A stretch of 64,000 bases of DNA from an uncultured delta proteobacterium (GTDB lineage Bacteria; Desulfobacterota; Binatia; UBA9968). The stretch's first letter is position 1. Every line of letters begins with the position of its first letter. Where the stretch lies: positions 1-64,000 of the forward strand of contig CAWFJP010000031.1 of the NCBI GenBank assembly GCA_963816145.1, in the 5' to 3' direction. A program made the translations under genes and the position numbers. Below the pieces are notes generated by a model that did no database searches, had not been told where the DNA came from, and saw only the letters and a program-made list of their open reading frames with translations. Below are positions 1 to 64,000 of this stretch, piece after piece.

Positions 1-31
1 CACAGGGTTGCCCCTACCGGATTTTGAGTCC
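1..31 (-). repeat. Partial copy of the tRNA-Leu 3' part (att-like site), truncated by the window start
   Basis: cacagggttgcccctaccggattttgagtcc is identical to 6596-6626 of the tRNA; sequence diverges just past the anticodon loop. Confidence 0.9.
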
Positions 32-87
32 TTTCTGTCTAATTTTAACTATTTGTAATTACGAAATAATTTCGTCCAGAATATGAA

Positions 88-142
88 ACTGTGTAAGAAA
101 ATGTGTAAGTCCACACTCCATCGAACAGCGTTGTTTCTAACT
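88..142. repeat. Conserved att-flanking block, copy A (TGTGTAAG-AAAA-TGTGTAAG; putative integrase arm-type sites)
   Basis: 51/56 identical to 3055-3110; 8-bp direct repeats at 90-97 and 102-109. Confidence 0.8.
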
Positions 143-620
143 ATCAAGACGACAACGCCGTCGTTCAATGCGCACCCGAACTGTCGACGCGTCGCGCACG
201 CCGACAGCACGCAACCTACTTTAGTGGATTTCGATACTGCCTTAATTTCTCCGACGACCGACTCTCGCCACTTTGAATCGTCGCGTCGATCAACTCAATC
301 CTACCGATTGATTTCTTTCCTCTTCCTCAGACGGCTGTCGGTAACCACTGGCTGACAACGGGGTATTGTTTGTTATGGCATACCTTTTCTTGACTTTGAT
401 CGTCCCTATGACAAGTATAAAACTAGTCACAGACATGAAATCGTGCATCGGGATGGATTGACCAACTCACGCTGCCGATGCTTTTTGTTGGTGCACGGGC
501 GTGAACCACACTCTGGAAATAGATTTCCGAGAAATTCGCTCTGCGCGTACACTTCCATATTAGCTACTAGGGTAGTGAATTTATTGACTTGGTTCTGATG
601 ATTAATGATTTCGCCATGCG

Positions 621-1829
621 TTGGTTGACGGACGAAGCATCGTGACAGAGACTCCAAAAAGCAGCACCCCACCTGTAGAGGCCGATCCGTCACAGAAACT
701 AGAAGTGCCGGCCGAACCGGTCCTCAACCACTGGGTCAAGGTCTGGGATTTGCCGACGCGACTTTTCCACTGGATGCTCGTGTTGCTGGTCGCGGTTGGC
801 GTGTTTACAGGGTTCGTTGCGCCCGAGTGGTGGATGGATGTTCACGTCTGGACCGGCTATGGGCTGGTTGCGCTCATGGTATTTCGACTGGTCTGGGGTA
901 TCTTCGGGCCTGAGTACAGCCGAGTTGTAAGCTTCATCTATCCGCCGCGAGACACGTTCGAACATCTACGGGGCCTGCTCCTGCTCCGACCGCCTCATTA
1001 CGTCGGCCACAACCCGACCGGCGCGTTGATGGTGTTCGCTCTGGCCGGCGTGCTTATCGCGTTGGTCGCGACCGGACTGCTGGTACTGGGCGGCGAGGAA
1101 CAACAGGGGCCGCTGGCGGCGGTCATCGGCTATTCGGTGGGCTCTGCAGCCAAGCAAGTCCACCTCTGGCTTGTGATTCTCTTGCTTGCGATGGTGACTT
1201 GCCACATCCTCGGCGTGGTCACGGAGAGCCTGCTTACCCATGATAATCTCGTGCGTGCCATCATCACGGGATGGAAGAAACTCCCGCCTGGAGCCCCTGT
1301 CCCGGCGCTACGTTCGGCGCGGCCCCTGCTCGCCGTCGCGGTCCTCGCGGTATTGGCGGCAGGGGCAGCAGCGACGCTCACGTGGTTGTCGCGGCTTCCC
1401 GCGCCGCGCAGTCTGCGGGTCCTGCCGGAGAACACCACGTATAAGAAGGAATGCGGCGTGTGTCACTACGCCTTCAATCCCAGTTTGCTTCCCGCTTCAT
1501 CATGGGCCGGGCTGATGGCCAACCTCGGCGAGCACTTTGGGGAAGACGCGAGCCTTGGCGGCTCCACTTCCAGCACCATCGCGGCATGGCTCGTGGCCAA
1601 TGCGGCCGAGACGTTCGACACGGAATCGGCAAACCGCTTCCGCATGGTCGCGCCGGATGAGCCTTACCGCATCACTTCCACCCCTTACTGGGTGAACAAG
1701 CACGCCGGCCTTGCGCCGGATGTTTTTGCGCGAAAGAGTGTGCAGAGCAAAGTGAATTGTAACGCGTGTCATCGTGACGCCGAGAGCGGTCGCTACGACG
1801 ACCAGGCCATCGCTATCCCGGAACAATAA
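621..1829 (+). CDS. Cytochrome b (Ni/Fe-hydrogenase b-type family) fused to a dihaem cytochrome c (DHC) domain
   Basis: VWDLPTRLFHW and GHNPTG cytochrome b motifs with TM helices; C-terminal CGVCH, HFGEDASL, CNACH; exact start uncertain. Confidence 0.88.
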   Translation: MVDGRSIVTETPKSSTPPVEADPSQKLEVPAEPVLNHWVKVWDLPTRLFHWMLVLLVAVGVFTGFVAPEWWMDVHVWTGYGLVALMVFRLVWGIFGPEYSRVVSFIYPPRDTFEHLRGLLLLRPPHYVGHNPTGALMVFALAGVLIALVATGLLVLGGEEQQGPLAAVIGYSVGSAAKQVHLWLVILLLAMVTCHILGVVTESLLTHDNLVRAIITGWKKLPPGAPVPALRSARPLLAVAVLAVLAAGAAATLTWLSRLPAPRSLRVLPENTTYKKECGVCHYAFNPSLLPASSWAGLMANLGEHFGEDASLGGSTSSTIAAWLVANAAETFDTESANRFRMVAPDEPYRITSTPYWVNKHAGLAPDVFARKSVQSKVNCNACHRDAESGRYDDQAIAIPEQ

Positions 1830-1850
1830 GAAACAGAGGAGTCAAACGCT

Positions 1851-2276
1851 ATGAAAGTATCACACGTGATAACGGTTATGGTGGTCGCCTGCGGCCTGCT
1901 GGCATCCTCGGAATCTGCCGCCGAACCGCGGCGAGATGCTATTCTTGCCGCGCTGCTTGCCCAGGCGAAAAAGGACGAGCCCGGTTTCACCCGATTCTCC
2001 GCCGAGCGCGGCGCTGCTTTTTACAAGGCCAACCACAAGGGCGGCAAACAGGGCACGGCGTCCTGTACGTCCTGTCATGGCAATTCGCCGCTTGATAAAG
2101 GAAAGACACGCGTTGGCAAAGACATCGAGCCGATGGCGGTGTCGAAAAATTCGGCACGCTACACCGACAAAGACGACGTCGAGAAGTGGTTTACCCGCAA
2201 CTGCAATGATGTTCTTGGGCGAGCCTGTACGGCCAAAGAGAAAGGCGACTTTCTCACCTACATGATGGGGCAATAA
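1851..2276 (+). CDS. Sphaeroides heme protein (SHP)-like / DUF1924 cytochrome c
   Basis: Signal peptide, SCTSCH, KWFTRNCNDVLGRACTAKEKGD tail; RBS GAGGAG. Confidence 0.85.
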   Translation: MKVSHVITVMVVACGLLASSESAAEPRRDAILAALLAQAKKDEPGFTRFSAERGAAFYKANHKGGKQGTASCTSCHGNSPLDKGKTRVGKDIEPMAVSKNSARYTDKDDVEKWFTRNCNDVLGRACTAKEKGDFLTYMMGQ

Positions 2277-2299
2277 TCCCCCCGGGATAAAAAGGAGAT

Positions 2300-2779
2300 A
2301 TGATAATGCGTACCAACATTGTGCTTTTGCTGCTGCTGGTGATCGGCGTTACGGCTTCGTCCGCCCAGCGGGATGAGCGGGTTCCGCCGGTTACGGACCC
2401 GGTGGTCCAGAAAGAATGCGGCAGTTGTCACATGACGTTCTCGCCGCAGTTTCTCCCGAAGCGTTCTTGGCAGAAGATCATGGATACGCTGTCTGATCAC
2501 TTCGGCGAGAACGCGAGTCTCGGCGAAGCCCAGCGTAAGGCCGTGCTCGACTATCTCCTCGCCAATGCCGCCGACAGCCCGAAGGCTGGCCGCGAAGGCC
2601 GAAGATTCGCGGAGAGTATTGCCTCAGGACAAACACCGTTACGCATTACGGAAATCCCCCGCTGGGTGAGGGAACACCGGGAAGTGCGGGCGGACAGGTG
2701 GAAGCGCCCCGAAGTCAAGTCAAAGGCGAATTGCCTCGCGTGTCACAAGAAGGCCGAGCAGGGTATTTATGAGGACTAA
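2300..2779 (+). CDS. Dihaem cytochrome c (DHC)
   Basis: Signal peptide, CGSCH, LPKRSW, HFGENASL, CLACH; RBS AGGAG. Confidence 0.88.
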   Translation: MIMRTNIVLLLLLVIGVTASSAQRDERVPPVTDPVVQKECGSCHMTFSPQFLPKRSWQKIMDTLSDHFGENASLGEAQRKAVLDYLLANAADSPKAGREGRRFAESIASGQTPLRITEIPRWVREHREVRADRWKRPEVKSKANCLACHKKAEQGIYED

Positions 2780-2946
2780 GCGTCCAGCTCCGGTACCACG
2801 GCCTGCTTCCGTCTCGAGGACGACAGCGCGACGATCGACTGACCGCTTTCGACTACGCAGACGAGCGTGCCTGCCAGTCCGTCGTTCCGTAGGCAAAGGC
2901 ACGGCAATTTCCCCTCGATCTTTTCAAGTGACTCCTGAGAATCAAG

Positions 2947-3003
2947 TGGTGCCGGAGGCGAGACTTGAACTCGCACAGGATTGCCCCTACCGGATTTTGA
3001 GTC
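2947..3003 (-). repeat. 57-bp duplicate of the tRNA-Leu 3' part (attR-like)
   Basis: 56/57 identical to 6569-6625 (mismatch at 2980); includes CCA end and begins just before the anticodon loop. Confidence 0.93.
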
Positions 3004-3054
3004 GGCTAGCTCTAACTATCTTGAATTATTGAATTTTGGCTCCATAGAAATGTG

Positions 3055-3110
3055 ACTGTGTAAGAAAATGTGTAAGTCTCACACTCCATCGGACGGCATT
3101 GTTTCTAGCT
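3055..3110. repeat. Conserved att-flanking block, copy B
   Basis: TGTGTAAG at 3057-3064 and 3069-3076; homologous to 88-142. Confidence 0.8.
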
Positions 3111-3212
3111 TTTACCATTCTCGAACCTTGCTGGCCAAATTTAGCGTAGATCTCTTGAACGCCTTTTACAGGGCATCCTGATCTTTGGCTGGACGCTGCT
3201 TAGATTTTTCTA

Positions 3213-3367
3213 ATGACTTGGATTGAAAAGGGCTGATCAGGTCATGTCGCCGACGCTGCGACTTCTCTCCGGCGACGCAAGAGTCTTACCTCTATGCCGT
3301 AACCTGAATCACCAAACAATATCGACGCTCCCCCGATCAGCTCGATAAGGAGCAGATCCGCTCGTAG
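3213..3367 (+). pseudogene. Remnant of a tyrosine-integrase N-terminal SAM-like domain
   Basis: Manual translation from 3263: FSPATQESYLYAVT*ITKQYRRSPDQLDKEQIRS*, resembling the Phage_int_SAM_4-type pattern S..TQ.SY..AV......RSPDQL..EQIR; two in-frame stops. Confidence 0.7.
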
Positions 3368-3435
3368 CCGATCAATGCCGCTGCAGACTTCACCAAATGG
3401 CGACACCTCTCGTCGTCGGCGCACCTGATTGAAAT

Positions 3436-6054
3436 CTAAGTCGCTTTATCAAACCTGAGGGTTCGTTTCACAAGTTCGGACGCAACGATGCAGCTGATTC
3501 CGGCTATCACCGCGATCACGAAGTCGATCCTGTGCAGTCGTCCGAATTTGAAGAGCTCCCGCAAAGTTGGGACGTAAAGAATAAGCGTCAGAAATGCGAG
3601 GGCCGCGCCCACGATCCACCATAGCGCGGTATTTCTTCGGCCCAGCGTCGTAAGGAGGCTTTGCAATCTCGATCTGCTGGTCAATATCAGTCCTAAGCTG
3701 GCAAAAACCATGACCGTGAACGCAAGCGCCCGCGCTTCCTCGGTGCTTTGGTCGTGATGCAGCCCGAACCCATAGACGGCTAGCAGCGCTACGAAAACGG
3801 CAGCTCCCTGCAGTGTGCCGAGCATGACTGTGCCTCGATCGAAAAGGGACGTTCCGGGCAGTCGCGGCGGCTTTCGCATGGTGTCGGCGTCCTCGGGCTC
3901 GGCCTCGAACACGATCGAGCAAGCGGGATCGATGATCAACTGCAGGAACAGAATATGTACCGGCAACAGCAGCAGGGGCCACCCAAGGGCTAATGGAACG
4001 AAAGACATGCCGACGATAGGAATGTGAACGGCAATCACGAAAGCGAAGGCTTTGCGCAGGTTGTCAAAGATCCTCCGCCCAAGGCGAACTGCGGTCACGA
4101 TCGAGGAGAAGTCGTCATCGAGCAGCACCAGATCAGCCGCTTCGCGCGCCACGTCGGTGCCACGTCCACCCATCGCTATGCCGATATGTGCGGACTTCAA
4201 CGCGGGGGCATCGTTCACGCCGTCGCCAGTCATAGCGACCACTTCGCCGTTCGCTTTTAGTGCGCTGACAATACGCAGCTTGTCTTCCGGCACCGCTCTG
4301 CAAAAGATATTCACGTCGCGGACACGGCACTGCAAGTCCGCGTCGGAGAGTTCGGCTAATTTCGAGCCTGAAATATAACGGTTCCATGACTTTATTCCGA
4401 CCTGGCGCGCGATGCTGCTGGCCGTTGCCGGATAATCGCCGGTAATCATGATGATCCGCATGCCAGCGGCATGACTTTCAGTTATAGCCGGCGGCACTGT
4501 CTCGCGTATCGGGTCGGCAAGCCCTATGAGCCCGAGGAATTCGAACGCAAAATCGTGCTGCGTCGTGGGCAATTCGTTCCGCTGGAAGGCCGCCTTTGCG
4601 ACGCCCAGAACTCGCAGTCCCTGCTGGGCCATCGCTGTTGCCTTTTGCGCAAGCTCTGTGATGTCATTAGCAACAAGGTGGCACAAATCGAATACTCCCT
4701 CAGGCGCACCCTTTGCAGCGATAACGTAATGGTGATGATCTGGCGACTGCCATACCCGCGACATGGCAAGTAGCTCGCGTGAAAGTGGGTATTCATTGAT
4801 CAGTGTCCAGTCAAGGTGGACGTGTTCGGTGCCGTCGAGCTTCTGGGAAGTGACTTTCTGGATCGCCTGCTCCATCGGATCGAAGGGATCGCGACGACCT
4901 GCAAGCATGCTGAACTCGAGCAGCTCGTGGAAACCATCCGGTAGTTCCGCCGTGTTCAACTCGCTGAGATCGAGCGTCTCGCCACGCGTGTGCATCCGGG
5001 CAAGCGTCATGCGGTTCTGCGTAAGTGTTCCGGTCTTGTCGACACAGAGCACTGTTGCTGATCCCAGCATTTCGAGCGCCGGAACCCGTCTCGTCAATAC
5101 GCGGCTCTGCGCCATCCGCCACGCGCCCAGGCCAAGGAAAAGCGTCAGCACGACCGGCAATTCTTCAGGCAAGATCGCCATCGCGAGCGTGATTCCGGCG
5201 AGAATCCCGTTCAGCCAGTCGCCGCGCGTCAAACCGTAGACGATAGCGACCAACAGACTGAGTCCCCCGCCGCACCAGGCAAGACGCTTGACTAACAGTG
5301 AAGTCTCCAATTGGATGCGCGTCGGCTCCGAGGCTACCTCAGCGAGTGCGTTGCCGATCCGGCCGAGCGCGGTGCGCTCCCCCGTGGCGAGCACCCGGGC
5401 GGTGCCCTTGCCTTGCACGACGAGCGATCCGGAAAAGACAAACGGCGATTCGCCACCCCCGGGCGGCCCCATTCGTTCCGGCATGCTTGGGGCGGGAAGC
5501 TTGGCCACTGGGACCGATTCACCCGTTAGCAAAGATTCGTCCGTCGCGAGATTTATCCCCGACAGGAGTGCGGCGTCGGCTGCCACACGGTCACCTTCGG
5601 AGAGGACGAGAAGATCTCCCTGCACGACTTCGCGTCCGGGTACGCGCAGCAGCTCGCCATCGCGGAATACCAGCGCACGCGGACTGGAAAGGTCGCGCAA
5701 AGCGGCGAGCGCGTGCTCGGTCTTGTGTTCCTGGACAAAAGTGATGCAGATAATTATCAGGACAAAGCCGAGAAGCATGAAGGCTTCGCCCCTGTCGCCG
5801 AGCAAGAGATAGATTGCGCCGCAGGCGATGAGCAGCAAAAACATTGGCTCGCATGCTATGCCAGCCGCAATGACAAGCAGGTTGCGCGGTCTTGCTGTGG
5901 GTAGTTCATTGAATCCGTCGCGCGCCAGTCGAGCGGCGGCTTCAGTTGCGGAGAGCCCCGTTGCAGGGTCGACGACCAGCATTACGTCTTGCCGATTCAT
6001 GGCTTTGTCTTCACGGTTCATCCCCTCAACCATTCGGTAACGTAAGATTCCCAT
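3436..6054 (-). CDS. Cation-translocating P-type ATPase (P2-like)
   Basis: LTGES, PEELP, DKTGTLT, TGD and GDGVNDAPAL motifs; GGAGG RBS before ATG at 6054. Confidence 0.93.
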   Translation of the reverse strand: MGILRYRMVEGMNREDKAMNRQDVMLVVDPATGLSATEAAARLARDGFNELPTARPRNLLVIAAGIACEPMFLLLIACGAIYLLLGDRGEAFMLLGFVLIIICITFVQEHKTEHALAALRDLSSPRALVFRDGELLRVPGREVVQGDLLVLSEGDRVAADAALLSGINLATDESLLTGESVPVAKLPAPSMPERMGPPGGGESPFVFSGSLVVQGKGTARVLATGERTALGRIGNALAEVASEPTRIQLETSLLVKRLAWCGGGLSLLVAIVYGLTRGDWLNGILAGITLAMAILPEELPVVLTLFLGLGAWRMAQSRVLTRRVPALEMLGSATVLCVDKTGTLTQNRMTLARMHTRGETLDLSELNTAELPDGFHELLEFSMLAGRRDPFDPMEQAIQKVTSQKLDGTEHVHLDWTLINEYPLSRELLAMSRVWQSPDHHHYVIAAKGAPEGVFDLCHLVANDITELAQKATAMAQQGLRVLGVAKAAFQRNELPTTQHDFAFEFLGLIGLADPIRETVPPAITESHAAGMRIIMITGDYPATASSIARQVGIKSWNRYISGSKLAELSDADLQCRVRDVNIFCRAVPEDKLRIVSALKANGEVVAMTGDGVNDAPALKSAHIGIAMGGRGTDVAREAADLVLLDDDFSSIVTAVRLGRRIFDNLRKAFAFVIAVHIPIVGMSFVPLALGWPLLLLPVHILFLQLIIDPACSIVFEAEPEDADTMRKPPRLPGTSLFDRGTVMLGTLQGAAVFVALLAVYGFGLHHDQSTEEARALAFTVMVFASLGLILTSRSRLQSLLTTLGRRNTALWWIVGAALAFLTLILYVPTLRELFKFGRLHRIDFVIAVIAGISCIVASELVKRTLRFDKAT

Positions 6055-6568
6055 AAATGCCTCCCTGAGTGAAATTGATTCAAGGAAGCTATCACTACCG
6101 TCAGGGGAAACAGTCAAAGGAAAGATCTATGAAAAAATAACGCCCGGAAAATTACCGAAATTGCATCGGTGGGAGCGGCCTCTCACCCACCGCGAAGCGG
6201 TTTAGTCCAATTCTTCAACGACTCGATCCTGCGAATTCAATTGGTGGCGTCGATCAGTTTAGTCGCTCGGTCGGAGGCGAAAAATGGACTTCTGATTCAA
6301 TCCACGTTCCTACGTTTGCGGTAGTCACATGAGGTCACTGGACCGGTTTACTAGTTGATCTATTTCCCGAATCGCTGTGATGTCATGGCAGGTAGTAATT
6401 TTCCAGATCGCTGCGGCTGAAGCGCCAGATGATTCCGATTTTTGTGCTTGGTACGATCCCTTTGCGATCCTCACTAGGCTGTGGCCTCTTTACGTCTTCG
6501 CAACGCGGATGGAGACGGGGTCAGAAAACTTTTTTCATTCGGTCTTAGGGTGATTCACGAGGAGCAAT

Positions 6569-6654
6569 TGGTGCCGGAGGCGAGACTTGAACTCGCACAG
6601 GGTTGCCCCTACCGGATTTTGAGTCCGGCGCGTCTGCCATTCCACCACTCCGGC
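6569..6654 (-). tRNA. tRNA-Leu(CAA)
   Basis: GCCGGAGTGGTGGAATGGCAGACGCG-CCGGA-CTCAAAA-TCCGG-long variable arm-GCGAGTTCAAGTCTCGC-CTCCGGC-ACCA; cloverleaf with encoded CCA. Confidence 0.97.
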
Positions 6655-6720
6655 ACGGACGTGATTGCAGACCCATATAAATAACCAACCATCGATTGGG
6701 ATACAAGAGGTGTGCGGCCT

Positions 6721-6789
6721 AGGACTGAGTTGGGTAGCACTGAGGACTGAGCGACAAAACTCACACCTCAGCACTCAAAACTCAGTCCT
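6721..6789. repeat. Palindromic element built from short ACTGAG/CTCAG units
   Basis: aggactgagt ... actcagtcct inverted ends with internal short units; lies at the radA 3' end. Confidence 0.65.
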
Positions 6790-8151
6790 TAAAACAGCAG
6801 TTTCCAACACTCCTGGATCGAACCGACCGCGGCCAGTTTCGGATGCTTGATATGTTTTAGCTGGGCGACGTTGCTGGTCGGCAGGATGCAGCGTTCGAAG
6901 CCGAGTTTGCCGGCTTCTTTGACTCGGGTTTCCGCCTGGGAGATGCCGCGGACTTCGCCGGCGAGGCCGACTTCGCCGAAGAATACGGTTTTGGCATCGA
7001 GGACGGCCTCGCGGCTGCTCGACGCGATGGCGGCGATGACGCCGAGATCGACCGCCGGCTCGTCGACATGGACGCCGCCGGCGACGTTGACGAAAATATC
7101 TTGGTCGAACAGTTTGGCGCCCATTTTCTTTTCCAACACGGCGACCAAGAGTGCGACGCGATTGTGGTCGACGCCGATGGTGGTGCGCCGCGGCACGGCG
7201 AGAAATGACCGGCTGACCAGCGCCTGCAACTCGACCAAGATCGGCCGGGTTCCTTCGATGCTGCAAACTACCGCCGAGCCGGGCACTTGCAGCGGCCGCT
7301 CCATTAAAAATATTTCCGAGGGATTGCTGACCTCGGCGAGGCCGACTTCTTTCATCTCGAATACGCCGATCTCGTTGGTCGAGCCGAAGCGGTTTTTGAC
7401 GGCGCGCAGGATTCTAAAACTATGGCCGCGCTCGCCTTCGAAATAGAGCACCGTGTCGACCATATGTTCGAGCAAACGCGGCCCGGCGATGGCGCCGTCT
7501 TTGGTCACATGGCCGATCAAAAACGTCGTTAAGCCGGTTTTTTTCGCCAGCACGATGATCGAGCCGGAGGTTTCGCGCACCTGGGCGATGCTACCGGGCG
7601 CGGAGGGGATCACCGACGAGAACATTGTCTGGACCGAGTCGATCACCAGCAGGCTGGGTTTTATTTTCTTCACATGCTCGAGGATGCGCTCCAGCGAAGT
7701 TTCGCTGAGCACGAGCAGATTGGGCGCATCGACGCCGAGTCGTTCGGCGCGCATTTTGATTTGCCGCTGGGATTCCTCGCCGGAAACGTAGAGGCAAGTG
7801 AGCCCCTTTTGACTGATTGCGGCGAAGGCTTGCAACAGCAATGTCGATTTGCCGATGCCGGGATCACCGCCAATGAGGATCACCGAGCCGGGCACCAGCC
7901 CGCCGCCGAGGACACGGTCGAACTCGCCGATGCCCGACTGCACACGGCCTTCTTCGGTGGTGTCGATGTCACCGATGGAGGTGGGCTCTTCCTTGCTGCC
8001 GAGGCTCAAGCTCGCCGCGGGTAGAGGTGGCTTTTTCGAAATGCTCCTCGGCAAAAGTATTCCACTGATTGCAATCGGGACATTTGCCGAGCCACTTGGC
8101 CGATTGGTAGCCGCAATTCTGGCAGGCGTAAACGGACTTCGCTTTGGCCAT
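6789..8151 (-). CDS. radA: DNA repair protein RadA/Sms (one frameshift near 8010)
   Basis: [22 protein letters not shown] zinc finger in one frame; [10 protein letters not shown] and KNRFG in another. Confidence 0.93.
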
Positions 8152-8229
8152 GGTGGGTTTTTTATAGCAGGAAAGCGGGCGACATCGCCAGGTTGATAAT
8201 TGTAACGTTGATGCAATAATTCGACATCC

Positions 8230-9411
8230 ATGCGCGCCGATTTTATCGCTGCCGAGTTGCAATCGGTTAAAGATGCCGGGCTCTATCGTCAACTACGCCT
8301 CGTGGACGGCGACCAAGGCCCGACGTTGACGCTCGATGGCCGCGAGGTGATCAACTTCTCGTCAAATAACTATCTCGGCATCGCCAACCATCCGGCCTTG
8401 GCGGCGGCGGCGAAGGAAGCGATCGACCGCTATGGTTGCGGCTCGGGAGCGTCGCGGCTGATTTCCGGCAACATGACGCTACACGAGGAGTTGGAAGCTA
8501 AGCTGGCCGAATTCAAAAACACCGAAGCGGCCTTGGTGTTCAACTCCGGTTTTCAAGCCAATGTCGGCATCCTGTCTACCTTAACAGACAAAGGCGACGT
8601 CATTCTGAGCGATTCACTCAATCATGCGAGCATCATCGACGGCTGCCGTTTGTCGAAGGCGCAAACTTTCGTCTACGCGCATGGCGATCTCGCCGCCCTC
8701 GAAACCTGCCTTAAACAAGCAGCGCCGGCGCGCCGCCGGTTGATCGTGACCGAGACCATCTTCAGCATGGACGGTGATCAAGCGCCGCTGGCAGAGATCG
8801 TCGAACTCGCTGAGAAGTATGACGCCATGGTGATGGTCGACGAAGCCCATGGAACCGGTGTGTTCGGCGCCAACGGCGCCGGTGTGGTCGCCAAATTGGG
8901 ATTGGCGCCGCGGGTGTTGATTCAAATGGGCACGCTGGGCAAGGCGCTGGGCGGCTTCGGCGCCTATGTCGCCGGCAGCCGGTCTCTGCGCGATTTGCTG
9001 ATCAACCGCTGCCGCAGTTTTATTTTTACGACTTCGCTGCCGCCGGCGGTGATGGCGATGACGCTGGCGGCCATCGATCTGGTACAAAATGAGCCGCAAC
9101 GGCGCGAGACGCTGCGGCACAATTGCCAGAAATTAAAGCTCGGCCTGAGCCGGCTCGGATTTGAGTTAGGGAAAAGCGAGAGTCCGATCTTGCCGCTGAT
9201 CGTCGGCGACGCGGCGCGTTGCATGGCATTGTCGGCGGCGTTGCTCGACCGCGGCGTGTTCGCCCAAGGCATCCGCCCGCCGACGGTGCCGGTGGGAACT
9301 TCACGCTTGCGCATCACGGTGATGGCGACCCATAGCGACGCTCAGATCGATCGAGCATTGAACGTCTTCGAGGAAATCAAACGCCAATGGCCACCTACCA
9401 CGACAAGTTAA
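8230..9411 (+). CDS. bioF: 8-amino-7-oxononanoate synthase
   Basis: [40 protein letters not shown]. Confidence 0.93.
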
Positions 9412-10745
9412 AACAGCTCGACCATAGTTACCTCTGGCATCCATTCACGCAGATGCAGGAGTGGATGAACGAGGATCCGGTGATCATCAGCCGCGGCGAC
9501 GGCCATTACTTGGTCGACGATCATGGCCGGAAATATTTGGACGGCGTGTCGTCGCTGTGGTGCAACGTCCACGGCCACCGCAAGCAAGAGTTGGACGACG
9601 CGCTCAAGGAACAGATCGATCGCATGGCCCATTCGACCTTTCTGGGATTGAGCCATGTGCCGGGCATTCAATTGGCTCAGAAGCTGATCGAGATCGCCCC
9701 CAAGGGGTTGCAACGGGTTTTTTATTCCGACAGCGGCGCCACCGCGGTGGAGATCGCCATGAAGATGGCGGTGCAATACTGGCAGCTCAAAGGCGACACA
9801 GAGCGGGTAAGAATCGCTACGCTGGCGGAGTCCTACCATGGCGACACGGTGGGATCCATGAGTCTGGGCTACTCGGAAACTTTTCATCGTTATCACAAAA
9901 GCCTGTTGTTTCCGGTGCTACGAATCACGCCGCCGCATGTGTTTCGCTATTATCAGGGCATGAGCGAAGCTGAAGCTCTCGCTGCGGCGATCAACGACGC
10001 AACGGAAAAACTCGCGGAGCATGGGGAAAATTTAGCTGCGGTGGTGATGGAGCCGCTCATGCAGGGGGCGGCGGGGATGTGGGCGCAGCCGCTGGAGTAT
10101 CTACGGGCGTTGCAGGATCTCTGCCGGAGCCACGGCATTCTCTTCATTCTCGACGAGGTTGCCACCGGTTTCGGCCGCACCGGAAAGATGTTCGCCTGCA
10201 ACCACGCCGGGGTGACGCCGGACATACTTTGTCTTGCCAAAGGCATCACCGGCGGATATTTACCGCTGGCGGCGACGCTCACCACGGAGGAGGTCTTCGC
10301 GGCGTTTCTCGGCGAGTACAAGGAATTCAAAACCTTCTTCCATGGCCATACCTACACCGGCAACCCGCTCGGCTGCGCGGTGGCCATCGCCAATCTCGAA
10401 CTGTTCGCCAAAGAAGATATCGTCGAAAAAATGCCGCCGCGAGTGGCTCTGTTGCAGCAGCGATTGCGCGAAGAGTTTTTGCCGCTGGCTCATGTCAGTG
10501 ATGTCCGGCAGTGGGGGTATATGATTGGCATCGAGCTCGTCCAGGACAAGGCGAGCCGGCAGAGTTACCCGCCGGAGAAACGGGTCGGTCATCAAGTCAT
10601 CCTCGAAGCGCGCAAACGCAGCGTGATGATCCGGCCGCTGGGCGACGTCATCATACTCATGCCGCCTCTAAGTATCACCGACGGCGAGTTGGCGACCTTG
10701 CTCGATGTCGTGCACGACTGCATCGTCACGGTGACGGGAAACTAG
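9387..10745 (+). CDS. bioA: Adenosylmethionine-8-amino-7-oxononanoate aminotransferase
   Basis: [42 protein letters not shown]. Confidence 0.93.
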
Positions 10746-11450
10746 ATGGGCCAAGCCGTCTTTATCACCGGCACCGACACCGGCGTCGGCAAAACCTTTT
10801 TCGCCTGCGGCTTGGCGCGGTGGTTGAAGTCTTACGGCTACAGCGTCGGCGTCATGAAGCCGGTGGAAACCGGCTGTGCCATGCGCGATGGCGCGCTTTA
10901 CCCAGGGGACGCGTGGAGTCTAAAGGAAGCATCGGGTTGCGCCGAAACGATCGAGCGAATTTGTCCGTACCGTTTGCCCGAACCCCTGGCGCCAAGTATC
11001 GCCGCGGAGCGCGCCGGGGTGCGAATCGACATCGATCGAATGCTCGCGGTGCTCGATGAGATCAAGGGCGCGCATGACATTACGTTAGTCGAAGGCGCCG
11101 GCGGGCTGATGGTGCCGCTAGTGCCGAGCTATACCTTCGCCGATTTCGCTCGCGTCGCCAAACTGCCGGTGATAGTCGTGGCGGCAAACAAGTTGGGCGT
11201 TATCAACCATCTGTTGCTCACCTTGGAGCATGCCAGTTGCAAGGGCCTGACCGTTCTTGGCTATGTCCTGAATAGCATCTCTAATGAGCCATCGCTCGCG
11301 GCGGAAACCAATCGCGAGGTCTTACTGGGTCTCACCGGCGTGTCTTGTCTCGGCGAGCTGCCGTTCCAGGAGACTGCTACCGATGTTTCCGGTGCAGTCG
11401 AGTCGGAACTGGATCTTCGAGCCATCAATTTGTTATTGGAGAGAATATGA
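10746..11450 (+). CDS. bioD: Dethiobiotin synthase
   Basis: FITGTDTGVGKT, KPVETG, VEGAGG, LGVINH. Confidence 0.94.
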   Translation: MGQAVFITGTDTGVGKTFFACGLARWLKSYGYSVGVMKPVETGCAMRDGALYPGDAWSLKEASGCAETIERICPYRLPEPLAPSIAAERAGVRIDIDRMLAVLDEIKGAHDITLVEGAGGLMVPLVPSYTFADFARVAKLPVIVVAANKLGVINHLLLTLEHASCKGLTVLGYVLNSISNEPSLAAETNREVLLGLTGVSCLGELPFQETATDVSGAVESELDLRAINLLLERI

Positions 11451-12406
11451 AAAGTGCAACCGCTATTTTAGCCCTGATGGTTTTGACGCTGCCGTGGGCG
11501 CCGCTGAGCGCTGCCGACAAAGTGATTATCTCTTACAGCAGCCGCAGCTATGCATTCCTGCCGGCGCAGATCGCTGTGGTCAAAGGGTTTTTTAAGGACG
11601 AAAACCTCGAGCCCTTGCTGATTCAAATGCGCAGCCAAGTGACGGTGCCGGCGCTGCTCAGCGGCGAGGTGCATTACACGCTCAGCTTCGGCAACATCAT
11701 CGGCAGCGCCATGGCGGGCCTGCCATTCAAAATCCTCGCCGTGTTGACCGACAAGCCGCTGCATAGTCTGGTCGCTCGCCCGGACATCAAAACCATTGCC
11801 GAGCTGCGCGGCAAACGCATCGGCTCGCAACGCATCGGCGGCTCGGATCAACTGGCGGCGGAGGCGATACTCCAGGCCAAGGGCATCGATGTTAAGGATG
11901 TCCAATTTATCACCCTGGGCGGCGACGAACCGGTGCGGGTGGAGATGCTGCGCAAGAATCTGGTCGACGCTATTTGCACCGTGCCGCCGGGTCCGGTGCG
12001 CTTGGCGCGCGAGGGCTACAATGTTCTCGGCGGGCCAAAGGACTTGAAGATCGGCAACCCGATCTCGGCGGTGGCGGCGACCGATACGCGTTTGAAGATG
12101 CAGCGGGAAGAGACCAAAAAAGTTCTGCGCGCGGTGCTGCGCGGCCTGCGCGCCATGCATGAGCGGCGCGACGACACCATTGCGATCATGAGCAAGTGGT
12201 TGAGTCAAAGCGCCGATGTCGCGCGCGATTCCTACGATTCGATCCTGCCCTCATTCAGCCTCGACGGCGGCACCGTCGACAAGACCTATGAGTTCGCCAT
12301 CGAATCGCGCAAAGCCACCGTGCGCGCGGACAAAGCGATCCCGCTCTCACAGGTGCGCGACCTGTCGCTGTTGCGCGAAGTGCAAAAAGAATTGCGCTTG
12401 CAATGA
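11447..12406 (+). CDS. ABC-type substrate-binding protein (NitT/TauT/SsuA-like)
   Basis: Signal peptide MKSATAILAL; GFFKDENLE and IAELRGKRIG; ATG overlaps the bioD stop. Confidence 0.8.
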   Translation: MKSATAILALMVLTLPWAPLSAADKVIISYSSRSYAFLPAQIAVVKGFFKDENLEPLLIQMRSQVTVPALLSGEVHYTLSFGNIIGSAMAGLPFKILAVLTDKPLHSLVARPDIKTIAELRGKRIGSQRIGGSDQLAAEAILQAKGIDVKDVQFITLGGDEPVRVEMLRKNLVDAICTVPPGPVRLAREGYNVLGGPKDLKIGNPISAVAATDTRLKMQREETKKVLRAVLRGLRAMHERRDDTIAIMSKWLSQSADVARDSYDSILPSFSLDGGTVDKTYEFAIESRKATVRADKAIPLSQVRDLSLLREVQKELRLQ

Positions 12407-12485
12407 GCCCAATGGGCTCGTCCGAACTACGGTTTTTGTCTTTTTCCTTCGCCCATTGAGTCAGGCACAAGTCTGTCGCCTAAAA

Positions 12486-12556
12486 GAGATTTCTCGCTGC
12501 GCTCGAAATGACAGCGGAATAGTCGAATTGTCATCTCGAACGGAGTGAGAGATCTC
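12486..12556. repeat. REP-like inverted repeat pair
   Basis: gagatttctcgctgcgctcgaaatgaca ... tgtcatctcgaacggagtgagagatctc imperfect palindrome. Confidence 0.7.
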
Positions 12557-12790
12557 GGCTTAACTGGACCTCTACAATATTTCCATTGCGTTGATGCTAA
12601 GGCGTGCCGTTTGGCGCGGCGGGGCGCCGTCGGCGCATGACTCATAACGTTGCCGTTGAAGGTTTGCACCAAACCGGCGGAGCAAAACCGGGCAAAGCCC
12701 AAAACCGGCGGGAAGCCAAGCGGTTAAAGGCGGGTTGAGGCTGCGTTTCGGACTCGCCGCGGCGACAACTCGATGCTTTGGGATGGCGAA

Positions 12791-12819
12791 TTAACATAAA
12801 ATTTACATGGTTGTAACAA
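12791..12819 (+). promoter_or_regulatory. Putative Pho box (three direct repeats at 11-bp period) upstream of ppk1
   Basis: TTAACAT (12791), TTTACAT (12802), GTAACAA (12813). Confidence 0.6.
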
Positions 12820-12914
12820 AGTCTGGGCTTGTTAAAATTAGACGTCTCCGAGCTAATAGTCGAAGCCTAGGTTTTAGCCCGTCCCCGGCACATCGGCTTT
12901 CGGAGTGAATCAGG

Positions 12915-15004
12915 ATGGATGCGAATACCTATATCAATCGTGAATTGTCGTGGTTGGAGTTCAACCGGCGCGTGCTCGAAGAAGCCAAGGATGAGAGCGT
13001 GCCGCTGTTGGAGCGGGTGAAGTTTCTGGCGATTTTCAGTGCCAATCTCGATGAATTCTTTATGGTGCGGGTGGCCGGCTCAAAGCCATGTTGTTCGAGG
13101 GAGATAACCGCAGCGATCCCGACGGTCTCGCGCCGGCGGAAACCTTGACGGCAATTTCGGCGCGAGTGCACGAATTGGCCGCGGAACAACATCTATGTTT
13201 TCTCAACACCCTCATGCCGCGGTTGAGCGCCGAAGGAATTCATCTGGTTCGACCCGAAGAGATGAGCGGCGAGCAAGAGCGTTTTCTCGAAGAGTATTTT
13301 CTGCGCGTGCTCTATCCGATAGTTACGCCGCTGGCGATCGATCCGGCGCATCCGTTTCCTTATTTGGCCAATCGCTCGCTTGGTTTGGTGGTCTCGTTGC
13401 GGCCGATTCTGGCGTCACGCCTGCCCCATACCGATCTTTCCATCGTTAACATTCCGACCCACGTGGCGCCGCGTTTCATCCCTTTGCCGGCGCGTGAAGG
13501 ACAACATGCCTTTATGCTGCTGGAAGATACCTTGCATCACTATTTACCGCGCCTTTATCACGGCTTCGAAATTGGATCTTGTCACGCCATTCGGGTGACC
13601 CGGGACGCGGATTTCCTGGTTTCGCGCCGGCGCGACGAGGACCTCATGATGACCATCGAAAAAGGAGTTCGCGAGCGGCGCATGGGCGATGCGGTACGGT
13701 TGCAATACGACCCCGACCTGCCGGTCGAGACCGTCAATCAGTTGGTTGAGCAGCTGGAGCTCACGCCTGAAGATCTCTACCCGGGAAAAGGCTTCACCGC
13801 GTTTACCGATTTGTTTCAGTTATACGGTGCCGTGAACCTGCCGCGGCTCAAGGATCGGCCGCATCCACCGTTACCGGTGCCCGCGTTTGAACGCGCGCCC
13901 GATATCTGGAGCGCGATTCGCAGCGGTGATGTCCTGGCGTTTCACCCGTATCATTCCTTCGACGCGGTGGTGCGCTTCGTCGAGGAAGCGGCCAAGGACC
14001 CCAAGGTTTTGGCGATTAAGATGACGTTGTATCGTGTCAGTCCAGCCTCGCCGATCGCCCAAGCGCTGGCGCGGGCGGCTGAAGCGGGTAAAGAAGTGTC
14101 GGTGCTCGTCGAGTTGCAAGCGCGCTTCGACGAGGAGGCCAATATCACCTGGGCGCGCGCCCTGGAAGAAGTCGGCGCCCACGTTGTTTACGGGTTAGTC
14201 GGTTTTAAGACCCACTGTAAAATCTGTTTGGTGGTACGCCAGGAAACCGATGGCATTCGCCGTTATTGCCATCTCGCCACGGGAAATTACAACGTCAGGA
14301 CCGCCGGTGTTTATAGCGATCTCGGTTTGTTCACTTGCCGCGAAACCTTCGGCCAGGATCTAACCGAGCTATTCAATTTGTTGACTGGATACACGCGGCC
14401 GCAAAAATTCAACCATTTGATATTGGCGCCGATCGGATTGCGCGAGTTTTTCATCACCAGCATACGCCGCGAGGCGGATCATGCGCGGGCCGGGCACCCG
14501 GCGCGGATCATCGCCAAAATAAACAGTCTGGTCGATCCGTCGGTGATCGACGAACTCTACCTTGCGAGCCAAGCCGGGGTCGAGATCGATCTTATTGTCC
14601 GGGGGATGTGCAGCCTGCGGCCCGGTTTGCCGGGGATATCGGAGCGCATCCGGGTATTCTCCATCATCGACCGCTATCTCGAGCATGCGCGGATCTTCTA
14701 TTTCCACAACCACGGCAAGCCGGAATACCTACTGGCGTCGGCCGACTGGATGCAGCGCAACTTCGATCGCCGAATCGAAATCGCCTTCCCGGTGCTGGAG
14801 GGGCAGCATCAGGCTAAGCTCAGAGAAATCTTGGAAACCCAGCTAGCCGATCGTGTGAAAGGCTGGCGCATTCAGTCCGACGGCAGCTCGCTTCGGATGC
14901 GCACGGAAGGCGCGGACTCGACGCGCTCGCAAGAACGGCTTTATGAGATCATGGGCAGCGAGCGAAACGGTTCGGCGCCTCGAACGACTCACGACTTCGG
15001 TTGA
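12915..15004 (+). CDS. ppk1: Polyphosphate kinase 1 (frameshift near 13080)
   Basis: [28 protein letters not shown], then [42 protein letters not shown]. Confidence 0.94.
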
Positions 15005-15172
15005 TGACGGCCCGGCTGTTTTGGTTCGGAAATTGTTGGTAGGCGAACGAGAGCGTGACGGCTCGGTAACGCCGTCGACCACTCGGTGCCGCCGGCAATT
15101 TTCAATAGTGATTGACGTGGCAGTGATTAGCTTGTCCTGTCTGTTTGGTTAACAGGAAGCGTCTTGGCTTAA

Positions 15173-16435
15173 CTACTGGGTCACGTTCTCCGCGCTGAAT
15201 TTCCTTAGCCTTGGCATGCCGATCCAATATCCTAAAGTTAACAACGTGCCGACGGCGCAGCCGAACAGCAGCGATCCGGGCGCGCCAATGAGTGCGGCCA
15301 TAAAACCCACCTCCGTCGCGCCGACGCTATTGGCGCCTTGAGAAAACATCTGAAACACGGCGAATGCGCGTCCGCGTACCTGCTGCGGCGTGAGCAGGTG
15401 AAATGAAGTCTGGCGCATGACCGCTTGGAGCGAGTTCGATAGGCCCATGACGCCGAGAAGCACAAGTGAAATCCATAAGTGCACTGAGAGGGCGAAAGCG
15501 CCAAGCGCCAAGGCGTAGGCGAGAAACGACCAAAGGGCGAGCATTCCTTTGCTTCTTATGTCGCGAATGACGAGCAAAGTGACGGTGCCGATCATGCCGC
15601 CGACCGCCGGCGCGGAAGACAGCATGCCGAAGCCGGCGGGACCGACCAGCAGAATATCTTTGGCGAAGATCGGCAAGAGCGGCCGGTAATAGCCAACGCC
15701 GACGATGACGAAATCGAGCAGCACCATGGCGAGCACGACTGGTTCCGAGAACAAAAATTTCACGCCGCCGAGCAGGCTGGCAAGGGCAAGCTTCTCCCGG
15801 CTGGGTCCGGCGCTGGCCGGGATTGTCAGCGAGACGATGGCGAAGACGGCGGGCAGGTAGAAGAGCGCGTTGAATAGATAAGCGTTGCCGGTGCTCATCC
15901 AAGCCAAGCTCAAGCCGCCGAGCATGGGGCCGATAAAATGCGAACCTTGGGAGATCGCGGAGTTGAGCGATACGGCGTTGGTTAAATGAGTTCGCGGCAC
16001 CACGTAGGAGATCAGCGACATGCGCGTCGGATTGAGCACGATGTTGAGCGCCGATGTGATCGCCGTTCCGGCCTGGATATGCCAGACTTGAATCAGTCCA
16101 GTTAGGGTCAGCATACCGAGGGTAGCTGCAACTAAGAGATTTCCCAATGTCGTTAGTAGGATCAGTTTCTTGCGGTCGACAAAATCGGCCAAAGTGCCGC
16201 CGAAGAGTCCGAAGACAAAGATCGGCACGCCCTGGGCGACGCCGGTAAGCCCCAACTGAAACGCCGATCCGGAGATCTCGTAGACCTGGTAGAAGTTCTG
16301 TGTCTGGCGCATCTGCTGCGCCGTGGTCGCGCATAGCGAGAGCAGGAACAGCAGACTGTAGTCGCGGTAGCGCAGCGACGCCCAGGGCGATAGGCGCGCC
16401 GCCGGGTGCTGAGTTGGTGTGGTATCTTCCGACAT
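15173..16435 (-). CDS. MFS transporter (MFS_3/EntS-like)
   Basis: Multi-TM pattern, GGTLADFVDRKK motif A, QVRGRA. Confidence 0.85.
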   Translation of the reverse strand: MSEDTTPTQHPAARLSPWASLRYRDYSLLFLLSLCATTAQQMRQTQNFYQVYEISGSAFQLGLTGVAQGVPIFVFGLFGGTLADFVDRKKLILLTTLGNLLVAATLGMLTLTGLIQVWHIQAGTAITSALNIVLNPTRMSLISYVVPRTHLTNAVSLNSAISQGSHFIGPMLGGLSLAWMSTGNAYLFNALFYLPAVFAIVSLTIPASAGPSREKLALASLLGGVKFLFSEPVVLAMVLLDFVIVGVGYYRPLLPIFAKDILLVGPAGFGMLSSAPAVGGMIGTVTLLVIRDIRSKGMLALWSFLAYALALGAFALSVHLWISLVLLGVMGLSNSLQAVMRQTSFHLLTPQQVRGRAFAVFQMFSQGANSVGATEVGFMAALIGAPGSLLFGCAVGTLLTLGYWIGMPRLRKFSAENVTQ

Positions 16436-16459
16436 GTTGCAGGCTCGACGAAGTCTAGG

Positions 16460-17621
16460 CTATTTGAGCCGCCGCATCACTTCGTCATGAATGGTTCTGA
16501 GCGTGGTGCGTTTGGCTATGGCGATGCGTTTCAAGTCGTCGTATTCCGGAGCGGCGCGTTCGGTGCCGTCGGGTTGGGTGACGATCTTGATCGTCACCTC
16601 GCCATAACGGGTTTTGACGGTCTTCGACTCTCGTCTCAACAAGATCCGGTTCACGGCATAGTAGCGCACGCCGATGCTGCTGGTCTCCTGCAAGATGATC
16701 GCGGCGAGCCGATCGCGCATGAGAGGGTTCACAGATGGCGGTGAGCAGCGTTGCGGGGCGATTTTTCTTCATCTGGATCGGCGCGAGAAAGACATCGCGG
16801 GCGCCGGCGGCGAACAGTCGCTCCATGACATGATCGAAGTGCTGCGGGTTCATGTCGTCGATGTTGGTTTCGATGACCAGCATCTCTTCTTGTTGCAGGT
16901 TGGGAGCGCTTTCGCCGATGATCAAGCGAAAAAGATTAGGCCGGTTGGGAAATTCTTTCTGCCCCGTACCGTAGCCGATCTTATCGATGGTCATGCTCGG
17001 CTGATCGCCGAAACTGCTTCCCAACGTTTCTAATATAGCCGCGCCGGTGGGGGTCACTGTTTCACTTTCCAGGTCGATGCCGAAGGTGGGCAGACCTTTC
17101 AAAAGTTCGAGCGTCGCTGGTCCCGGCACGGGCAGCGGGCCATGCTGGGAACGGATTATGCCGCGGCCGAGTGGGATTTTAGAAAAATGCAGCTTATCTA
17201 TTCCCAATTCCTCTACGCCAACCGCGGCGGCGACGATATCGACGATGGAATCGGTGGCGCCGACTTCATGAAAATGCACATGCTCGACGGCGACTCCATG
17301 AATCTTCGCTTCCGCTTGGGCGAGTCGGGTAAAGATATCGATGGCACTTGCTTTAATCGAAGCGCTTAATTTACTGCGTTCGATCAGTCGGTGAATTTGT
17401 CGCCAAGAGCGCGGCGCTTCCTGGCGCGGACAGATGACCTGGAACTGCGTAGCACGAACGGCGTGGACCGACTTTTTCGATGTCTTGAGAGCGAACTTTA
17501 GCGTTGGAAGCTTTTTCAGTTCCGCTTTGAGTTTCCCCAGCGGTAAACCGAGATCGAGCAGCGCGGCAACAAACATATCGCCACTGATGCCGCCGATGAG
17601 GTCTCCGTAAGCGATTCGCAT
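16460..17621 (-). CDS. larC: Nickel pincer cofactor biosynthesis protein LarC (frameshift near 16725)
   Basis: GISGDM, HFHEVGATDSIVDI, HGPLPVPGPAT, TPTGAA, ETNIDDM, MKKNRP; C-terminal ETSSIGVR..APEYDD in a second frame. Confidence 0.9.
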
Positions 17622-17624
17622 AAC

Positions 17625-17691
17625 GTGTTCGTGGCTCGTGCTCGTGGCTCGGATTCCGGACGATCACGAACCACGAACTCGATCACGACTC
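17625..17691. repeat. Short palindromic repeat (TCGTG / CACGA units)
   Basis: ttcgtggctcgtgctcgtgg ... cacgaaccacgaactcgatcacga between co-directional genes. Confidence 0.55.
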
Positions 17692-18903
17692 TTACCAATC
17701 CCGATGCACTTCCTGGCCGCCGGTTTCGATGCGGATAATCTCCGACTTGAACGGTATGTCGTGCAAGGTGTCGATCAGCCAGTTAATCACTAGCGGGCGC
17801 GCTTTGGGATTGCGGATCGAGTGACGCTCGCCTTCAAAGACGTAGAGCAGCTTCGGTGCCGGGCACTCGCCCATGAGCTGGTAGACGAACTTCATGTCGC
17901 AGTGCTCGTCGTCTTCGCCGGCGACGACCATGTAGGGGCAGGTGATCTTTGCGGTAACGCCTTCGAGCGACAGGGTTTTGCAGAACTCGTCGAAGGCGGC
18001 CTCGTCGTCGTAGCCGGACATGTACATGTAGTTCAACTTGAACGTCGGCGACGACATGTTGAATATCGCGAACTGGCCCGGCTCCATGCAGACGCCGCTG
18101 ACGGCGCAGGCTTTGAAGCGTTTCTCGGCGGCGACCACCCGCGGCGCCCAGTAGGAGCCCATGCTCGACGCCATGACGCCGAGACGGTCGGCGTCGATCT
18201 CGGGGCGTTTGACCAGATAGTCAGCGACTAACCTGCCGACATCTTCGACGTTGGACGCGGTGCATTTGATGCCGCCTTCGCGAGTCTCGCCGTGACCGGG
18301 GCAATCGACGGATAAGAGCGCAAAGCCGCGCTCGATGAACGGATCGCCGCTGGCCGGGTGATCTTCTTTGACGCCGTCCATGCCGGGGATGTACATGACG
18401 CAGGGGACTTTTTCGCCGGCCTTGCGGCCGGGCGGGAGATGCAGGAGCGCCTGCACTTTCTTGCCGTCATAGGGCAGTTCGACGCGCTCGATCGGTCTTC
18501 CCGCGTACTGAATAAACTTGTCGTAAGTGGCTCGCTTGCGTTCCTGCCAATGGATGCGGTCGCGGTTGCCGTCTTCGTAAATCGCCCACATGGCGTTGGT
18601 GTAGAAACAGGCGGCGATATAGTAGTGGTCGCGCGCCTCAGTGAAATTGCCGGCAGCTTCGGCTCGGCTGCCTTGTTCTTCGCGGCGCGCCGCCGCTTGG
18701 GAGAATTCGCGCGGGATATCGACGAATTTTTTGATGCGACTGCATACTTCGTGCAAATCTTTCTCGACGCCGGGGCCGCAGTTGCGGATGATTTTCCCGG
18801 TGCGCCCCTGGTCCCAGTCGATGCCGCGGGTTTGAATCACTTGATCCAAGATCCAGCGCTGCTCGCGCCAGCGTTTCATTTTTCTTTCGGTTTCTATGCG
18901 CAT
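17692..18903 (-). CDS. Alpha/beta hydrolase (2,6-dihydropseudooxynicotine hydrolase/FrsA-like)
   Basis: PGMDGVKE, DCPGHGE, nucleophile ASSMG, GEDD, C-terminal His. Confidence 0.78.
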   Translation of the reverse strand: MRIETERKMKRWREQRWILDQVIQTRGIDWDQGRTGKIIRNCGPGVEKDLHEVCSRIKKFVDIPREFSQAAARREEQGSRAEAAGNFTEARDHYYIAACFYTNAMWAIYEDGNRDRIHWQERKRATYDKFIQYAGRPIERVELPYDGKKVQALLHLPPGRKAGEKVPCVMYIPGMDGVKEDHPASGDPFIERGFALLSVDCPGHGETREGGIKCTASNVEDVGRLVADYLVKRPEIDADRLGVMASSMGSYWAPRVVAAEKRFKACAVSGVCMEPGQFAIFNMSSPTFKLNYMYMSGYDDEAAFDEFCKTLSLEGVTAKITCPYMVVAGEDDEHCDMKFVYQLMGECPAPKLLYVFEGERHSIRNPKARPLVINWLIDTLHDIPFKSEIIRIETGGQEVHRDW

Positions 18904-18955
18904 GGTTCGTCTTTCCTTAGTTGGTCATTTGGACCGGCAATGAGAAACAAGATTT

Positions 18956-19037
18956 TCACCACGAAGGACACGAAGATCACGAAGGTCGGAGTTTAAATTG
19001 TCCGAACCCTTCGTGTCCTTCGTGATCTTCGTGGTGA
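18956..19037. repeat. Palindromic element of 9-bp CACGAAGnn units
   Basis: tcaccacgaaggacacgaagatcacgaagg ... ccttcgtgtccttcgtgatcttcgtggtga. Confidence 0.75.
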
Positions 19038-19070
19038 GTAAGTATTTTGTCATTGTGCGCCGCAACGCAG

Positions 19071-20063
19071 TTATTTTGGCCGGACGAAGCGGTCGTCGAC
19101 GAATTTTCGCAAGTCGGCATTCCTTAACTGCGGCGTGGTTTCCAATAGGCTGTCGCGCACCGCTTCCAGCCCTTTGAGCCCAGGATAGGGCGGATTGGAA
19201 ATCGCCGCGTCGTATTCTTTGTAGCCGCCTTCGAGGGTGCGATCGTCGGCACGCAGGTATTTTCTAAGAATTCTCAACGCGGCGCGGCTGTCTTCTTTGT
19301 ATACTCTAGCGCCGTCGCTGAGTGAAGCCATGTAGGCGCGCGCGACTTCGGGCTGGCTCTGCACGAACGAACGTTTGGCGGCGATGCCGGAGAAGGTGAA
19401 TTCTCGGCCGAGATCAGGGATATGCAAGAGCGCGCGATAGCCCAAGTCGCGGGCGGCAGTCGATGTGGGCGGTGAAAGGATGCCGGCTTGCACCGCGCCG
19501 GCGCGCATGGCGGCGAGGATTTCGGGGATGCCGCCCAGTGCGATCATGGTTACGTCTTTTGGATTGACGCCGAACTGTTCCAGCGCCATACGCGCGGCGA
19601 GATCGCTGGCCGAGCCGATACGCGTGATGCCGATCTTCTTGCCTTTGAGCTCGGTGCCTTTGGCGATGCCGGACTCGGCGAGCAGGGTAAAGACCATTTG
19701 ATGGGTGGTGGTGCCGATCCAGACGAAGTCGGCGCCCTGAACCCAAGCGGTCAGCATCGGCGCCGGCGACAGATGGCCGAATTGAATCTCGCCGGCGAGC
19801 AGCGCCTGGACCGCCGTGGAACCGCCGCGAATGTAGATCAGATTCGAGTCCAAGCCATGTTTGCGAAAATAGCCGTCTTCGTGAGTGAGCCAAAGCGTGC
19901 CGATGCCGGCCGAGAGAGCGCTATAGGCGGTGCGCACCGGGGTTAGTTTCGTTTGAGCTTTGACCTCGGCGCGAATTAGCAAAAGATTTAGAAGGCAAAC
20001 AGCAAAACAAAGCCAGCGAAATGGTGATTGCTTCGTCAGCAAATGCAATTTTCTTAGATTCAT
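19071..20063 (-). CDS. ABC-type substrate-binding protein (NitT/TauT-like)
   Basis: Signal peptide; GYFRKHGLD, AVQALLAGEI, ELKGKKIGITRIGS. Confidence 0.82.
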   Translation of the reverse strand: MNLRKLHLLTKQSPFRWLCFAVCLLNLLLIRAEVKAQTKLTPVRTAYSALSAGIGTLWLTHEDGYFRKHGLDSNLIYIRGGSTAVQALLAGEIQFGHLSPAPMLTAWVQGADFVWIGTTTHQMVFTLLAESGIAKGTELKGKKIGITRIGSASDLAARMALEQFGVNPKDVTMIALGGIPEILAAMRAGAVQAGILSPPTSTAARDLGYRALLHIPDLGREFTFSGIAAKRSFVQSQPEVARAYMASLSDGARVYKEDSRAALRILRKYLRADDRTLEGGYKEYDAAISNPPYPGLKGLEAVRDSLLETTPQLRNADLRKFVDDRFVRPK

Positions 20064-20283
20064 TTCGTGATTGGTCGCAGGGTTTACTCAGTCAATCAAC
20101 CGCGCCTCGTAGACGCCGTCGACTGTAGACAAATTGATTCTGGATGGCAACTACGCATGTCTCAGCTGTTCTTTTTCATACCATGTCATGACCAGGTTGC
20201 CATTCACCCTGGCAGAGGTAGTTTGCGACCACACGCGTTTACTCAACTCTCTCTTGGCAGAACCCCTGTGATTCCAGTAAAGT
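19927..20283. repeat. Copy 1 of a duplicated segment (binding-protein 5' end plus promoter region)
   Basis: Alignable by eye to 21667-21995; 20111-20153 identical to 21852-21894. Confidence 0.85.
20122..20150 (-). promoter_or_regulatory. Putative sigma70 promoter for the binding-protein gene
   Basis: Minus strand TTGCCA-N17-TACAGT inside the perfectly conserved 43-bp core. Confidence 0.55.
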
Positions 20284-20476
20284 GACGGAAATTTTAGCCG
20301 AGTTGTTGCCGCTCAGTTAAGCGTCTTGAACGAAGCGCAGCGATTTGCAACCCGGCGCTGTTAATAGCGGCGCCGGTTCGATGTTGCGATCATGTGCAGT
20401 ACAAAGATCCTAAGAATGATGACAAAGTTCATACTCGCTAAGAGTGCTGGGACGTATGACGCTAAGGAGATTGGGT

Positions 20477-21613
20477 ATGGCGGATAAGAAGACGCGCGCC
20501 GTCAGCAAGCGAACTCGGGTATCGGAGCGCAAGCAGCGAGGCCGTGTCGACCGTGGCGCGATGTTTCCCGTGCCGCCGCCTGCTAGCGACGCGCCGCCGG
20601 ACTACGCGGCTTGGCTCGCCGACCTCAAGTCGCGCATTTATCAGGAGCGCCTGCGCGTGGTACTCGCCAGCAATTCCGTCATGGTGCTGCTGTACTGGGA
20701 CATCGGGCGCAGCATCCTCGACAAACAGGCGAACCAGGGCTGGGGCACCCGCGTCATTGACCGCCTTGCCGTGGATCTGCGCGACGCTTTCCCGGAGATG
20801 AAAGGGTTCTCGCCGCGCAATCTCAAGTATATGCGCGCCTTCGCGGCGGCGTGGCCCGAGCGGGAAATTGTGCAACACACCGTTGCACAATTGAGTTGGC
20901 GGCAAAACCTCGCCCTTATCGAGAAGCTCGCCGACTCCCGCGACCGGCTCTGGTATGCCGCGAAGACGCTTGAGCATGGCTGGTCCAGCAATATTCTCAC
21001 GCTCCAGATCGAGGCTCAGGCGCACCGGCGGCAAGGCAGGGCGCAATCCAATTTCCCAGCCACATTGCCGCCGCCGGATTCCGATATGGCGGTGCAGATT
21101 TTTAAGGACCCTTATCTCTTCGATTTCCTCGGAACCGACGCACCGCGCCGCGAGGCCGAACTTGAGCAGGGTTTGGTAACGCATATCCAGAAGTTCTTGT
21201 TGGAACTGGGACAGGGCTTTGCCTTCGTGGGTCGACAGGTGCATCTGGAGATCGGCGGCGACGACTTCTATCTCGACCTGCTCTTTTATCACCTCAAGCT
21301 TCGCCGGTATGTGGTGATAGAGCTCAAGGCCCGCAAATTCCAACCCGGTGACGGCGCGCAACTCGGTATGTACATGACCGCGGTCGACCGGCTGCTATGC
21401 CACCCTGACGACAAGCCGACCCTGGGCTTGCTGCTGGTGCGCGACAAGAACCGCGTTTTGGTCGAGTACGCCCTCGGTGGCAACACAAAACCGATCGGCG
21501 TAGCCAAATGGGACACGCAGCTCACTCATTCCCTGCCCAAGGAACTCCAGGCGAGCTTGCCGACCATTGAGCAGATTGAAGCGGAGCTAAGCCGCGATGA
21601 GGATCGCCGATGA
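20477..21613 (+). CDS. YhcG/DUF1016 PDDEXK nuclease-domain protein
   Basis: LYWDIG, GFSPRNLKYMRAFA, FKDPYLFDFL, LLELGQGFAFVGRQ, DLLFYHLKLRRYVVIELK; AAGGAG RBS. Confidence 0.9.
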   Translation: MADKKTRAVSKRTRVSERKQRGRVDRGAMFPVPPPASDAPPDYAAWLADLKSRIYQERLRVVLASNSVMVLLYWDIGRSILDKQANQGWGTRVIDRLAVDLRDAFPEMKGFSPRNLKYMRAFAAAWPEREIVQHTVAQLSWRQNLALIEKLADSRDRLWYAAKTLEHGWSSNILTLQIEAQAHRRQGRAQSNFPATLPPPDSDMAVQIFKDPYLFDFLGTDAPRREAELEQGLVTHIQKFLLELGQGFAFVGRQVHLEIGGDDFYLDLLFYHLKLRRYVVIELKARKFQPGDGAQLGMYMTAVDRLLCHPDDKPTLGLLLVRDKNRVLVEYALGGNTKPIGVAKWDTQLTHSLPKELQASLPTIEQIEAELSRDEDRR

Positions 21614-21670
21614 AGCGACTCGCCGCGACACTGCGCGAGCAGTAGGCGGAAGCCGCGAAGCTGGACGCGG
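21610..21670 (+). pseudogene. Fragment resembling the C-terminus of a type I HsdM
   Basis: MKRLAATLREQ*AEAAKLDA resembles the C-terminal helix recalled from HsdM proteins. Confidence 0.5.
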
Positions 21671-21995
21671 TGCGCACAGAGGTTAATTTCGTTTGACCTT
21701 CGACCTCGGCGTCAATGAGCGAAAGTTTTAGCAGGCAAACCGCGAAATAAAGCCAGTGACGGGCTGAGTAGTGCGCCGGCAAAAGTTTTTTTTCTTGGAT
21801 TCATTTCGGGTATGGCGGCAGAGTTTATTTAGCCAAATAACCGCGCCTTGAAGACGCCGTCGACTGTAGACAAATTGATTCTGGATGGCAACTAGCTATG
21901 GATCAGTGTGTCTGTTTCACAATATGTCATGATCAGTTGCCATTAACCTTGCGCCAATCCTACCCTTGTCAGAGCGCCTGTCATTCCAGTAAAGT
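21667..21995. repeat. Copy 2 of the duplicated segment, with a truncated and frameshifted 5' end of the binding-protein gene (21667-21804, minus)
   Basis: Encodes WLYFAVCLLKLSLIDAEVEGQTKLTSVRTA versus WLCFAVCLLNLLLIRAEVKAQTKLTPVRTA in the intact gene. Confidence 0.85.
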
Positions 21996-22061
21996 AATCC
22001 GAGTATCGATCGAGTGAGTTGTCCTACAACCTCATGGATTATTAATTTCCGATCGCGACGC

Positions 22062-24453
22062 ATGAATAAAAAAGACCTTAGCGAACGCGACATCTGCACC
22101 AAGTTCATCACGCCGAACCTTGTGGCAGCGGGTTGGGACATCGACACTCAGGTTCGCGAGGAAGTCGGTTTCACCGATGGGCGAATCTATGTCCGTGGAA
22201 AACTCCATGCGCGCGGAGCACAAAAGCGGGCTGACTACATCCTTTATTACAAGCCCAACATCCCAATCGCCGTCATCGAGGCGAAGGACAACAATCACTC
22301 GGTCAGCGCCGGTATTCAGCAGGCCCTCGGTTATGCTCAAACGCTCGACGTTCCGTTCGTCTTCAGCAGCAATGGCGACGCATTCCTCTTTCACGACCGA
22401 GACGGTTATAGCGGGTGCCATTGAGACCGAACTCCCGCTCACCGCTTTCCCTTCCCCCGAGCAGCTCTGGCAGAAATACAAAATCTTCAAAGGCATTCCG
22501 GACGACGTCGAACCCGTTGTCGCTCAGGATTACTTTTCTGAGGATTCGAATCGTTCACCCCGCTACTACCAGCAGATCGCGATCAATCGGACGGTGGAGG
22601 CGATTGCGCGCAACGAGGGCAACAACCGCTATCTACTCGTCATGGCGACGGGCACCGGGAAGACTTACACCGCCTTCCAGATTATTTACCGCCTGTGGAA
22701 GAGCGGCCTGAAGAAGCGCATCCTCTTTCTGGCCGACCGCACAGCGCTCATTGATCAGACGGTTCGCGGCGATTTTAGCCATTTCAAGGAGGCGATGACG
22801 GTCATCAAGCACAAGCAGATCGACACCGCCTACAACATCTACCTCGCCCTTTACCAGGGGCTCTCCGACAACAAAGACGAACGACGCCTACAAGCAGTTC
22901 AGCCCGGAGTTCTTCGATCTCGTCATCGTGGATGAGTGCCATCGCGGCAGCGCCCGCGAGGACAGCAAGTGGCGTGAGATTCTGGAATACTTCAACGGGG
23001 CCACTCATATCGGCCTGACCGCCACACCGAAGGAGACCAAGGAAGTCTCCAGCACCGATACTTTGGCGACCCGCTCTACACTTACTCGCTCAAGCAGGGA
23101 ATCGACGATGGCTTCCTCGCTCCCTACAAGGTCATCGGTCGACCTCGACATTGACGCTGGAAGGCTGGCGACCCCCGAAGGGATTCAAGGACAAGGACGG
23201 CAAGATCGTCGAAGACCGCATCTACAACCGCACCGACTTCGACAAGCACCTTGTCGTCGAGGAACGACGCCAGCTCGTCGCGCAGAAGATCACGGAGTTT
23301 CTCAAGGGCAGCAACCGCTTCTCCAAGACCATCGTCTTCTGCGTGGACATCGAGCACGCCGAGGGGATGCGCAAGGAGTTGGCCAACGCCAACGCCGATC
23401 TCGTCGCTGCCAACAGCAAATATGTGATGCAGATCACGGGAGACAACGAAGAGGGCAAGCGCCACCTGGATGACTTCATCAGTCCCACCGAGCCTTACCC
23501 TGTGATCGCCACCACGTCGAAGCTCATGACCACGGGCGTGGACGCGCAGACCTGCAAGCTCATCGTCCTCGACTCGAACATCGGCTCGATGACTGAGTTC
23601 AAGCAGATCATCGGGCGTGGCACCCGCATCAATGAGGACTTCGGGAAACACTACTTCACGATCATGGACTTCCGGAACGTGACGGCGCTCTTCGCGGACA
23701 AGGATTTCGATGGCGATCCTGTCCGGGTAAAGGAAGCTGGCGAGAAGGACGACATCTCCGATGCCGAGAATGAGACCGACGAGCACACCGGTAACCGACG
23801 ACCTAACCGGAGATGAAGTCGACTTCCCACGAGCCAGAGAAGCCGGACATCACAATCATTGCCGACGATCCGGCCGAATATCGTGCGCGCCGCAAAGTGA
23901 TTGTTAACGGCGTCGAAGTCAACATCATCAAAGAACGCGTTCAATACATGGGCGACGACGGTAAGATAATTACTGAGAGCCTGCGCGACTATACTCGCAA
24001 GAACATTCGCACAGTCCTACGCTACGCTCGATTCGTTTCTCACGTCATGGACGCAAACTGACAAGAAACGCGCGATTGTCGAAGAACTGGAGAAGCAAGG
24101 CGTGATCTTTGCCGCCTTGAATGAGGAGATCGGTTCAGCGTTCGATCCGTTCGACTTAATCTGCCACGTTGCATACGAGCAAAAACCGCTCACTCGCAAG
24201 GAGCGCGCTGAGCGGGTGAAGAAACGCGATTACTTCACCAAATACGGCGACCTCGCCCGTAAGGTGATCAGCCGCGCTACTCGACAAATATGCTGACGAC
24301 GGCGTGCTGGATTTGGAAAACCCGGAGATCATCCGGCTCGACCCTCTCAACAGACTCGGATCCCCGGTGGAAATCATCCGCGCCTTCGGCGGCAAGTCCG
24401 CCTATGACGCGGCCATCCATGCGCTGACCGACGAACTTTATAAAGCCGCCTGA
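22062..24453 (+). pseudogene. hsdR: Type I restriction subunit R (EcoEI/EcoAI-like), multiple frameshifts
   Basis: [59 protein letters not shown] spread over several frames. Confidence 0.85.
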
Positions 24454-24465
24454 ACCAAGGACCAA

Positions 24466-25901
24466 ATGCCCAACATCTCCTCCATCATCAAAAACGTCCG
24501 CAACATCATGCGGCAGGATCGCGGCGTCTCCGGTGACGCCCAGCGCTTGGAACAGCTCGGGTGGATGCTCTTCCTGAAAATCCTCGACGAGAAAGATCAG
24601 GAACTCGAACTCATCCGCGAGCGCTACAAATCCGTCATCCCGGAGAAATTCCAGTGGCGGAACTGGGCCACCGACCCGGAAGGCATCACCGGCGACGAGC
24701 TGATCCTTTTCATCGACCACCCGACCGATGGGCTTTTCGCCACTCTCAAGAATCTAAATGCGCCACATGCCCCGCAGCGCGCCGCGCTCGTCCGCGAAGT
24801 CTTCGACGGCTCGAACAACTACATGAAGTCCGGCTACGAGATGCGGAAGGTCATCAACCAGCTCAATGGCTTCGACTTCAACAACTCCGACGACCGCCAC
24901 ATCTTCGGCACCGTCTATGAATCCATCCTCATCGAATTGCGCGACGCCGGCAACAAGGGCGAATACTACACGCCGCGCGCCATTACCCAGCTCATGACGC
25001 AGATGACCGCGCCCAGCCTCGGCGAAAAAATTCTCGACCCCGCCGCCGGCACCGGCGGTTTCCTCAGCGCCGCCATCGATTTCATCCGGGAAAAAGAAGT
25101 CCGCACCCTCGACGACGAAGCCGTCCTCCAGAAATCGATCACCGGCTGGGAGCTGAAGCCCGTCTCCTACGTCCTCGGCCTCACGAATCTCATCCTGCAC
25201 GGCATCGACGTGCCGGACTGGCATTACCTCGACAGCCTCAAGACCGAATACAACTCCATCGGCCCGAAGCAGCAGGTGGACGTCATCCTCGCCAATCCGC
25301 CGTTCGGCGCCAGCATCGCCGACGGCGTGGAGACGAACTTCCCGCAGTCCTTCCGCTGCCGGGAATCCGCCGACCTCTTCGTCATCCTCATGATCCAGTT
25401 GCTCAAGCCCGGTGGCCGCTGCGCCATCGTGCTGCCCGACGGCTGCATCACCGGCGACGGCTACAAGGAGCGCATCCGCGAAAAGCTCCTCACCGACTGC
25501 AACCTCCACACCATCGTCCGCCTCCCGCAGTCCACCTTCCACCCCGCCACCGTCTCCACGAACCTGCTGTTCTTCCAGAAAGGCACGCCGACGAAGGAAA
25601 TCTGGTATTACGAGCACCGCTTGCCCGAGGGGCAGAAGAGCTACTCCAAAACCAAGACCATCCAGTTCGACGAGTTCGCGCCCATGATCGAATGGTGGGA
25701 CAAGCGCGAGGAAAGCGATGTCGCGTGGCGCGTGAAGGTCGGGGATTTGAAGAAGGGCTTTGATCTGGATGTGAAGAATCCAAACTCCACCATCGAGGAG
25801 CACGATCACACTGTCGAAGGCTGCTGCATCAATTGGCCAAGCGGCAGCAAATGATCAGCCAGCTCGTCACTCAGTTGGAATCGTCGCTCAAAGCAAATTG
25901 A
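24466..25901 (+). CDS. hsdM: Type I RM methyltransferase subunit M (probable frameshift near 25820)
   Basis: GEYYTPR, DPAAGTGGFL, ANPPFG (m6A), LHTIVRLP, IWYYEH. Confidence 0.9.
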
Positions 25902-25903
25902 TC

Positions 25904-27233
25904 GTGGCACGTCTCGGTGATTACATTCGGGAAGAGTGCCAACCCACTCGGCTCTTCAGGGGCACAAGACCTCCGTCTTATCGGCGTGAGCAATGAGCAC
26001 GGTTTGCACGCCAGCTCGCGCGATACCTCGGACGATCTCGCACGCTACCAGCGCATCGAAAGAGATTGGTTCGCTACAATCCCATGAGGGTGAACGTCGG
26101 TTCCATCGGGCTTGCCGATGATGATTCAAAGACCGGCTTCACCAGCCCGGACTACACCGTCTTCTCCTGCCGCAAGGGACTTGACCCGCACTATCTGCTG
26201 ACACTTTCTCAAGAGCGACTACGGACTCGAAGCCATCGCCCGCAATTGCTCCGGTGCCGTGCGCAAGCGGCTTTACTACTCCGGTCTCGCTGAGATCGAA
26301 CTGCCGTTCCAGAGATCGACGGAGCAGCGCGCCTTGGTCGCGAGGATTCACAGCATCAGCGAAACGATCCGCTTCATCCGTGAGCAGAACAGCGATCGCC
26401 ATGAACTGCCCAAGCTCAAGCAAGCCATCCTGCAGGAGGCGATTCAGGGCAAGCTGACCGCCGACTGGCGCGCTGCCCACCCGGACGTGGAACCCGCGAG
26501 CCAGCTCCTCCACCGCATCCAAGCCGAAAAAGCCCGCCTCATCGCCGCCAAGAAACTCCGCCCCGAAAAACCCCTGCCCCAAATCACCGCCGCCGAAATT
26601 CCCTTCGAGATTCCGAAAGGGTGGGAGTGGTGCCGACTTGGAGAAGTTGGTCATCTTCCAAGGCGGATGCAGCTCAAGTGCGAACGACCGGAGCACGGCA
26701 ACGACGCGGCGACTTCATACGGCCCGTGACTGTCCGGATTTTGGCTTGAACGGGAAAACCAGTTCCTCGCACGGAGCACACAAGACGCGTTGCGAAAGTC
26801 GAAACCGAGACCTGCTCTTACCATGAGATCGGTGATCGGCGGATCAAAAGGTCTTACTGGAACGTGTCGCTATCGATCGCGGCATTGCGGCCGATTCTAA
26901 TTCTGGCTCTCATTCGATAGCGTTGCATTCTGATGCATTTCCTCAATTAAGAATACGATCGCCAGCTTCGCGGACGTTTCACTCACGCACGGCGTGATTC
27001 AAGGGATTGCGCCGAGCAAATCGGCATCGAAGAACAACCTGAAACGAGGTGAGCTATCGAAGAAGCCCGTCCCCTTTCCACCCCTCTCCGAGCAAACCGC
27101 CATCGTGGAGCGAGTGGAGGCGCTGATGACGACCTGCCGCGCGCTGGAAGCGGAGATCGAGCACTCCCGCACCCACGCCGCCCACCTCCTTCAAGCCGTC
27201 CTCAAAGAAGCTTTCGCGCCGGCCTCATTATGA
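25904..27233 (+). pseudogene. hsdS: Type I RM specificity subunit S, heavily frameshifted
   Basis: YNPMRVNVGSIG, LKQAILQEAIQGKL, EIPFEIPKGWEWCRLGE, PPLSEQTAIVERVEALM, LLQAVLKEAF. Confidence 0.82.
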
Positions 27234-27685
27234 GCACCGAAGATCAAGTCGTGGCACTCGCCGCTCAGGCTCACAGCACCGGTTGGTCGGTAGGGAATGA
27301 CGTGTCGGCGCAGACCAGGAAGGCGCAGCAGACCTGCAAGCAATGGCAGCAATCGGTCAAGGAAAGATTCGGCAACCGTTTCCAGGATGAGTGCAGTATC
27401 GACGGGGAGAAAGGCGCACCGTCACAGAAGATCGATTTGGTAGATGTCGAGGATCGTGTCGCCTACGAACTTAAGGCGTCGCCGAACAATGTCCACATGG
27501 AGATCTACCGCGACGTGTTCAAGGCCCTGGTTTTCAACGAGCGAAATCCGAAAGAGCGTATTACGACTCTCATTTTCATCGCGCCGAAAGCAGGAATTCA
27601 GAAACTCGGAATGGCATTCCCCAAGGACGTCCAATCCATTTCCGCCAGACTGGGCTTGGCTCTTAAGCTGCGGGAATTGCCATGA
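27230..27685 (+). CDS. Hypothetical protein, possible PD-(D/E)XK nuclease fold
   Basis: KIDLVD...AYELK pattern; overlaps both neighbours by 4 bp. Confidence 0.55.
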   Translation: MSTEDQVVALAAQAHSTGWSVGNDVSAQTRKAQQTCKQWQQSVKERFGNRFQDECSIDGEKGAPSQKIDLVDVEDRVAYELKASPNNVHMEIYRDVFKALVFNERNPKERITTLIFIAPKAGIQKLGMAFPKDVQSISARLGLALKLRELP

Positions 27686-28659
27686 AAGCCAGATCTAAAG
27701 AGCTTTTGGACCGAGCCATCGCCGCCACGGTGTCCGCCATTGAGGTCTACAACAAGCCGGATTTCCTTTATCGCGAAGAAGCCTTCGCGGTGCTCGCCAT
27801 CAATGGCTGGGAACTTCTGCTCAAAGCAAAATGGTTGGCGGATCACGATAATCGGATTCGGTCGCTCTATGTCATGGAGCCTCGCTCCAAACTGGACGGC
27901 ACCAAGAGTAAGAAGTTACAGATCAAACTGACTCGATCAGGCAACCCGTTTACCCACAGTCTCGATTTCCTTGCCAAGAAACTGGTCGAGGCGGGAGCTT
28001 TTGACAGTAACGCATGGGCCAATCTCCAGTTGTTGCTGGAGATGCGCGACTCCTCAATCCACTTCTACAATCTTTCGGGCGCGTTTCCCGTGCGCCTTCA
28101 GGAAATCGGCACCGCGAGCCTGAAAAACTTCGTTGCTGCTACCAATAGCTGGTTTGGGCGGGACATGTCGGAGTTCAACTTCTACCTGATGCCGCTGTCC
28201 TTTATAACCCTTCCTCAACAATCTGATGCTATCGTGCTCAATCACGAAGAAAAGAAGTTCCTCGCCTTTGTCGATAGTCTCGAACGTGCAGACGAAGATG
28301 CGAATTCGCTATATTCCGTTACGGTGAACATTGACGTAAAGTTCACACGATCGAAGGCGAAGGATGCGCTCGGTATTCACGTCACCAACAATCCGAACGC
28401 ACCCGAAGTCCGGCTTACCGAAGAACAGATTCGAGAGCGTTACCCGTGGGACTATGATCGATTGACGGAAGAATGCCGGAAGCGGTACACCGACTTCAAA
28501 GCGGTGCAGAAATACCACGACATCCGAAAGCGGCTTCTCAAGGAAAAGCGTTTCGGTGATATCCGGTATCTGGATCCAGGAAATCCTAAGAGCCCCAAGA
28601 AACCGTTATTCAATCCAAACATTATGCAAGAACTGGATAAGCACTATACAAAGAAATGA
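27682..28659 (+). CDS. DUF3644-domain protein
   Basis: AIEVYNKPDFLYREEAFAVLAINGWELLLKA N-terminus; RDSSIH (RxxxxH, HEPN-like). Confidence 0.75.
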   Translation: MKARSKELLDRAIAATVSAIEVYNKPDFLYREEAFAVLAINGWELLLKAKWLADHDNRIRSLYVMEPRSKLDGTKSKKLQIKLTRSGNPFTHSLDFLAKKLVEAGAFDSNAWANLQLLLEMRDSSIHFYNLSGAFPVRLQEIGTASLKNFVAATNSWFGRDMSEFNFYLMPLSFITLPQQSDAIVLNHEEKKFLAFVDSLERADEDANSLYSVTVNIDVKFTRSKAKDALGIHVTNNPNAPEVRLTEEQIRERYPWDYDRLTEECRKRYTDFKAVQKYHDIRKRLLKEKRFGDIRYLDPGNPKSPKKPLFNPNIMQELDKHYTKK

Positions 28660-28851
28660 GGGCGGGAGGCGGGGACAAGGGATAGGCAATTTCCCGTTGA
28701 AGGGCCGACGGCTCGTGTGTGAGAATGCCTTCGCACCGATAAGTTTCACAGGCGGGCAGGCGGCCTTGCTATAATGATCTGAATCAATCTTGGATTTTGT
28801 TGCGAAAGGTGAACCGGACGCGCGCTTGAAGAAGAGATATCGGAAACTCTG

Positions 28852-29010
28852 ATGGCAATTCAGTTGACTGACGCGGAGATTATTAGCCTACTCTCAGAGC
28901 CCAAAGCTCTGCCCTCCGACTATCAATCGCGACTGCAACTACGGGCTAAAACCGGCCATAAGGAACGGGAGCTGGAAACCAAACGGGATGATCTCTCGGC
29001 AGACATTTAA
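28852..29010 (+). pseudogene. Short ORF, probable truncated N-terminus of an island hypothetical protein
   Basis: MAIQLTDAEIISLLSEPKALPSDYQSRLQLRAKTGHKERELETKRDDLSADI*, 52 aa. Confidence 0.4.
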
Positions 29011-29134
29011 GGAGACGTGGGTGACAGTGCTTTCGGTTAGCGCAGTGAATTCGCACGAGACTTATGGCAAACCGGCCGCGTTGAAGACATCGCTGTGGCG
29101 CCATGCCTTCACCGGTAAACTTTAGAAAAATCCC

Positions 29135-30184
29135 ATGCCCGAAAACCCGCCGCCGCAATCCAGCATCATCCTCTACCAGACGGAGGATGGCCGGACGCGA
29201 ATTCAGTGCCGGTTTGAAAACGAAACGATTTGGCTCACGCAGGCGTTGATCGCGGAACTGTTTCAAGTGACGGTGCCGACGGTCAACGAACATCTGAAAG
29301 GTATCTTTGCCGAGGGCGAGCTGGCCGAGGATGCAACTATTCGGAAATTCCGAATAGTTCGATCCGAAGGCGCCCGACAGGTCACGCGTGAAATCGAGCA
29401 CTACAGCTTGCCCGCCATCCTCGCGGTCGGCTACCGGGTGCGCAGCCATCGCGGCACGCAGTTCCGCCAGTGGGCGACGGCGCGATTGAGTGAGTATCTG
29501 GTCAAGGGTTTCACGATGGACGACGAGCGGCTGAAGAATCCGCCGGGCCAGGGCCAGACGGATTACTTCGACGAGCTGCTGGAGCGCATCCGCGACATCC
29601 GCTCCTAGTGAGCGGCGTTTCTATCAAAAGGTGCTCGATATTTACGCGACGAGCGTCGACTACACGCCAACACGGAGATGTCGCAGCAGTTCTTCGCCAC
29701 GGTGCAGAACAAGATGCACTGGGCCGCGCACGGCCACACGGCGGCGGAAGTGATTCATCAGCGCGCCGATGCGGCGCAGCCGTTGATGGGGCTCAAGAGC
29801 ACGCGTCCCGGCAAAGTTATTCGCCGAGAAGATGTTACCGTCGCAAAAAACTATCTCAGCGAAGTGGAGCTGCAAACGCTCAATCGGATCGTCAGCCTGT
29901 ATATCGAGTTCGCCGAACTCCAGGCGCTCGACCGCAAGCCGATGACGATGCGCGACTGGATAGCAAAGCTGGATGAATTCCTAAAGGTTTCCGGGCGCGA
30001 GTTGCTGGATCACGCGGGAAAGATTTCCGCCGAGACGGCCAGAGCCAAGGCGGAACGCGAATACGACCGTTACCGGGCGTTGACCGACGCCCAGCCGCGT
30101 CCGGTCGATGCCGATTTCGAACAGGCCGCGAAGCAGTTGCAAAAAATGCCGCGTCCGAAGAAACTCAAGAAGCCCAAATCATGA
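29135..30184 (+). CDS. RhuM-family protein (frameshifts near 29607 and 29668)
   Basis: IILYQTEDG, IWLTQ, AVGYRVRSHRGTQFRQWAT, DYFDELLERIRDIRS, FFATVQNKMHWA, AKNYL. Confidence 0.85.
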
Positions 30185-30473
30185 ACGGAGCCGAAGCCTA
30201 ATGCCTCGATTACATCTCTCAACAACTGTACGTGCGCAAAGTGGCGGGTAAGGTAGCCTTCAACCATGCGGTGGAAATGGCTGCTGTAGCTAGGTGCCGT
30301 TCTGGGCCTGATTTCTCTTTAAGTGCAAACCCGTCCAGGGACTGGGATATTCTATAAGCTACTAAGTTTCAAAGAATTTCTTCTTTAAAAGCAAAACCGG
30401 TTGAACCAAGCCGAAACCAGAGCCCAAAGCTCGCTCTAACCCAGAAACGCCTTCTCAAACGGGGCGGTCTAAT

Positions 30474-31250
30474 ATGAAAATTCTATATCTAGATTGGCAA
30501 GACCCGCATTCTCGGCAATGGATTCCCGTGGGAAAACTGAGCGCCGAGGACGGTATCTATCGGTTCGTTTACACGAAGGGTGCAGTGCTGTCTGAAAACT
30601 TCATTCGATTTGGCTTTATGCAGGACTTGCATGAAGTCTATAGATCTCGGGATTTGTTTCCATTGTTTGCCAATCGTCTCATTTCTAGGAAGCGACCGGA
30701 ATACCGGGATTTTCTCCGTTGGCTCGACCTCGTCGAAGAAGAGGCTGATCCCTTGGTCTTGCTTGCCCGTACCGAAGGGGTTCGAGAGACCGACTCGTTA
30801 ACAGTCTTTCCTTGCCCCGAACCGGACAATGACGGCAAATACGTCGTTCATTTCTTTAGTCACGGCCTGCGTCACCTATCGGACGATGCGCGGGTTCGGA
30901 TCAACGCCCTTCGCGCTGGTGATAGATTGTATCTTTTGCCGGACCCGCAAAATCCTCACGATGATTATGCGATTGCGCTCCGAACGGACGATCCCGCAAC
31001 CATCGTGGGGTATTGTCCAAGGTATATTTCTCGCGATTTCCTAGAGATTCTTAAAAGCAAATCCGACGCCGTTAGGGTCTGCGTGAAACGGGTGAACACT
31101 GACGCGCCGATTCAGCTACGATTGCTCTGTACCCTAACAGCAGACTGGCCGGAAAAATTTAAGCCTTGTTCGAGCGACTATTATCAAGAACTAGGTAATG
31201 ATGAAGACGCCACCCCAGCTCATGCAGCCTTGAACGACCTACCTGTATAG
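30474..31250 (+). CDS. HIRAN-domain protein
   Basis: WQDPHSRQWIPVGKL, LFPLFANR, PDPQNPHDDYAI, VGYCPRY. Confidence 0.78.
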   Translation: MKILYLDWQDPHSRQWIPVGKLSAEDGIYRFVYTKGAVLSENFIRFGFMQDLHEVYRSRDLFPLFANRLISRKRPEYRDFLRWLDLVEEEADPLVLLARTEGVRETDSLTVFPCPEPDNDGKYVVHFFSHGLRHLSDDARVRINALRAGDRLYLLPDPQNPHDDYAIALRTDDPATIVGYCPRYISRDFLEILKSKSDAVRVCVKRVNTDAPIQLRLLCTLTADWPEKFKPCSSDYYQELGNDEDATPAHAALNDLPV

Positions 31251-31579
31251 TTCCATAGTACTACGTCAACTCGAGCTCAATTGAGCCAGACGGTGCCGAT
31301 GTCAGCGGCAACTGGCGCGAACACAAGGAAAGCAATGAACACAACGGCTGCCGTTTCTTATTGATCGGAACGGCAATCTTTGCATCGTCAGATGTTTTAT
31401 TACGCCGATTTGACGGCGAGATATATGTGCCCCGGCGGAATCGCGCTGACTGTAGCAAAATTACGCTGCTTCGCAAACTTAGCGGCTTGTGTGAGGCGTC
31501 AAGCTGGTTGAATCTGCTAAACATTTGTGGTTATAAAGGGACCGTTATTTGTCTGTCAACGTAACTACGGGAACTTACG

Positions 31580-31966
31580 ATGTTATTTGATTTCGCTAAC
31601 GTCCTGGTGTTCACCGCGCTGGGTCTTGGATTCGTCGGCGTCAATCTGTTGATCGGCAAATTGTTGCGGCCGGCCAATCCTCAGACACGCAAGCTGTCGA
31701 CCTACGAGTGCGGCGAGCCGTCCACCGGCAGCGCTTGGGTCAACTTCAATATCCGTTTTTATCTGGTAGCATTAGTATTCATCATCTTCGAAGTTGAAAT
31801 CGCCTTTGTGTTTCCTGTGGCGGCGGTGTTCCGCCGCTGGGTGGAAGGCGGCGTCGGGCTGTTTGCGCTGGTCGAAGTGCTCATGTTCGTCGGCATTCTG
31901 TTTCTTGGTTTGATTTACGCCTGGGTCAAGGGCGACCTGGACTGGGTGAAGAAGGTCAAGGCATAA
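31580..31966 (+). CDS. nuoA: NADH-quinone oxidoreductase subunit A
   Basis: [25 protein letters not shown]. Confidence 0.93.
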
Positions 31967-31991
31967 TCGCCTTGGCGATCGGAGTCTTTCT

Positions 31992-32504
31992 ATGAAACCG
32001 CTGATCAATTCGTTGCCTGAAACGGTTTTTACCACCAATGTCGACCATCTGCTCAATTGGGGCCGGGCGTCTTCGCAGTGGTACATGCTGTTCGGATTGG
32101 CTTGCTGTGCCATCGAACTTATGCAGACCGGCGGGCCGCGCGCCGATCTCGACCGTTTCGGCGCCGTGCCGCGGGCAACGCCAAGGCAATCGGATCTGAT
32201 GATCGTTGCCGGCACGCTGACCTATAAGATGGCCAAGCGCACCAAGCTGCTCTACGACCAGATGCCCGATCCCAAATATGTCATTTCCATGGGCAGCTGC
32301 TCGAATTGCGGCGGACTATTTCAGCTGGCCTATTCGGTCTGCAAAGGCGTCGATAAGATCGTCCCGGTGGATGTGTACGTGCCCGGCTGTCCGCCGCGCC
32401 CGGAAGCGCTGACCGAGGGGTTGTTGCGGATTCAGGACAAGATGATGCGCGAACGTTGGCTGGTCAAGGCGCCTGAAGTCGAAGGCGATGGAGCCGGAGC
32501 TTAA
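31992..32504 (+). CDS. nuoB: NADH-quinone oxidoreductase subunit B
   Basis: [26 protein letters not shown]. Confidence 0.95.
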
Positions 32505-32513
32505 GATTCGACC

Positions 32514-33020
32514 ATGGAAGCCAAAGAAACCTACGCGTCGCTGGAAAAACTTTTTCCCGGCAAAGTCCGCGACTTCAAAGACGATGTGCTCGAGCCTTAC
32601 CTAAACGTCGAAAAAGAGCATATCGTTGAAATCTGCCATTTTCTGCGAACCGCACAGAGTTTTAGATTTGAAGTGCTGTCGGATCTGACCGCCATCGATT
32701 GGCCCAAGGAAGAAAAGATTCAGGCCGTTTACCACCTGTTTTCCTACGCTCACAATCATCAGATCGTCCTTAAGGTCGATTTGCCGCGCGACAATCCCAA
32801 GATCGCGACGGTCGAAGACCAGTGGAAAGTCGCCAATTGGTTCGAGCGCGAAGTGTACGATCTCTTCGGTGTGATCTTCGAAGGCCACAGCGACCTGCGC
32901 CGCATCATGTTGCCGGAGGATTGGGTCGGCTTCCCGCTGCGCAAGGATTATGTCGAACAGGAAGAATATGACGGCATCAGCACTCAGCGCGCGCCACTGG
33001 TCGAAAAATTGTTGCGATAA
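32514..33020 (+). CDS. nuoC: NADH-quinone oxidoreductase subunit C
   Basis: ANWFEREVYDLFG, HSDLRRI, PLRKDY. Confidence 0.94.
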   Translation: MEAKETYASLEKLFPGKVRDFKDDVLEPYLNVEKEHIVEICHFLRTAQSFRFEVLSDLTAIDWPKEEKIQAVYHLFSYAHNHQIVLKVDLPRDNPKIATVEDQWKVANWFEREVYDLFGVIFEGHSDLRRIMLPEDWVGFPLRKDYVEQEEYDGISTQRAPLVEKLLR

Positions 33021-33029
33021 GGTTTATTG

Positions 33030-34166
33030 ATGAGCGATAACGCCGCAGATACTGGCTTTTACGCCGAAGAGATGACCATCAATGTTGGGCCGCAGCATCC
33101 CAGCACTCATGGGGTGTTGCGCTTCGTGGTCAAGACCGACGGCGAGATGATCAATGAAGCGATTCCCGATGTTGGTTACTTGCATCGCTCCATCGAGAAG
33201 ATTGGCGAAAAAGTTACTTACCACGGCTATGTGCCGTACACCGACCGGGCCGATTATCTGGCGGCGATGTTTGCCAATCAGGCCTTCTGCATGGCGGCGG
33301 AAAAGCTCGGCAAGACTGAAGTGTCGCGCCGTGGCGAATTTTGCCGGGTGATCGCTTGCGAGCTCAATCGGATCGCCAGCCATCTTATTTCGGTGGGCAC
33401 TTTCGGCCAGGATATCGGCGCCATGACGCCGTTCGTCCACGCCCTGCGCGAGCGCGAAACCATCAACAATTTGATGGAGGAGATTTGCGGCGCCCGGCTG
33501 ACCTACAATTATATCCGCATCGGCGGCGTCGGTTACGACATTGTGCCGTCGACGATGGCTAAAATCGCCGAGTTCCTCGATCATTTCGAGCCGATTGTCG
33601 AGGAGTTCAACCGTTTGCTGTCAGGCAACAAGATTTTCATCGAGCGTTTGGCTGGTGTCGCGGTGGTGACCAAAGAGGACGCGCTGTCCTATAATCTGGT
33701 CGGACCCAATCTGCGCGGCTCTGGAATCAAGTGGGATATCCGCCGCGATATTCCTTATTCAATATATCCAGAATTGGATTTCGAAGTTCCCGTCGGCACG
33801 GCCGAGGTGGGCGCCCTGGGTGATAGTTTTGATCGCTTTTGGGTGCGTATCCGCGAGATGCAGGAGAGCGTCAAAATCTTGCGCCAGTGCATGAAAATGA
33901 TCCCCAAAGGTCCGGCGATCTCCAAGGTGCCGAAAAAATTTCGCCCGCCTGCGGGAGAATATTATGCCCGGGTTGAAGCGCCGCGCGGCGACATGGGTTT
34001 CTATGTGGTCAGCGATGGCAGCGAGTATCCCTACCGAGTGCGCATTCGCACCGGTTCGTTCACGGCGATGAGCATCATCGACAAACTTAGCAAGGGAATT
34101 ATGGTGGCGGATCTTATAGCCTTAATCGGCAGTCTCGATGTCGACGCGCCGGAGATCGACCGCTAG
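33030..34166 (+). CDS. nuoD: NADH-quinone oxidoreductase subunit D
   Basis: [31 protein letters not shown]-terminal EIDR; no NiFe CxxC motifs. Confidence 0.95.
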
Positions 34167-34183
34167 TTTTTTCCGAGATCCAT

Positions 34184-35374
34184 ATGCAAGCTCTTCTCGA
34201 CCAAATGATCCAAGAGGGCGCTTTCGCCGGCGTCCCTAAAGAAGTCGTTTACGCCATCGCCATGGTGCTCACGGCGGTGGTGGTCTTGTCAGTGTTCGTT
34301 GCGCCGCTAGCCGGCGTGACCAGCTGGCTCGAACGGCGGGTCTGGGCGCGCATGCAGTCGCGCGTCGGTCCCAACCGGGTCGGGCCGCAAGGGATACTCC
34401 AGTGGCTCGCCGACGGCATCAAGAACATCATGAAGGAAGACATCATTCCGGCGGCGGCGGATCAGAAGCTATTTCCGCTGGCGCCCTATGTCGTTTTCAT
34501 GGGCTTTCTCTGCACCTTCGTGGTCATTCCCTTCGGTGAAAATTTGATCGTCGCCGATCTTAACATCGGCATTCTCTATATTCTCGCGGTGACTTCGCTG
34601 GTGGTGGTCGGCATTCTCATGGCCGGTTGGGCGTCGAACAACAAATGGTCGCTGCTCGGCGGCATGCGCTCGGCGGCGCAGATCGTCAGCTATGAAATTC
34701 CCGCCGGTTTGGCGCTGTTAAGCGTGGTATTTCTCTCAGGCACGCTGAGCATTCAGGGGATCATCAAAGCCCAGGGCTGGGCCCCTTGGGATTGGTTCCT
34801 TTTCCACAATCCATTTACTTTCTGTGCCTTCTTCCTCTATTTCACTGCGGCGTTGGCCGAAGGCAACCGCACCCCGTTCGATATCCCCGAAGCCGAATCG
34901 GAGCTGGTCGCCGGTTATGTGACAGAATATAGCGGCATGCGCTTTCTGTTTTTCTTCTTTGCCGAGTGGGGCAATCTTTACGTTATTGGCGCTGTGGCCA
35001 CGTCGCTGTTCATGGGCGGCTGGCAAGTGCCGGCGTTCTTTGACGGCTATCCTGCGCTCAAAGGGGTTGCCCAGTTCGTCACGTTTTTCCTAAAAGCTTA
35101 TTCCTGGGTGTTTGTGGCGATGTGGATCCGCGCGACCTTGCCGCGCGTGCGCGTCGATCAACTGATGGCGCTGTGCTGGAAGTATATGGTACCGCTGTCA
35201 TTTGTTTGTTTGATGGGCACCATCGGCTTTATGTTCATGTCCGATCAGGGACGGCGGATTTTTGGCGCGATCACGCTGGGCTTTGCCATCGCCACGATTA
35301 TCAATTTTTTCCGCCGGGTCGGCTTTCAATTCCGCGCCGCTAAACCCGAAGCTTATTGGAAGCCGCATATTTAG
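34184..35374 (+). CDS. nuoH: NADH-quinone oxidoreductase subunit H
   Basis: RVGPNRVGP, AQIVSYE, NRTPFDIPEAESELVAG. Confidence 0.95.
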   Translation: MQALLDQMIQEGAFAGVPKEVVYAIAMVLTAVVVLSVFVAPLAGVTSWLERRVWARMQSRVGPNRVGPQGILQWLADGIKNIMKEDIIPAAADQKLFPLAPYVVFMGFLCTFVVIPFGENLIVADLNIGILYILAVTSLVVVGILMAGWASNNKWSLLGGMRSAAQIVSYEIPAGLALLSVVFLSGTLSIQGIIKAQGWAPWDWFLFHNPFTFCAFFLYFTAALAEGNRTPFDIPEAESELVAGYVTEYSGMRFLFFFFAEWGNLYVIGAVATSLFMGGWQVPAFFDGYPALKGVAQFVTFFLKAYSWVFVAMWIRATLPRVRVDQLMALCWKYMVPLSFVCLMGTIGFMFMSDQGRRIFGAITLGFAIATIINFFRRVGFQFRAAKPEAYWKPHI

Positions 35375-35387
35375 CTATTGAGGGACT

Positions 35388-35951
35388 ATGGGCATTGTTA
35401 CGAGCTACGTAAAAGATATTCAGGCCGCGATCACATCGACCTTCGAAGGGATGTCGATTACCTTCTCCCATTTGATGCGCCGGCCAATGACCATCCAGTA
35501 TCCGGACAAGATCCCGGTGCCGATCCAAGAGACCTTGCCGCTGCGTTACCGCGGCATCCTCGAAGTCGATCTCGATATTTGCACCGGCTGCCTGGCTTGC
35601 GAGCGTATTTGTCCGATCACCTGCATTACCATTGGCATCGACATGAACAAGGAGACCAAGCAGCGCCAGTTCGCTCACTTCGATATCGATGTTTGTAAGT
35701 GCATGTATTGCGGCCTGTGCTCGGAGGTCTGCCCGACCGGGGCGATCCGTCACTCGCAGGAGTTCGAAGGCGCCAGCTATAACCCGGCGGGCCTGGTCCG
35801 CCATTTCGCGCCGGAGCCGTCGAATCTCTACAAACCCAAGAAGGGTGGCGAGACCGAGCCAAAGTTGGTCGCCAAAGTCGATATCGGTCTAAAATATCTG
35901 GACGAATTTGCCACGCCGGATGGAGGAGGGGCCGCCGAGGAGGAAGCATAG
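35388..35951 (+). CDS. nuoI: NADH-quinone oxidoreductase subunit I
   Basis: TIQYP and two CxxCxxCxxxCP motifs. Confidence 0.93.
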   Translation: MGIVTSYVKDIQAAITSTFEGMSITFSHLMRRPMTIQYPDKIPVPIQETLPLRYRGILEVDLDICTGCLACERICPITCITIGIDMNKETKQRQFAHFDIDVCKCMYCGLCSEVCPTGAIRHSQEFEGASYNPAGLVRHFAPEPSNLYKPKKGGETEPKLVAKVDIGLKYLDEFATPDGGGAAEEEA

Positions 35952-36069
35952 GCGTCTGGAGCGGGGCGGTATCTCCATTTAGTTGCATGCCCCTTGATCC
36001 CTTACGGATCTTCCGATAAGTCAGCGAAAACGTCTGCAACTTTCCGCGTTCCCAAAAGCTGAGTAGGGT

Positions 36070-36570
36070 ATGAGTGTATCAACGGCGGTTTTTTATCTAA
36101 TTGCGCTGCTCACCATCGGGTCAGCCGGCATGGTGGCGTTCTCGCGCAATATCATCTACTCGGCGTTCTCCCTGCTGGGCACTTTCATGGGCGTCGCCGG
36201 GTTGTATATTTTCCTCGGCGCGGACTTCGTCGCGGCGGTGCAGGTGCTGATCTATGTCGGCGGCATCCTGGTGCTGATCTTATTTGCGGTCATGCTCACC
36301 CACCGAATCACCGATGTGACGATCACCAATCGCGCCGCCGGCCGCATCCCGGCGCTGATCGTCATCGGCGGGTTGGTTTACTTTCTGATTCAGACGGTGA
36401 AGACCACACCCTGGCTCAAGGCCAAGGATGTCGTCTTCGCGGCGACGACAGCGAAGATCGGTGATGCATTCCTATATGACTACCTACTGCCGTTTGAGCT
36501 TGCCTCGGTGATCCTGCTGGCGGCGATGATCGGTGCGGTGGTGATATCTCGTAAGGAGATCAAAGAGTAG
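36070..36570 (+). CDS. nuoJ: NADH-quinone oxidoreductase subunit J
   Basis: QVLIYVGGILVLILF, PFELAS. Confidence 0.93.
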   Translation: MSVSTAVFYLIALLTIGSAGMVAFSRNIIYSAFSLLGTFMGVAGLYIFLGADFVAAVQVLIYVGGILVLILFAVMLTHRITDVTITNRAAGRIPALIVIGGLVYFLIQTVKTTPWLKAKDVVFAATTAKIGDAFLYDYLLPFELASVILLAAMIGAVVISRKEIKE

Positions 36571-36572
36571 TC

Positions 36573-36884
36573 ATGTCGCCCAACGATCTCTCCTCGTACT
36601 TGACCATCGGCGCAATTCTCTTTGCCCTCGGATTATTCACGGTGTTAACGCGACGCAACGCCATCAGCGTGTTGATGGGTGTCGAACTTATTCTTAACAG
36701 CGCGAACATCAATTATGTCGCCTTTTCCCACTTCGGCAGCGGCAATAGCGCCGGGCAGATTTACGCGATCTTTGTCATCATGTTGGCGGCGGCGGAGGCG
36801 GCGGTGGGGCTGGCGATCGTCTTAGCGATCTTCAAACTGTTCCACACCATCGATGTCGAAGCCGCCGAAACGATGAAAGACTAA
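36573..36884 (+). CDS. nuoK: NADH-quinone oxidoreductase subunit K
   Basis: RRNAI, ELILNS, AAAEAAVGLAI. Confidence 0.94.
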   Translation: MSPNDLSSYLTIGAILFALGLFTVLTRRNAISVLMGVELILNSANINYVAFSHFGSGNSAGQIYAIFVIMLAAAEAAVGLAIVLAIFKLFHTIDVEAAETMKD

Positions 36885-36886
36885 CA

Positions 36887-36989
36887 ATTTTGGATTTTGG
36901 ATTATCGGATGACGGCGCGACAATTCGAGGCGGGGTATAACACCAACCGTCTTCTTCAATCTAAAATCCAAAATCCCAAATCCAAAATG
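36887..36989. repeat. Inverted heptamer-repeat element (TTTTGGA units ... TCCAAAA units) inside the nuo operon
   Basis: attttggattttggatt ... aatctaaaatccaaaatcccaaatccaaaat. Confidence 0.7.
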
Positions 36990-37019
36990 GGGCGGGGTTT
37001 TTAGGGGTCATAAGGTTAG

Positions 37020-39062
37020 ATGGATAACCCAATACAGACGGACTTTATACGCTGGATCGTATTTCTGCCTTTGCTCGGCGCCATTGTTAATGGCTTGCTC
37101 GGCGCCAAGATTCAAAAAAGTTTGGGCAAGGGTGCCATCGGCGTGATTGCTTGCGCGCCGGTGATCGTTGCCTTTGTCTTGTCCGTCAACGCCTTTCTCA
37201 CGCTCAAGGGGCTTGAACCGGAAAAGCGCTTTATCATCGACAACCTCTATCGCTGGATCGATCTCGGCTCGCTCAAGGTCGACATGGCGTTTCTGGTCGA
37301 TCCGTTGTCGTCGGTGATGATCCTGGTCGTCACCGGCATCGGCGGTCTCATCCATATATACGCTACCGGTTACATGCACGATGACAATGGGTTCTGGCGT
37401 TTCTTCGCTTATCTCAATTTATTTACCGCGGCGATGTTGACCTTGGTGTTGGGCGACAGCCTGCTCCTGCTGTTCGTCGGTTGGGAAGGCGTTGGTCTTT
37501 GCTCTTACGCGCTGATCGGTTTTTGGTACCAAGACCATGCTAACGCGCGCGCCGGCAATAAAGCTTTCATCGTTAACCGGGTCGGCGACTTTGGCTTTGT
37601 TCTCGGCATGTTCTTACTGTTCTGGTCCCTCGACGCTCAAGGTCATGGATCATTGACTGTTCGCGAGATGGCCAAATGGGCGCCGTCGATCAAGGATTCG
37701 CTCATTTGGGGTTGGCCAGTCGTTACCGTTGCCACGCTACTCCTTTTCGTCGGCGCTACCGGTAAGTCGGCGCAGATTCCACTGTTCGTCTGGCTCCCCG
37801 ACGCCATGGCCGGGCCGACGCCAGTGAGCGCACTGATCCACGCGGCGACCATGGTCACCGCCGGTGTTTACATGACGGCGCGGATGAACGTGTTCTTTTC
37901 CATGGCACCGGCAACTTTAAATGTCATCGCGATCATTGGTGTCGCCACCGCGTTACTGGCGGCGACCATCGCGCTGACGCAAAATGATATCAAAAAAGTT
38001 CTGGCCTACTCGACCGTCAGTCAGTTGGGCTACATGTTCATCGGTGTCGGCGTCGGCGGCTACGCGGCCGCTGTGTTTCATCTGATGACCCACGCTTTTT
38101 TCAAAGCCTGTCTCTTCCTCGGCGCCGGCAGCGTGATTCACGCCATGCACCATGAGCAGGACATGCGCAAAATGGGCGGCTTGAAGCAGTGGATGCCGAT
38201 CACCTTCGCGACTTTCATCATTTCGGTGCTCGCCATCGCCGGTTTCCCGCCGTTTGCCGGTTTTTTCTCCAAGGACGAAATTCTTTGGCTCGCGTTCACC
38301 AGTGAACATGGCAACAAGTTCGTTTGGTTCTTAGCCCTATGCGGCGCCGGCATGACCGCGTTCTATATGTTCCGCCAACTATTCATGACCTTTTACGGCA
38401 AGTGCCGCGCCGATCATCACACCCAGGAACATCTGCATGAATCGCCATCGCTGATGACCATGCCGCTGGTGGTGTTGGCGATTGGCGCGGTGTTTGCCGG
38501 TCTGATCGGTTTGCCCGGCGTGTTGGGCGGCAGCCAGTTTGCCCATTGGCTGGAACCGGTCATTCATGGTCACGCGGAAGGCCATGCCTCCCATGCCTTG
38601 GAGTGGGGCTTGATGGCAGTTTCAGTTTCGGTGGCATCCTTCGGGGTCTTTATCGCTTTTCTCATGTACCGGCGCGAGTCCTTGTCACCTGATACCTTTG
38701 TCAATCTTGCCGGCGGTCTGCCGTATCGCCTATTCGATCGTAAATGGTATGTCGACGAAATCTATCAAGCGATTTTCGTCAATGGCACGTTGATGCTAGC
38801 GCGTTTCTGGTCGGCATTCGATGCCTATATCGTCGACGGCATCGTCAATGGCGTGGCCGCGGTGACGCGCTTCATATCTTGGCTCGACGGCTTGTTCGAT
38901 GCCTATATCGTCGACGGGTTGGTCAATGCGCTGGCCAATGTGACCTACTGGGCGGGCAACCGCTTCCGCCGACTGCAGACCGGCAATATCAACGGTTATC
39001 TCTACGGCATCATCATCGCGATGGCGGTCGCGGTGTATGTAAAGATCCGATACTGGACCTGA
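37020..39062 (+). CDS. nuoL: NADH-quinone oxidoreductase subunit L
   Basis: GWEGVG, GKSAQIPL..WLPDAMAGPTPVSALIHAATMV, HAFFKA. Confidence 0.95.
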   Translation: MDNPIQTDFIRWIVFLPLLGAIVNGLLGAKIQKSLGKGAIGVIACAPVIVAFVLSVNAFLTLKGLEPEKRFIIDNLYRWIDLGSLKVDMAFLVDPLSSVMILVVTGIGGLIHIYATGYMHDDNGFWRFFAYLNLFTAAMLTLVLGDSLLLLFVGWEGVGLCSYALIGFWYQDHANARAGNKAFIVNRVGDFGFVLGMFLLFWSLDAQGHGSLTVREMAKWAPSIKDSLIWGWPVVTVATLLLFVGATGKSAQIPLFVWLPDAMAGPTPVSALIHAATMVTAGVYMTARMNVFFSMAPATLNVIAIIGVATALLAATIALTQNDIKKVLAYSTVSQLGYMFIGVGVGGYAAAVFHLMTHAFFKACLFLGAGSVIHAMHHEQDMRKMGGLKQWMPITFATFIISVLAIAGFPPFAGFFSKDEILWLAFTSEHGNKFVWFLALCGAGMTAFYMFRQLFMTFYGKCRADHHTQEHLHESPSLMTMPLVVLAIGAVFAGLIGLPGVLGGSQFAHWLEPVIHGHAEGHASHALEWGLMAVSVSVASFGVFIAFLMYRRESLSPDTFVNLAGGLPYRLFDRKWYVDEIYQAIFVNGTLMLARFWSAFDAYIVDGIVNGVAAVTRFISWLDGLFDAYIVDGLVNALANVTYWAGNRFRRLQTGNINGYLYGIIIAMAVAVYVKIRYWT

Positions 39063-39084
39063 TTTTCATTGGAGCATAGAGAAG

Positions 39085-40602
39085 ATGCAAAATATTCTCA
39101 CCTACATGACGTTTATTCCGCTGGCAGGGGCGGCGGTGGTTTTGGCGTTGCCCAACAACGCCAAGCTGGTCCGCTGGTTTTCCGCCATCGTCACCGTGCC
39201 GCCATTGTTGATGGCGATCTGGCTGTTTAACAATTTCGACCGGACTACGGCTAAATTTCAGTTCGTTGAAGATTACCATTGGATCCCCGCCTACAACATC
39301 AGCTACACCATGGGCGTCGATGGTTTGAGTATTTCCATGGTGCTGCTCACCGCGCTGCTCAGTTTCATCTGCATTTTCGCTTCGTTCGGCATTGAAAAAG
39401 CGGTCAAGGGCTATTTCTCTCTGTTTCTCTTGCTCGACGCCGGCATGATGGGCGTGTTCTGCGCCCTGGATTTTTTCCTGTTTTACGTTTTCTGGGAAGT
39501 CATGCTGTTGCCGATGTATTTTCTCATCGGTATTTGGGGCGGGCCGCGGCGCGAGTATGCCGCCATCAAGTTTTTTCTCTATACCCTGTTCGGCAGCGTC
39601 TTGATGCTCTTGGCGATTCTCGCGCTCTATTTTACCGTCGAACCGCACACCTTCGACATGCGGATTTTGATGTCTCAAGCGAGCAAGTACAGCACTGCGG
39701 TGTTGCCGATGTGGCCGTTTAACGGCTGGGGTTGGAGCTTCCAGCATGCGATCTGGATGGCGCTGTTTATCGGCTTCGCGATCAAGATCCCGGCGTTTCC
39801 GTTTCATACTTGGTTGCCCGATGCGCACGTCGAAGCACCGACGGCGATTTCGGTCATCCTCGCCGGCGTGCTCTTGAAAATGGGCACCTACGGTATTTTG
39901 CGCACCAACTTTCCCATGCTGCCGGTGGCGACCGCCGATTTGGCTTACTGGTTTCTTGGCGCCCTCGGCGCTTGGAATATTATTTACGGCGCGCTCTGCG
40001 CCATGGCGCAGAAAGATCTAAAGAAATTGGTCGCCTACTCCAGCGTCAGCCACATGGGTTACGTCATGCTCGGCATGGCGAGCTTTACCACCCAGGGGTT
40101 GAACGGCGCGGTGTTGCAGATGTTCAATCACGGCACCATCACCGGCATGTTGTTCCTCTTGGTCGGTGTGGTCTACGATCGGGCGCATCATCGTGAGATT
40201 GACGGCTTCGGCGGCTTGGCGGCGATCATGCCGGTCTATACCGGCATCACCGCGCTGGCTTTCTTCGCGTCCATGGGATTACCGGGGCTTTCCGGCTTCA
40301 TTTCGGAAATCTTGGTCCTCCTCGGCACCTGGCAAAAGTATCCGGTGTTGACGATTTGCGGCGCCAGCGGTGTCATTCTCACCGCAGGATATTTGCTCTG
40401 GACGATCCAGCGGGTTTACCTTGGACCGCCCAATGAGAAGTATTTGAAAATGGCCGACATCAATGGCCGGGAGATTTTCACCCTGGTGCCTTTGGGCGTG
40501 ATCGTCATCATTGTCGGAGTTTATCCCAGCGTGGTGCTCGACATGCTGCGCACGACCTTGGACTCGATCAATGCAATCGTTATCCCGCATTTGCACGGCT
40601 AG
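39085..40602 (+). CDS. nuoM: NADH-quinone oxidoreductase subunit M
   Basis: GVDGLS, FWEVMLLP, HTWLPDAHVEAPT, AYSSVSHMG. Confidence 0.95.
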   Translation: MQNILTYMTFIPLAGAAVVLALPNNAKLVRWFSAIVTVPPLLMAIWLFNNFDRTTAKFQFVEDYHWIPAYNISYTMGVDGLSISMVLLTALLSFICIFASFGIEKAVKGYFSLFLLLDAGMMGVFCALDFFLFYVFWEVMLLPMYFLIGIWGGPRREYAAIKFFLYTLFGSVLMLLAILALYFTVEPHTFDMRILMSQASKYSTAVLPMWPFNGWGWSFQHAIWMALFIGFAIKIPAFPFHTWLPDAHVEAPTAISVILAGVLLKMGTYGILRTNFPMLPVATADLAYWFLGALGAWNIIYGALCAMAQKDLKKLVAYSSVSHMGYVMLGMASFTTQGLNGAVLQMFNHGTITGMLFLLVGVVYDRAHHREIDGFGGLAAIMPVYTGITALAFFASMGLPGLSGFISEILVLLGTWQKYPVLTICGASGVILTAGYLLWTIQRVYLGPPNEKYLKMADINGREIFTLVPLGVIVIIVGVYPSVVLDMLRTTLDSINAIVIPHLHG

Positions 40603-40605
40603 ATC

Positions 40606-42090
40606 ATGGATCTGAAGAACGTCGCGAGTCTCACATTCTTTTGTCCGGAGATCGTTCTCTCCGCGACGATCTTGTTGATCATTGTTCTCGATTTGATCGC
40701 GCAGAGCCGGCGTTGGCCCGCGGCATTAGCGCTAATCGGCTGCCTGTGCTCGCTGATCGTTTCCTTCGATCTATATAGCGCTCAACCAGGGTTGTTGTTT
40801 CACCGCATGATCGTTCTGGACAACTTCAGTATCTTTTTCAAAGTGTTTTCCTTGGTGGCGACGATCCTGTGTATTCTCATGTCCATTGGCAGCAAGGAGA
40901 TCGACCGGGTCCATGAAGGCGAGTACTACGCTCTGCTTCTAACTTGCACGCTCGGCATGTTTTTTATGGCGTCGTCGAGCAATCTCTTAATGGCCTATCT
41001 GTCCCTCGAAATGGTCAGTCTCGGCTCCTATGTCTTGACCGGCTTTTTGCCCCATAGCCGGCGCTCCAGCGAAGCGGCGCTGAAATATTTGATTTACGGC
41101 GGTGTCGCTTCCGGCACCATGATCTATGGCATGAGCTGGATCTTCGGCATGACCGGCAGTTTGGATTATTCGGCGATTCAACTCGCCTTAAGCCAGGAAG
41201 GAATCAGCAAAGCGGCGTTGTTCATTGCGTTTATTTTCATCTTGGCAGGCTTTGGCTACAAGATCGTTTTCTTCCCATTTCACATGTGGTCGCCGGATGT
41301 CTATCAAGGCGCGCCGACGCCGTTTACGGCGTATCTCTCGGTGGCATCCAATAGCGCCGGCTTGGCGATCATGATCCGCTTCTTTTTTCCCGGTATGTCT
41401 AAGCTTATGGCCTCGGGCGACTGGGCATTTACCGCTGGGGTGGAATGGCCGCAGGTACTTCTCGCCTTGAGCATGCTGACCATGACGATCGGCAATCTCT
41501 GCGCCCTCAATCAGCGCAATGTCAAACGCATGCTCGCGTATTCCGGCATCGCCCACGCAGGTTATATGATGATGGGCCTGGCGATTCTCAACAACGAGGG
41601 CCTCGCGGCGATCCTGTTCTACGCCGTGGTTTATATGATCATGAATATTGGCGCCTTCCTGGTCGTGGGCATGATTTCCAATGTCACCGGCGATGAGGAT
41701 ATTGAAGACTACCGCGGCCTCGCCTGGCGCGGCGCCACAGTGCCGGCAGTTTGTCTGGCGATTTTTCTTTTCTCGCTGACCGGCCTGCCGCCGTTCGCCG
41801 GCTTCGTGGGCAAGTTCTTCTTGTTTTCGGCGGTGGTGAAACAGGGCGGTGCCTTCGCCGTGCTCGCCGTCGTCGCCGCCCTCAATAGCGCCGTATCGCT
41901 CTACTATTATGCCAAAGTCGTCAAGACCATGTTTCTTGACTCGCCGACTGCCGAAGATAAACAAATCACTTTGGCGGCCAACAACTTTACTTTGCTGTTG
42001 CCGCTGACTTTTCTGACCGTCCTGTTCGGCCTTTATTTCGCACCGCTGGTGCAGTACACCAACCACTCTCTGCGTTTCTTCATCAAGTAG
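40606..42090 (+). CDS. nuoN: NADH-quinone oxidoreductase subunit N
   Basis: EAALKY, PFHMWSPDVYQGAPTP, KRMLAYSGIAH, GLPPFAGFVGK. Confidence 0.95.
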   Translation: MDLKNVASLTFFCPEIVLSATILLIIVLDLIAQSRRWPAALALIGCLCSLIVSFDLYSAQPGLLFHRMIVLDNFSIFFKVFSLVATILCILMSIGSKEIDRVHEGEYYALLLTCTLGMFFMASSSNLLMAYLSLEMVSLGSYVLTGFLPHSRRSSEAALKYLIYGGVASGTMIYGMSWIFGMTGSLDYSAIQLALSQEGISKAALFIAFIFILAGFGYKIVFFPFHMWSPDVYQGAPTPFTAYLSVASNSAGLAIMIRFFFPGMSKLMASGDWAFTAGVEWPQVLLALSMLTMTIGNLCALNQRNVKRMLAYSGIAHAGYMMMGLAILNNEGLAAILFYAVVYMIMNIGAFLVVGMISNVTGDEDIEDYRGLAWRGATVPAVCLAIFLFSLTGLPPFAGFVGKFFLFSAVVKQGGAFAVLAVVAALNSAVSLYYYAKVVKTMFLDSPTAEDKQITLAANNFTLLLPLTFLTVLFGLYFAPLVQYTNHSLRFFIK

Positions 42091-42285
42091 TTATCGAGCG
42101 GAAACATTGCTTGGCTGCAATGGGCGCAGCATGCTGCGCTTCGTTATTGCGCGCCAAGTCATGTCATTCAATATCGCCCGCAAGCTCTTTCCCACGACTT
42201 GCACCTTGACAACTCTTCCTTGGCCAAATAACTAAGAGCAAGGTTTATTACTAGGCGATCGTTAGCCACTTCCGCGGGAGGATTC

Positions 42286-43266
42286 ATGTTAGACAAGGTG
42301 AAACGCAAGGCGATGCTGCGGCAGATGGTTTTGCTGCGGGCATTCGAGGAAAAACTTGAAGAGCTTTATCAGCGAAAAGCGATGTATGGCAGTACGCACT
42401 CTTACCGCGGCCAGGAAGCGATTGCCGTGGGCGTATGTTCGGCGTTGCAGCCGACCGATTTGATCGCCAGCTATCATCGCGGCACCGGCCATTTGATTGC
42501 CAAGGGCGCGGACTTATACACCCTCCTTTGCGAATGCATGGGCCGCGAGGAGGGTTATTCCAAGGGGCGCGGCGGCAAGATGCATATGGGCGATATGGCG
42601 TTCGGTTTTCTCGGCAACACCGGTACCGTCGGAGGCACCGTGCCGACGGCCACCGGCGCAGCATTATCGGCCAAAATCCGCGGCTCGAAAGAAGTCGTCG
42701 CCAGCTTCTTTGGCGACGGCGCAGCCAATCAAGGTGTCGTGCACGAGGCGATGAACCTCGCCGGCGTCTGGAAGCTACCGGTGATTTACGTCTGCGAGAA
42801 TAACCAATACGCCATGACCGTGAGCTTGGAGAAGAGCGTAGCGGTGAAACAATTGTCCGTGCGCGGCGCGGCTTACGGGTTCGAGGGCAAGACCGTCGAC
42901 GGCAACGATGTCGAAGCCGTTTACGAAGCGACAGAGCAAGCTGCGACTAAAGGACGCAGCGGCGGCGGCGCGACGTTTCTCGAATGCCTGACCTATCGTT
43001 GGGACGGTCATTTTGGCGGCGATCCCGGAACCGCCTATCGGACCAAGGAAGAAATCGAATCGTGGAAGCAAAAGTGTCCGATCAAGAGGTTGAAAGAAAA
43101 GTTAATCCAAGAAGGCCATCTTACCGAGGCGGAATTTCAAAAAATGTCCGATGACGTGTACGCCGAGCTGTCGGCCATCGCCAAGCGCGCTGAGGCGGCG
43201 CCGTTGCCGAAGAAAGAAGTCGATCTCGCTTCTATCTATGCGCCAGTTGAGGTGGCCCATGGCTGA
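42286..43266 (+). CDS. TPP-dependent dehydrogenase E1 alpha subunit (AcoA/PdhA-like)
   Basis: GQEA, HRGTGH, GDGAANQG..ENNQY TPP motif. Confidence 0.88.
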   Translation: MLDKVKRKAMLRQMVLLRAFEEKLEELYQRKAMYGSTHSYRGQEAIAVGVCSALQPTDLIASYHRGTGHLIAKGADLYTLLCECMGREEGYSKGRGGKMHMGDMAFGFLGNTGTVGGTVPTATGAALSAKIRGSKEVVASFFGDGAANQGVVHEAMNLAGVWKLPVIYVCENNQYAMTVSLEKSVAVKQLSVRGAAYGFEGKTVDGNDVEAVYEATEQAATKGRSGGGATFLECLTYRWDGHFGGDPGTAYRTKEEIESWKQKCPIKRLKEKLIQEGHLTEAEFQKMSDDVYAELSAIAKRAEAAPLPKKEVDLASIYAPVEVAHG

Positions 43267-44278
43267 TGCAGCGGCGAATCAAAGCGAAAGTAAACAGATG
43301 CGCATGCAGGAAGCGCTGCGCGAAGCGCTCCGTTCTGAGATGGCGCGCGACCCTCGCGTGTTTGTCATGGGCGAGGATGTGGCGTTGTTTGGCGGCGCTT
43401 ACGGTGTGACGCGCGGCTTGATCCAAGAGTTCGGCGACAAGCGCGTGCTCGACACCCCGATCTCCGAATCGGCGTTGGTTGGCCTGGCTGTCGGTGCAGC
43501 GATCAACGGCATGCGTCCAGTGGTGGAAATTCAGTTTGCCGATTTGCTGCCGCTCGCCATGGATCAGTTGGCGTCGCACGCGGCGCGTTATCATTATATG
43601 ACCGGGGGCCGAGTGAGTGTGCCGATGGTGATCCGCACCAAGTTCGCCACCCGTGCCGGCGGCGGACCGAGCCACTCGAGCTGCAACCATGGCGCGTTCA
43701 TTCATTTTCCCGGATTGAAGATCGCCATGCCGACGACGCCAGCCGACGCCAAAGGGATGCTACTATCGGCGATTCGCGATCCCAACCCGGTGCTGTTCTT
43801 CGAGAGTCATCATCTTTATGGCGTACGCGGTCCGGTGCCGGAAGGCGACTATACCGTGCCGATCGGCAAGGCGGTGGTGCGCCGCGCCGGAAAAGACCTG
43901 ACGATCGTCACCTGCGGCGGTATGGTGTTAAAAGCCGACGCTGCTGCCGATGAACTGAAGCAGAAAGGCATCGATGTCGAGATCGTCGATCTGCGCTCGC
44001 TCGCACCGTTGGACAAAGAGACGATTCTTGCCTCCGTTGCGAAAACCAAGCGCGCCATCGTCCTCGACGAAGGACCGATAATCGGCGGCATCTCCGCTGA
44101 GGTCGCGGCGATGATCCAAGAAAACTTATTTTCCGACTTGAAAGGTCCAGTCGTGCGCATCGCCGCGCAGCCGATCCCACCGCCGCACAGCCCGCCGCTG
44201 GTCGACGCGATGATCCCCGATGTCGATCAGGTTGTTGATGCTGTGATGCGCTTGGCTGAGGGCGGCAAGCTCGCCTAA
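43259..44278 (+). CDS. TPP-dependent dehydrogenase E1 beta subunit (AcoB/PdhB-like)
   Basis: MGEDV, DTPISE, RPVVEIQF, DLRSLAPLD. Confidence 0.88.
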   Translation: MADAAANQSESKQMRMQEALREALRSEMARDPRVFVMGEDVALFGGAYGVTRGLIQEFGDKRVLDTPISESALVGLAVGAAINGMRPVVEIQFADLLPLAMDQLASHAARYHYMTGGRVSVPMVIRTKFATRAGGGPSHSSCNHGAFIHFPGLKIAMPTTPADAKGMLLSAIRDPNPVLFFESHHLYGVRGPVPEGDYTVPIGKAVVRRAGKDLTIVTCGGMVLKADAAADELKQKGIDVEIVDLRSLAPLDKETILASVAKTKRAIVLDEGPIIGGISAEVAAMIQENLFSDLKGPVVRIAAQPIPPPHSPPLVDAMIPDVDQVVDAVMRLAEGGKLA

Positions 44279-44784
44279 CTGCACCTTCGAATTGCCGAAA
44301 ACTTTTCTCCTTGAGCTCGCGGTGACGGTGGATTTAGCGCCGTCCGCGAGCTTTTTTCTTGGCGAGGGGAGAAAATTGATCCTGCTCAGTGGTTTTCCGC
44401 GAGTTGAGCAATCTGATGGAGCGCACCGTGTTGTAAAAAGCCGGTGCGACCATCGAACCGGACAACTTGGCTCTCAGGCCCGCTAGTGCTAACTAGGCTG
44501 CGTCCAAAGACAGCGGCTCGGTGCTAAGATCGATCTTTCCAAAGGCATCGTTCTCGACGATCTCGAACGAACCATCATCGAAGCGGTGCTGAGCCGCACC
44601 GGATGGAATCCTACGCCGGCGGCGCACCTGTTTGGTGGTCGCGCGAAATGCTGCGTTACCATATCGAGAGAAATACGCCTTGAGAGCACCAGGCACCGGA
44701 ACAGATTGTTAAATTGCCCGGTGAAAGTTCAATTGCCCACCTGATTTCACCGGCATTCCGACAACAAACGATCCAGTCTGCGCA

Positions 44785-45405
44785 TCATGTCACCGGAATC
44801 ATGATGTGGGTTTGATACGGTTTATGTTGCTTGATGGCGTCGTACCAGCGCTCGATATGCGGCTGTTTGGGACGGTCGATGGGTAAATTAAACCAGCGGT
44901 AGGCCCAAACACCTAGCGGAATATCGCCCAGCGAAAACTCCTCGCCGCCGAGAAAGCGGTTCTTTGCCAGGTGATCCTCGACCATTTGCCAAGCCCTGAC
45001 AGTTTTATCGAGCGCCGCTTGAATCGCCTGGGGATCGCGTTTATCCGGCGGAGTTCGAATCGTCGCGAAAAACAACGGTACGATCACCGGATTGAATGCC
45101 GAGAGCTGCCAATCCATCCAGCGATTGGCATTGGCCATCCCCTCGGGTGATGCAGGCAACAGTTTGCCATTGCCGTATTTGGCGTTGAGGTAACGCATGA
45201 TGCTGTTCGATTCCCACAGCACGAAATCGCCGTCCTTGATGGTTGGCACCAAGCCATTGGGATTCATGGCGGCATATTCAGGATCTTTGTTGCCGCCAAA
45301 CTTGCCGCCCCAATCCAGACGCTCGAATTGCACGCCGAGCTCGCCGCAACACCAGAGCACTTTTTGCACGTTTGAAGAATCAGTTCGACCCCAGATCTTA
45401 ATCAT
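44785..45405 (-). CDS. Glutathione S-transferase (GstB-like)
   Basis: IWGRTDSSNVQKVLW, NPNGLVP, LWESNSIMRYL, RWMDWQ. Confidence 0.88.
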   Translation of the reverse strand: MIKIWGRTDSSNVQKVLWCCGELGVQFERLDWGGKFGGNKDPEYAAMNPNGLVPTIKDGDFVLWESNSIMRYLNAKYGNGKLLPASPEGMANANRWMDWQLSAFNPVIVPLFFATIRTPPDKRDPQAIQAALDKTVRAWQMVEDHLAKNRFLGGEEFSLGDIPLGVWAYRWFNLPIDRPKQPHIERWYDAIKQHKPYQTHIMIPVT

Positions 45406-45543
45406 CGTCGCCTCCGTTAGTGGCAGTTTTGCCGCACTACTTATCATCGTTTCCGTCCAATGGGTAGCGCCGCTGGCCGCTGTAGTTTTACGGCAATTTC
45501 TGCTAGGAGTGACGGATCAAATCTATCGGAAAGCGAGTTGGGC

Positions 45544-45933
45544 ATGAATAACGTGGCGATCTTTACCGCGGTGATGATTGGCAGTGCCCTGTTCAGCGGG
45601 ATGACCTGTTGGGCGCAGGATCAGGCCGACGGGCGTAAGCTGTACGCCAGCTATTGCGCCAGTTGTCATGGTGAGAAAGGGAAGGGCGATGGCGTGGCGG
45701 CTAGATCGCTGCCGGCCAAACCCGCCGACCACACCAATGGCGCGGTCATGAACCAGCTCAACGATAAATTTCTCATGGAAGTCATCACCAAGGGTGGCAG
45801 TGCGGTGGGCAAGTCCAATTTCATGCCCCCCTGGGGCGGTGCTCTTAATGAAAAACAGATCCGCGACCTAGTGGTTTTCATACGGACCCTCGCAGTTCCC
45901 CCCTACAAGGGCGAGGCGCCGGTGAGTAAGTGA
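45544..45933 (+). CDS. Monohaem class I cytochrome c
   Basis: Signal peptide, CASCHG, distal MPPW. Confidence 0.85.
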   Translation: MNNVAIFTAVMIGSALFSGMTCWAQDQADGRKLYASYCASCHGEKGKGDGVAARSLPAKPADHTNGAVMNQLNDKFLMEVITKGGSAVGKSNFMPPWGGALNEKQIRDLVVFIRTLAVPPYKGEAPVSK

Positions 45934-46045
45934 AAAATCGCTAAATTTCTCGTCTGACCCCCTTGACGATTGGCTTTGCGAGATTAAATTGACCGCATCC
46001 AACCGTTCTGGATATCTAAATCTTTGTTTTACTTAGGAGGGTGCT

Positions 46046-47976
<1,931 letters not shown>

Positions 47977-47996
47977 AAGTTACTGTCGATCGAATC

Positions 47997-48030
47997 AAAA
48001 AGGCGCTCGGGAAACCGAGCGCCTTTTTTT
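47997..48030. terminator. Bidirectional rho-independent terminator
   Basis: aaaaaggcgctcgg-gaaa-ccgagcgcctttttttt. Confidence 0.88.
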
Positions 48031-48077
48031 GTGCTTATAGCCCGTTTATTCCCATCCCAGCTGAGTGAAATTTTAGT

Positions 48078-48282
48078 TTAACAAAGACCGACGGCGCAGG
48101 CGTGCCCAATTCGGTGAAAGGCAATAACGGTGTTTATGGTTTCAACGCAGCCACCTATTATCGGTTTCAAGAGCGGCTTGGCGCCTTTGAAAAGTTGCTT
48201 TGCTCGTTTCGCCCCGAGTATGACAAGTTCGAAGCGATTAGGGACTTTTTTGCAGACAATCTTCGACTGTGATGCGTGCCAT
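48078..48282 (-). pseudogene. rpoZ: RNA polymerase omega subunit, frameshifted or degenerate
   Basis: MARITVEDCLQ, then after an A6 run KVPNRFELVILGAKRAKQLFKGAKPL; C-terminus degenerate. Confidence 0.75.
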
Positions 48283-48304
48283 AACAACCAACACTGGGAA
48301 ACGG

Positions 48305-48335
48305 AAAAAGGGGAAGCTATTGAGCTTCCCCTTTC
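48305..48335 (-). terminator. Terminator hairpin after Hsp20
   Basis: aaaaaggggaagct-attg-agcttcccctttc. Confidence 0.75.
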
Positions 48336-48357
48336 TGACCGGCGGGCCGCTGGACGG

Positions 48358-48804
48358 TTAATTTACGCTGATGGCGATCTGCTTGGGTTTGGCTTCGTCC
48401 GCTTTAGGAACATGAACCTCCAGGATGCCGTCGCGGAATGTCGCATTGATGCCATCCTGCTTGATTGTCTGTGGTAGATAAAAGCTGCGGGCAAATTTCC
48501 CCGAGGTCCGCTCCGAGCGATGATATCTAACACCGTCCGCTGGTTCCTCGAATTTCTTTTCACCGCTGAGCGTCAGAGCTCCTTCTTTGAATTCGACGCT
48601 GATCGTTTCCTTCGTCATTCCGGGTAGCTCTGCTCGAATCAGATAGGAATCCGGGCTTTCCAAAATGTCCACCGCAGGCGACCACCCGCTGGAGTAAGGC
48701 TGTAAGTGGCCATTAGCCCTGTCAAGAACACCATCGAAAAGCGCGTTAATCCGGGACTGCATCTTAGTTAGCCCGTCAAACGGCTCCCATCTTACCAAAT
48801 CCAT
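48358..48804 (-). CDS. Hsp20/alpha-crystallin small heat-shock protein
   Basis: PAVDI, AELPG, LTLSGEK, ERTSGKFARSF, DGILEV. Confidence 0.92.
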   Translation of the reverse strand: MDLVRWEPFDGLTKMQSRINALFDGVLDRANGHLQPYSSGWSPAVDILESPDSYLIRAELPGMTKETISVEFKEGALTLSGEKKFEEPADGVRYHRSERTSGKFARSFYLPQTIKQDGINATFRDGILEVHVPKADEAKPKQIAISVN

Positions 48805-48840
48805 CGGTTACTCCTCCCTTCAAGTGAGATTTATATTAAA

Positions 48841-48890
48841 AAGCTAAGAACGCCTGAGTGAGTTGTCAAGTCGACTGCCGACCTTGACAA
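48841..48890. promoter_or_regulatory. Putative back-to-back sigma70 promoters (hsp20 / lon)
   Basis: Minus strand TTGACA-N17-TAGCTT; plus-strand TTGACA at ~48884. Confidence 0.55.
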
Positions 48891-49027
48891 ATCGAATCCG
48901 CAGTCACAAGTTTTGCAAGTATTTCAACATCTTTTGCGACGCCGCTATGACAACAGCGATCCAAGGAGCAGTGGCCCACGAATCAGCTACCTGACAAATG
49001 CTTCGAGGATGATTAAATTGGTCAACA

Positions 49028-51507
49028 TGAGTGAGCAAAACTACATCAACGATGGCATGACCACTGATACCCTGGACGATCGCCCAACCAGTCGGGGGCG
49101 AAGCAATCCTTCGCCGCTCGATGCCGCTTGGCCTGACGACGCGATGATCATACTGCCGCTGCGCAACTCGGTGTTATTTCCCTTGGTGCTTGCGCCGCTG
49201 AGCTTTCGCCGAAAGATGAGCGTTCAGGCGGTTGAGGAGGCGGTGCGCCGGGAAAAACCGGTCGGCGTTGTGTGCCAGCGCGATCCCGCGACGGCCGCGC
49301 CGCAACCGATCGATCTTTACTCGGTTGGGACCAGCGCGCAAATCTTGCGCGTCGGCAGACTCCCCAACGGTCTGCATCAAGTTTATGCGCAGGGCGGGCG
49401 TCGGTTCAAAATCGTCGACTACCTGCAAACCGAGCCCTTCCTGGTCGCGCGTGTGACGTATCTCGACGACGCGAAACCCGACTCGAAAGAGTTTGAAGCG
49501 CAGGTTCTGCATTTGCGCCAAACGATGCAGCATGCGCTCGCGCTCATGCCGGCTTCTGCGCCGGAGGTTTCCGCAGTCGTGGAGGGTCTGAAGGATGCCT
49601 CTGGATTTATCGATTTCGTGGCTTCGTGGCTCGATGTGTCGCTGGAAGAGAAACAGGAAATCCTGGAAACCATCGATCTCGATACCCGGGTGAAGAAAGT
49701 CGCGGCGAAGCTGCGCCGACAGGTGGAAATCCTCGAACTTACCAAAAAGATCGGTACCGACGCGAAGGATGCGATGGATCGGTCGCAGCGGGAGTATATG
49801 CTGCGCGAGCAGCTGAAGGCGATCCGCAAAGAACTCGGCGAGTCCGAGGGCAAGGCGACCGAGTTCGACGACCTGAAAAAGAAAATCGCCGCGGCTAAAA
49901 TGTCCGAGCAGGCCGAGCAAGAAGCGCTGAAATCGGTTGCCCGGCTCGAGCGTATGGCCGAGGGCGCGCCAGAGTACTCGATGGTCCGGTCGCACTTGGA
50001 CTGGCTGCTTGACTTGCCGTGGAATATTACAACCGAGGAGAATATCGATCTCGCCAAGGCGCGCGCCGTACTCGACGCCGACCACCACGATCTCGCCAAA
50101 GTGAAAAAGCGGCTGATCGAATTTCTTGCGGTACGCAAACTCAATCCGCAGGGCAAGAGTCCGATCTTGTGCTTTGTCGGACCTCCGGGCGTCGGTAAGA
50201 CATCCCTGGGTCAAAGTATCGCGACGGCGATGAATCGAAAATTTGTCCGGCAAAGTTTGGGCGGGGTGCATGATGAAGCCGAAATCCGCGGCCATCGGCG
50301 CACTTATATCGGCGCACTTCCAGGTCGTATTATTCAGGGCCTAAAGCGCGCCGGCAGTAAGAATCCGGTGTTCATGCTCGACGAGGTCGATAAATTGAGT
50401 GCTAGTTATCAAGGCGATCCGAGTTCAGCGCTGCTTGAGGTGCTAGATCCGGAACAAAACGATAGCTTTCAGGATCATTACATCGATGCGCCCTTCGATT
50501 TGAGCCAGGTGTTGTTTGTCGCAACGGCCAATGTGCTCGATACCGTTCCCGCACCGTTGCGCGACCGCATGGAGGTGATCGAGCTGCCAGGGTACGCGGA
50601 GGAGGACAAAGCGATCATCGCGCGCCGCTATTTGGTGCCGCGCCAACTAAAAGCCGTCGGGTTGACCAACGAGCAGATGACCATCAGCGATGACGCCCTC
50701 GGTGAAGTCGTCCGCGCCTATACGCGTGAGGCCGGGGTGCGCCAGCTCGAACGGGAGATTGGCGCCATCTGCCGCGGCGTCGCCACTCGCTTTGCTGAAG
50801 GGAACAGCGAGCCGGTCAGCGTGAATGTGCACTCGGTAAAGACCTATTTGGGAACGGCAAAATATTTCAACGAAGTGGCACTGCGCACGAGTCTGCCCGG
50901 CGTGGCCACCGGTCTCGCTTGGACGGCCGTGGGCGGCGATATCTTGTTTGTCGAAGCGACTAAGATGAGCGGTGAAGGCAAGCTTCTTCTCACCGGACAA
51001 TTGGGCGACGTCATGAAGGAGAGCGCCCAGGCCGCGCTTAGCCTAGTGAAGTCGCGCTCGGCATCGCTCGGGCTCGATGACGGTCTGTTCAAACGGCTGG
51101 ACTTGCACGTGCATCTGCCAGCAGGGGCGATTCCCAAGGACGGGCCGAGCGCAGGAGTAACATTGTTCACTGCTTTGGTCTCGTTGCTGACCGGACGCCG
51201 GGTACGCAACGACGTGGCGATGACCGGCGAAATTAGTTTGCGTGGCCTCGTCTTACCGGTGGGTGGTATCAAAGAAAAAGTTCTCGCCGCCAAGCGCGCC
51301 GGAATCCACACCGTGCTGCTCCCGGCACTCAATCATAAAGATCTAGAAGAGTTGCCGGTTGGTGTGCGTGAAACGATGCACTTTGAATTGGTTGAAACTG
51401 TCGACGATGTGCTTGAGCATGGGTTGGAAACTGCGCCGGAACATCCAGTGCTTAACCCGAAAGTCCATGCGCCGGAACAAACCGACCTGGCGGCCTGGCA
51501 GCATTGA
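49028..51507 (+). CDS. lon: ATP-dependent Lon protease
   Basis: [43 protein letters not shown]; start uncertain. Confidence 0.94.
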
Positions 51508-51608
51508 GCATGCGTCAATTCCGTAGCACACTCGATCGTGTTGCATAGAGACAGAAAGCGTAACTCAATTGACAAGGGCGTGCTCAAAGCGAAGGAGGTA
51601 AAACGTTT

Positions 51609-52064
51609 ATGGCTCAATGGAATCTCTTTGCGGATATGGATGCTCTGCGGGATGAGATCGACCGGACTATCGAAAACTTTGGTTTTAGCCGGTCGCCATC
51701 GCGAGGGCCGGCGTTTCTCCCCGGGCGTGAACCGAGACGCTATCCCTTGATCAACCTGCTGGAAGACAAAGACAACCTTTACATCGAAGCCTTGACTCCC
51801 GGGGTCGATCCGAAAACCATCAACGTTACTGCGTTGCAAAATCGTTTGACTCTTTCGGGCGAGAAAAGCGGCGTTAAAGATATTCGCCCGGAAGCGTTCC
51901 ACCGCAACGAGCGAGCGAGCGGCAAGTTTGTCCGGACCATCGATTTGCCGATGGAGGTCGATGAAGCAAAGATTCAAGCGGAATATAAGAACGGCTTGCT
52001 GTTGTTGACTCTGCCCAAGGCTGAAAAAGCCAAACCTAAGCAGATCACGGTTAAGGTAAACTAA
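51609..52064 (+). CDS. Hsp20 small heat-shock protein
   Basis: YPLINL, ERASGKFVR, NGLL..LPKAE. Confidence 0.9.
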   Translation: MAQWNLFADMDALRDEIDRTIENFGFSRSPSRGPAFLPGREPRRYPLINLLEDKDNLYIEALTPGVDPKTINVTALQNRLTLSGEKSGVKDIRPEAFHRNERASGKFVRTIDLPMEVDEAKIQAEYKNGLLLLTLPKAEKAKPKQITVKVN

Positions 52065-52090
52065 AAGATTATTTACTGGAGGAACCCATT

Positions 52091-52489
52091 ATGGCTGAAA
52101 GAACTGTGGCAGCTAACCCTCAAGAAAAATCTCCGGCTAGCCGGGAAGAGACTCGCAGCCAGGAACAATATATCACCCCGCCTGTCGATATTTATGAGAC
52201 CGCGGAGGGACTGGTGGTGACAGCCGATCTGCCGGGTGTTGCTAAGGAAGGACTTGACGTTAGAGTCGAAAATCATCTTCTGACCATACGGGGCAAGGCC
52301 GCGCACATCGGGTCCGGCGAGCCGGTCTACCGAGAATACGGCTTGGTGAATTTCTTTCGACAGTTCGAATTAAATGAGCGGGTCGACGCGAGCAAAATTT
52401 CCGCCGAACTCAAGCATGGTGTATTGACACTAAACTTGCCAAAAGCGGAAGAGGCCAAACCGAGAAAGATTGAAGTTATAACCGCGTAG
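52091..52489 (+). CDS. Hsp20 small heat-shock protein
   Basis: PPVDIYE, ADLPGV, HGVLTLNLPKAE. Confidence 0.9.
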   Translation: MAERTVAANPQEKSPASREETRSQEQYITPPVDIYETAEGLVVTADLPGVAKEGLDVRVENHLLTIRGKAAHIGSGEPVYREYGLVNFFRQFELNERVDASKISAELKHGVLTLNLPKAEEAKPRKIEVITA

Positions 52490-52769
52490 CTCTACAGCGA
52501 TTTCCTTCAGGCCTGTGCCGCCAGGGGACGGTCGGGTTCGAATACCTAAAACTCAAGAGCCGTGGGAAAGGCGCATATGACATGAGTTCGCGCGCCTCCC
52601 GCGGCATTTCTATTCGGGAGTCGCGATCGTTGTCACCCCCTTTAACCCGGATCATTGACATATCCAGCTTTGCAACACCTAGCGATTACGAAGTCTCGAT
52701 CGGAGTGCCTAAGCTGCCTCTCGTCACGGTTCCTAGAATAGAGATTGGCTATTACGTGTCTGAAAATTT

Positions 52770-52796
52770 CAGAGGGGAAGCGCTGGCTTCCCCTCT
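52770..52796 (-). terminator. Terminator-like hairpin after Hsp20
   Basis: cagaggggaagc-gctg-gcttcccctctg. Confidence 0.65.
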
Positions 52797-52822
52797 GCTG
52801 ACTGATCCCTGCCGGTGGCAAT

Positions 52823-53269
52823 TTAGTTGAGCGTAATCGCAATTTGGCGCGGCTTGGCTTCCTCTGCTTTGGGAACATGAATTTCCAGGATACCGTCACG
52901 ATAGTTAGCCTTAATGCCGTCTTGTTGCACTGATTGCGGCAGATAGAACGACCGGGAGAACTTGCCGTTTTCCCGTTCCGCGCGATGATACGCTACGCCA
53001 TCGGTCAGCGGCTCAGACTTGCGTTCGCCGCTGAGCGTTAAAGTCCCATCATTGACTTCTAAGTTGAAGTCTTCTTTCGTCATGCCTGGAAGCTCGGCGC
53101 GGATCAGATAAGCGTCCTTGCTTTCCAAGATATCCACCGGAGGCATCCAGACTCCCGCGGTCGCCGAAGGCAGAGTCCGTGGACGGCCCAACCCCTCATC
53201 GAACAGATCGTTGATGCGGTTATGCAGCCGGCTCAATCCTTCAAAAGGTTCCCATCTTACCAGTTCCAT
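52823..53269 (-). CDS. Hsp20 small heat-shock protein (close paralogue of 48358-48804)
   Basis: MELVRWEPFEGL, VDILES..YLIRAELPGMTKE, DGILEIHVPKAEEAKP. Confidence 0.92.
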   Translation of the reverse strand: MELVRWEPFEGLSRLHNRINDLFDEGLGRPRTLPSATAGVWMPPVDILESKDAYLIRAELPGMTKEDFNLEVNDGTLTLSGERKSEPLTDGVAYHRAERENGKFSRSFYLPQSVQQDGIKANYRDGILEIHVPKAEEAKPRQIAITLN

Positions 53270-53419
53270 AAATGCCCCTCCTTTCAAGGGTGTCGATTAA
53301 GATGGCGAAAACCTAAGTACGCATGGGCGACCTGTCAATCGGCTTGACAAACTAGCCGGGTGCCACTAGTTTTTACCGATTCGCCACGGTGAAGTGTGGG
53401 ATCGGACCAGGGAAATCCA

Positions 53420-54556
53420 ATGCATAAACAACCACTAACTATCTCGATTTCGCGTTTGGCGAAATACTTCTGGCCGGCGGTTGCATTGTCGTCGGCGGCT
53501 TTCTTGCTGGTGCAGCAATCATGGTTGGGCGGCGCCACGCTAACTAATCCGAAGGCGCCGCCGCGCTCGGTAACGCCCCGCGGCGAATTGATGCCGGAAG
53601 AAAAATCCACGATCACGATTTTTAGGCAGGCGTCGCCGTCGGTGGTCAACATCACTTCCATCGGCATCGAACGCGACATGTTCACGCTTAATCAATATCA
53701 GATACCCCAAGGCACGGGTTCCGGTTTCATCTGGGACAATACCGGCAACGTCATCACCAATTTTCATGTCATTCAAAATGCCGATGCGGCGCAGGTGACG
53801 TTGGCGGATCAGTCCACATACAAGGCGCGCGTGGTCGGCGTGTCGCCGGACAAAGATTTGGCGGTATTGCGGATCGATGCGCCAGCCGCCAAGCTGCAAG
53901 CGATTCCGTTAGGCACTTCCAAAGATTTGCAAGTGGGCCAGAGTGTCTTTGCCATCGGCAATCCCTTCGGTCTCGATCAGACGCTCACCACCGGCGTAAT
54001 CAGCGCGCTCAATCGCGAAATCGAGTCGGTGACACGCCGGCCCATCCAAGGCGTGATTCAATCGGACGCGGCGATCAATCCGGGAAACTCCGGCGGTCCC
54101 TTGCTCGACAGCGCCGGCCGTCTGATCGGCGTCAACACGGCGATCTACAGTCCATCCGGTGCATCGGCGGGAATCGGTTTCGCGATTCCCGTGGATACGG
54201 TGAACCGCATCGTCACCGAGCTGATCCGCTCTGGCAAAGTCACCAGACCGGGCTTGGGCGTGCAAGTCGCCGATGAACAAATCGCGCAGCGCTTGGGCGT
54301 GAGTGGTGTGTTGATCGTCGATGTGGCGCAGGGCAGCGCGGCGGCGAAGGCCGGAGTGCAACCGACGCGGCGCGATAACACCGGCAGAGTGAGGTTGGGC
54401 GATATCATTACCGCTATCGACGGCAAAAAAATCGAGTCGCCCAATGATTTGTTTCTTGCCCTTGAGAAGTACAAAGTCGGTGAGTCAGTGAATTTCACCC
54501 TGTTGCGAAACGACCGAACCGTCCAACTTAAGATCGCGCTCGAGGCGGTTCAGTAG
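53420..54556 (+). CDS. HtrA/DegQ-family serine protease with PDZ domain
   Basis: GTGSGF, TNFHV, DLAVL, DAAINPGNSGGPL. Confidence 0.92.
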   Translation: MHKQPLTISISRLAKYFWPAVALSSAAFLLVQQSWLGGATLTNPKAPPRSVTPRGELMPEEKSTITIFRQASPSVVNITSIGIERDMFTLNQYQIPQGTGSGFIWDNTGNVITNFHVIQNADAAQVTLADQSTYKARVVGVSPDKDLAVLRIDAPAAKLQAIPLGTSKDLQVGQSVFAIGNPFGLDQTLTTGVISALNREIESVTRRPIQGVIQSDAAINPGNSGGPLLDSAGRLIGVNTAIYSPSGASAGIGFAIPVDTVNRIVTELIRSGKVTRPGLGVQVADEQIAQRLGVSGVLIVDVAQGSAAAKAGVQPTRRDNTGRVRLGDIITAIDGKKIESPNDLFLALEKYKVGESVNFTLLRNDRTVQLKIALEAVQ

Positions 54557-54589
54557 CAATGGGCCGGCCAAAATCGGCTATGCGTTCGG

Positions 54590-55621
54590 TCAGGTTTTTC
54601 CGACGAGATCTTGGGCAATGTTCTGATTATCATCGCGCTCATAGGCGGCGATGATTTCTTGCACCAAATGGTGCCGCGCCACATCTTTTTCGGTAAACGT
54701 CACGAAGCGGATGCCATGCACGCCGCGCAGAATGCGCGCGGCTTCCTTGAGCCCCGACGCCTTCCCCGCTGGTAGATCGATCTGAGTCGCATCGCCGGTG
54801 ATTACTGCCTTCGATCCGTAGCCCAAGCGCGTTAAAAACATTTTCATTTGCTCCGGTGTGGTGTTCTGCGCCTCGTCGAGAATCACAAACGAATCATTGA
54901 GCGTCCGGCCGCGCATGAACGCCAGCGGCGCGACTTCGATGGTCCCACGCTCGACCATTTTTCGCGCGCGGTCGAAATCAACCATGTCATGCAGCGCGTC
55001 GTACAGTGGACGCAGGTAGGGATTGACCTTTTCCGCAAGATCACCTGGGAGAAAACCCAGTTTCTCGCCGGCTTCGACCGCCGGGCGGGTGAGAATAATT
55101 CTCACATAATTGTTCTTCATCAATTCCGCTACGGCCATTGCCATAGCAAGGTAAGTCTTACCGGTGCCCGCTGGGCCGATGCCAAAGACGATATCGTAGC
55201 GGCGAATTGCGTCGATGTAGGCTTTTTGGGCGATGCTTTTGGGCGTGATGGTGCGCTTGTGCGCCGAAATATAGATGGTGTCGAGAAAGATATCTTGCAG
55301 CTTGGCACGGTTGTCGCCGCTCAAGATCCGGATCGCATAATCGACATCGCTCGCGTAAACCGGATAGCCCCTTTCTAAAAGACTGTAAAGTTGGCGCAGT
55401 ATTTGACTGGCCAGTTCGACTTGCAGCGGGTCGCCTTCGATCTCCATGGCCGAACCGCGGACGCGGATTTTGAGCTGTAACGTGTTCTGGACAATTTTGA
55501 CATGCTGGTCGTGCTGGCCCAACAGGTCGCGGAACAGGCGTGGATCGTGAAACTCGATCTGGTTGACGCCGATTTGCTCGACGCGTTCGGCGATCTGGTT
55601 TTTTTCGTCTTTCACTCGCAT
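54590..55621 (-). CDS. phoH: PhoH-family protein
   Basis: GPAGTGKT, RPAVEAGE.LGFLPG, APLAFMRGRT, DEAQN. Confidence 0.92.
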   Translation of the reverse strand: MRVKDEKNQIAERVEQIGVNQIEFHDPRLFRDLLGQHDQHVKIVQNTLQLKIRVRGSAMEIEGDPLQVELASQILRQLYSLLERGYPVYASDVDYAIRILSGDNRAKLQDIFLDTIYISAHKRTITPKSIAQKAYIDAIRRYDIVFGIGPAGTGKTYLAMAMAVAELMKNNYVRIILTRPAVEAGEKLGFLPGDLAEKVNPYLRPLYDALHDMVDFDRARKMVERGTIEVAPLAFMRGRTLNDSFVILDEAQNTTPEQMKMFLTRLGYGSKAVITGDATQIDLPAGKASGLKEAARILRGVHGIRFVTFTEKDVARHHLVQEIIAAYERDDNQNIAQDLVGKT

Positions 55622-56040
55622 TCTCCTATGAGTTGGACGATGATCTCGCGGCTGCGCGAGCGGTTGTCGAAGTCCATCAAGATAACTTGCTGCCAGGTGC
55701 CGAGACTCGGCGCACCGTCAACAATCGGGATTGCCAGAGACGGCCCGAACAGTGTGGCGCGCAGATGGGAAAAACCGTTGTCGTCGCCCCAGCGGTCGTC
55801 GTGGTGATAGCGTCGGTCGGAGGGAATATGTTTCTCGAGGAATTCCTTTAGATCTTTGATTAGACCGGGTTCATGCTCGATGGTTGTCAACGCCGCCGTG
55901 GAGCCGTTGACAAACAGAGTCGCCGCGCCACTGCGCATGTGCGCGGCGCGAATTTGTTCCTTGAATTTGGCGGTAATATCGATGATGTCGCAGAAGCCGG
56001 TGGTAGATACGGTGATCGTCTTGGTGTGAATCGTTGTCAC
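55612..56040 (-). CDS. YjbQ/UPF0047 family protein
   Basis: GSTAALTTIEHEPG, DNGFSHLRA, LGTWQQ. Confidence 0.88.
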   Translation of the reverse strand: MTTIHTKTITVSTTGFCDIIDITAKFKEQIRAAHMRSGAATLFVNGSTAALTTIEHEPGLIKDLKEFLEKHIPSDRRYHHDDRWGDDNGFSHLRATLFGPSLAIPIVDGAPSLGTWQQVILMDFDNRSRSREIIVQLIGECE

Positions 56041-56147
56041 GCTAGCAGTTGATCCTCATTTGCTGACAGGAATGCACGGTTCAACAACAGACACGCAACT
56101 ACTACTACTGCAGCGGTGGCTACGCTGGTTGCTGTGATTCAGTGATT

Positions 56148-58790
56148 TCATGACGCTTGCTTAACGATCTCCTCGGCGCGTTTGAGCGCAGCGGCGATCT
56201 TTGCCGGCTCCTTGCCGCCGGCCTGGGCGAAGTCCGGCCGGCCGCCGCCACCGCCGCCGACCATGCCGGCCAGCTCCTTGACGATGTTGCCGGCGTGGAA
56301 TTTCTTCGTCATTTCTTTGCTGACCGAGGCGACCAGGTTGACATTACCATCGCTGGCGCTGGCTAGAACTACGATCCCGGAGCCGAGTTTATCTTTGAGC
56401 TGATCGGCGATTTCACGCAACTGTTTACCGTCGACGCCGTCGAGCTGAGCAATCAGAACATTGGCGCCGCTGATGACTTGCTTTTGCGAGATCAAGTCGG
56501 GAATGCGATCTTTTTCCAGCTCGCCACGCAGCTTGGCGATCTCTTTTTCCAATTCCTTCTGGCGATCAAGCAGTCTCTTCACTCTGTCGACGGCATCGTC
56601 GGCGTTGCCGCGAAGAAGCGCGCCGATCTCTTTGACGCGTGACTCGTAGCTGTTGATCAGATCGAGCGCACCCTCGCCGGTGAAGGCTTCGATACGCCGG
56701 ACGCCGGCGGCGACGCCGCCCTCGAAATTGAGCTTGAACAAACCGATCTCCCCGGAAGCGCGGATATGCGTGCCGCCGCATAGCTCGGTGGAAAAATCGC
56801 CGATCCTGACCACCCGTACGCGGTCGCCATATTTGTCGCCGAAGAAGGCCAGAGCGCCTTGGCGAATGGCGTCGTCGTAACTCAGCTCCTTGATCGACAC
56901 GCCGGCATCCTCGCGCACGTGGAGATTAACTTGTGCTTCGATCGCCGCCAGCATGTCGTCGGCGATCGCGCCGGTGTGGCTGAAGTCAAAACGTAGCCGC
57001 TCAGGCGTCACCAGCGAGCCGGCTTGACGCACATGTTGGCCCAGTTCTTTTCGCAGCACGGCGTGGAGAATGTGGGTCGCCGAATGGTTGAGCATGGTTT
57101 TGCGGCGATGCTTGGCGTCAACTTTGAGCTCAACCTTGTCGCCGACTTGAATGCGGCCTTTTTTGACTCTGCCGCGATGGGAGGTCAGTTGCGGGGTTGG
57201 ATGATGGGTGTCGACGATTTCCACCCAGTCGCCGCGCTCGGTGCTAATCACACCCCGGTCGCCGATCTGTCCGCCGGACTCGCCGTAGAAAGGGGTCTCG
57301 GCGGTTAAAAGCTCGATATCTTCACCTTCCACTGCTTCGGTCTTGCTACCGGCAGCGCCAAAGATTCCAATCACCGTCGAGTCGCCGTCCAGCCGATCGT
57401 AGCCGGTGAAACAGACTTGGCCGTTTAGCTGGATCCTCGATTCCATACTGACGGTTTCGCGCGCTTCGCGGCCGCGGCTTCGTTGCGCTTCCATGAGCTT
57501 GGTGAAGCTCGCTTGATCGACATCGATATTGTCGGCGCGCAAAATGTCTTCGGTGAGATCGAGCGGAAAGCCGTACGTGTCGTAGAGGCGAAACGCGACT
57601 TCGCCGGGGAGCGTGCGTTTTTTCTCCGCTTTGAGTCTCGCGGTGGCGTCGTCCAGGAGAACCAGACCGCGATCGAGAGTCTCGCCGAAGCGTTCTTCCT
57701 CGATGCGAATAACCTCGCGGATGCGCTGCTCTTCTTGCTTCAGTTCTGGATAGGCATCGCCCATGACTGCCGTGACGGTCTTCGCGACTTCATGGAGAAA
57801 CGGCTCATTCAAGCCGATCAAGCGGCCATGGCGGGCGGCGCGGCGCAACAGACGGCGCAACACATAACCGCGTCCTTCATTGCTCGGCGCGACGCCATCG
57901 GCGATCAAGAAACTGACGGCGCGGGAGTGATCGTCGATGACGCGATAGGAAATATCCGCGGTCGGATCGACGCCATATTTCTTGCCGGTCAGACGTTCCG
58001 TGGTGGCGGTGAGCTCGCGCATGATGTCGATGTCGTAGTTCGACAATACTTTTTGCAGCACCGCGGTGATGCGCTCCATACCCATGCCGGTATCGACATG
58101 CTTGGCCGGCAGTTCCGACAGGCTGCGGTCCTCGGCGCGGTTGAACTGGATGAAAACCAGATTCCACAGCTCGATATACCGTGCGCAATCGCCGTTCACT
58201 TTGCATTCGTGACCGGCAACGCTGGGCATGTCGCAGGCGGCCGGGCCGCGGTCGAGATGGATTTCGCTGCAGGGGCCGCAGGGACCGGTCTCGCCCATCT
58301 CCCAGAAGTTTTCTTTATCGCCGAAGCGGCTCACCCGTTCGTGTGGCAGGCCGCTGATCTTGAACCAGAGCTGCTCCGTTTCTTCATCGTTGAGATAGAC
58401 GGTGGCGTAGAGCTTGTCCTTCGGCAGACCCCATTCTTTGGTCAAAAGCGCCCACGCCCACTCGATGGCCTCGGCTTTGTAGTAATCGCCGAAAGACCAA
58501 TTGCCGAGCATCTCGAACAGCGTGTGGTGGTAGGTGTCGCGGCCGACTACTTCCAGGTCGTTATGTTTACCGCTGATGCGCAAACACTTTTGCGCGCTGG
58601 AGGCGCGCGTATAAGGCAAACGCTGCTGGCCCAAGAAAACGTTCTTAAACTGCACCATGCCGGCGTTGGTGAACAGCAACGTCGGATCTTTGTCGGGTAC
58701 CAACGATGAACTGCGCACCACGGTGTGGCCTTGTTTAGCGAAATAATCTAAAAAAGATTTGCGGATGTCGTTACCGGTGATCATAGCCAT
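56148..58790 (-). CDS. alaS: Alanine-tRNA ligase
   Basis: LLFTNAGM, FEMLGN, GPCGPCSE, HSATH, ELCGGTH, GGGGGRPDFAQ. Confidence 0.97.
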   Translation of the reverse strand: MAMITGNDIRKSFLDYFAKQGHTVVRSSSLVPDKDPTLLFTNAGMVQFKNVFLGQQRLPYTRASSAQKCLRISGKHNDLEVVGRDTYHHTLFEMLGNWSFGDYYKAEAIEWAWALLTKEWGLPKDKLYATVYLNDEETEQLWFKISGLPHERVSRFGDKENFWEMGETGPCGPCSEIHLDRGPAACDMPSVAGHECKVNGDCARYIELWNLVFIQFNRAEDRSLSELPAKHVDTGMGMERITAVLQKVLSNYDIDIMRELTATTERLTGKKYGVDPTADISYRVIDDHSRAVSFLIADGVAPSNEGRGYVLRRLLRRAARHGRLIGLNEPFLHEVAKTVTAVMGDAYPELKQEEQRIREVIRIEEERFGETLDRGLVLLDDATARLKAEKKRTLPGEVAFRLYDTYGFPLDLTEDILRADNIDVDQASFTKLMEAQRSRGREARETVSMESRIQLNGQVCFTGYDRLDGDSTVIGIFGAAGSKTEAVEGEDIELLTAETPFYGESGGQIGDRGVISTERGDWVEIVDTHHPTPQLTSHRGRVKKGRIQVGDKVELKVDAKHRRKTMLNHSATHILHAVLRKELGQHVRQAGSLVTPERLRFDFSHTGAIADDMLAAIEAQVNLHVREDAGVSIKELSYDDAIRQGALAFFGDKYGDRVRVVRIGDFSTELCGGTHIRASGEIGLFKLNFEGGVAAGVRRIEAFTGEGALDLINSYESRVKEIGALLRGNADDAVDRVKRLLDRQKELEKEIAKLRGELEKDRIPDLISQKQVISGANVLIAQLDGVDGKQLREIADQLKDKLGSGIVVLASASDGNVNLVASVSKEMTKKFHAGNIVKELAGMVGGGGGGRPDFAQAGGKEPAKIAAALKRAEEIVKQAS

Positions 58791-59234
58791 CTAGTCTTCG
58801 TCAATGCGATATTTTAGCAGTTCGAAAATCACTTTGCTGCTGAAGCCGCGCCGCTGGAGCAGGGCGACGGCACGGTGCTGCGCTTTGGCGTCCTGCAGGC
58901 TCACGGCGCCGAATCGCTTAGTCAATATTTTTCTAGCGCTTTCTTGTTCGCTCAAGTGTTGCAAACTCTGTTGCATGGTCTCACGAATCACTCTGGAATC
59001 GATGCCCTTGAGGCGTAGCTCCTGCTCGACCCGTCTGGGGCCGTAGCCGCGGCTCTCCAGTCGGGAGCGCGCCCAGATCTGGGCAAAGGATAGATCGTCG
59101 AGATAGTTCAGCGATCGGAGCTTGGCGATCACAGTGTCGCTAACTAGCGGCTCGCAGCCCTTCTGGCGCAGGTAATTTTTGACTTCCAATTCGCTACGCG
59201 GCCGGTGGCTCAAGTAGCGCAAAGCTATTTGCAA
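58791..59234 (-). CDS. recX: Regulatory protein RecX (start uncertain, may extend to ~59285)
   Basis: ALRYLSHRPRS, YLDDLSFA, GPRR..ELRLKG, RRGF; lies between recA and alaS. Confidence 0.88.
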   Translation of the reverse strand: MQIALRYLSHRPRSELEVKNYLRQKGCEPLVSDTVIAKLRSLNYLDDLSFAQIWARSRLESRGYGPRRVEQELRLKGIDSRVIRETMQQSLQHLSEQESARKILTKRFGAVSLQDAKAQHRAVALLQRRGFSSKVIFELLKYRIDED

Positions 59235-59306
59235 CGCCTGTTCAGGCGAGTCGACGGCGGCGGCGCTGGCTTTCGATCTTTTCAGCGTCTATCCAAATTC
59301 TCAGAG

Positions 59307-60359
59307 TTATTTGGTTTTGCTCTTTTTATCCGCCGCCGCGGGTTCGGCCAAGGCCTCCGCATCGTGCGGCTTCAAACCGTACTTATCCATGATCTTGGCC
59401 ATGATACTTTGCGCCGTCTCCGGATGATCCTTGAGAAACTGCTTGGCCTGTTCTCGGCCTTGACCGATGCGCTCACCGGCATGGGAATACCAGGCGCCGC
59501 TCTTCTCGATGACGCCCATCTCACTGCCGATATCGACGATCTCGCCGTCGCGCGAAATCCCGGTGCCGTAGAGAATGTCAAACTCAGCTTCTTTAAACGG
59601 CGGAGCCATTTTGTTTTTGACCACTTTGACCCGGGTGCGGCCGCCGATAATGTTATCGCCGTCTTTGAGCGCGCCGATGCGCCGGATATCCATGCGTACC
59701 GAGGCGTAGAACTTGAGCGCATTGCCGCCGGTGGTGGTCTCCGGGTTGCCGAACATGACGCCGATCTTCATGCGGATCTGGTTGATGAAGATGACCACGG
59801 TGTGCGAGCGGGCGATGGTGCCGGTAAGCTTCCGTAGAGCTTGCGACATGAGGCGCGCTTGCAAGCCCATGTGCGAGTCGCCCATCTCGCCTTCGATCTC
59901 GGCTTTGGGCACAAGCGCCGCAACCGAGTCGATGACCAAGACGTCAATGGCACCGCTGCGCACCAAGGTCTCGGCAATTTCCAAGGCCTGCTCGCCATGG
60001 TCCGGTTGCGAAACCAACAAGTCATCGGTTTTGACGCCGAGTTTCTGGGCGTAGCCTAGATCCAGCGCATGCTCGGCATCGATGTAGGCGCCCATGCCGC
60101 CGCTTTTTTGGGCTTCGGCAACGATTTGCAGTGCCAGGGTGGTTTTACCGGAGGATTCAGGGCCGTAAATCTCAATGACCCGGCCGCAGGGCACGCCGCC
60201 GATGCCGAGCGCGATGTCAAGTCCGAGAGAGCCGGTCGAGATGGTCTGCACGTCTTTGACAATGCCGCCCTCGCCGAGTTTCATGATCGCGCCTTTGCCG
60301 AACTGTTTCTCGATCTGACTTACCGCAAGGTCGATTGCCTTCTCACGATTCACATCCAT
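59307..60359 (-). CDS. recA: Recombinase A
   Basis: [37 protein letters not shown]. Confidence 0.98.
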
Positions 60360-60369
60360 TGCCTGCCTC

Positions 60370-60951
60370 CTAAACGATAGACTGGTCTTTAAGCTTGATG
60401 ACTTTCAGTTGTGAATAGACGGCCCCCGTGGGCTGAAGTACACTTTGAAACAGAATCACTCGGTCAACTTTGGTTGCACCGAATTCGTGTTCACGCCAGT
60501 TGTTCAATTCCTGTTTAAGAATTCCCGGCGACCGCTCGGCTTGGCGCCAACGGCCGATGGTTAGATGCGGTGTAAAGCCTCTGGGTTCGCCGGGAAACCC
60601 CAGAGGTAACAACACTGCATCCAGTCGCGTCGCCAACCGCGTCAGCTGATCGCCTATGAAGCCGACCCACAATACTTTCGGTTGTCTCAGCCCGGGAAAT
60701 ACCCCTAGACCTTTAGCATTTATGATGCAGCGCGGAAAGGGGGTTATGGCGAGTTCCAGGACGTCACCGATGGCTTCCAACTGGCGCGCTTCGATATCCC
60801 CGAGGAACTTGAGGGTCAGGTGAAAATTCGCCGGCGCTACCCAGCGGACAGCCGGCAACTTGGGTTTCAGGTCGGCGATGGCGGAGAGGATATGCGCGAC
60901 CGTAGTTGGCGAGATTTCAACGGCGATGAAAGCGCGGATCACGGCGGTCAA
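60370..60951 (-). CDS. thpR: RNA 2',3'-cyclic phosphodiesterase
   Basis: RAFIA and two 2H motifs ([15 protein letters not shown]). Confidence 0.9.
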
Positions 60952-62195
60952 TCGTGCGAAAGCCGTAGCCGTAGCCAGTTCAACGCCGCTTGGGCGGCGC
61001 CTTGAACGATTCGTTCGCGGTCGGTCAAGACCATGAGGTTAAGGAGCTTGGCTTCGTGAAAGTTTTCCTGGCAGATGCTCACCCAGACCGTACCGATCGG
61101 CTTTTCGGGGCTACCGCCGGAAGGGCCGGCGACTCCAGTGACGCTCAATCCGATATCGGCGCCGGTGCGTTGGCGAATGCCTTGTGACATTTCCAAAGCG
61201 GTCTGTTGGCTGACCGCGCCGACGCGGGCCAATGTTTCTGGACCTACGCCCAGGGAGCGAATTTTCTCTGCGTTCGAATAAGTTATTGCAGCGCCGAGAA
61301 AGTAGGCCGAACTACCGGCTACTCTCGTGATCCGGTGGCTGATCAATCCTCCCGTGCAAGACTCGGCGAGGGCGAGGGTTAGCTGTTTCTGCAGAAGCAA
61401 CTGGCCGACCGCTTCTTCCATGGTCAGCTCACCGTTGGCATAAATGTAGTGGTCGAGGATAGTTTGGATTTGGCCGCGCAGTTCAGTGAACCTTTCCACT
61501 TGTGCCGCTCCGCCGCTTACCGTCAGGCGTAGAGTGAGATCGGGAAAATGGGCGCGGAAGGCCAGCTTTGCATTGTTGCTCAAATCTAACGGCTTCATCA
61601 GATCATCCAACTTGGACTCGGTAATGCCATGAATTTTGAACGTAGCCTCGTGAATCGTCGACTGAGTACCGTTCTGCTCGACGATCCACGGCAGCACCGA
61701 CTCGTGCATCATGGCGCTCATCTCGTGGGGCACACCGGAAAGCCAGATCAGCTTCTTGCCTTGACCGAGATCGACGCGGAAGCCGGGCGCCGTGCCTTTG
61801 GGGTTTGGTATGATTACCGCGCTTTCCGGAAAGAGCGCTTGTTTAAGATTATTTTCCGTAAACGCCACGCCACGCTTTTCGAAACGTGCCTTGAGCGCCG
61901 CCGCCACGCCGTCGTCCAGTTTGGTGTTAATGCCGAGAAACCCAGCGACCGTCTCGGTGGTCAAATCGTCCGCGGTCGGTCCCAAGCCGCCGGTGCCGAT
62001 GACGACATCGCCGAGCTCCTTCGCTTGACCAAAGGCCCAGATGAGTTTTTCCCGGTCATCGCCCACTTTGATAACGGCGCCGACGCGGATGCCTAAAGCG
62101 AACAAGCGATCGGCGATAAATGTCGAGTTGGTGTCGACCACTTTGCCCGTGGTCAGTTCATCCCCAGTGCTGAGAAGTACCGCAGTTTCGATCAT
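60948..62195 (-). CDS. cinA: Competence/damage-inducible protein CinA
   Basis: GDEL, GGLGPTADD, GTAPG, AESCTGG, TGVAGP. Confidence 0.92.
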   Translation of the reverse strand: MIETAVLLSTGDELTTGKVVDTNSTFIADRLFALGIRVGAVIKVGDDREKLIWAFGQAKELGDVVIGTGGLGPTADDLTTETVAGFLGINTKLDDGVAAALKARFEKRGVAFTENNLKQALFPESAVIIPNPKGTAPGFRVDLGQGKKLIWLSGVPHEMSAMMHESVLPWIVEQNGTQSTIHEATFKIHGITESKLDDLMKPLDLSNNAKLAFRAHFPDLTLRLTVSGGAAQVERFTELRGQIQTILDHYIYANGELTMEEAVGQLLLQKQLTLALAESCTGGLISHRITRVAGSSAYFLGAAITYSNAEKIRSLGVGPETLARVGAVSQQTALEMSQGIRQRTGADIGLSVTGVAGPSGGSPEKPIGTVWVSICQENFHEAKLLNLMVLTDRERIVQGAAQAALNWLRLRLSHD

Positions 62196-62665
62196 AACCA
62201 CCGCCAATAGAGTAACGTTTGGACGATTGCAAATGCGTAAATTCCCGCCAGCACATCGTCGAGCACGATGCCGGTGCCGCCGGGGAGATTTTCCAGTTTA
62301 GCCGCCGGATAGACTTTGGTGATATCGAATATGCGAAACAATAGGAAACTCAGCAGCAACGGCGCCCAACGAAGGGGCGTGAGAAAGTTTGCGATTAAGA
62401 AGCCGACGATTTCATCGGCAACGATGATTTGCGGATCTTTCTGCTGGACAATTTGAGCAGCGTCGGTCGAGAGTTTGATTGCGAAGAGTGTAGCACCTAC
62501 CAACATGCCGATGGCAAATAGCGGCGAGGCTTCGGCGACCCGGTTGAGCCCGAGAGAAATGGGCACAGCCAAAATAGTCCCCATAGTGCCGGGAAAATAG
62601 TGCGAGTAGCCGATCCCAGCGCCGGTGACGATGACAAGAGTCGTTTTGCGTCGTAGGTCGCTCAC
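62192..62665 (-). CDS. pgpA: Phosphatidylglycerophosphatase A
   Basis: PGTMGT, DPQIIVADE, FRIFDI, DDVLAG. Confidence 0.9.
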   Translation of the reverse strand: MSDLRRKTTLVIVTGAGIGYSHYFPGTMGTILAVPISLGLNRVAEASPLFAIGMLVGATLFAIKLSTDAAQIVQQKDPQIIVADEIVGFLIANFLTPLRWAPLLLSFLLFRIFDITKVYPAAKLENLPGGTGIVLDDVLAGIYAFAIVQTLLYWRWL

Positions 62666-62752
62666 AGTGAGCGCGATACTATTCAGGAAAATGAGAAAAC
62701 GCCAGGTTTGGCGTGCGGCAAAAATTTGTCTGAAACTACAAACGTCTTACGG

Positions 62753-64000
62753 CTAGGACTGTGGCGTGGACTTCAGCTCGGTCATGTATGTGCGCATCTG
62801 GTTTTCAAACAACCGATGCAAGGCGGGTTCAAGCTGGTCTTCCGCCGGGAAGTCGATGCTTAAGGGATTGATATACTGATGGTCTTTATAGAGTTCGAAG
62901 TGGAGATGTGGACCGGTGGATCTGCCGGTGGAACCGACAAAGCCGATGATTTGTCCTTTGGTAACGCTCACGCCAGGCTGGATGCCTTCGGCAAAGCTGT
63001 CCAGATGGGCGTAACGGCTCGAGTAGGTTGAGTCATGTTTGATGTCGACCGCTTTGCCATAGCCGCCATTCCAACCTGCTTCGGCGATGATACCATCGCC
63101 GACGGATCGCACTGGTGTTCCTCTCTGCGCAGCAAAGTCGACGCCGGTATGGGGAAGGTTAGTGCGGAGAATGGGATGAAATCTCGACTCGGTAAAATGC
63201 GACGTGATGGCGCTAAATTCCAACGGGAAGCGGAGAAACGAGCGTGCCAAGCTTCGGCCCTCTTGATTATAATAACCGCCCACGCCTTGTTGCCGCTCAA
63301 AGTAGACCGCGGTGTATTTTTGTCCTGCGCTATTTAGTTCTGCCGCTAGGATGCGCAGTCCAGTTTTAGCTTCTTGGCCCTTGCGGCTGCGTTGCTCGTA
63401 AAGGATCTTGAAGTTATCGCCCTTACGGACCTCCTTTTCGAGATCGATGTCCCAGGTGAACAGATCGGCAAGCTGGGAGAGCAATGCCGGGTGGACGCCG
63501 GCTTTGCGGCCATCGTCGAAAAGTGAATTTTCGATGGATGCGCTAACCGTCTTTAATTCAACATCGAAGGGCTTTTCGCGGCGCTGGACGAAAATGCCGC
63601 GGATGCCTTTTTCCAAGGTTAGAGTGACGGAGTCATTTTGATCGATCTCTACGGCTGTCAGCTGGCCGCGCGTTAGCGACCCACGGCCGCGAATGAGCGA
63701 TTTGCTGAAGAAAAGTTGAGCCTCTTTCCCGGCTGGTAAGGTTTCGCTGCCGATATTGCGTGTCATGGTGCGCGCCCAGAGCAGACTTTCGGCCCTCGAC
63801 ACGTTATTCCGGGTCAAGACATCCGACAGCGTTTCTCCCGGCCGGACGCGGTAGCTCACTAGTTCACGTTTCTCCGAAAAATCGATGGCTGGTGGGCTTG
63901 GCTGCCGCAGTAGGGCGCCATGGGCCTGGCCCTTCGTCAGGCGCCTTACCGGTGCGCTAGCTTGAACGGAAGCCGGGGCTGGAGCCTGCTTACCGCGAAC
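62753..64000 (-). CDS. M23-family metallopeptidase (MepM-like), 5' end beyond the window
   Basis: HTGVDFAA, YAHL, GRSTGPHLHFE; reading frame stays open to position 64000. Confidence 0.9.
   Translation of the reverse strand, partial: VRGKQAPAPASVQASAPVRRLTKGQAHGALLRQPSPPAIDFSEKRELVSYRVRPGETLSDVLTRNNVSRAESLLWARTMTRNIGSETLPAGKEAQLFFSKSLIRGRGSLTRGQLTAVEIDQNDSVTLTLEKGIRGIFVQRREKPFDVELKTVSASIENSLFDDGRKAGVHPALLSQLADLFTWDIDLEKEVRKGDNFKILYEQRSRKGQEAKTGLRILAAELNSAGQKYTAVYFERQQGVGGYYNQEGRSLARSFLRFPLEFSAITSHFTESRFHPILRTNLPHTGVDFAAQRGTPVRSVGDGIIAEAGWNGGYGKAVDIKHDSTYSSRYAHLDSFAEGIQPGVSVTKGQIIGFVGSTGRSTGPHLHFELYKDHQYINPLSIDFPAEDQLEPALHRLFENQMRTYMTELKSTPQS

Follow-up and report, generated by a model that had tools for sequence, protein, structure and literature searches.

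An array of four small units, 17.6 kb in all, lies beside the tRNA-Leu(CAA) gene of a soil bacterium of the Binatia type, with copies of the 3' part of that tRNA at its junctions. We consider that the array probably arose by serial site-specific accretion of islands that are now non-autonomous and CIME-like, and not as an integron-like platform. The locus is an unusually legible record of tRNA-linked island growth in Binatia, an uncultured soil lineage from which we know of no description of mobile elements: it shows four dated layers, in each of which the junctions are intact and the adaptive cargo is unrelated to that of the others. The genome is a soil MAG (7.8 Mb, 99.5% complete, 6.7% contamination), and the window, the whole stretch of 64,000 nt that was analysed, is C31:1-64000; its position 1 is the end of contig C31 and not a mere window edge. 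The locus is made up as follows.

6569..6654, minus strand: intact tRNA-Leu(CAA), the attachment site (ARAGORN, Rfam)
1..31, minus strand: tRNA-Leu 3'-part fragment at the contig end, the distal junction of unit C (31/31 identical to 6596-6626)
2947..3003, minus strand: tRNA-Leu 3'-part fragment of 57 nt with 1 mismatch, the D/C junction (sequence comparison)
C13:224614-224670, C13:230436-230491 and C13:235676-235733 (C13 end): tRNA-Leu 3'-part fragments on contig C13
2928..2946, minus strand: tRNA-proximal flank of unit C, resembling the flanks of unit D and of a G014:C8 unit
6550..6568, minus strand: tRNA-proximal flank of unit D
6789..8231, minus strand: radA/sms, a conserved chromosomal gene next to the tRNA on its 5' side, marking the boundary of the array (Pfam; 77-88% synteny in the loci of nine relatives)

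The tRNA-Leu(CAA) at 6569-6654 is the only tRNA that ARAGORN finds in the window. Together with the two 3'-part copies recovered by sequence comparison, it bears out what an earlier note made from these letters had observed, including a break in both copies at essentially the same point by the anticodon loop; identity to the tRNA indeed ends at the 5' edge of the loop, at GAGTC in one copy and GAGTCC in the other. The repeat runs 19 nt past the tRNA 3' end (2928-2946 compared with 6550-6568), and the whole 76 nt are 91% identical. Islands and prophages at tRNA genes undergo Campbell-type integration by tyrosine integrases, with crossover in the anticodon loop. A direct repeat of the tRNA 3' part from the anticodon loop, which marks the tRNA-targeting islands of such enzymes, is present here, and the serial insertion at the loop that had been proposed is supported. 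As in classical tRNA islands, the repeat begins in the anticodon loop and reaches the 3' end of the tRNA, the 3' half is replaced and the arms contain short repeated motifs; an integrase of their own, which is defining there, is missing from all four units here.

The array continues leftward, as had been suspected, with two more units on C13. The end of C13 and the start of C31 hold the same tRNA-Leu(CAA) 3' fragment with an exact 30-nt overlap, and the C13 flank and the radA flank bracket one tRNA-Leu locus in G014 and G019. By elimination, synteny and this overlap, C13 would adjoin C31 at the array. Since C13 ends in the same fragment and holds two further copies, we count four units, in the order flank - A - B - C - D - tRNA along the chromosome (A 5.8, B 5.2, C 2.9 and D 3.6 kb; exactly 2915 nt for unit C and 3565 nt for unit D). 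The fragments number four in addition to the intact tRNA, with lengths of 55-58 nt and identities of 94.6-100%. Five copies of the tRNA 3' part are thus found here. Of the 41 genomes searched, G000 among them, 22 have a single copy, 3 have two or three, and 15 have no copy. The sequence downstream of tRNA-Leu differs in nearly every genus relative, which makes this site a hotspot.

The units sort into two families by their att arms, A/B and C/D, and the locus yields two sets of candidate arm-type sites. Each arm is a doublet of 7-8-nt direct repeats with a period of 11-12 nt, which is what arm-type integrase-binding sites should look like; the binding is putative.

83..142, plus strand: C/D-type arm block of unit C, with TGTGTAAG at 90 and 102 (12-nt period)
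3050..3110, plus strand: C/D-type arm block of unit D, with TGTGTAAG at 3057 and 3069
C13:224777/224788, 230361/230372, 230600/230611 and 235601/235612: further repeat doublets

The shared block with a direct repeat, which the earlier note had described, is real: 83-111 and 3050-3078 are 93% identical, 112-142 and 3080-3110 are 87% identical, and the TGTGTAAG copies within each block have a 12-nt period. Only 41 TGTGTAAG octamers occur in the 7.8-Mb genome, both strands counted. The spacer between TTTTGAG and a 22-mer of the block measures 61 nt in unit C but 55 nt in D; in unit C the 22-mer begins 68 nt after the start of TTTTGAG. Rfam matched the tRNA alone in positions 1-7000 of the window at E values up to 0.1, and the arm block is no described RNA. 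In the A/B family, 130 nt past the tRNA fragment are common to both units (92-93% identity). The proximal A/B arm was also considered as native chromosomal flank; this was rejected, since the flanks downstream differ in nearly all relatives and the genome's own flank0 is different.

The cargo of the four units consists of NRPS-like adenylation proteins, a subtilase, a cytochrome module and a P-type ATPase; that of A and B is unrelated despite their common arms. The last two, already recognised in the window, were confirmed by Pfam in units C and D.

621..1829, plus strand: unit C, cytochrome b561-dihaem cytochrome c (DHC) fusion (Pfam)
1851..2276, plus strand: unit C, DUF1924 (Pfam)
2300..2779, plus strand: unit C, dihaem cytochrome c (Pfam)
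3436..6018, minus strand: unit D, body of a P-type cation ATPase (Pfam E1-E2_ATPase, Cation_ATPase_N/C, Hydrolase)

Outside its arms unit C has no DNA match among the 89 other family genomes, so its cargo was imported; paralogues of the unit D ATPase in the family are only 64-65% identical. The genes of unit C lie on the plus strand and that of unit D on the minus strand, behind upstream spacers of 450-480 nt, long enough that they could house promoters of their own.

None of the units A-D holds an intact integrase, and C and D have no intact transposase either (Pfam scan of the larger ORFs); the same scan of larger ORFs detected no transfer genes and no primase/helicase-type replication domain in the four units. 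The tRNA-proximal and distal ends of the array are likewise free of an integrase, so that no self-encoded integrase stands beside an att end, as it does in tRNA-targeting tyrosine-integrase islands. An integrase acting from the distal end, as had been suggested, is contradicted by the C13 flank, which is syntenic chromosome of amidohydrolase type; a genome profile scan gave no PF00589 match on C13 or C31. Nor did a supply from elsewhere in the genome fare better: the best homologue of a cognate integrase, on C11, is 23-30% identical and carries an in-frame TAG. In tblastn searches of the array, the G007:C104 and the P4-like G014:C8 integrases gave chance-level matches only, and relatives' integrases detected no remnants in A, B or C. 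The claim that the units contain no integrase holds in that none is intact; it fails in that unit D contains two inverted fragments of a 278-aa, IS91-associated type.

3260..3361, plus strand: remnant of an integrase pseudogene covering codons 16-49 and containing a stop (tblastn, 34 aa at 59%; E of 3e-8 against the array and 6e-6 genome-wide)
6019..6210, minus strand: integrase start, first 12 codons (MGILRYRMVEGM) and about 155 nt of upstream region (alignment to C14, translations)

The second fragment is fused in frame to the ATPase. It has DNA matches of 74-85% in many family genomes, and at four places (the genome's own C14, G060:C4, G017:C18 and G056:C35) the match adjoins a located integrase gene. 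An intact copy of the 278-aa integrase lies on C14, where the ORF after it encodes an IS91-type Y2 transposase (Pfam); elements of the IS91 family can have an integrase gene upstream, and a search turned up no usable literature on IS91 elements with an integrase. The view that the fragments are the remains of the island's own integrase is weakened by this Y2 neighbour and by the upstream region, which is multi-copy and found at sites without the arm block, though L065, in which the 278-aa integrase gene follows the C/D block, counts for it. IS debris and rearrangement of the kind seen in unit D are typical of ageing islands.

For the A/B family, relatives display an integrase in successive states of decay. 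The one in G007:C104 is 366 aa long and stops 84 nt short of the tRNA 3' end, with an A/B-type arm between them, and the A/B arms match this spacer between integrase and tRNA-Leu at 87% over 60 nt. C-terminal stubs of the same integrase type (150 aa in G060, 82 aa in G017 and 72 aa in G018) adjoin the tRNA-Leu 3' end and read toward the tRNA. Given the arm match and the stubs in three relatives, the A/B units look like deletion derivatives of an integrase-bearing element. Relatives with these units as deletion derivatives of integrase-bearing islands, which the earlier note had named as grounds for refuting its reading, are thus indicated for A/B, which lie outside the window, and not for C/D inside it, where no integrase-bearing form was found. 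Through the A/B arms, the array has att sites akin to those of an integrase-bearing element, as expected of CIMEs; C/D units have the core and the conserved block at both junction types and no known integrase-bearing relative.

These observations are consistent with the following course of events. The tRNA-Leu(CAA) anticodon loop would be the attachment site for tyrosine-integrase elements and would have been used at least four times in the lineage. An incoming element would recombine at the loop and supply a new tRNA 3' half, and each arrival would move the 3' half that it replaced, along with all earlier units, further out, leaving A as the oldest; we infer this direction and order of integrations from repeats, arms and unit order. 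The oldest fragment (C13a) has the GAACCCGC allele that other relatives show, which would follow from replacement of the original 3' half by halves brought in on elements; the 3' half of the intact tRNA is accordingly of element origin. The four units are now non-autonomous, having kept core and arms with no integrase of their own and no cognate one in the genome, and would at present be fixed cargo, although a matching integrase on a newly arriving element could still move them, as in the CIME state. The C/D units presumably once had, or borrowed, an integrase. Several observations run against accretion by decay: the arms of A and B both stop after 130 nt, unexpected from two independent deletions; A, B and C show no integrase remnant; no C/D element with an integrase was found; and integrase loss is uniform in nine complete C/D units, which is not what random decay predicts. 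The Terriglobia unit described below, apparently inserted without an integrase, counts against it as well.

Stacking at a tRNA is a known route of island growth, here unusually clean. CIMEs, in the account given in PMC5704250, are flanked by attL and attR, lack integration and transfer genes and accrete in tandem at ICE/IME sites. The units here resemble those of the ICESt1/ICESt3 family of Streptococcus, as treated in that source, in their attL/attR-type ends, in the absence of integration and transfer genes, in their tandem arrangement at the 3' part of a target gene and, for A/B, in a decay route from integrase-bearing elements (PMC5704250). They differ from them in forming a row of four, each 2.9-5.8 kb, in a Binatia-type soil MAG with no ICE/IME partner, where cis-mobilisation is putative and the C/D type is without a detected integrase-bearing parent. 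The tycheposon islands of Prochlorococcus, as outlined in bioRxiv 10.1101/2020.12.28.424599, likewise grow by serial tRNA integration, with newer arrivals displacing older ones outward, and share with the present array partial tRNA copies between units and mostly integrase-less ecological cargo. Phylum and habitat differ, and whereas tycheposons have a tyrosine recombinase of their own lineage and a primase/helicase replication module, the four units show neither an integrase nor such a module; while tycheposon remnants are described there as lacking clear boundaries, every unit here has a crisp core and arms. The tandem ssrA islands of Dehalococcoides (PMC3146451) are also site-specific islands at a small stable-RNA gene.

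It is possible, though we regard it as the less probable course, that the C/D units, and perhaps A/B, are integrase-free by design, being inserted and excised by an integrase that a helper with the same anticodon-loop core provides in trans; in function they would then be similar to integron cassettes or to satellites. On this account, C/D modules would tentatively consist of the core, a spacer of about 61 nt, the TGTGTAAG-doublet arm and 3-13 kb of adaptive genes, and would form a cross-phylum family that borrows integrases from unrelated helper elements; tRNA-Leu(CAA) might, with similar reserve, be a place where cassettes are stacked, an equivalent among tRNA islands of an integron array, though with no integrase resident there. 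The distribution of the arm speaks for it. The C/D arm recurs in 11 of the 90 family genomes, and the exact 22-mer was found at 10 genome loci and on 27 metagenome contigs by an exact-match search that favours recent copies; MAG labels in the record titles include Acidobacteriota, Terriglobia, Micavibrio and Gammaproteobacteria. The block, called arm-like in the earlier note, keeps a typical core spacing in 24 of the 37 independent loci: the 22-mer stands 68 nt from the TTTTGAG start in 21, 69 in 2 and 64 in 1. Just inside it, directly abutting, lie genes for cupin-CMD, solute-binding proteins, Fic, methyltransferases, FUR-katG or toxin-antitoxin pairs; the import of the unit C cargo points the same way. 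By their labels, the MAGs in which the arm abuts cargo represent at least four further phyla or classes, and the arm was never seen with an integrase of its own. An intact integrase is present in none of the nine complete C/D-type units (C and D here, three in G014, three blocks in one 24-kb array of G060, and one in Terriglobia), and an integrase gene lies within 2 kb of the block at 1 of the 37 loci, truncated and of the IS91-associated type. No integrase-bearing C/D parent was seen among these nine and 28 partial loci, of which the latter mostly show the distal end alone, so that an integrase at the far end is possible there. A Micavibrio locus was rejected as a complete unit because the tRNA-Ser close by is not repeated in the fragment that adjoins its block.

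Two further loci favour mobilisation in trans. The Terriglobia unit (6.5 kb) holds an ATP-synthase operon only, between perfect 58-nt direct repeats; perfect repeats and yet no integrase suggest that it was inserted recently, already without one. On the tRNA 5' side lies a separate 12.3-kb element, bounded by a repeat of the tRNA 5' half, whose 435-aa integrase, 16 nt upstream of the tRNA and 32% identical to that of G007:C104, is a possible helper; integrases of the G007:C104 family occur in two phyla, on one or the other side of tRNA-Leu(CAA). The second locus is in G014:C8, where a 19-nt core repeat flanks a C/D-type unit away from any tRNA-Leu gene. Against mobilisation in trans stand the lack of a helper or cognate integrase in this genome, zero matches of a block 20-mer to viral contigs and none of core plus block to PLSDB plasmids, the plain decay in A/B-type relatives and the IS debris in unit D; furthermore, loss of the integrase is to be expected in islands that survive, and the search bias and partial loci noted above weigh on the same side. 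A literature search for TGTGTAAG returned unrelated papers only. Should trans-mobilisation and not survivorship be the cause, soil bacteria would generally exchange genes by way of small modules without an integrase, and island finders that require an integrase would miss them.

That the repeats and stacked units are an assembly artefact, from mis-joined strain variants of the metagenome bin, is very improbable. The MAG's contamination and a contig break exactly at a repeat would fit it, but three of the four junctions lie inside contigs with unique flank on both sides of each, and an independent assembly of another genus, G060, has a comparable multi-copy array on a 3.6-Mb contig, while in G014 this tRNA is followed by an island of one unit, and two C/D-type units are stacked at another place. 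Moreover, Logan contigs from four soil runs (X1-X4, of one study that may include the source sample) match stretches of C and D, differing at 0-3 positions, and one of 350 nt spans 2950-3299. No att joint, empty site or circle junction was listed among these contigs, which at 200-600 nt and a depth of about 3 are too short and shallow to reveal them.

Integrons have an intI-like gene by the site, attC hairpin sites and mostly promoterless, co-oriented cassettes behind Pc. Mobile integrons and chromosomal cassette arrays share with the present array a linear stack of small units, unrelated cargo, a conserved recombination element and a recombinase outside the units; here, by contrast, neither an adjacent intI-like integrase nor co-oriented promoterless attC cassettes were found, there is no common promoter or orientation, and the junctions are tRNA fragments. 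An integron-like platform, with a resident integrase by the tRNA or at the far end of the array and promoterless cassettes inserted serially, a form of the integron-like array that the earlier note had suggested, is the least credible reading, and this genome already contradicts it: small units in tandem whose junction elements are conserved would suit it, as would the Terriglobia integrase so close to a tRNA, but the latter was rejected as a resident enzyme because the 5'-half repeat 12.3 kb upstream assigns it to its own element, and here the array is bordered by radA 5' of the tRNA and by syntenic chromosome at its other end, the cargo is on both strands behind long upstream regions, and the junctions carry arms of two families that are not attC-like.

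The window comes from a genome of 7.82 Mb in 31 contigs (completeness 99.5%, contamination 6.7%), and the earlier note had described a tRNA-Leu in it with partial copies that break beside the anticodon loop, a conserved repeat-bearing block in each of two units, and an array that may go on to the left. All three points were borne out.

tRNA-Leu(CAA) and its partial copies (window unless a contig is named)
6569-6654, minus strand: tRNA-Leu(CAA), called by ARAGORN, the sole tRNA in the window
2947-3003: copy of the tRNA 3' part, 57 nt, one mismatch
1-31: copy of the tRNA 3' part, identical
C13:230436-230491 and C13:224614-224670: further copies of the tRNA 3' part, on another contig of this genome

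Both window copies diverge from the tRNA at the 5' edge of its anticodon loop. Toward higher coordinates, where the unit lies, each copy is followed by the block, at 83-142 and 3050-3110 (identity 87-93%), each time with TGTGTAAG twice at a 12-nt spacing, and the 19 nt past the tRNA 3' end are common to 2928-2946 and 6550-6568. The 64-kb window opens contig C31, so that its left edge is a contig end; C13 terminates in the same tRNA-Leu fragment, there 58 nt long, the two contig ends overlapping by exactly 30 nt. Genome-wide, contigs other than C13 and C31 carry no copy of the tRNA 3' part. In two relatives, G014 and G019, the tRNA-Leu islands show synteny on their far side with the genes left of the last C13 copy, and the radA side of those loci matches the window. 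The join of C13 to C31 is thus supported by elimination and synteny, with no spanning read. The order becomes C13 chromosomal flank, unit A (5765 nt), unit B (5184), unit C (2915), unit D (3565), tRNA and radA, the chromosomal neighbor on the tRNA 5' side, 17.6 kb in total. The G+C contents of units A and B (0.507 and 0.532) are lower than those of the flanks (0.563 and 0.574). Other tRNAs of this genome, which has 49 in all, have at most two extra partial copies each and mostly none or one. When a 35-nt pattern of the tRNA-Leu 3' part was searched in 41 genomes, this one included, it occurred five times here, three times in G014, twice in G007 and G017, once in 22 genomes and not at all in 15.

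Cargo of the four units (Pfam)
Unit A: two adenylation-PCP proteins
Unit B: 1158-aa subtilase with Calx-beta and DUF4214 domains
Unit C: cytochrome b561-DHC fusion, DUF1924, DHC
Unit D: P-type ATPase

The cytochrome module and the ATPase are as the earlier note had them. The unit C cargo had no DNA match among 89 other genomes of the family, and family paralogues of the unit D ATPase are only 64-65% identical; the unit B subtilase has paralogues of 76-87% identity on a contig of the same genome, C4. The locus is probably a site-specific integration hotspot at which four units, now non-autonomous, have accreted. Such a non-autonomous state goes by the name of CIME (cis-mobilizable element) in the streptococcal literature (PMC5704250), and the four units are probably in that same state; the array also fits the growth pattern of the Prochlorococcus island model (bioRxiv 10.1101/2020.12.28.424599). 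In the strict sense the array is not the integron-like gene-capture system that had been proposed, because a resident integrase, attC-type sites and a common orientation are all absent.

A scan of the whole genome for PF00589 gave 11 matches, on contigs C4, C11, C14 and C15 and none on C13 or C31, and no recombinase of any class turned up when the larger ORFs of units A-D were scanned with Pfam. The integrase that had been suggested for the distal end is absent, since that end of the array is ordinary chromosome. None of the four units holds an intact integrase, which agrees with the earlier description, but unit D does contain two fragments of a 278-aa integrase type.

Integrase pieces in unit D and their intact counterpart
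3260-3361, plus strand: codons 16-49 of the 278-aa integrase type, with stop, just past the ATPase stop codon
C14:677203-679396: intact IS91-type pair, a 278-aa integrase followed by a 397-aa Y2 transposase (Y2_Tnp, Zn_Tnp_IS91), locus L006

The piece at 3260-3361 and a second one, at 6019-6210 on the minus strand, flank the ATPase in opposite orientations. In the second, about 155 nt of the conserved upstream region of the integrase gene lead into the initial 12 codons of the integrase type (MGILRYRMVEGM), with which the ATPase frame opens in an in-frame fusion. Many places in the family have a copy of the upstream region of the C14 integrase (about 190 nt), with 74-85% conservation, and at three places checked in other genomes it adjoins integrase genes of 285-310 aa. 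The anatomy of unit D suggests an inversion, one of whose breakpoints falls within codons 12-16 of the integrase gene; through it the ATPase would now read from the integrase's start and appears to have come under its start signals.

Units A and B, with unrelated cargo, have 130 nt at the tRNA-proximal junction in common (92-93% identity); units C and D have in common the distal block and a short proximal flank. In each of these arms a 7-8-nt direct repeat occurs as a doublet, at a period of 11-12 nt. The layout is that of arm-type integrase-binding sites, and the arms are putatively bound by an integrase.

Repeat doublets of the arms
C13:224777 and 224788: GGGCACA
C13:230361/230372 and 235601/235612: GGCRCAA
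C13:230600/230611: AGTTAAAG
Window 90/102 and 3057/3069: TGTGTAAG

An integrase accompanies the A/B-type arm in G007, where a 366-aa tyrosine integrase on contig C104 is oriented toward the tRNA and stops 84 nt short of the tRNA-Leu 3' end, with the arm (87% over 60 nt) between them. With this integrase as query, we searched 31 genomes of the genus, the present one included.

Integrase stubs in relatives
G017: C-terminal stub, 82-aa frame, 69% identical to residues 296-362, in the same place and orientation as the G007 integrase
G018: C-terminal stub, 72-aa frame, in the same place and orientation
G060, of another genus: stub of 150 aa

An A/B-like flank is also present in G004, where DNA matching the unit A adenylation genes at 72-79% identity lies at a distance of 4.3-4.9 kb from the tRNA; the contig with that flank gave no integrase match. 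The stubs form an apparent decay series, by which the A/B type would decay from integrase-bearing elements. The earlier note had named, as a finding that would speak against a capture array, relatives that show the units as deletion derivatives of integrase-bearing islands; for the A/B family, and for it only, these relatives appear to show just that. Two features fit poorly with such decay: the arms of A and B stop at the same position, and no integrase stub was detectable in either unit.

The C/D block is widespread. Allowing up to three mismatches, a 23-nt block pattern gave 16 matches, spread over 11 of 90 family genomes and 9 of 23 genera (one of the 11 genomes, G062, is flagged unpublished and corresponds to locus L065), and its reversed control gave no match. 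The exact 22-mer was present at 10 places in species-representative genomes, including MAGs whose record titles name Acidobacteriota, Terriglobia, Micavibrio and Gammaproteobacteria, and in 27 metagenome contigs; by our estimate, chance would yield one exact 22-mer about 0.07 times in 596 Gb, both strands counted. For each of these 37 loci we scored where TTTTGAG, the anticodon-loop word, stands with respect to the 22-mer. It lay 68 nt upstream in 21, 69 nt in two and 64 nt in one, and in two further loci, with the word at -91 and -115, the block is directly beside an intact tRNA-Leu(CAA). The word was not found in the remaining 11; among these, the flank is too short in three, the word has lost 1 nt in another, and in L075 the block stands beside an intact tRNA-Leu(TAA) whose loop lacks it. 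The first gene inside the block is varied cargo across loci, and of the 37 only L065 has an integrase gene within 2 kb, which is truncated and of the IS91-associated type. None of the nine C/D-type units with both ends visible has an intact integrase.

Complete C/D-type units
This genome: C and D
G014:C9: one of 13.4 kb, with IS elements, an RND efflux pump and MerR
G014:C8: two
G060: three blocks in a 24-kb array
Terriglobia MAG: one

FUR-family regulators together with katG-like catalase-peroxidases recur as cargo beside the block, in genomes of two family genera and on a metagenome contig (L045 14101-18288 in G056, with katG split; L047 11279-13327 in G048; L093). A katG-like gene also lies within the array of G060, of a third genus, about 1.5 kb outside the nearest block (L043 775-2961). 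In the Micavibrio MAG (L103 3560-3720) the exact 22-mer stands beside a tRNA-Ser(UGA)-like gene fragment rather than tRNA-Leu, and a MobA/MobL relaxase and copper-resistance genes are among those right of the block.

The Terriglobia locus, L102, runs from a tRNA-Leu 5'-half fragment through 12.3 kb, a 435-aa integrase, 16 nt, an intact tRNA-Leu(CAA) and a 6.5-kb unit to the block and a perfect 58-nt repeat of the tRNA 3' part, so that the tRNA is occupied on both sides (L102 7667-15628 and G106:C2:312663-312708). The 6.5-kb unit has no integrase and is an entire extra ATP-synthase operon: its five Pfam-scanned ORFs, the largest included, all encode ATP-synthase subunits. The integrase belongs to a separate 12.3-kb element on the tRNA 5' side, bounded by the 5'-half repeat. 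It shares 32% identity with the G007 integrase over 369 aa, and one family therefore appears to use the anticodon loop from either side. Here an integrase-less C/D unit adjoins a candidate helper element. That the C/D family consists of modules travelling without an integrase of their own is a tentative reading, and we regard it as rather unlikely. The uniform absence of the integrase, the spread across phyla and the perfect repeats of the Terriglobia unit speak for such modules, but survivorship weighs against them, most loci are viewed from one end, and neither a circle nor a helper is known from this genome. We retain a hotspot with accreted, non-autonomous units as the reading of the array.

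Other loci extend the picture of the site. On G014:C8 (L020), a 19-nt Leu-core repeat bounds a 7-kb C/D-type unit at a place with no tRNA-Leu gene, beside tRNA-Ala and a P4-like integrase; the unit's cargo is a cupin, a beta-propeller/cupredoxin protein, an ECF sigma/anti-sigma pair and an MFS transporter. Within L020 8294-9798 that integrase has tRNA-Ala(GGC) on one side and, on the other, an inverted partial copy of this tRNA (27 nt, perfect), with the unit directly after. Fragments of the tRNA-Leu 5' half occur in relatives' arrays (L042 12313-12341, 15233-15261 and 16394-16429; L043 3910-3938; L023 5206-5253; L020 17032-17062), and G018 has a 37-aa integrase stub immediately upstream of its tRNA-Leu; elements that supply a 5' half therefore also use the tRNA-Leu site in Binatia. 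The same locus in G019 (L016 2568-9414) holds 7.5 kb of defence-like genes (a trypsin-TIR-TPR protein, a metallophosphatase, Fic, GST), with no tRNA-fragment repeat detected. Elsewhere in the present genome (contigs C3, C10, C15 and C30), single partial tRNA copies lie about 11 kb off for tRNA-Arg(TCG), 2.6 kb for tRNA-Lys(TTT), 13 kb for tRNA-Ser(CGA) and 66 kb for tRNA-Glu(CTC), and they suggest ordinary islands. On C15 there is a copy of the tRNA-Arg(CCT) 5' half near integrase fragments.
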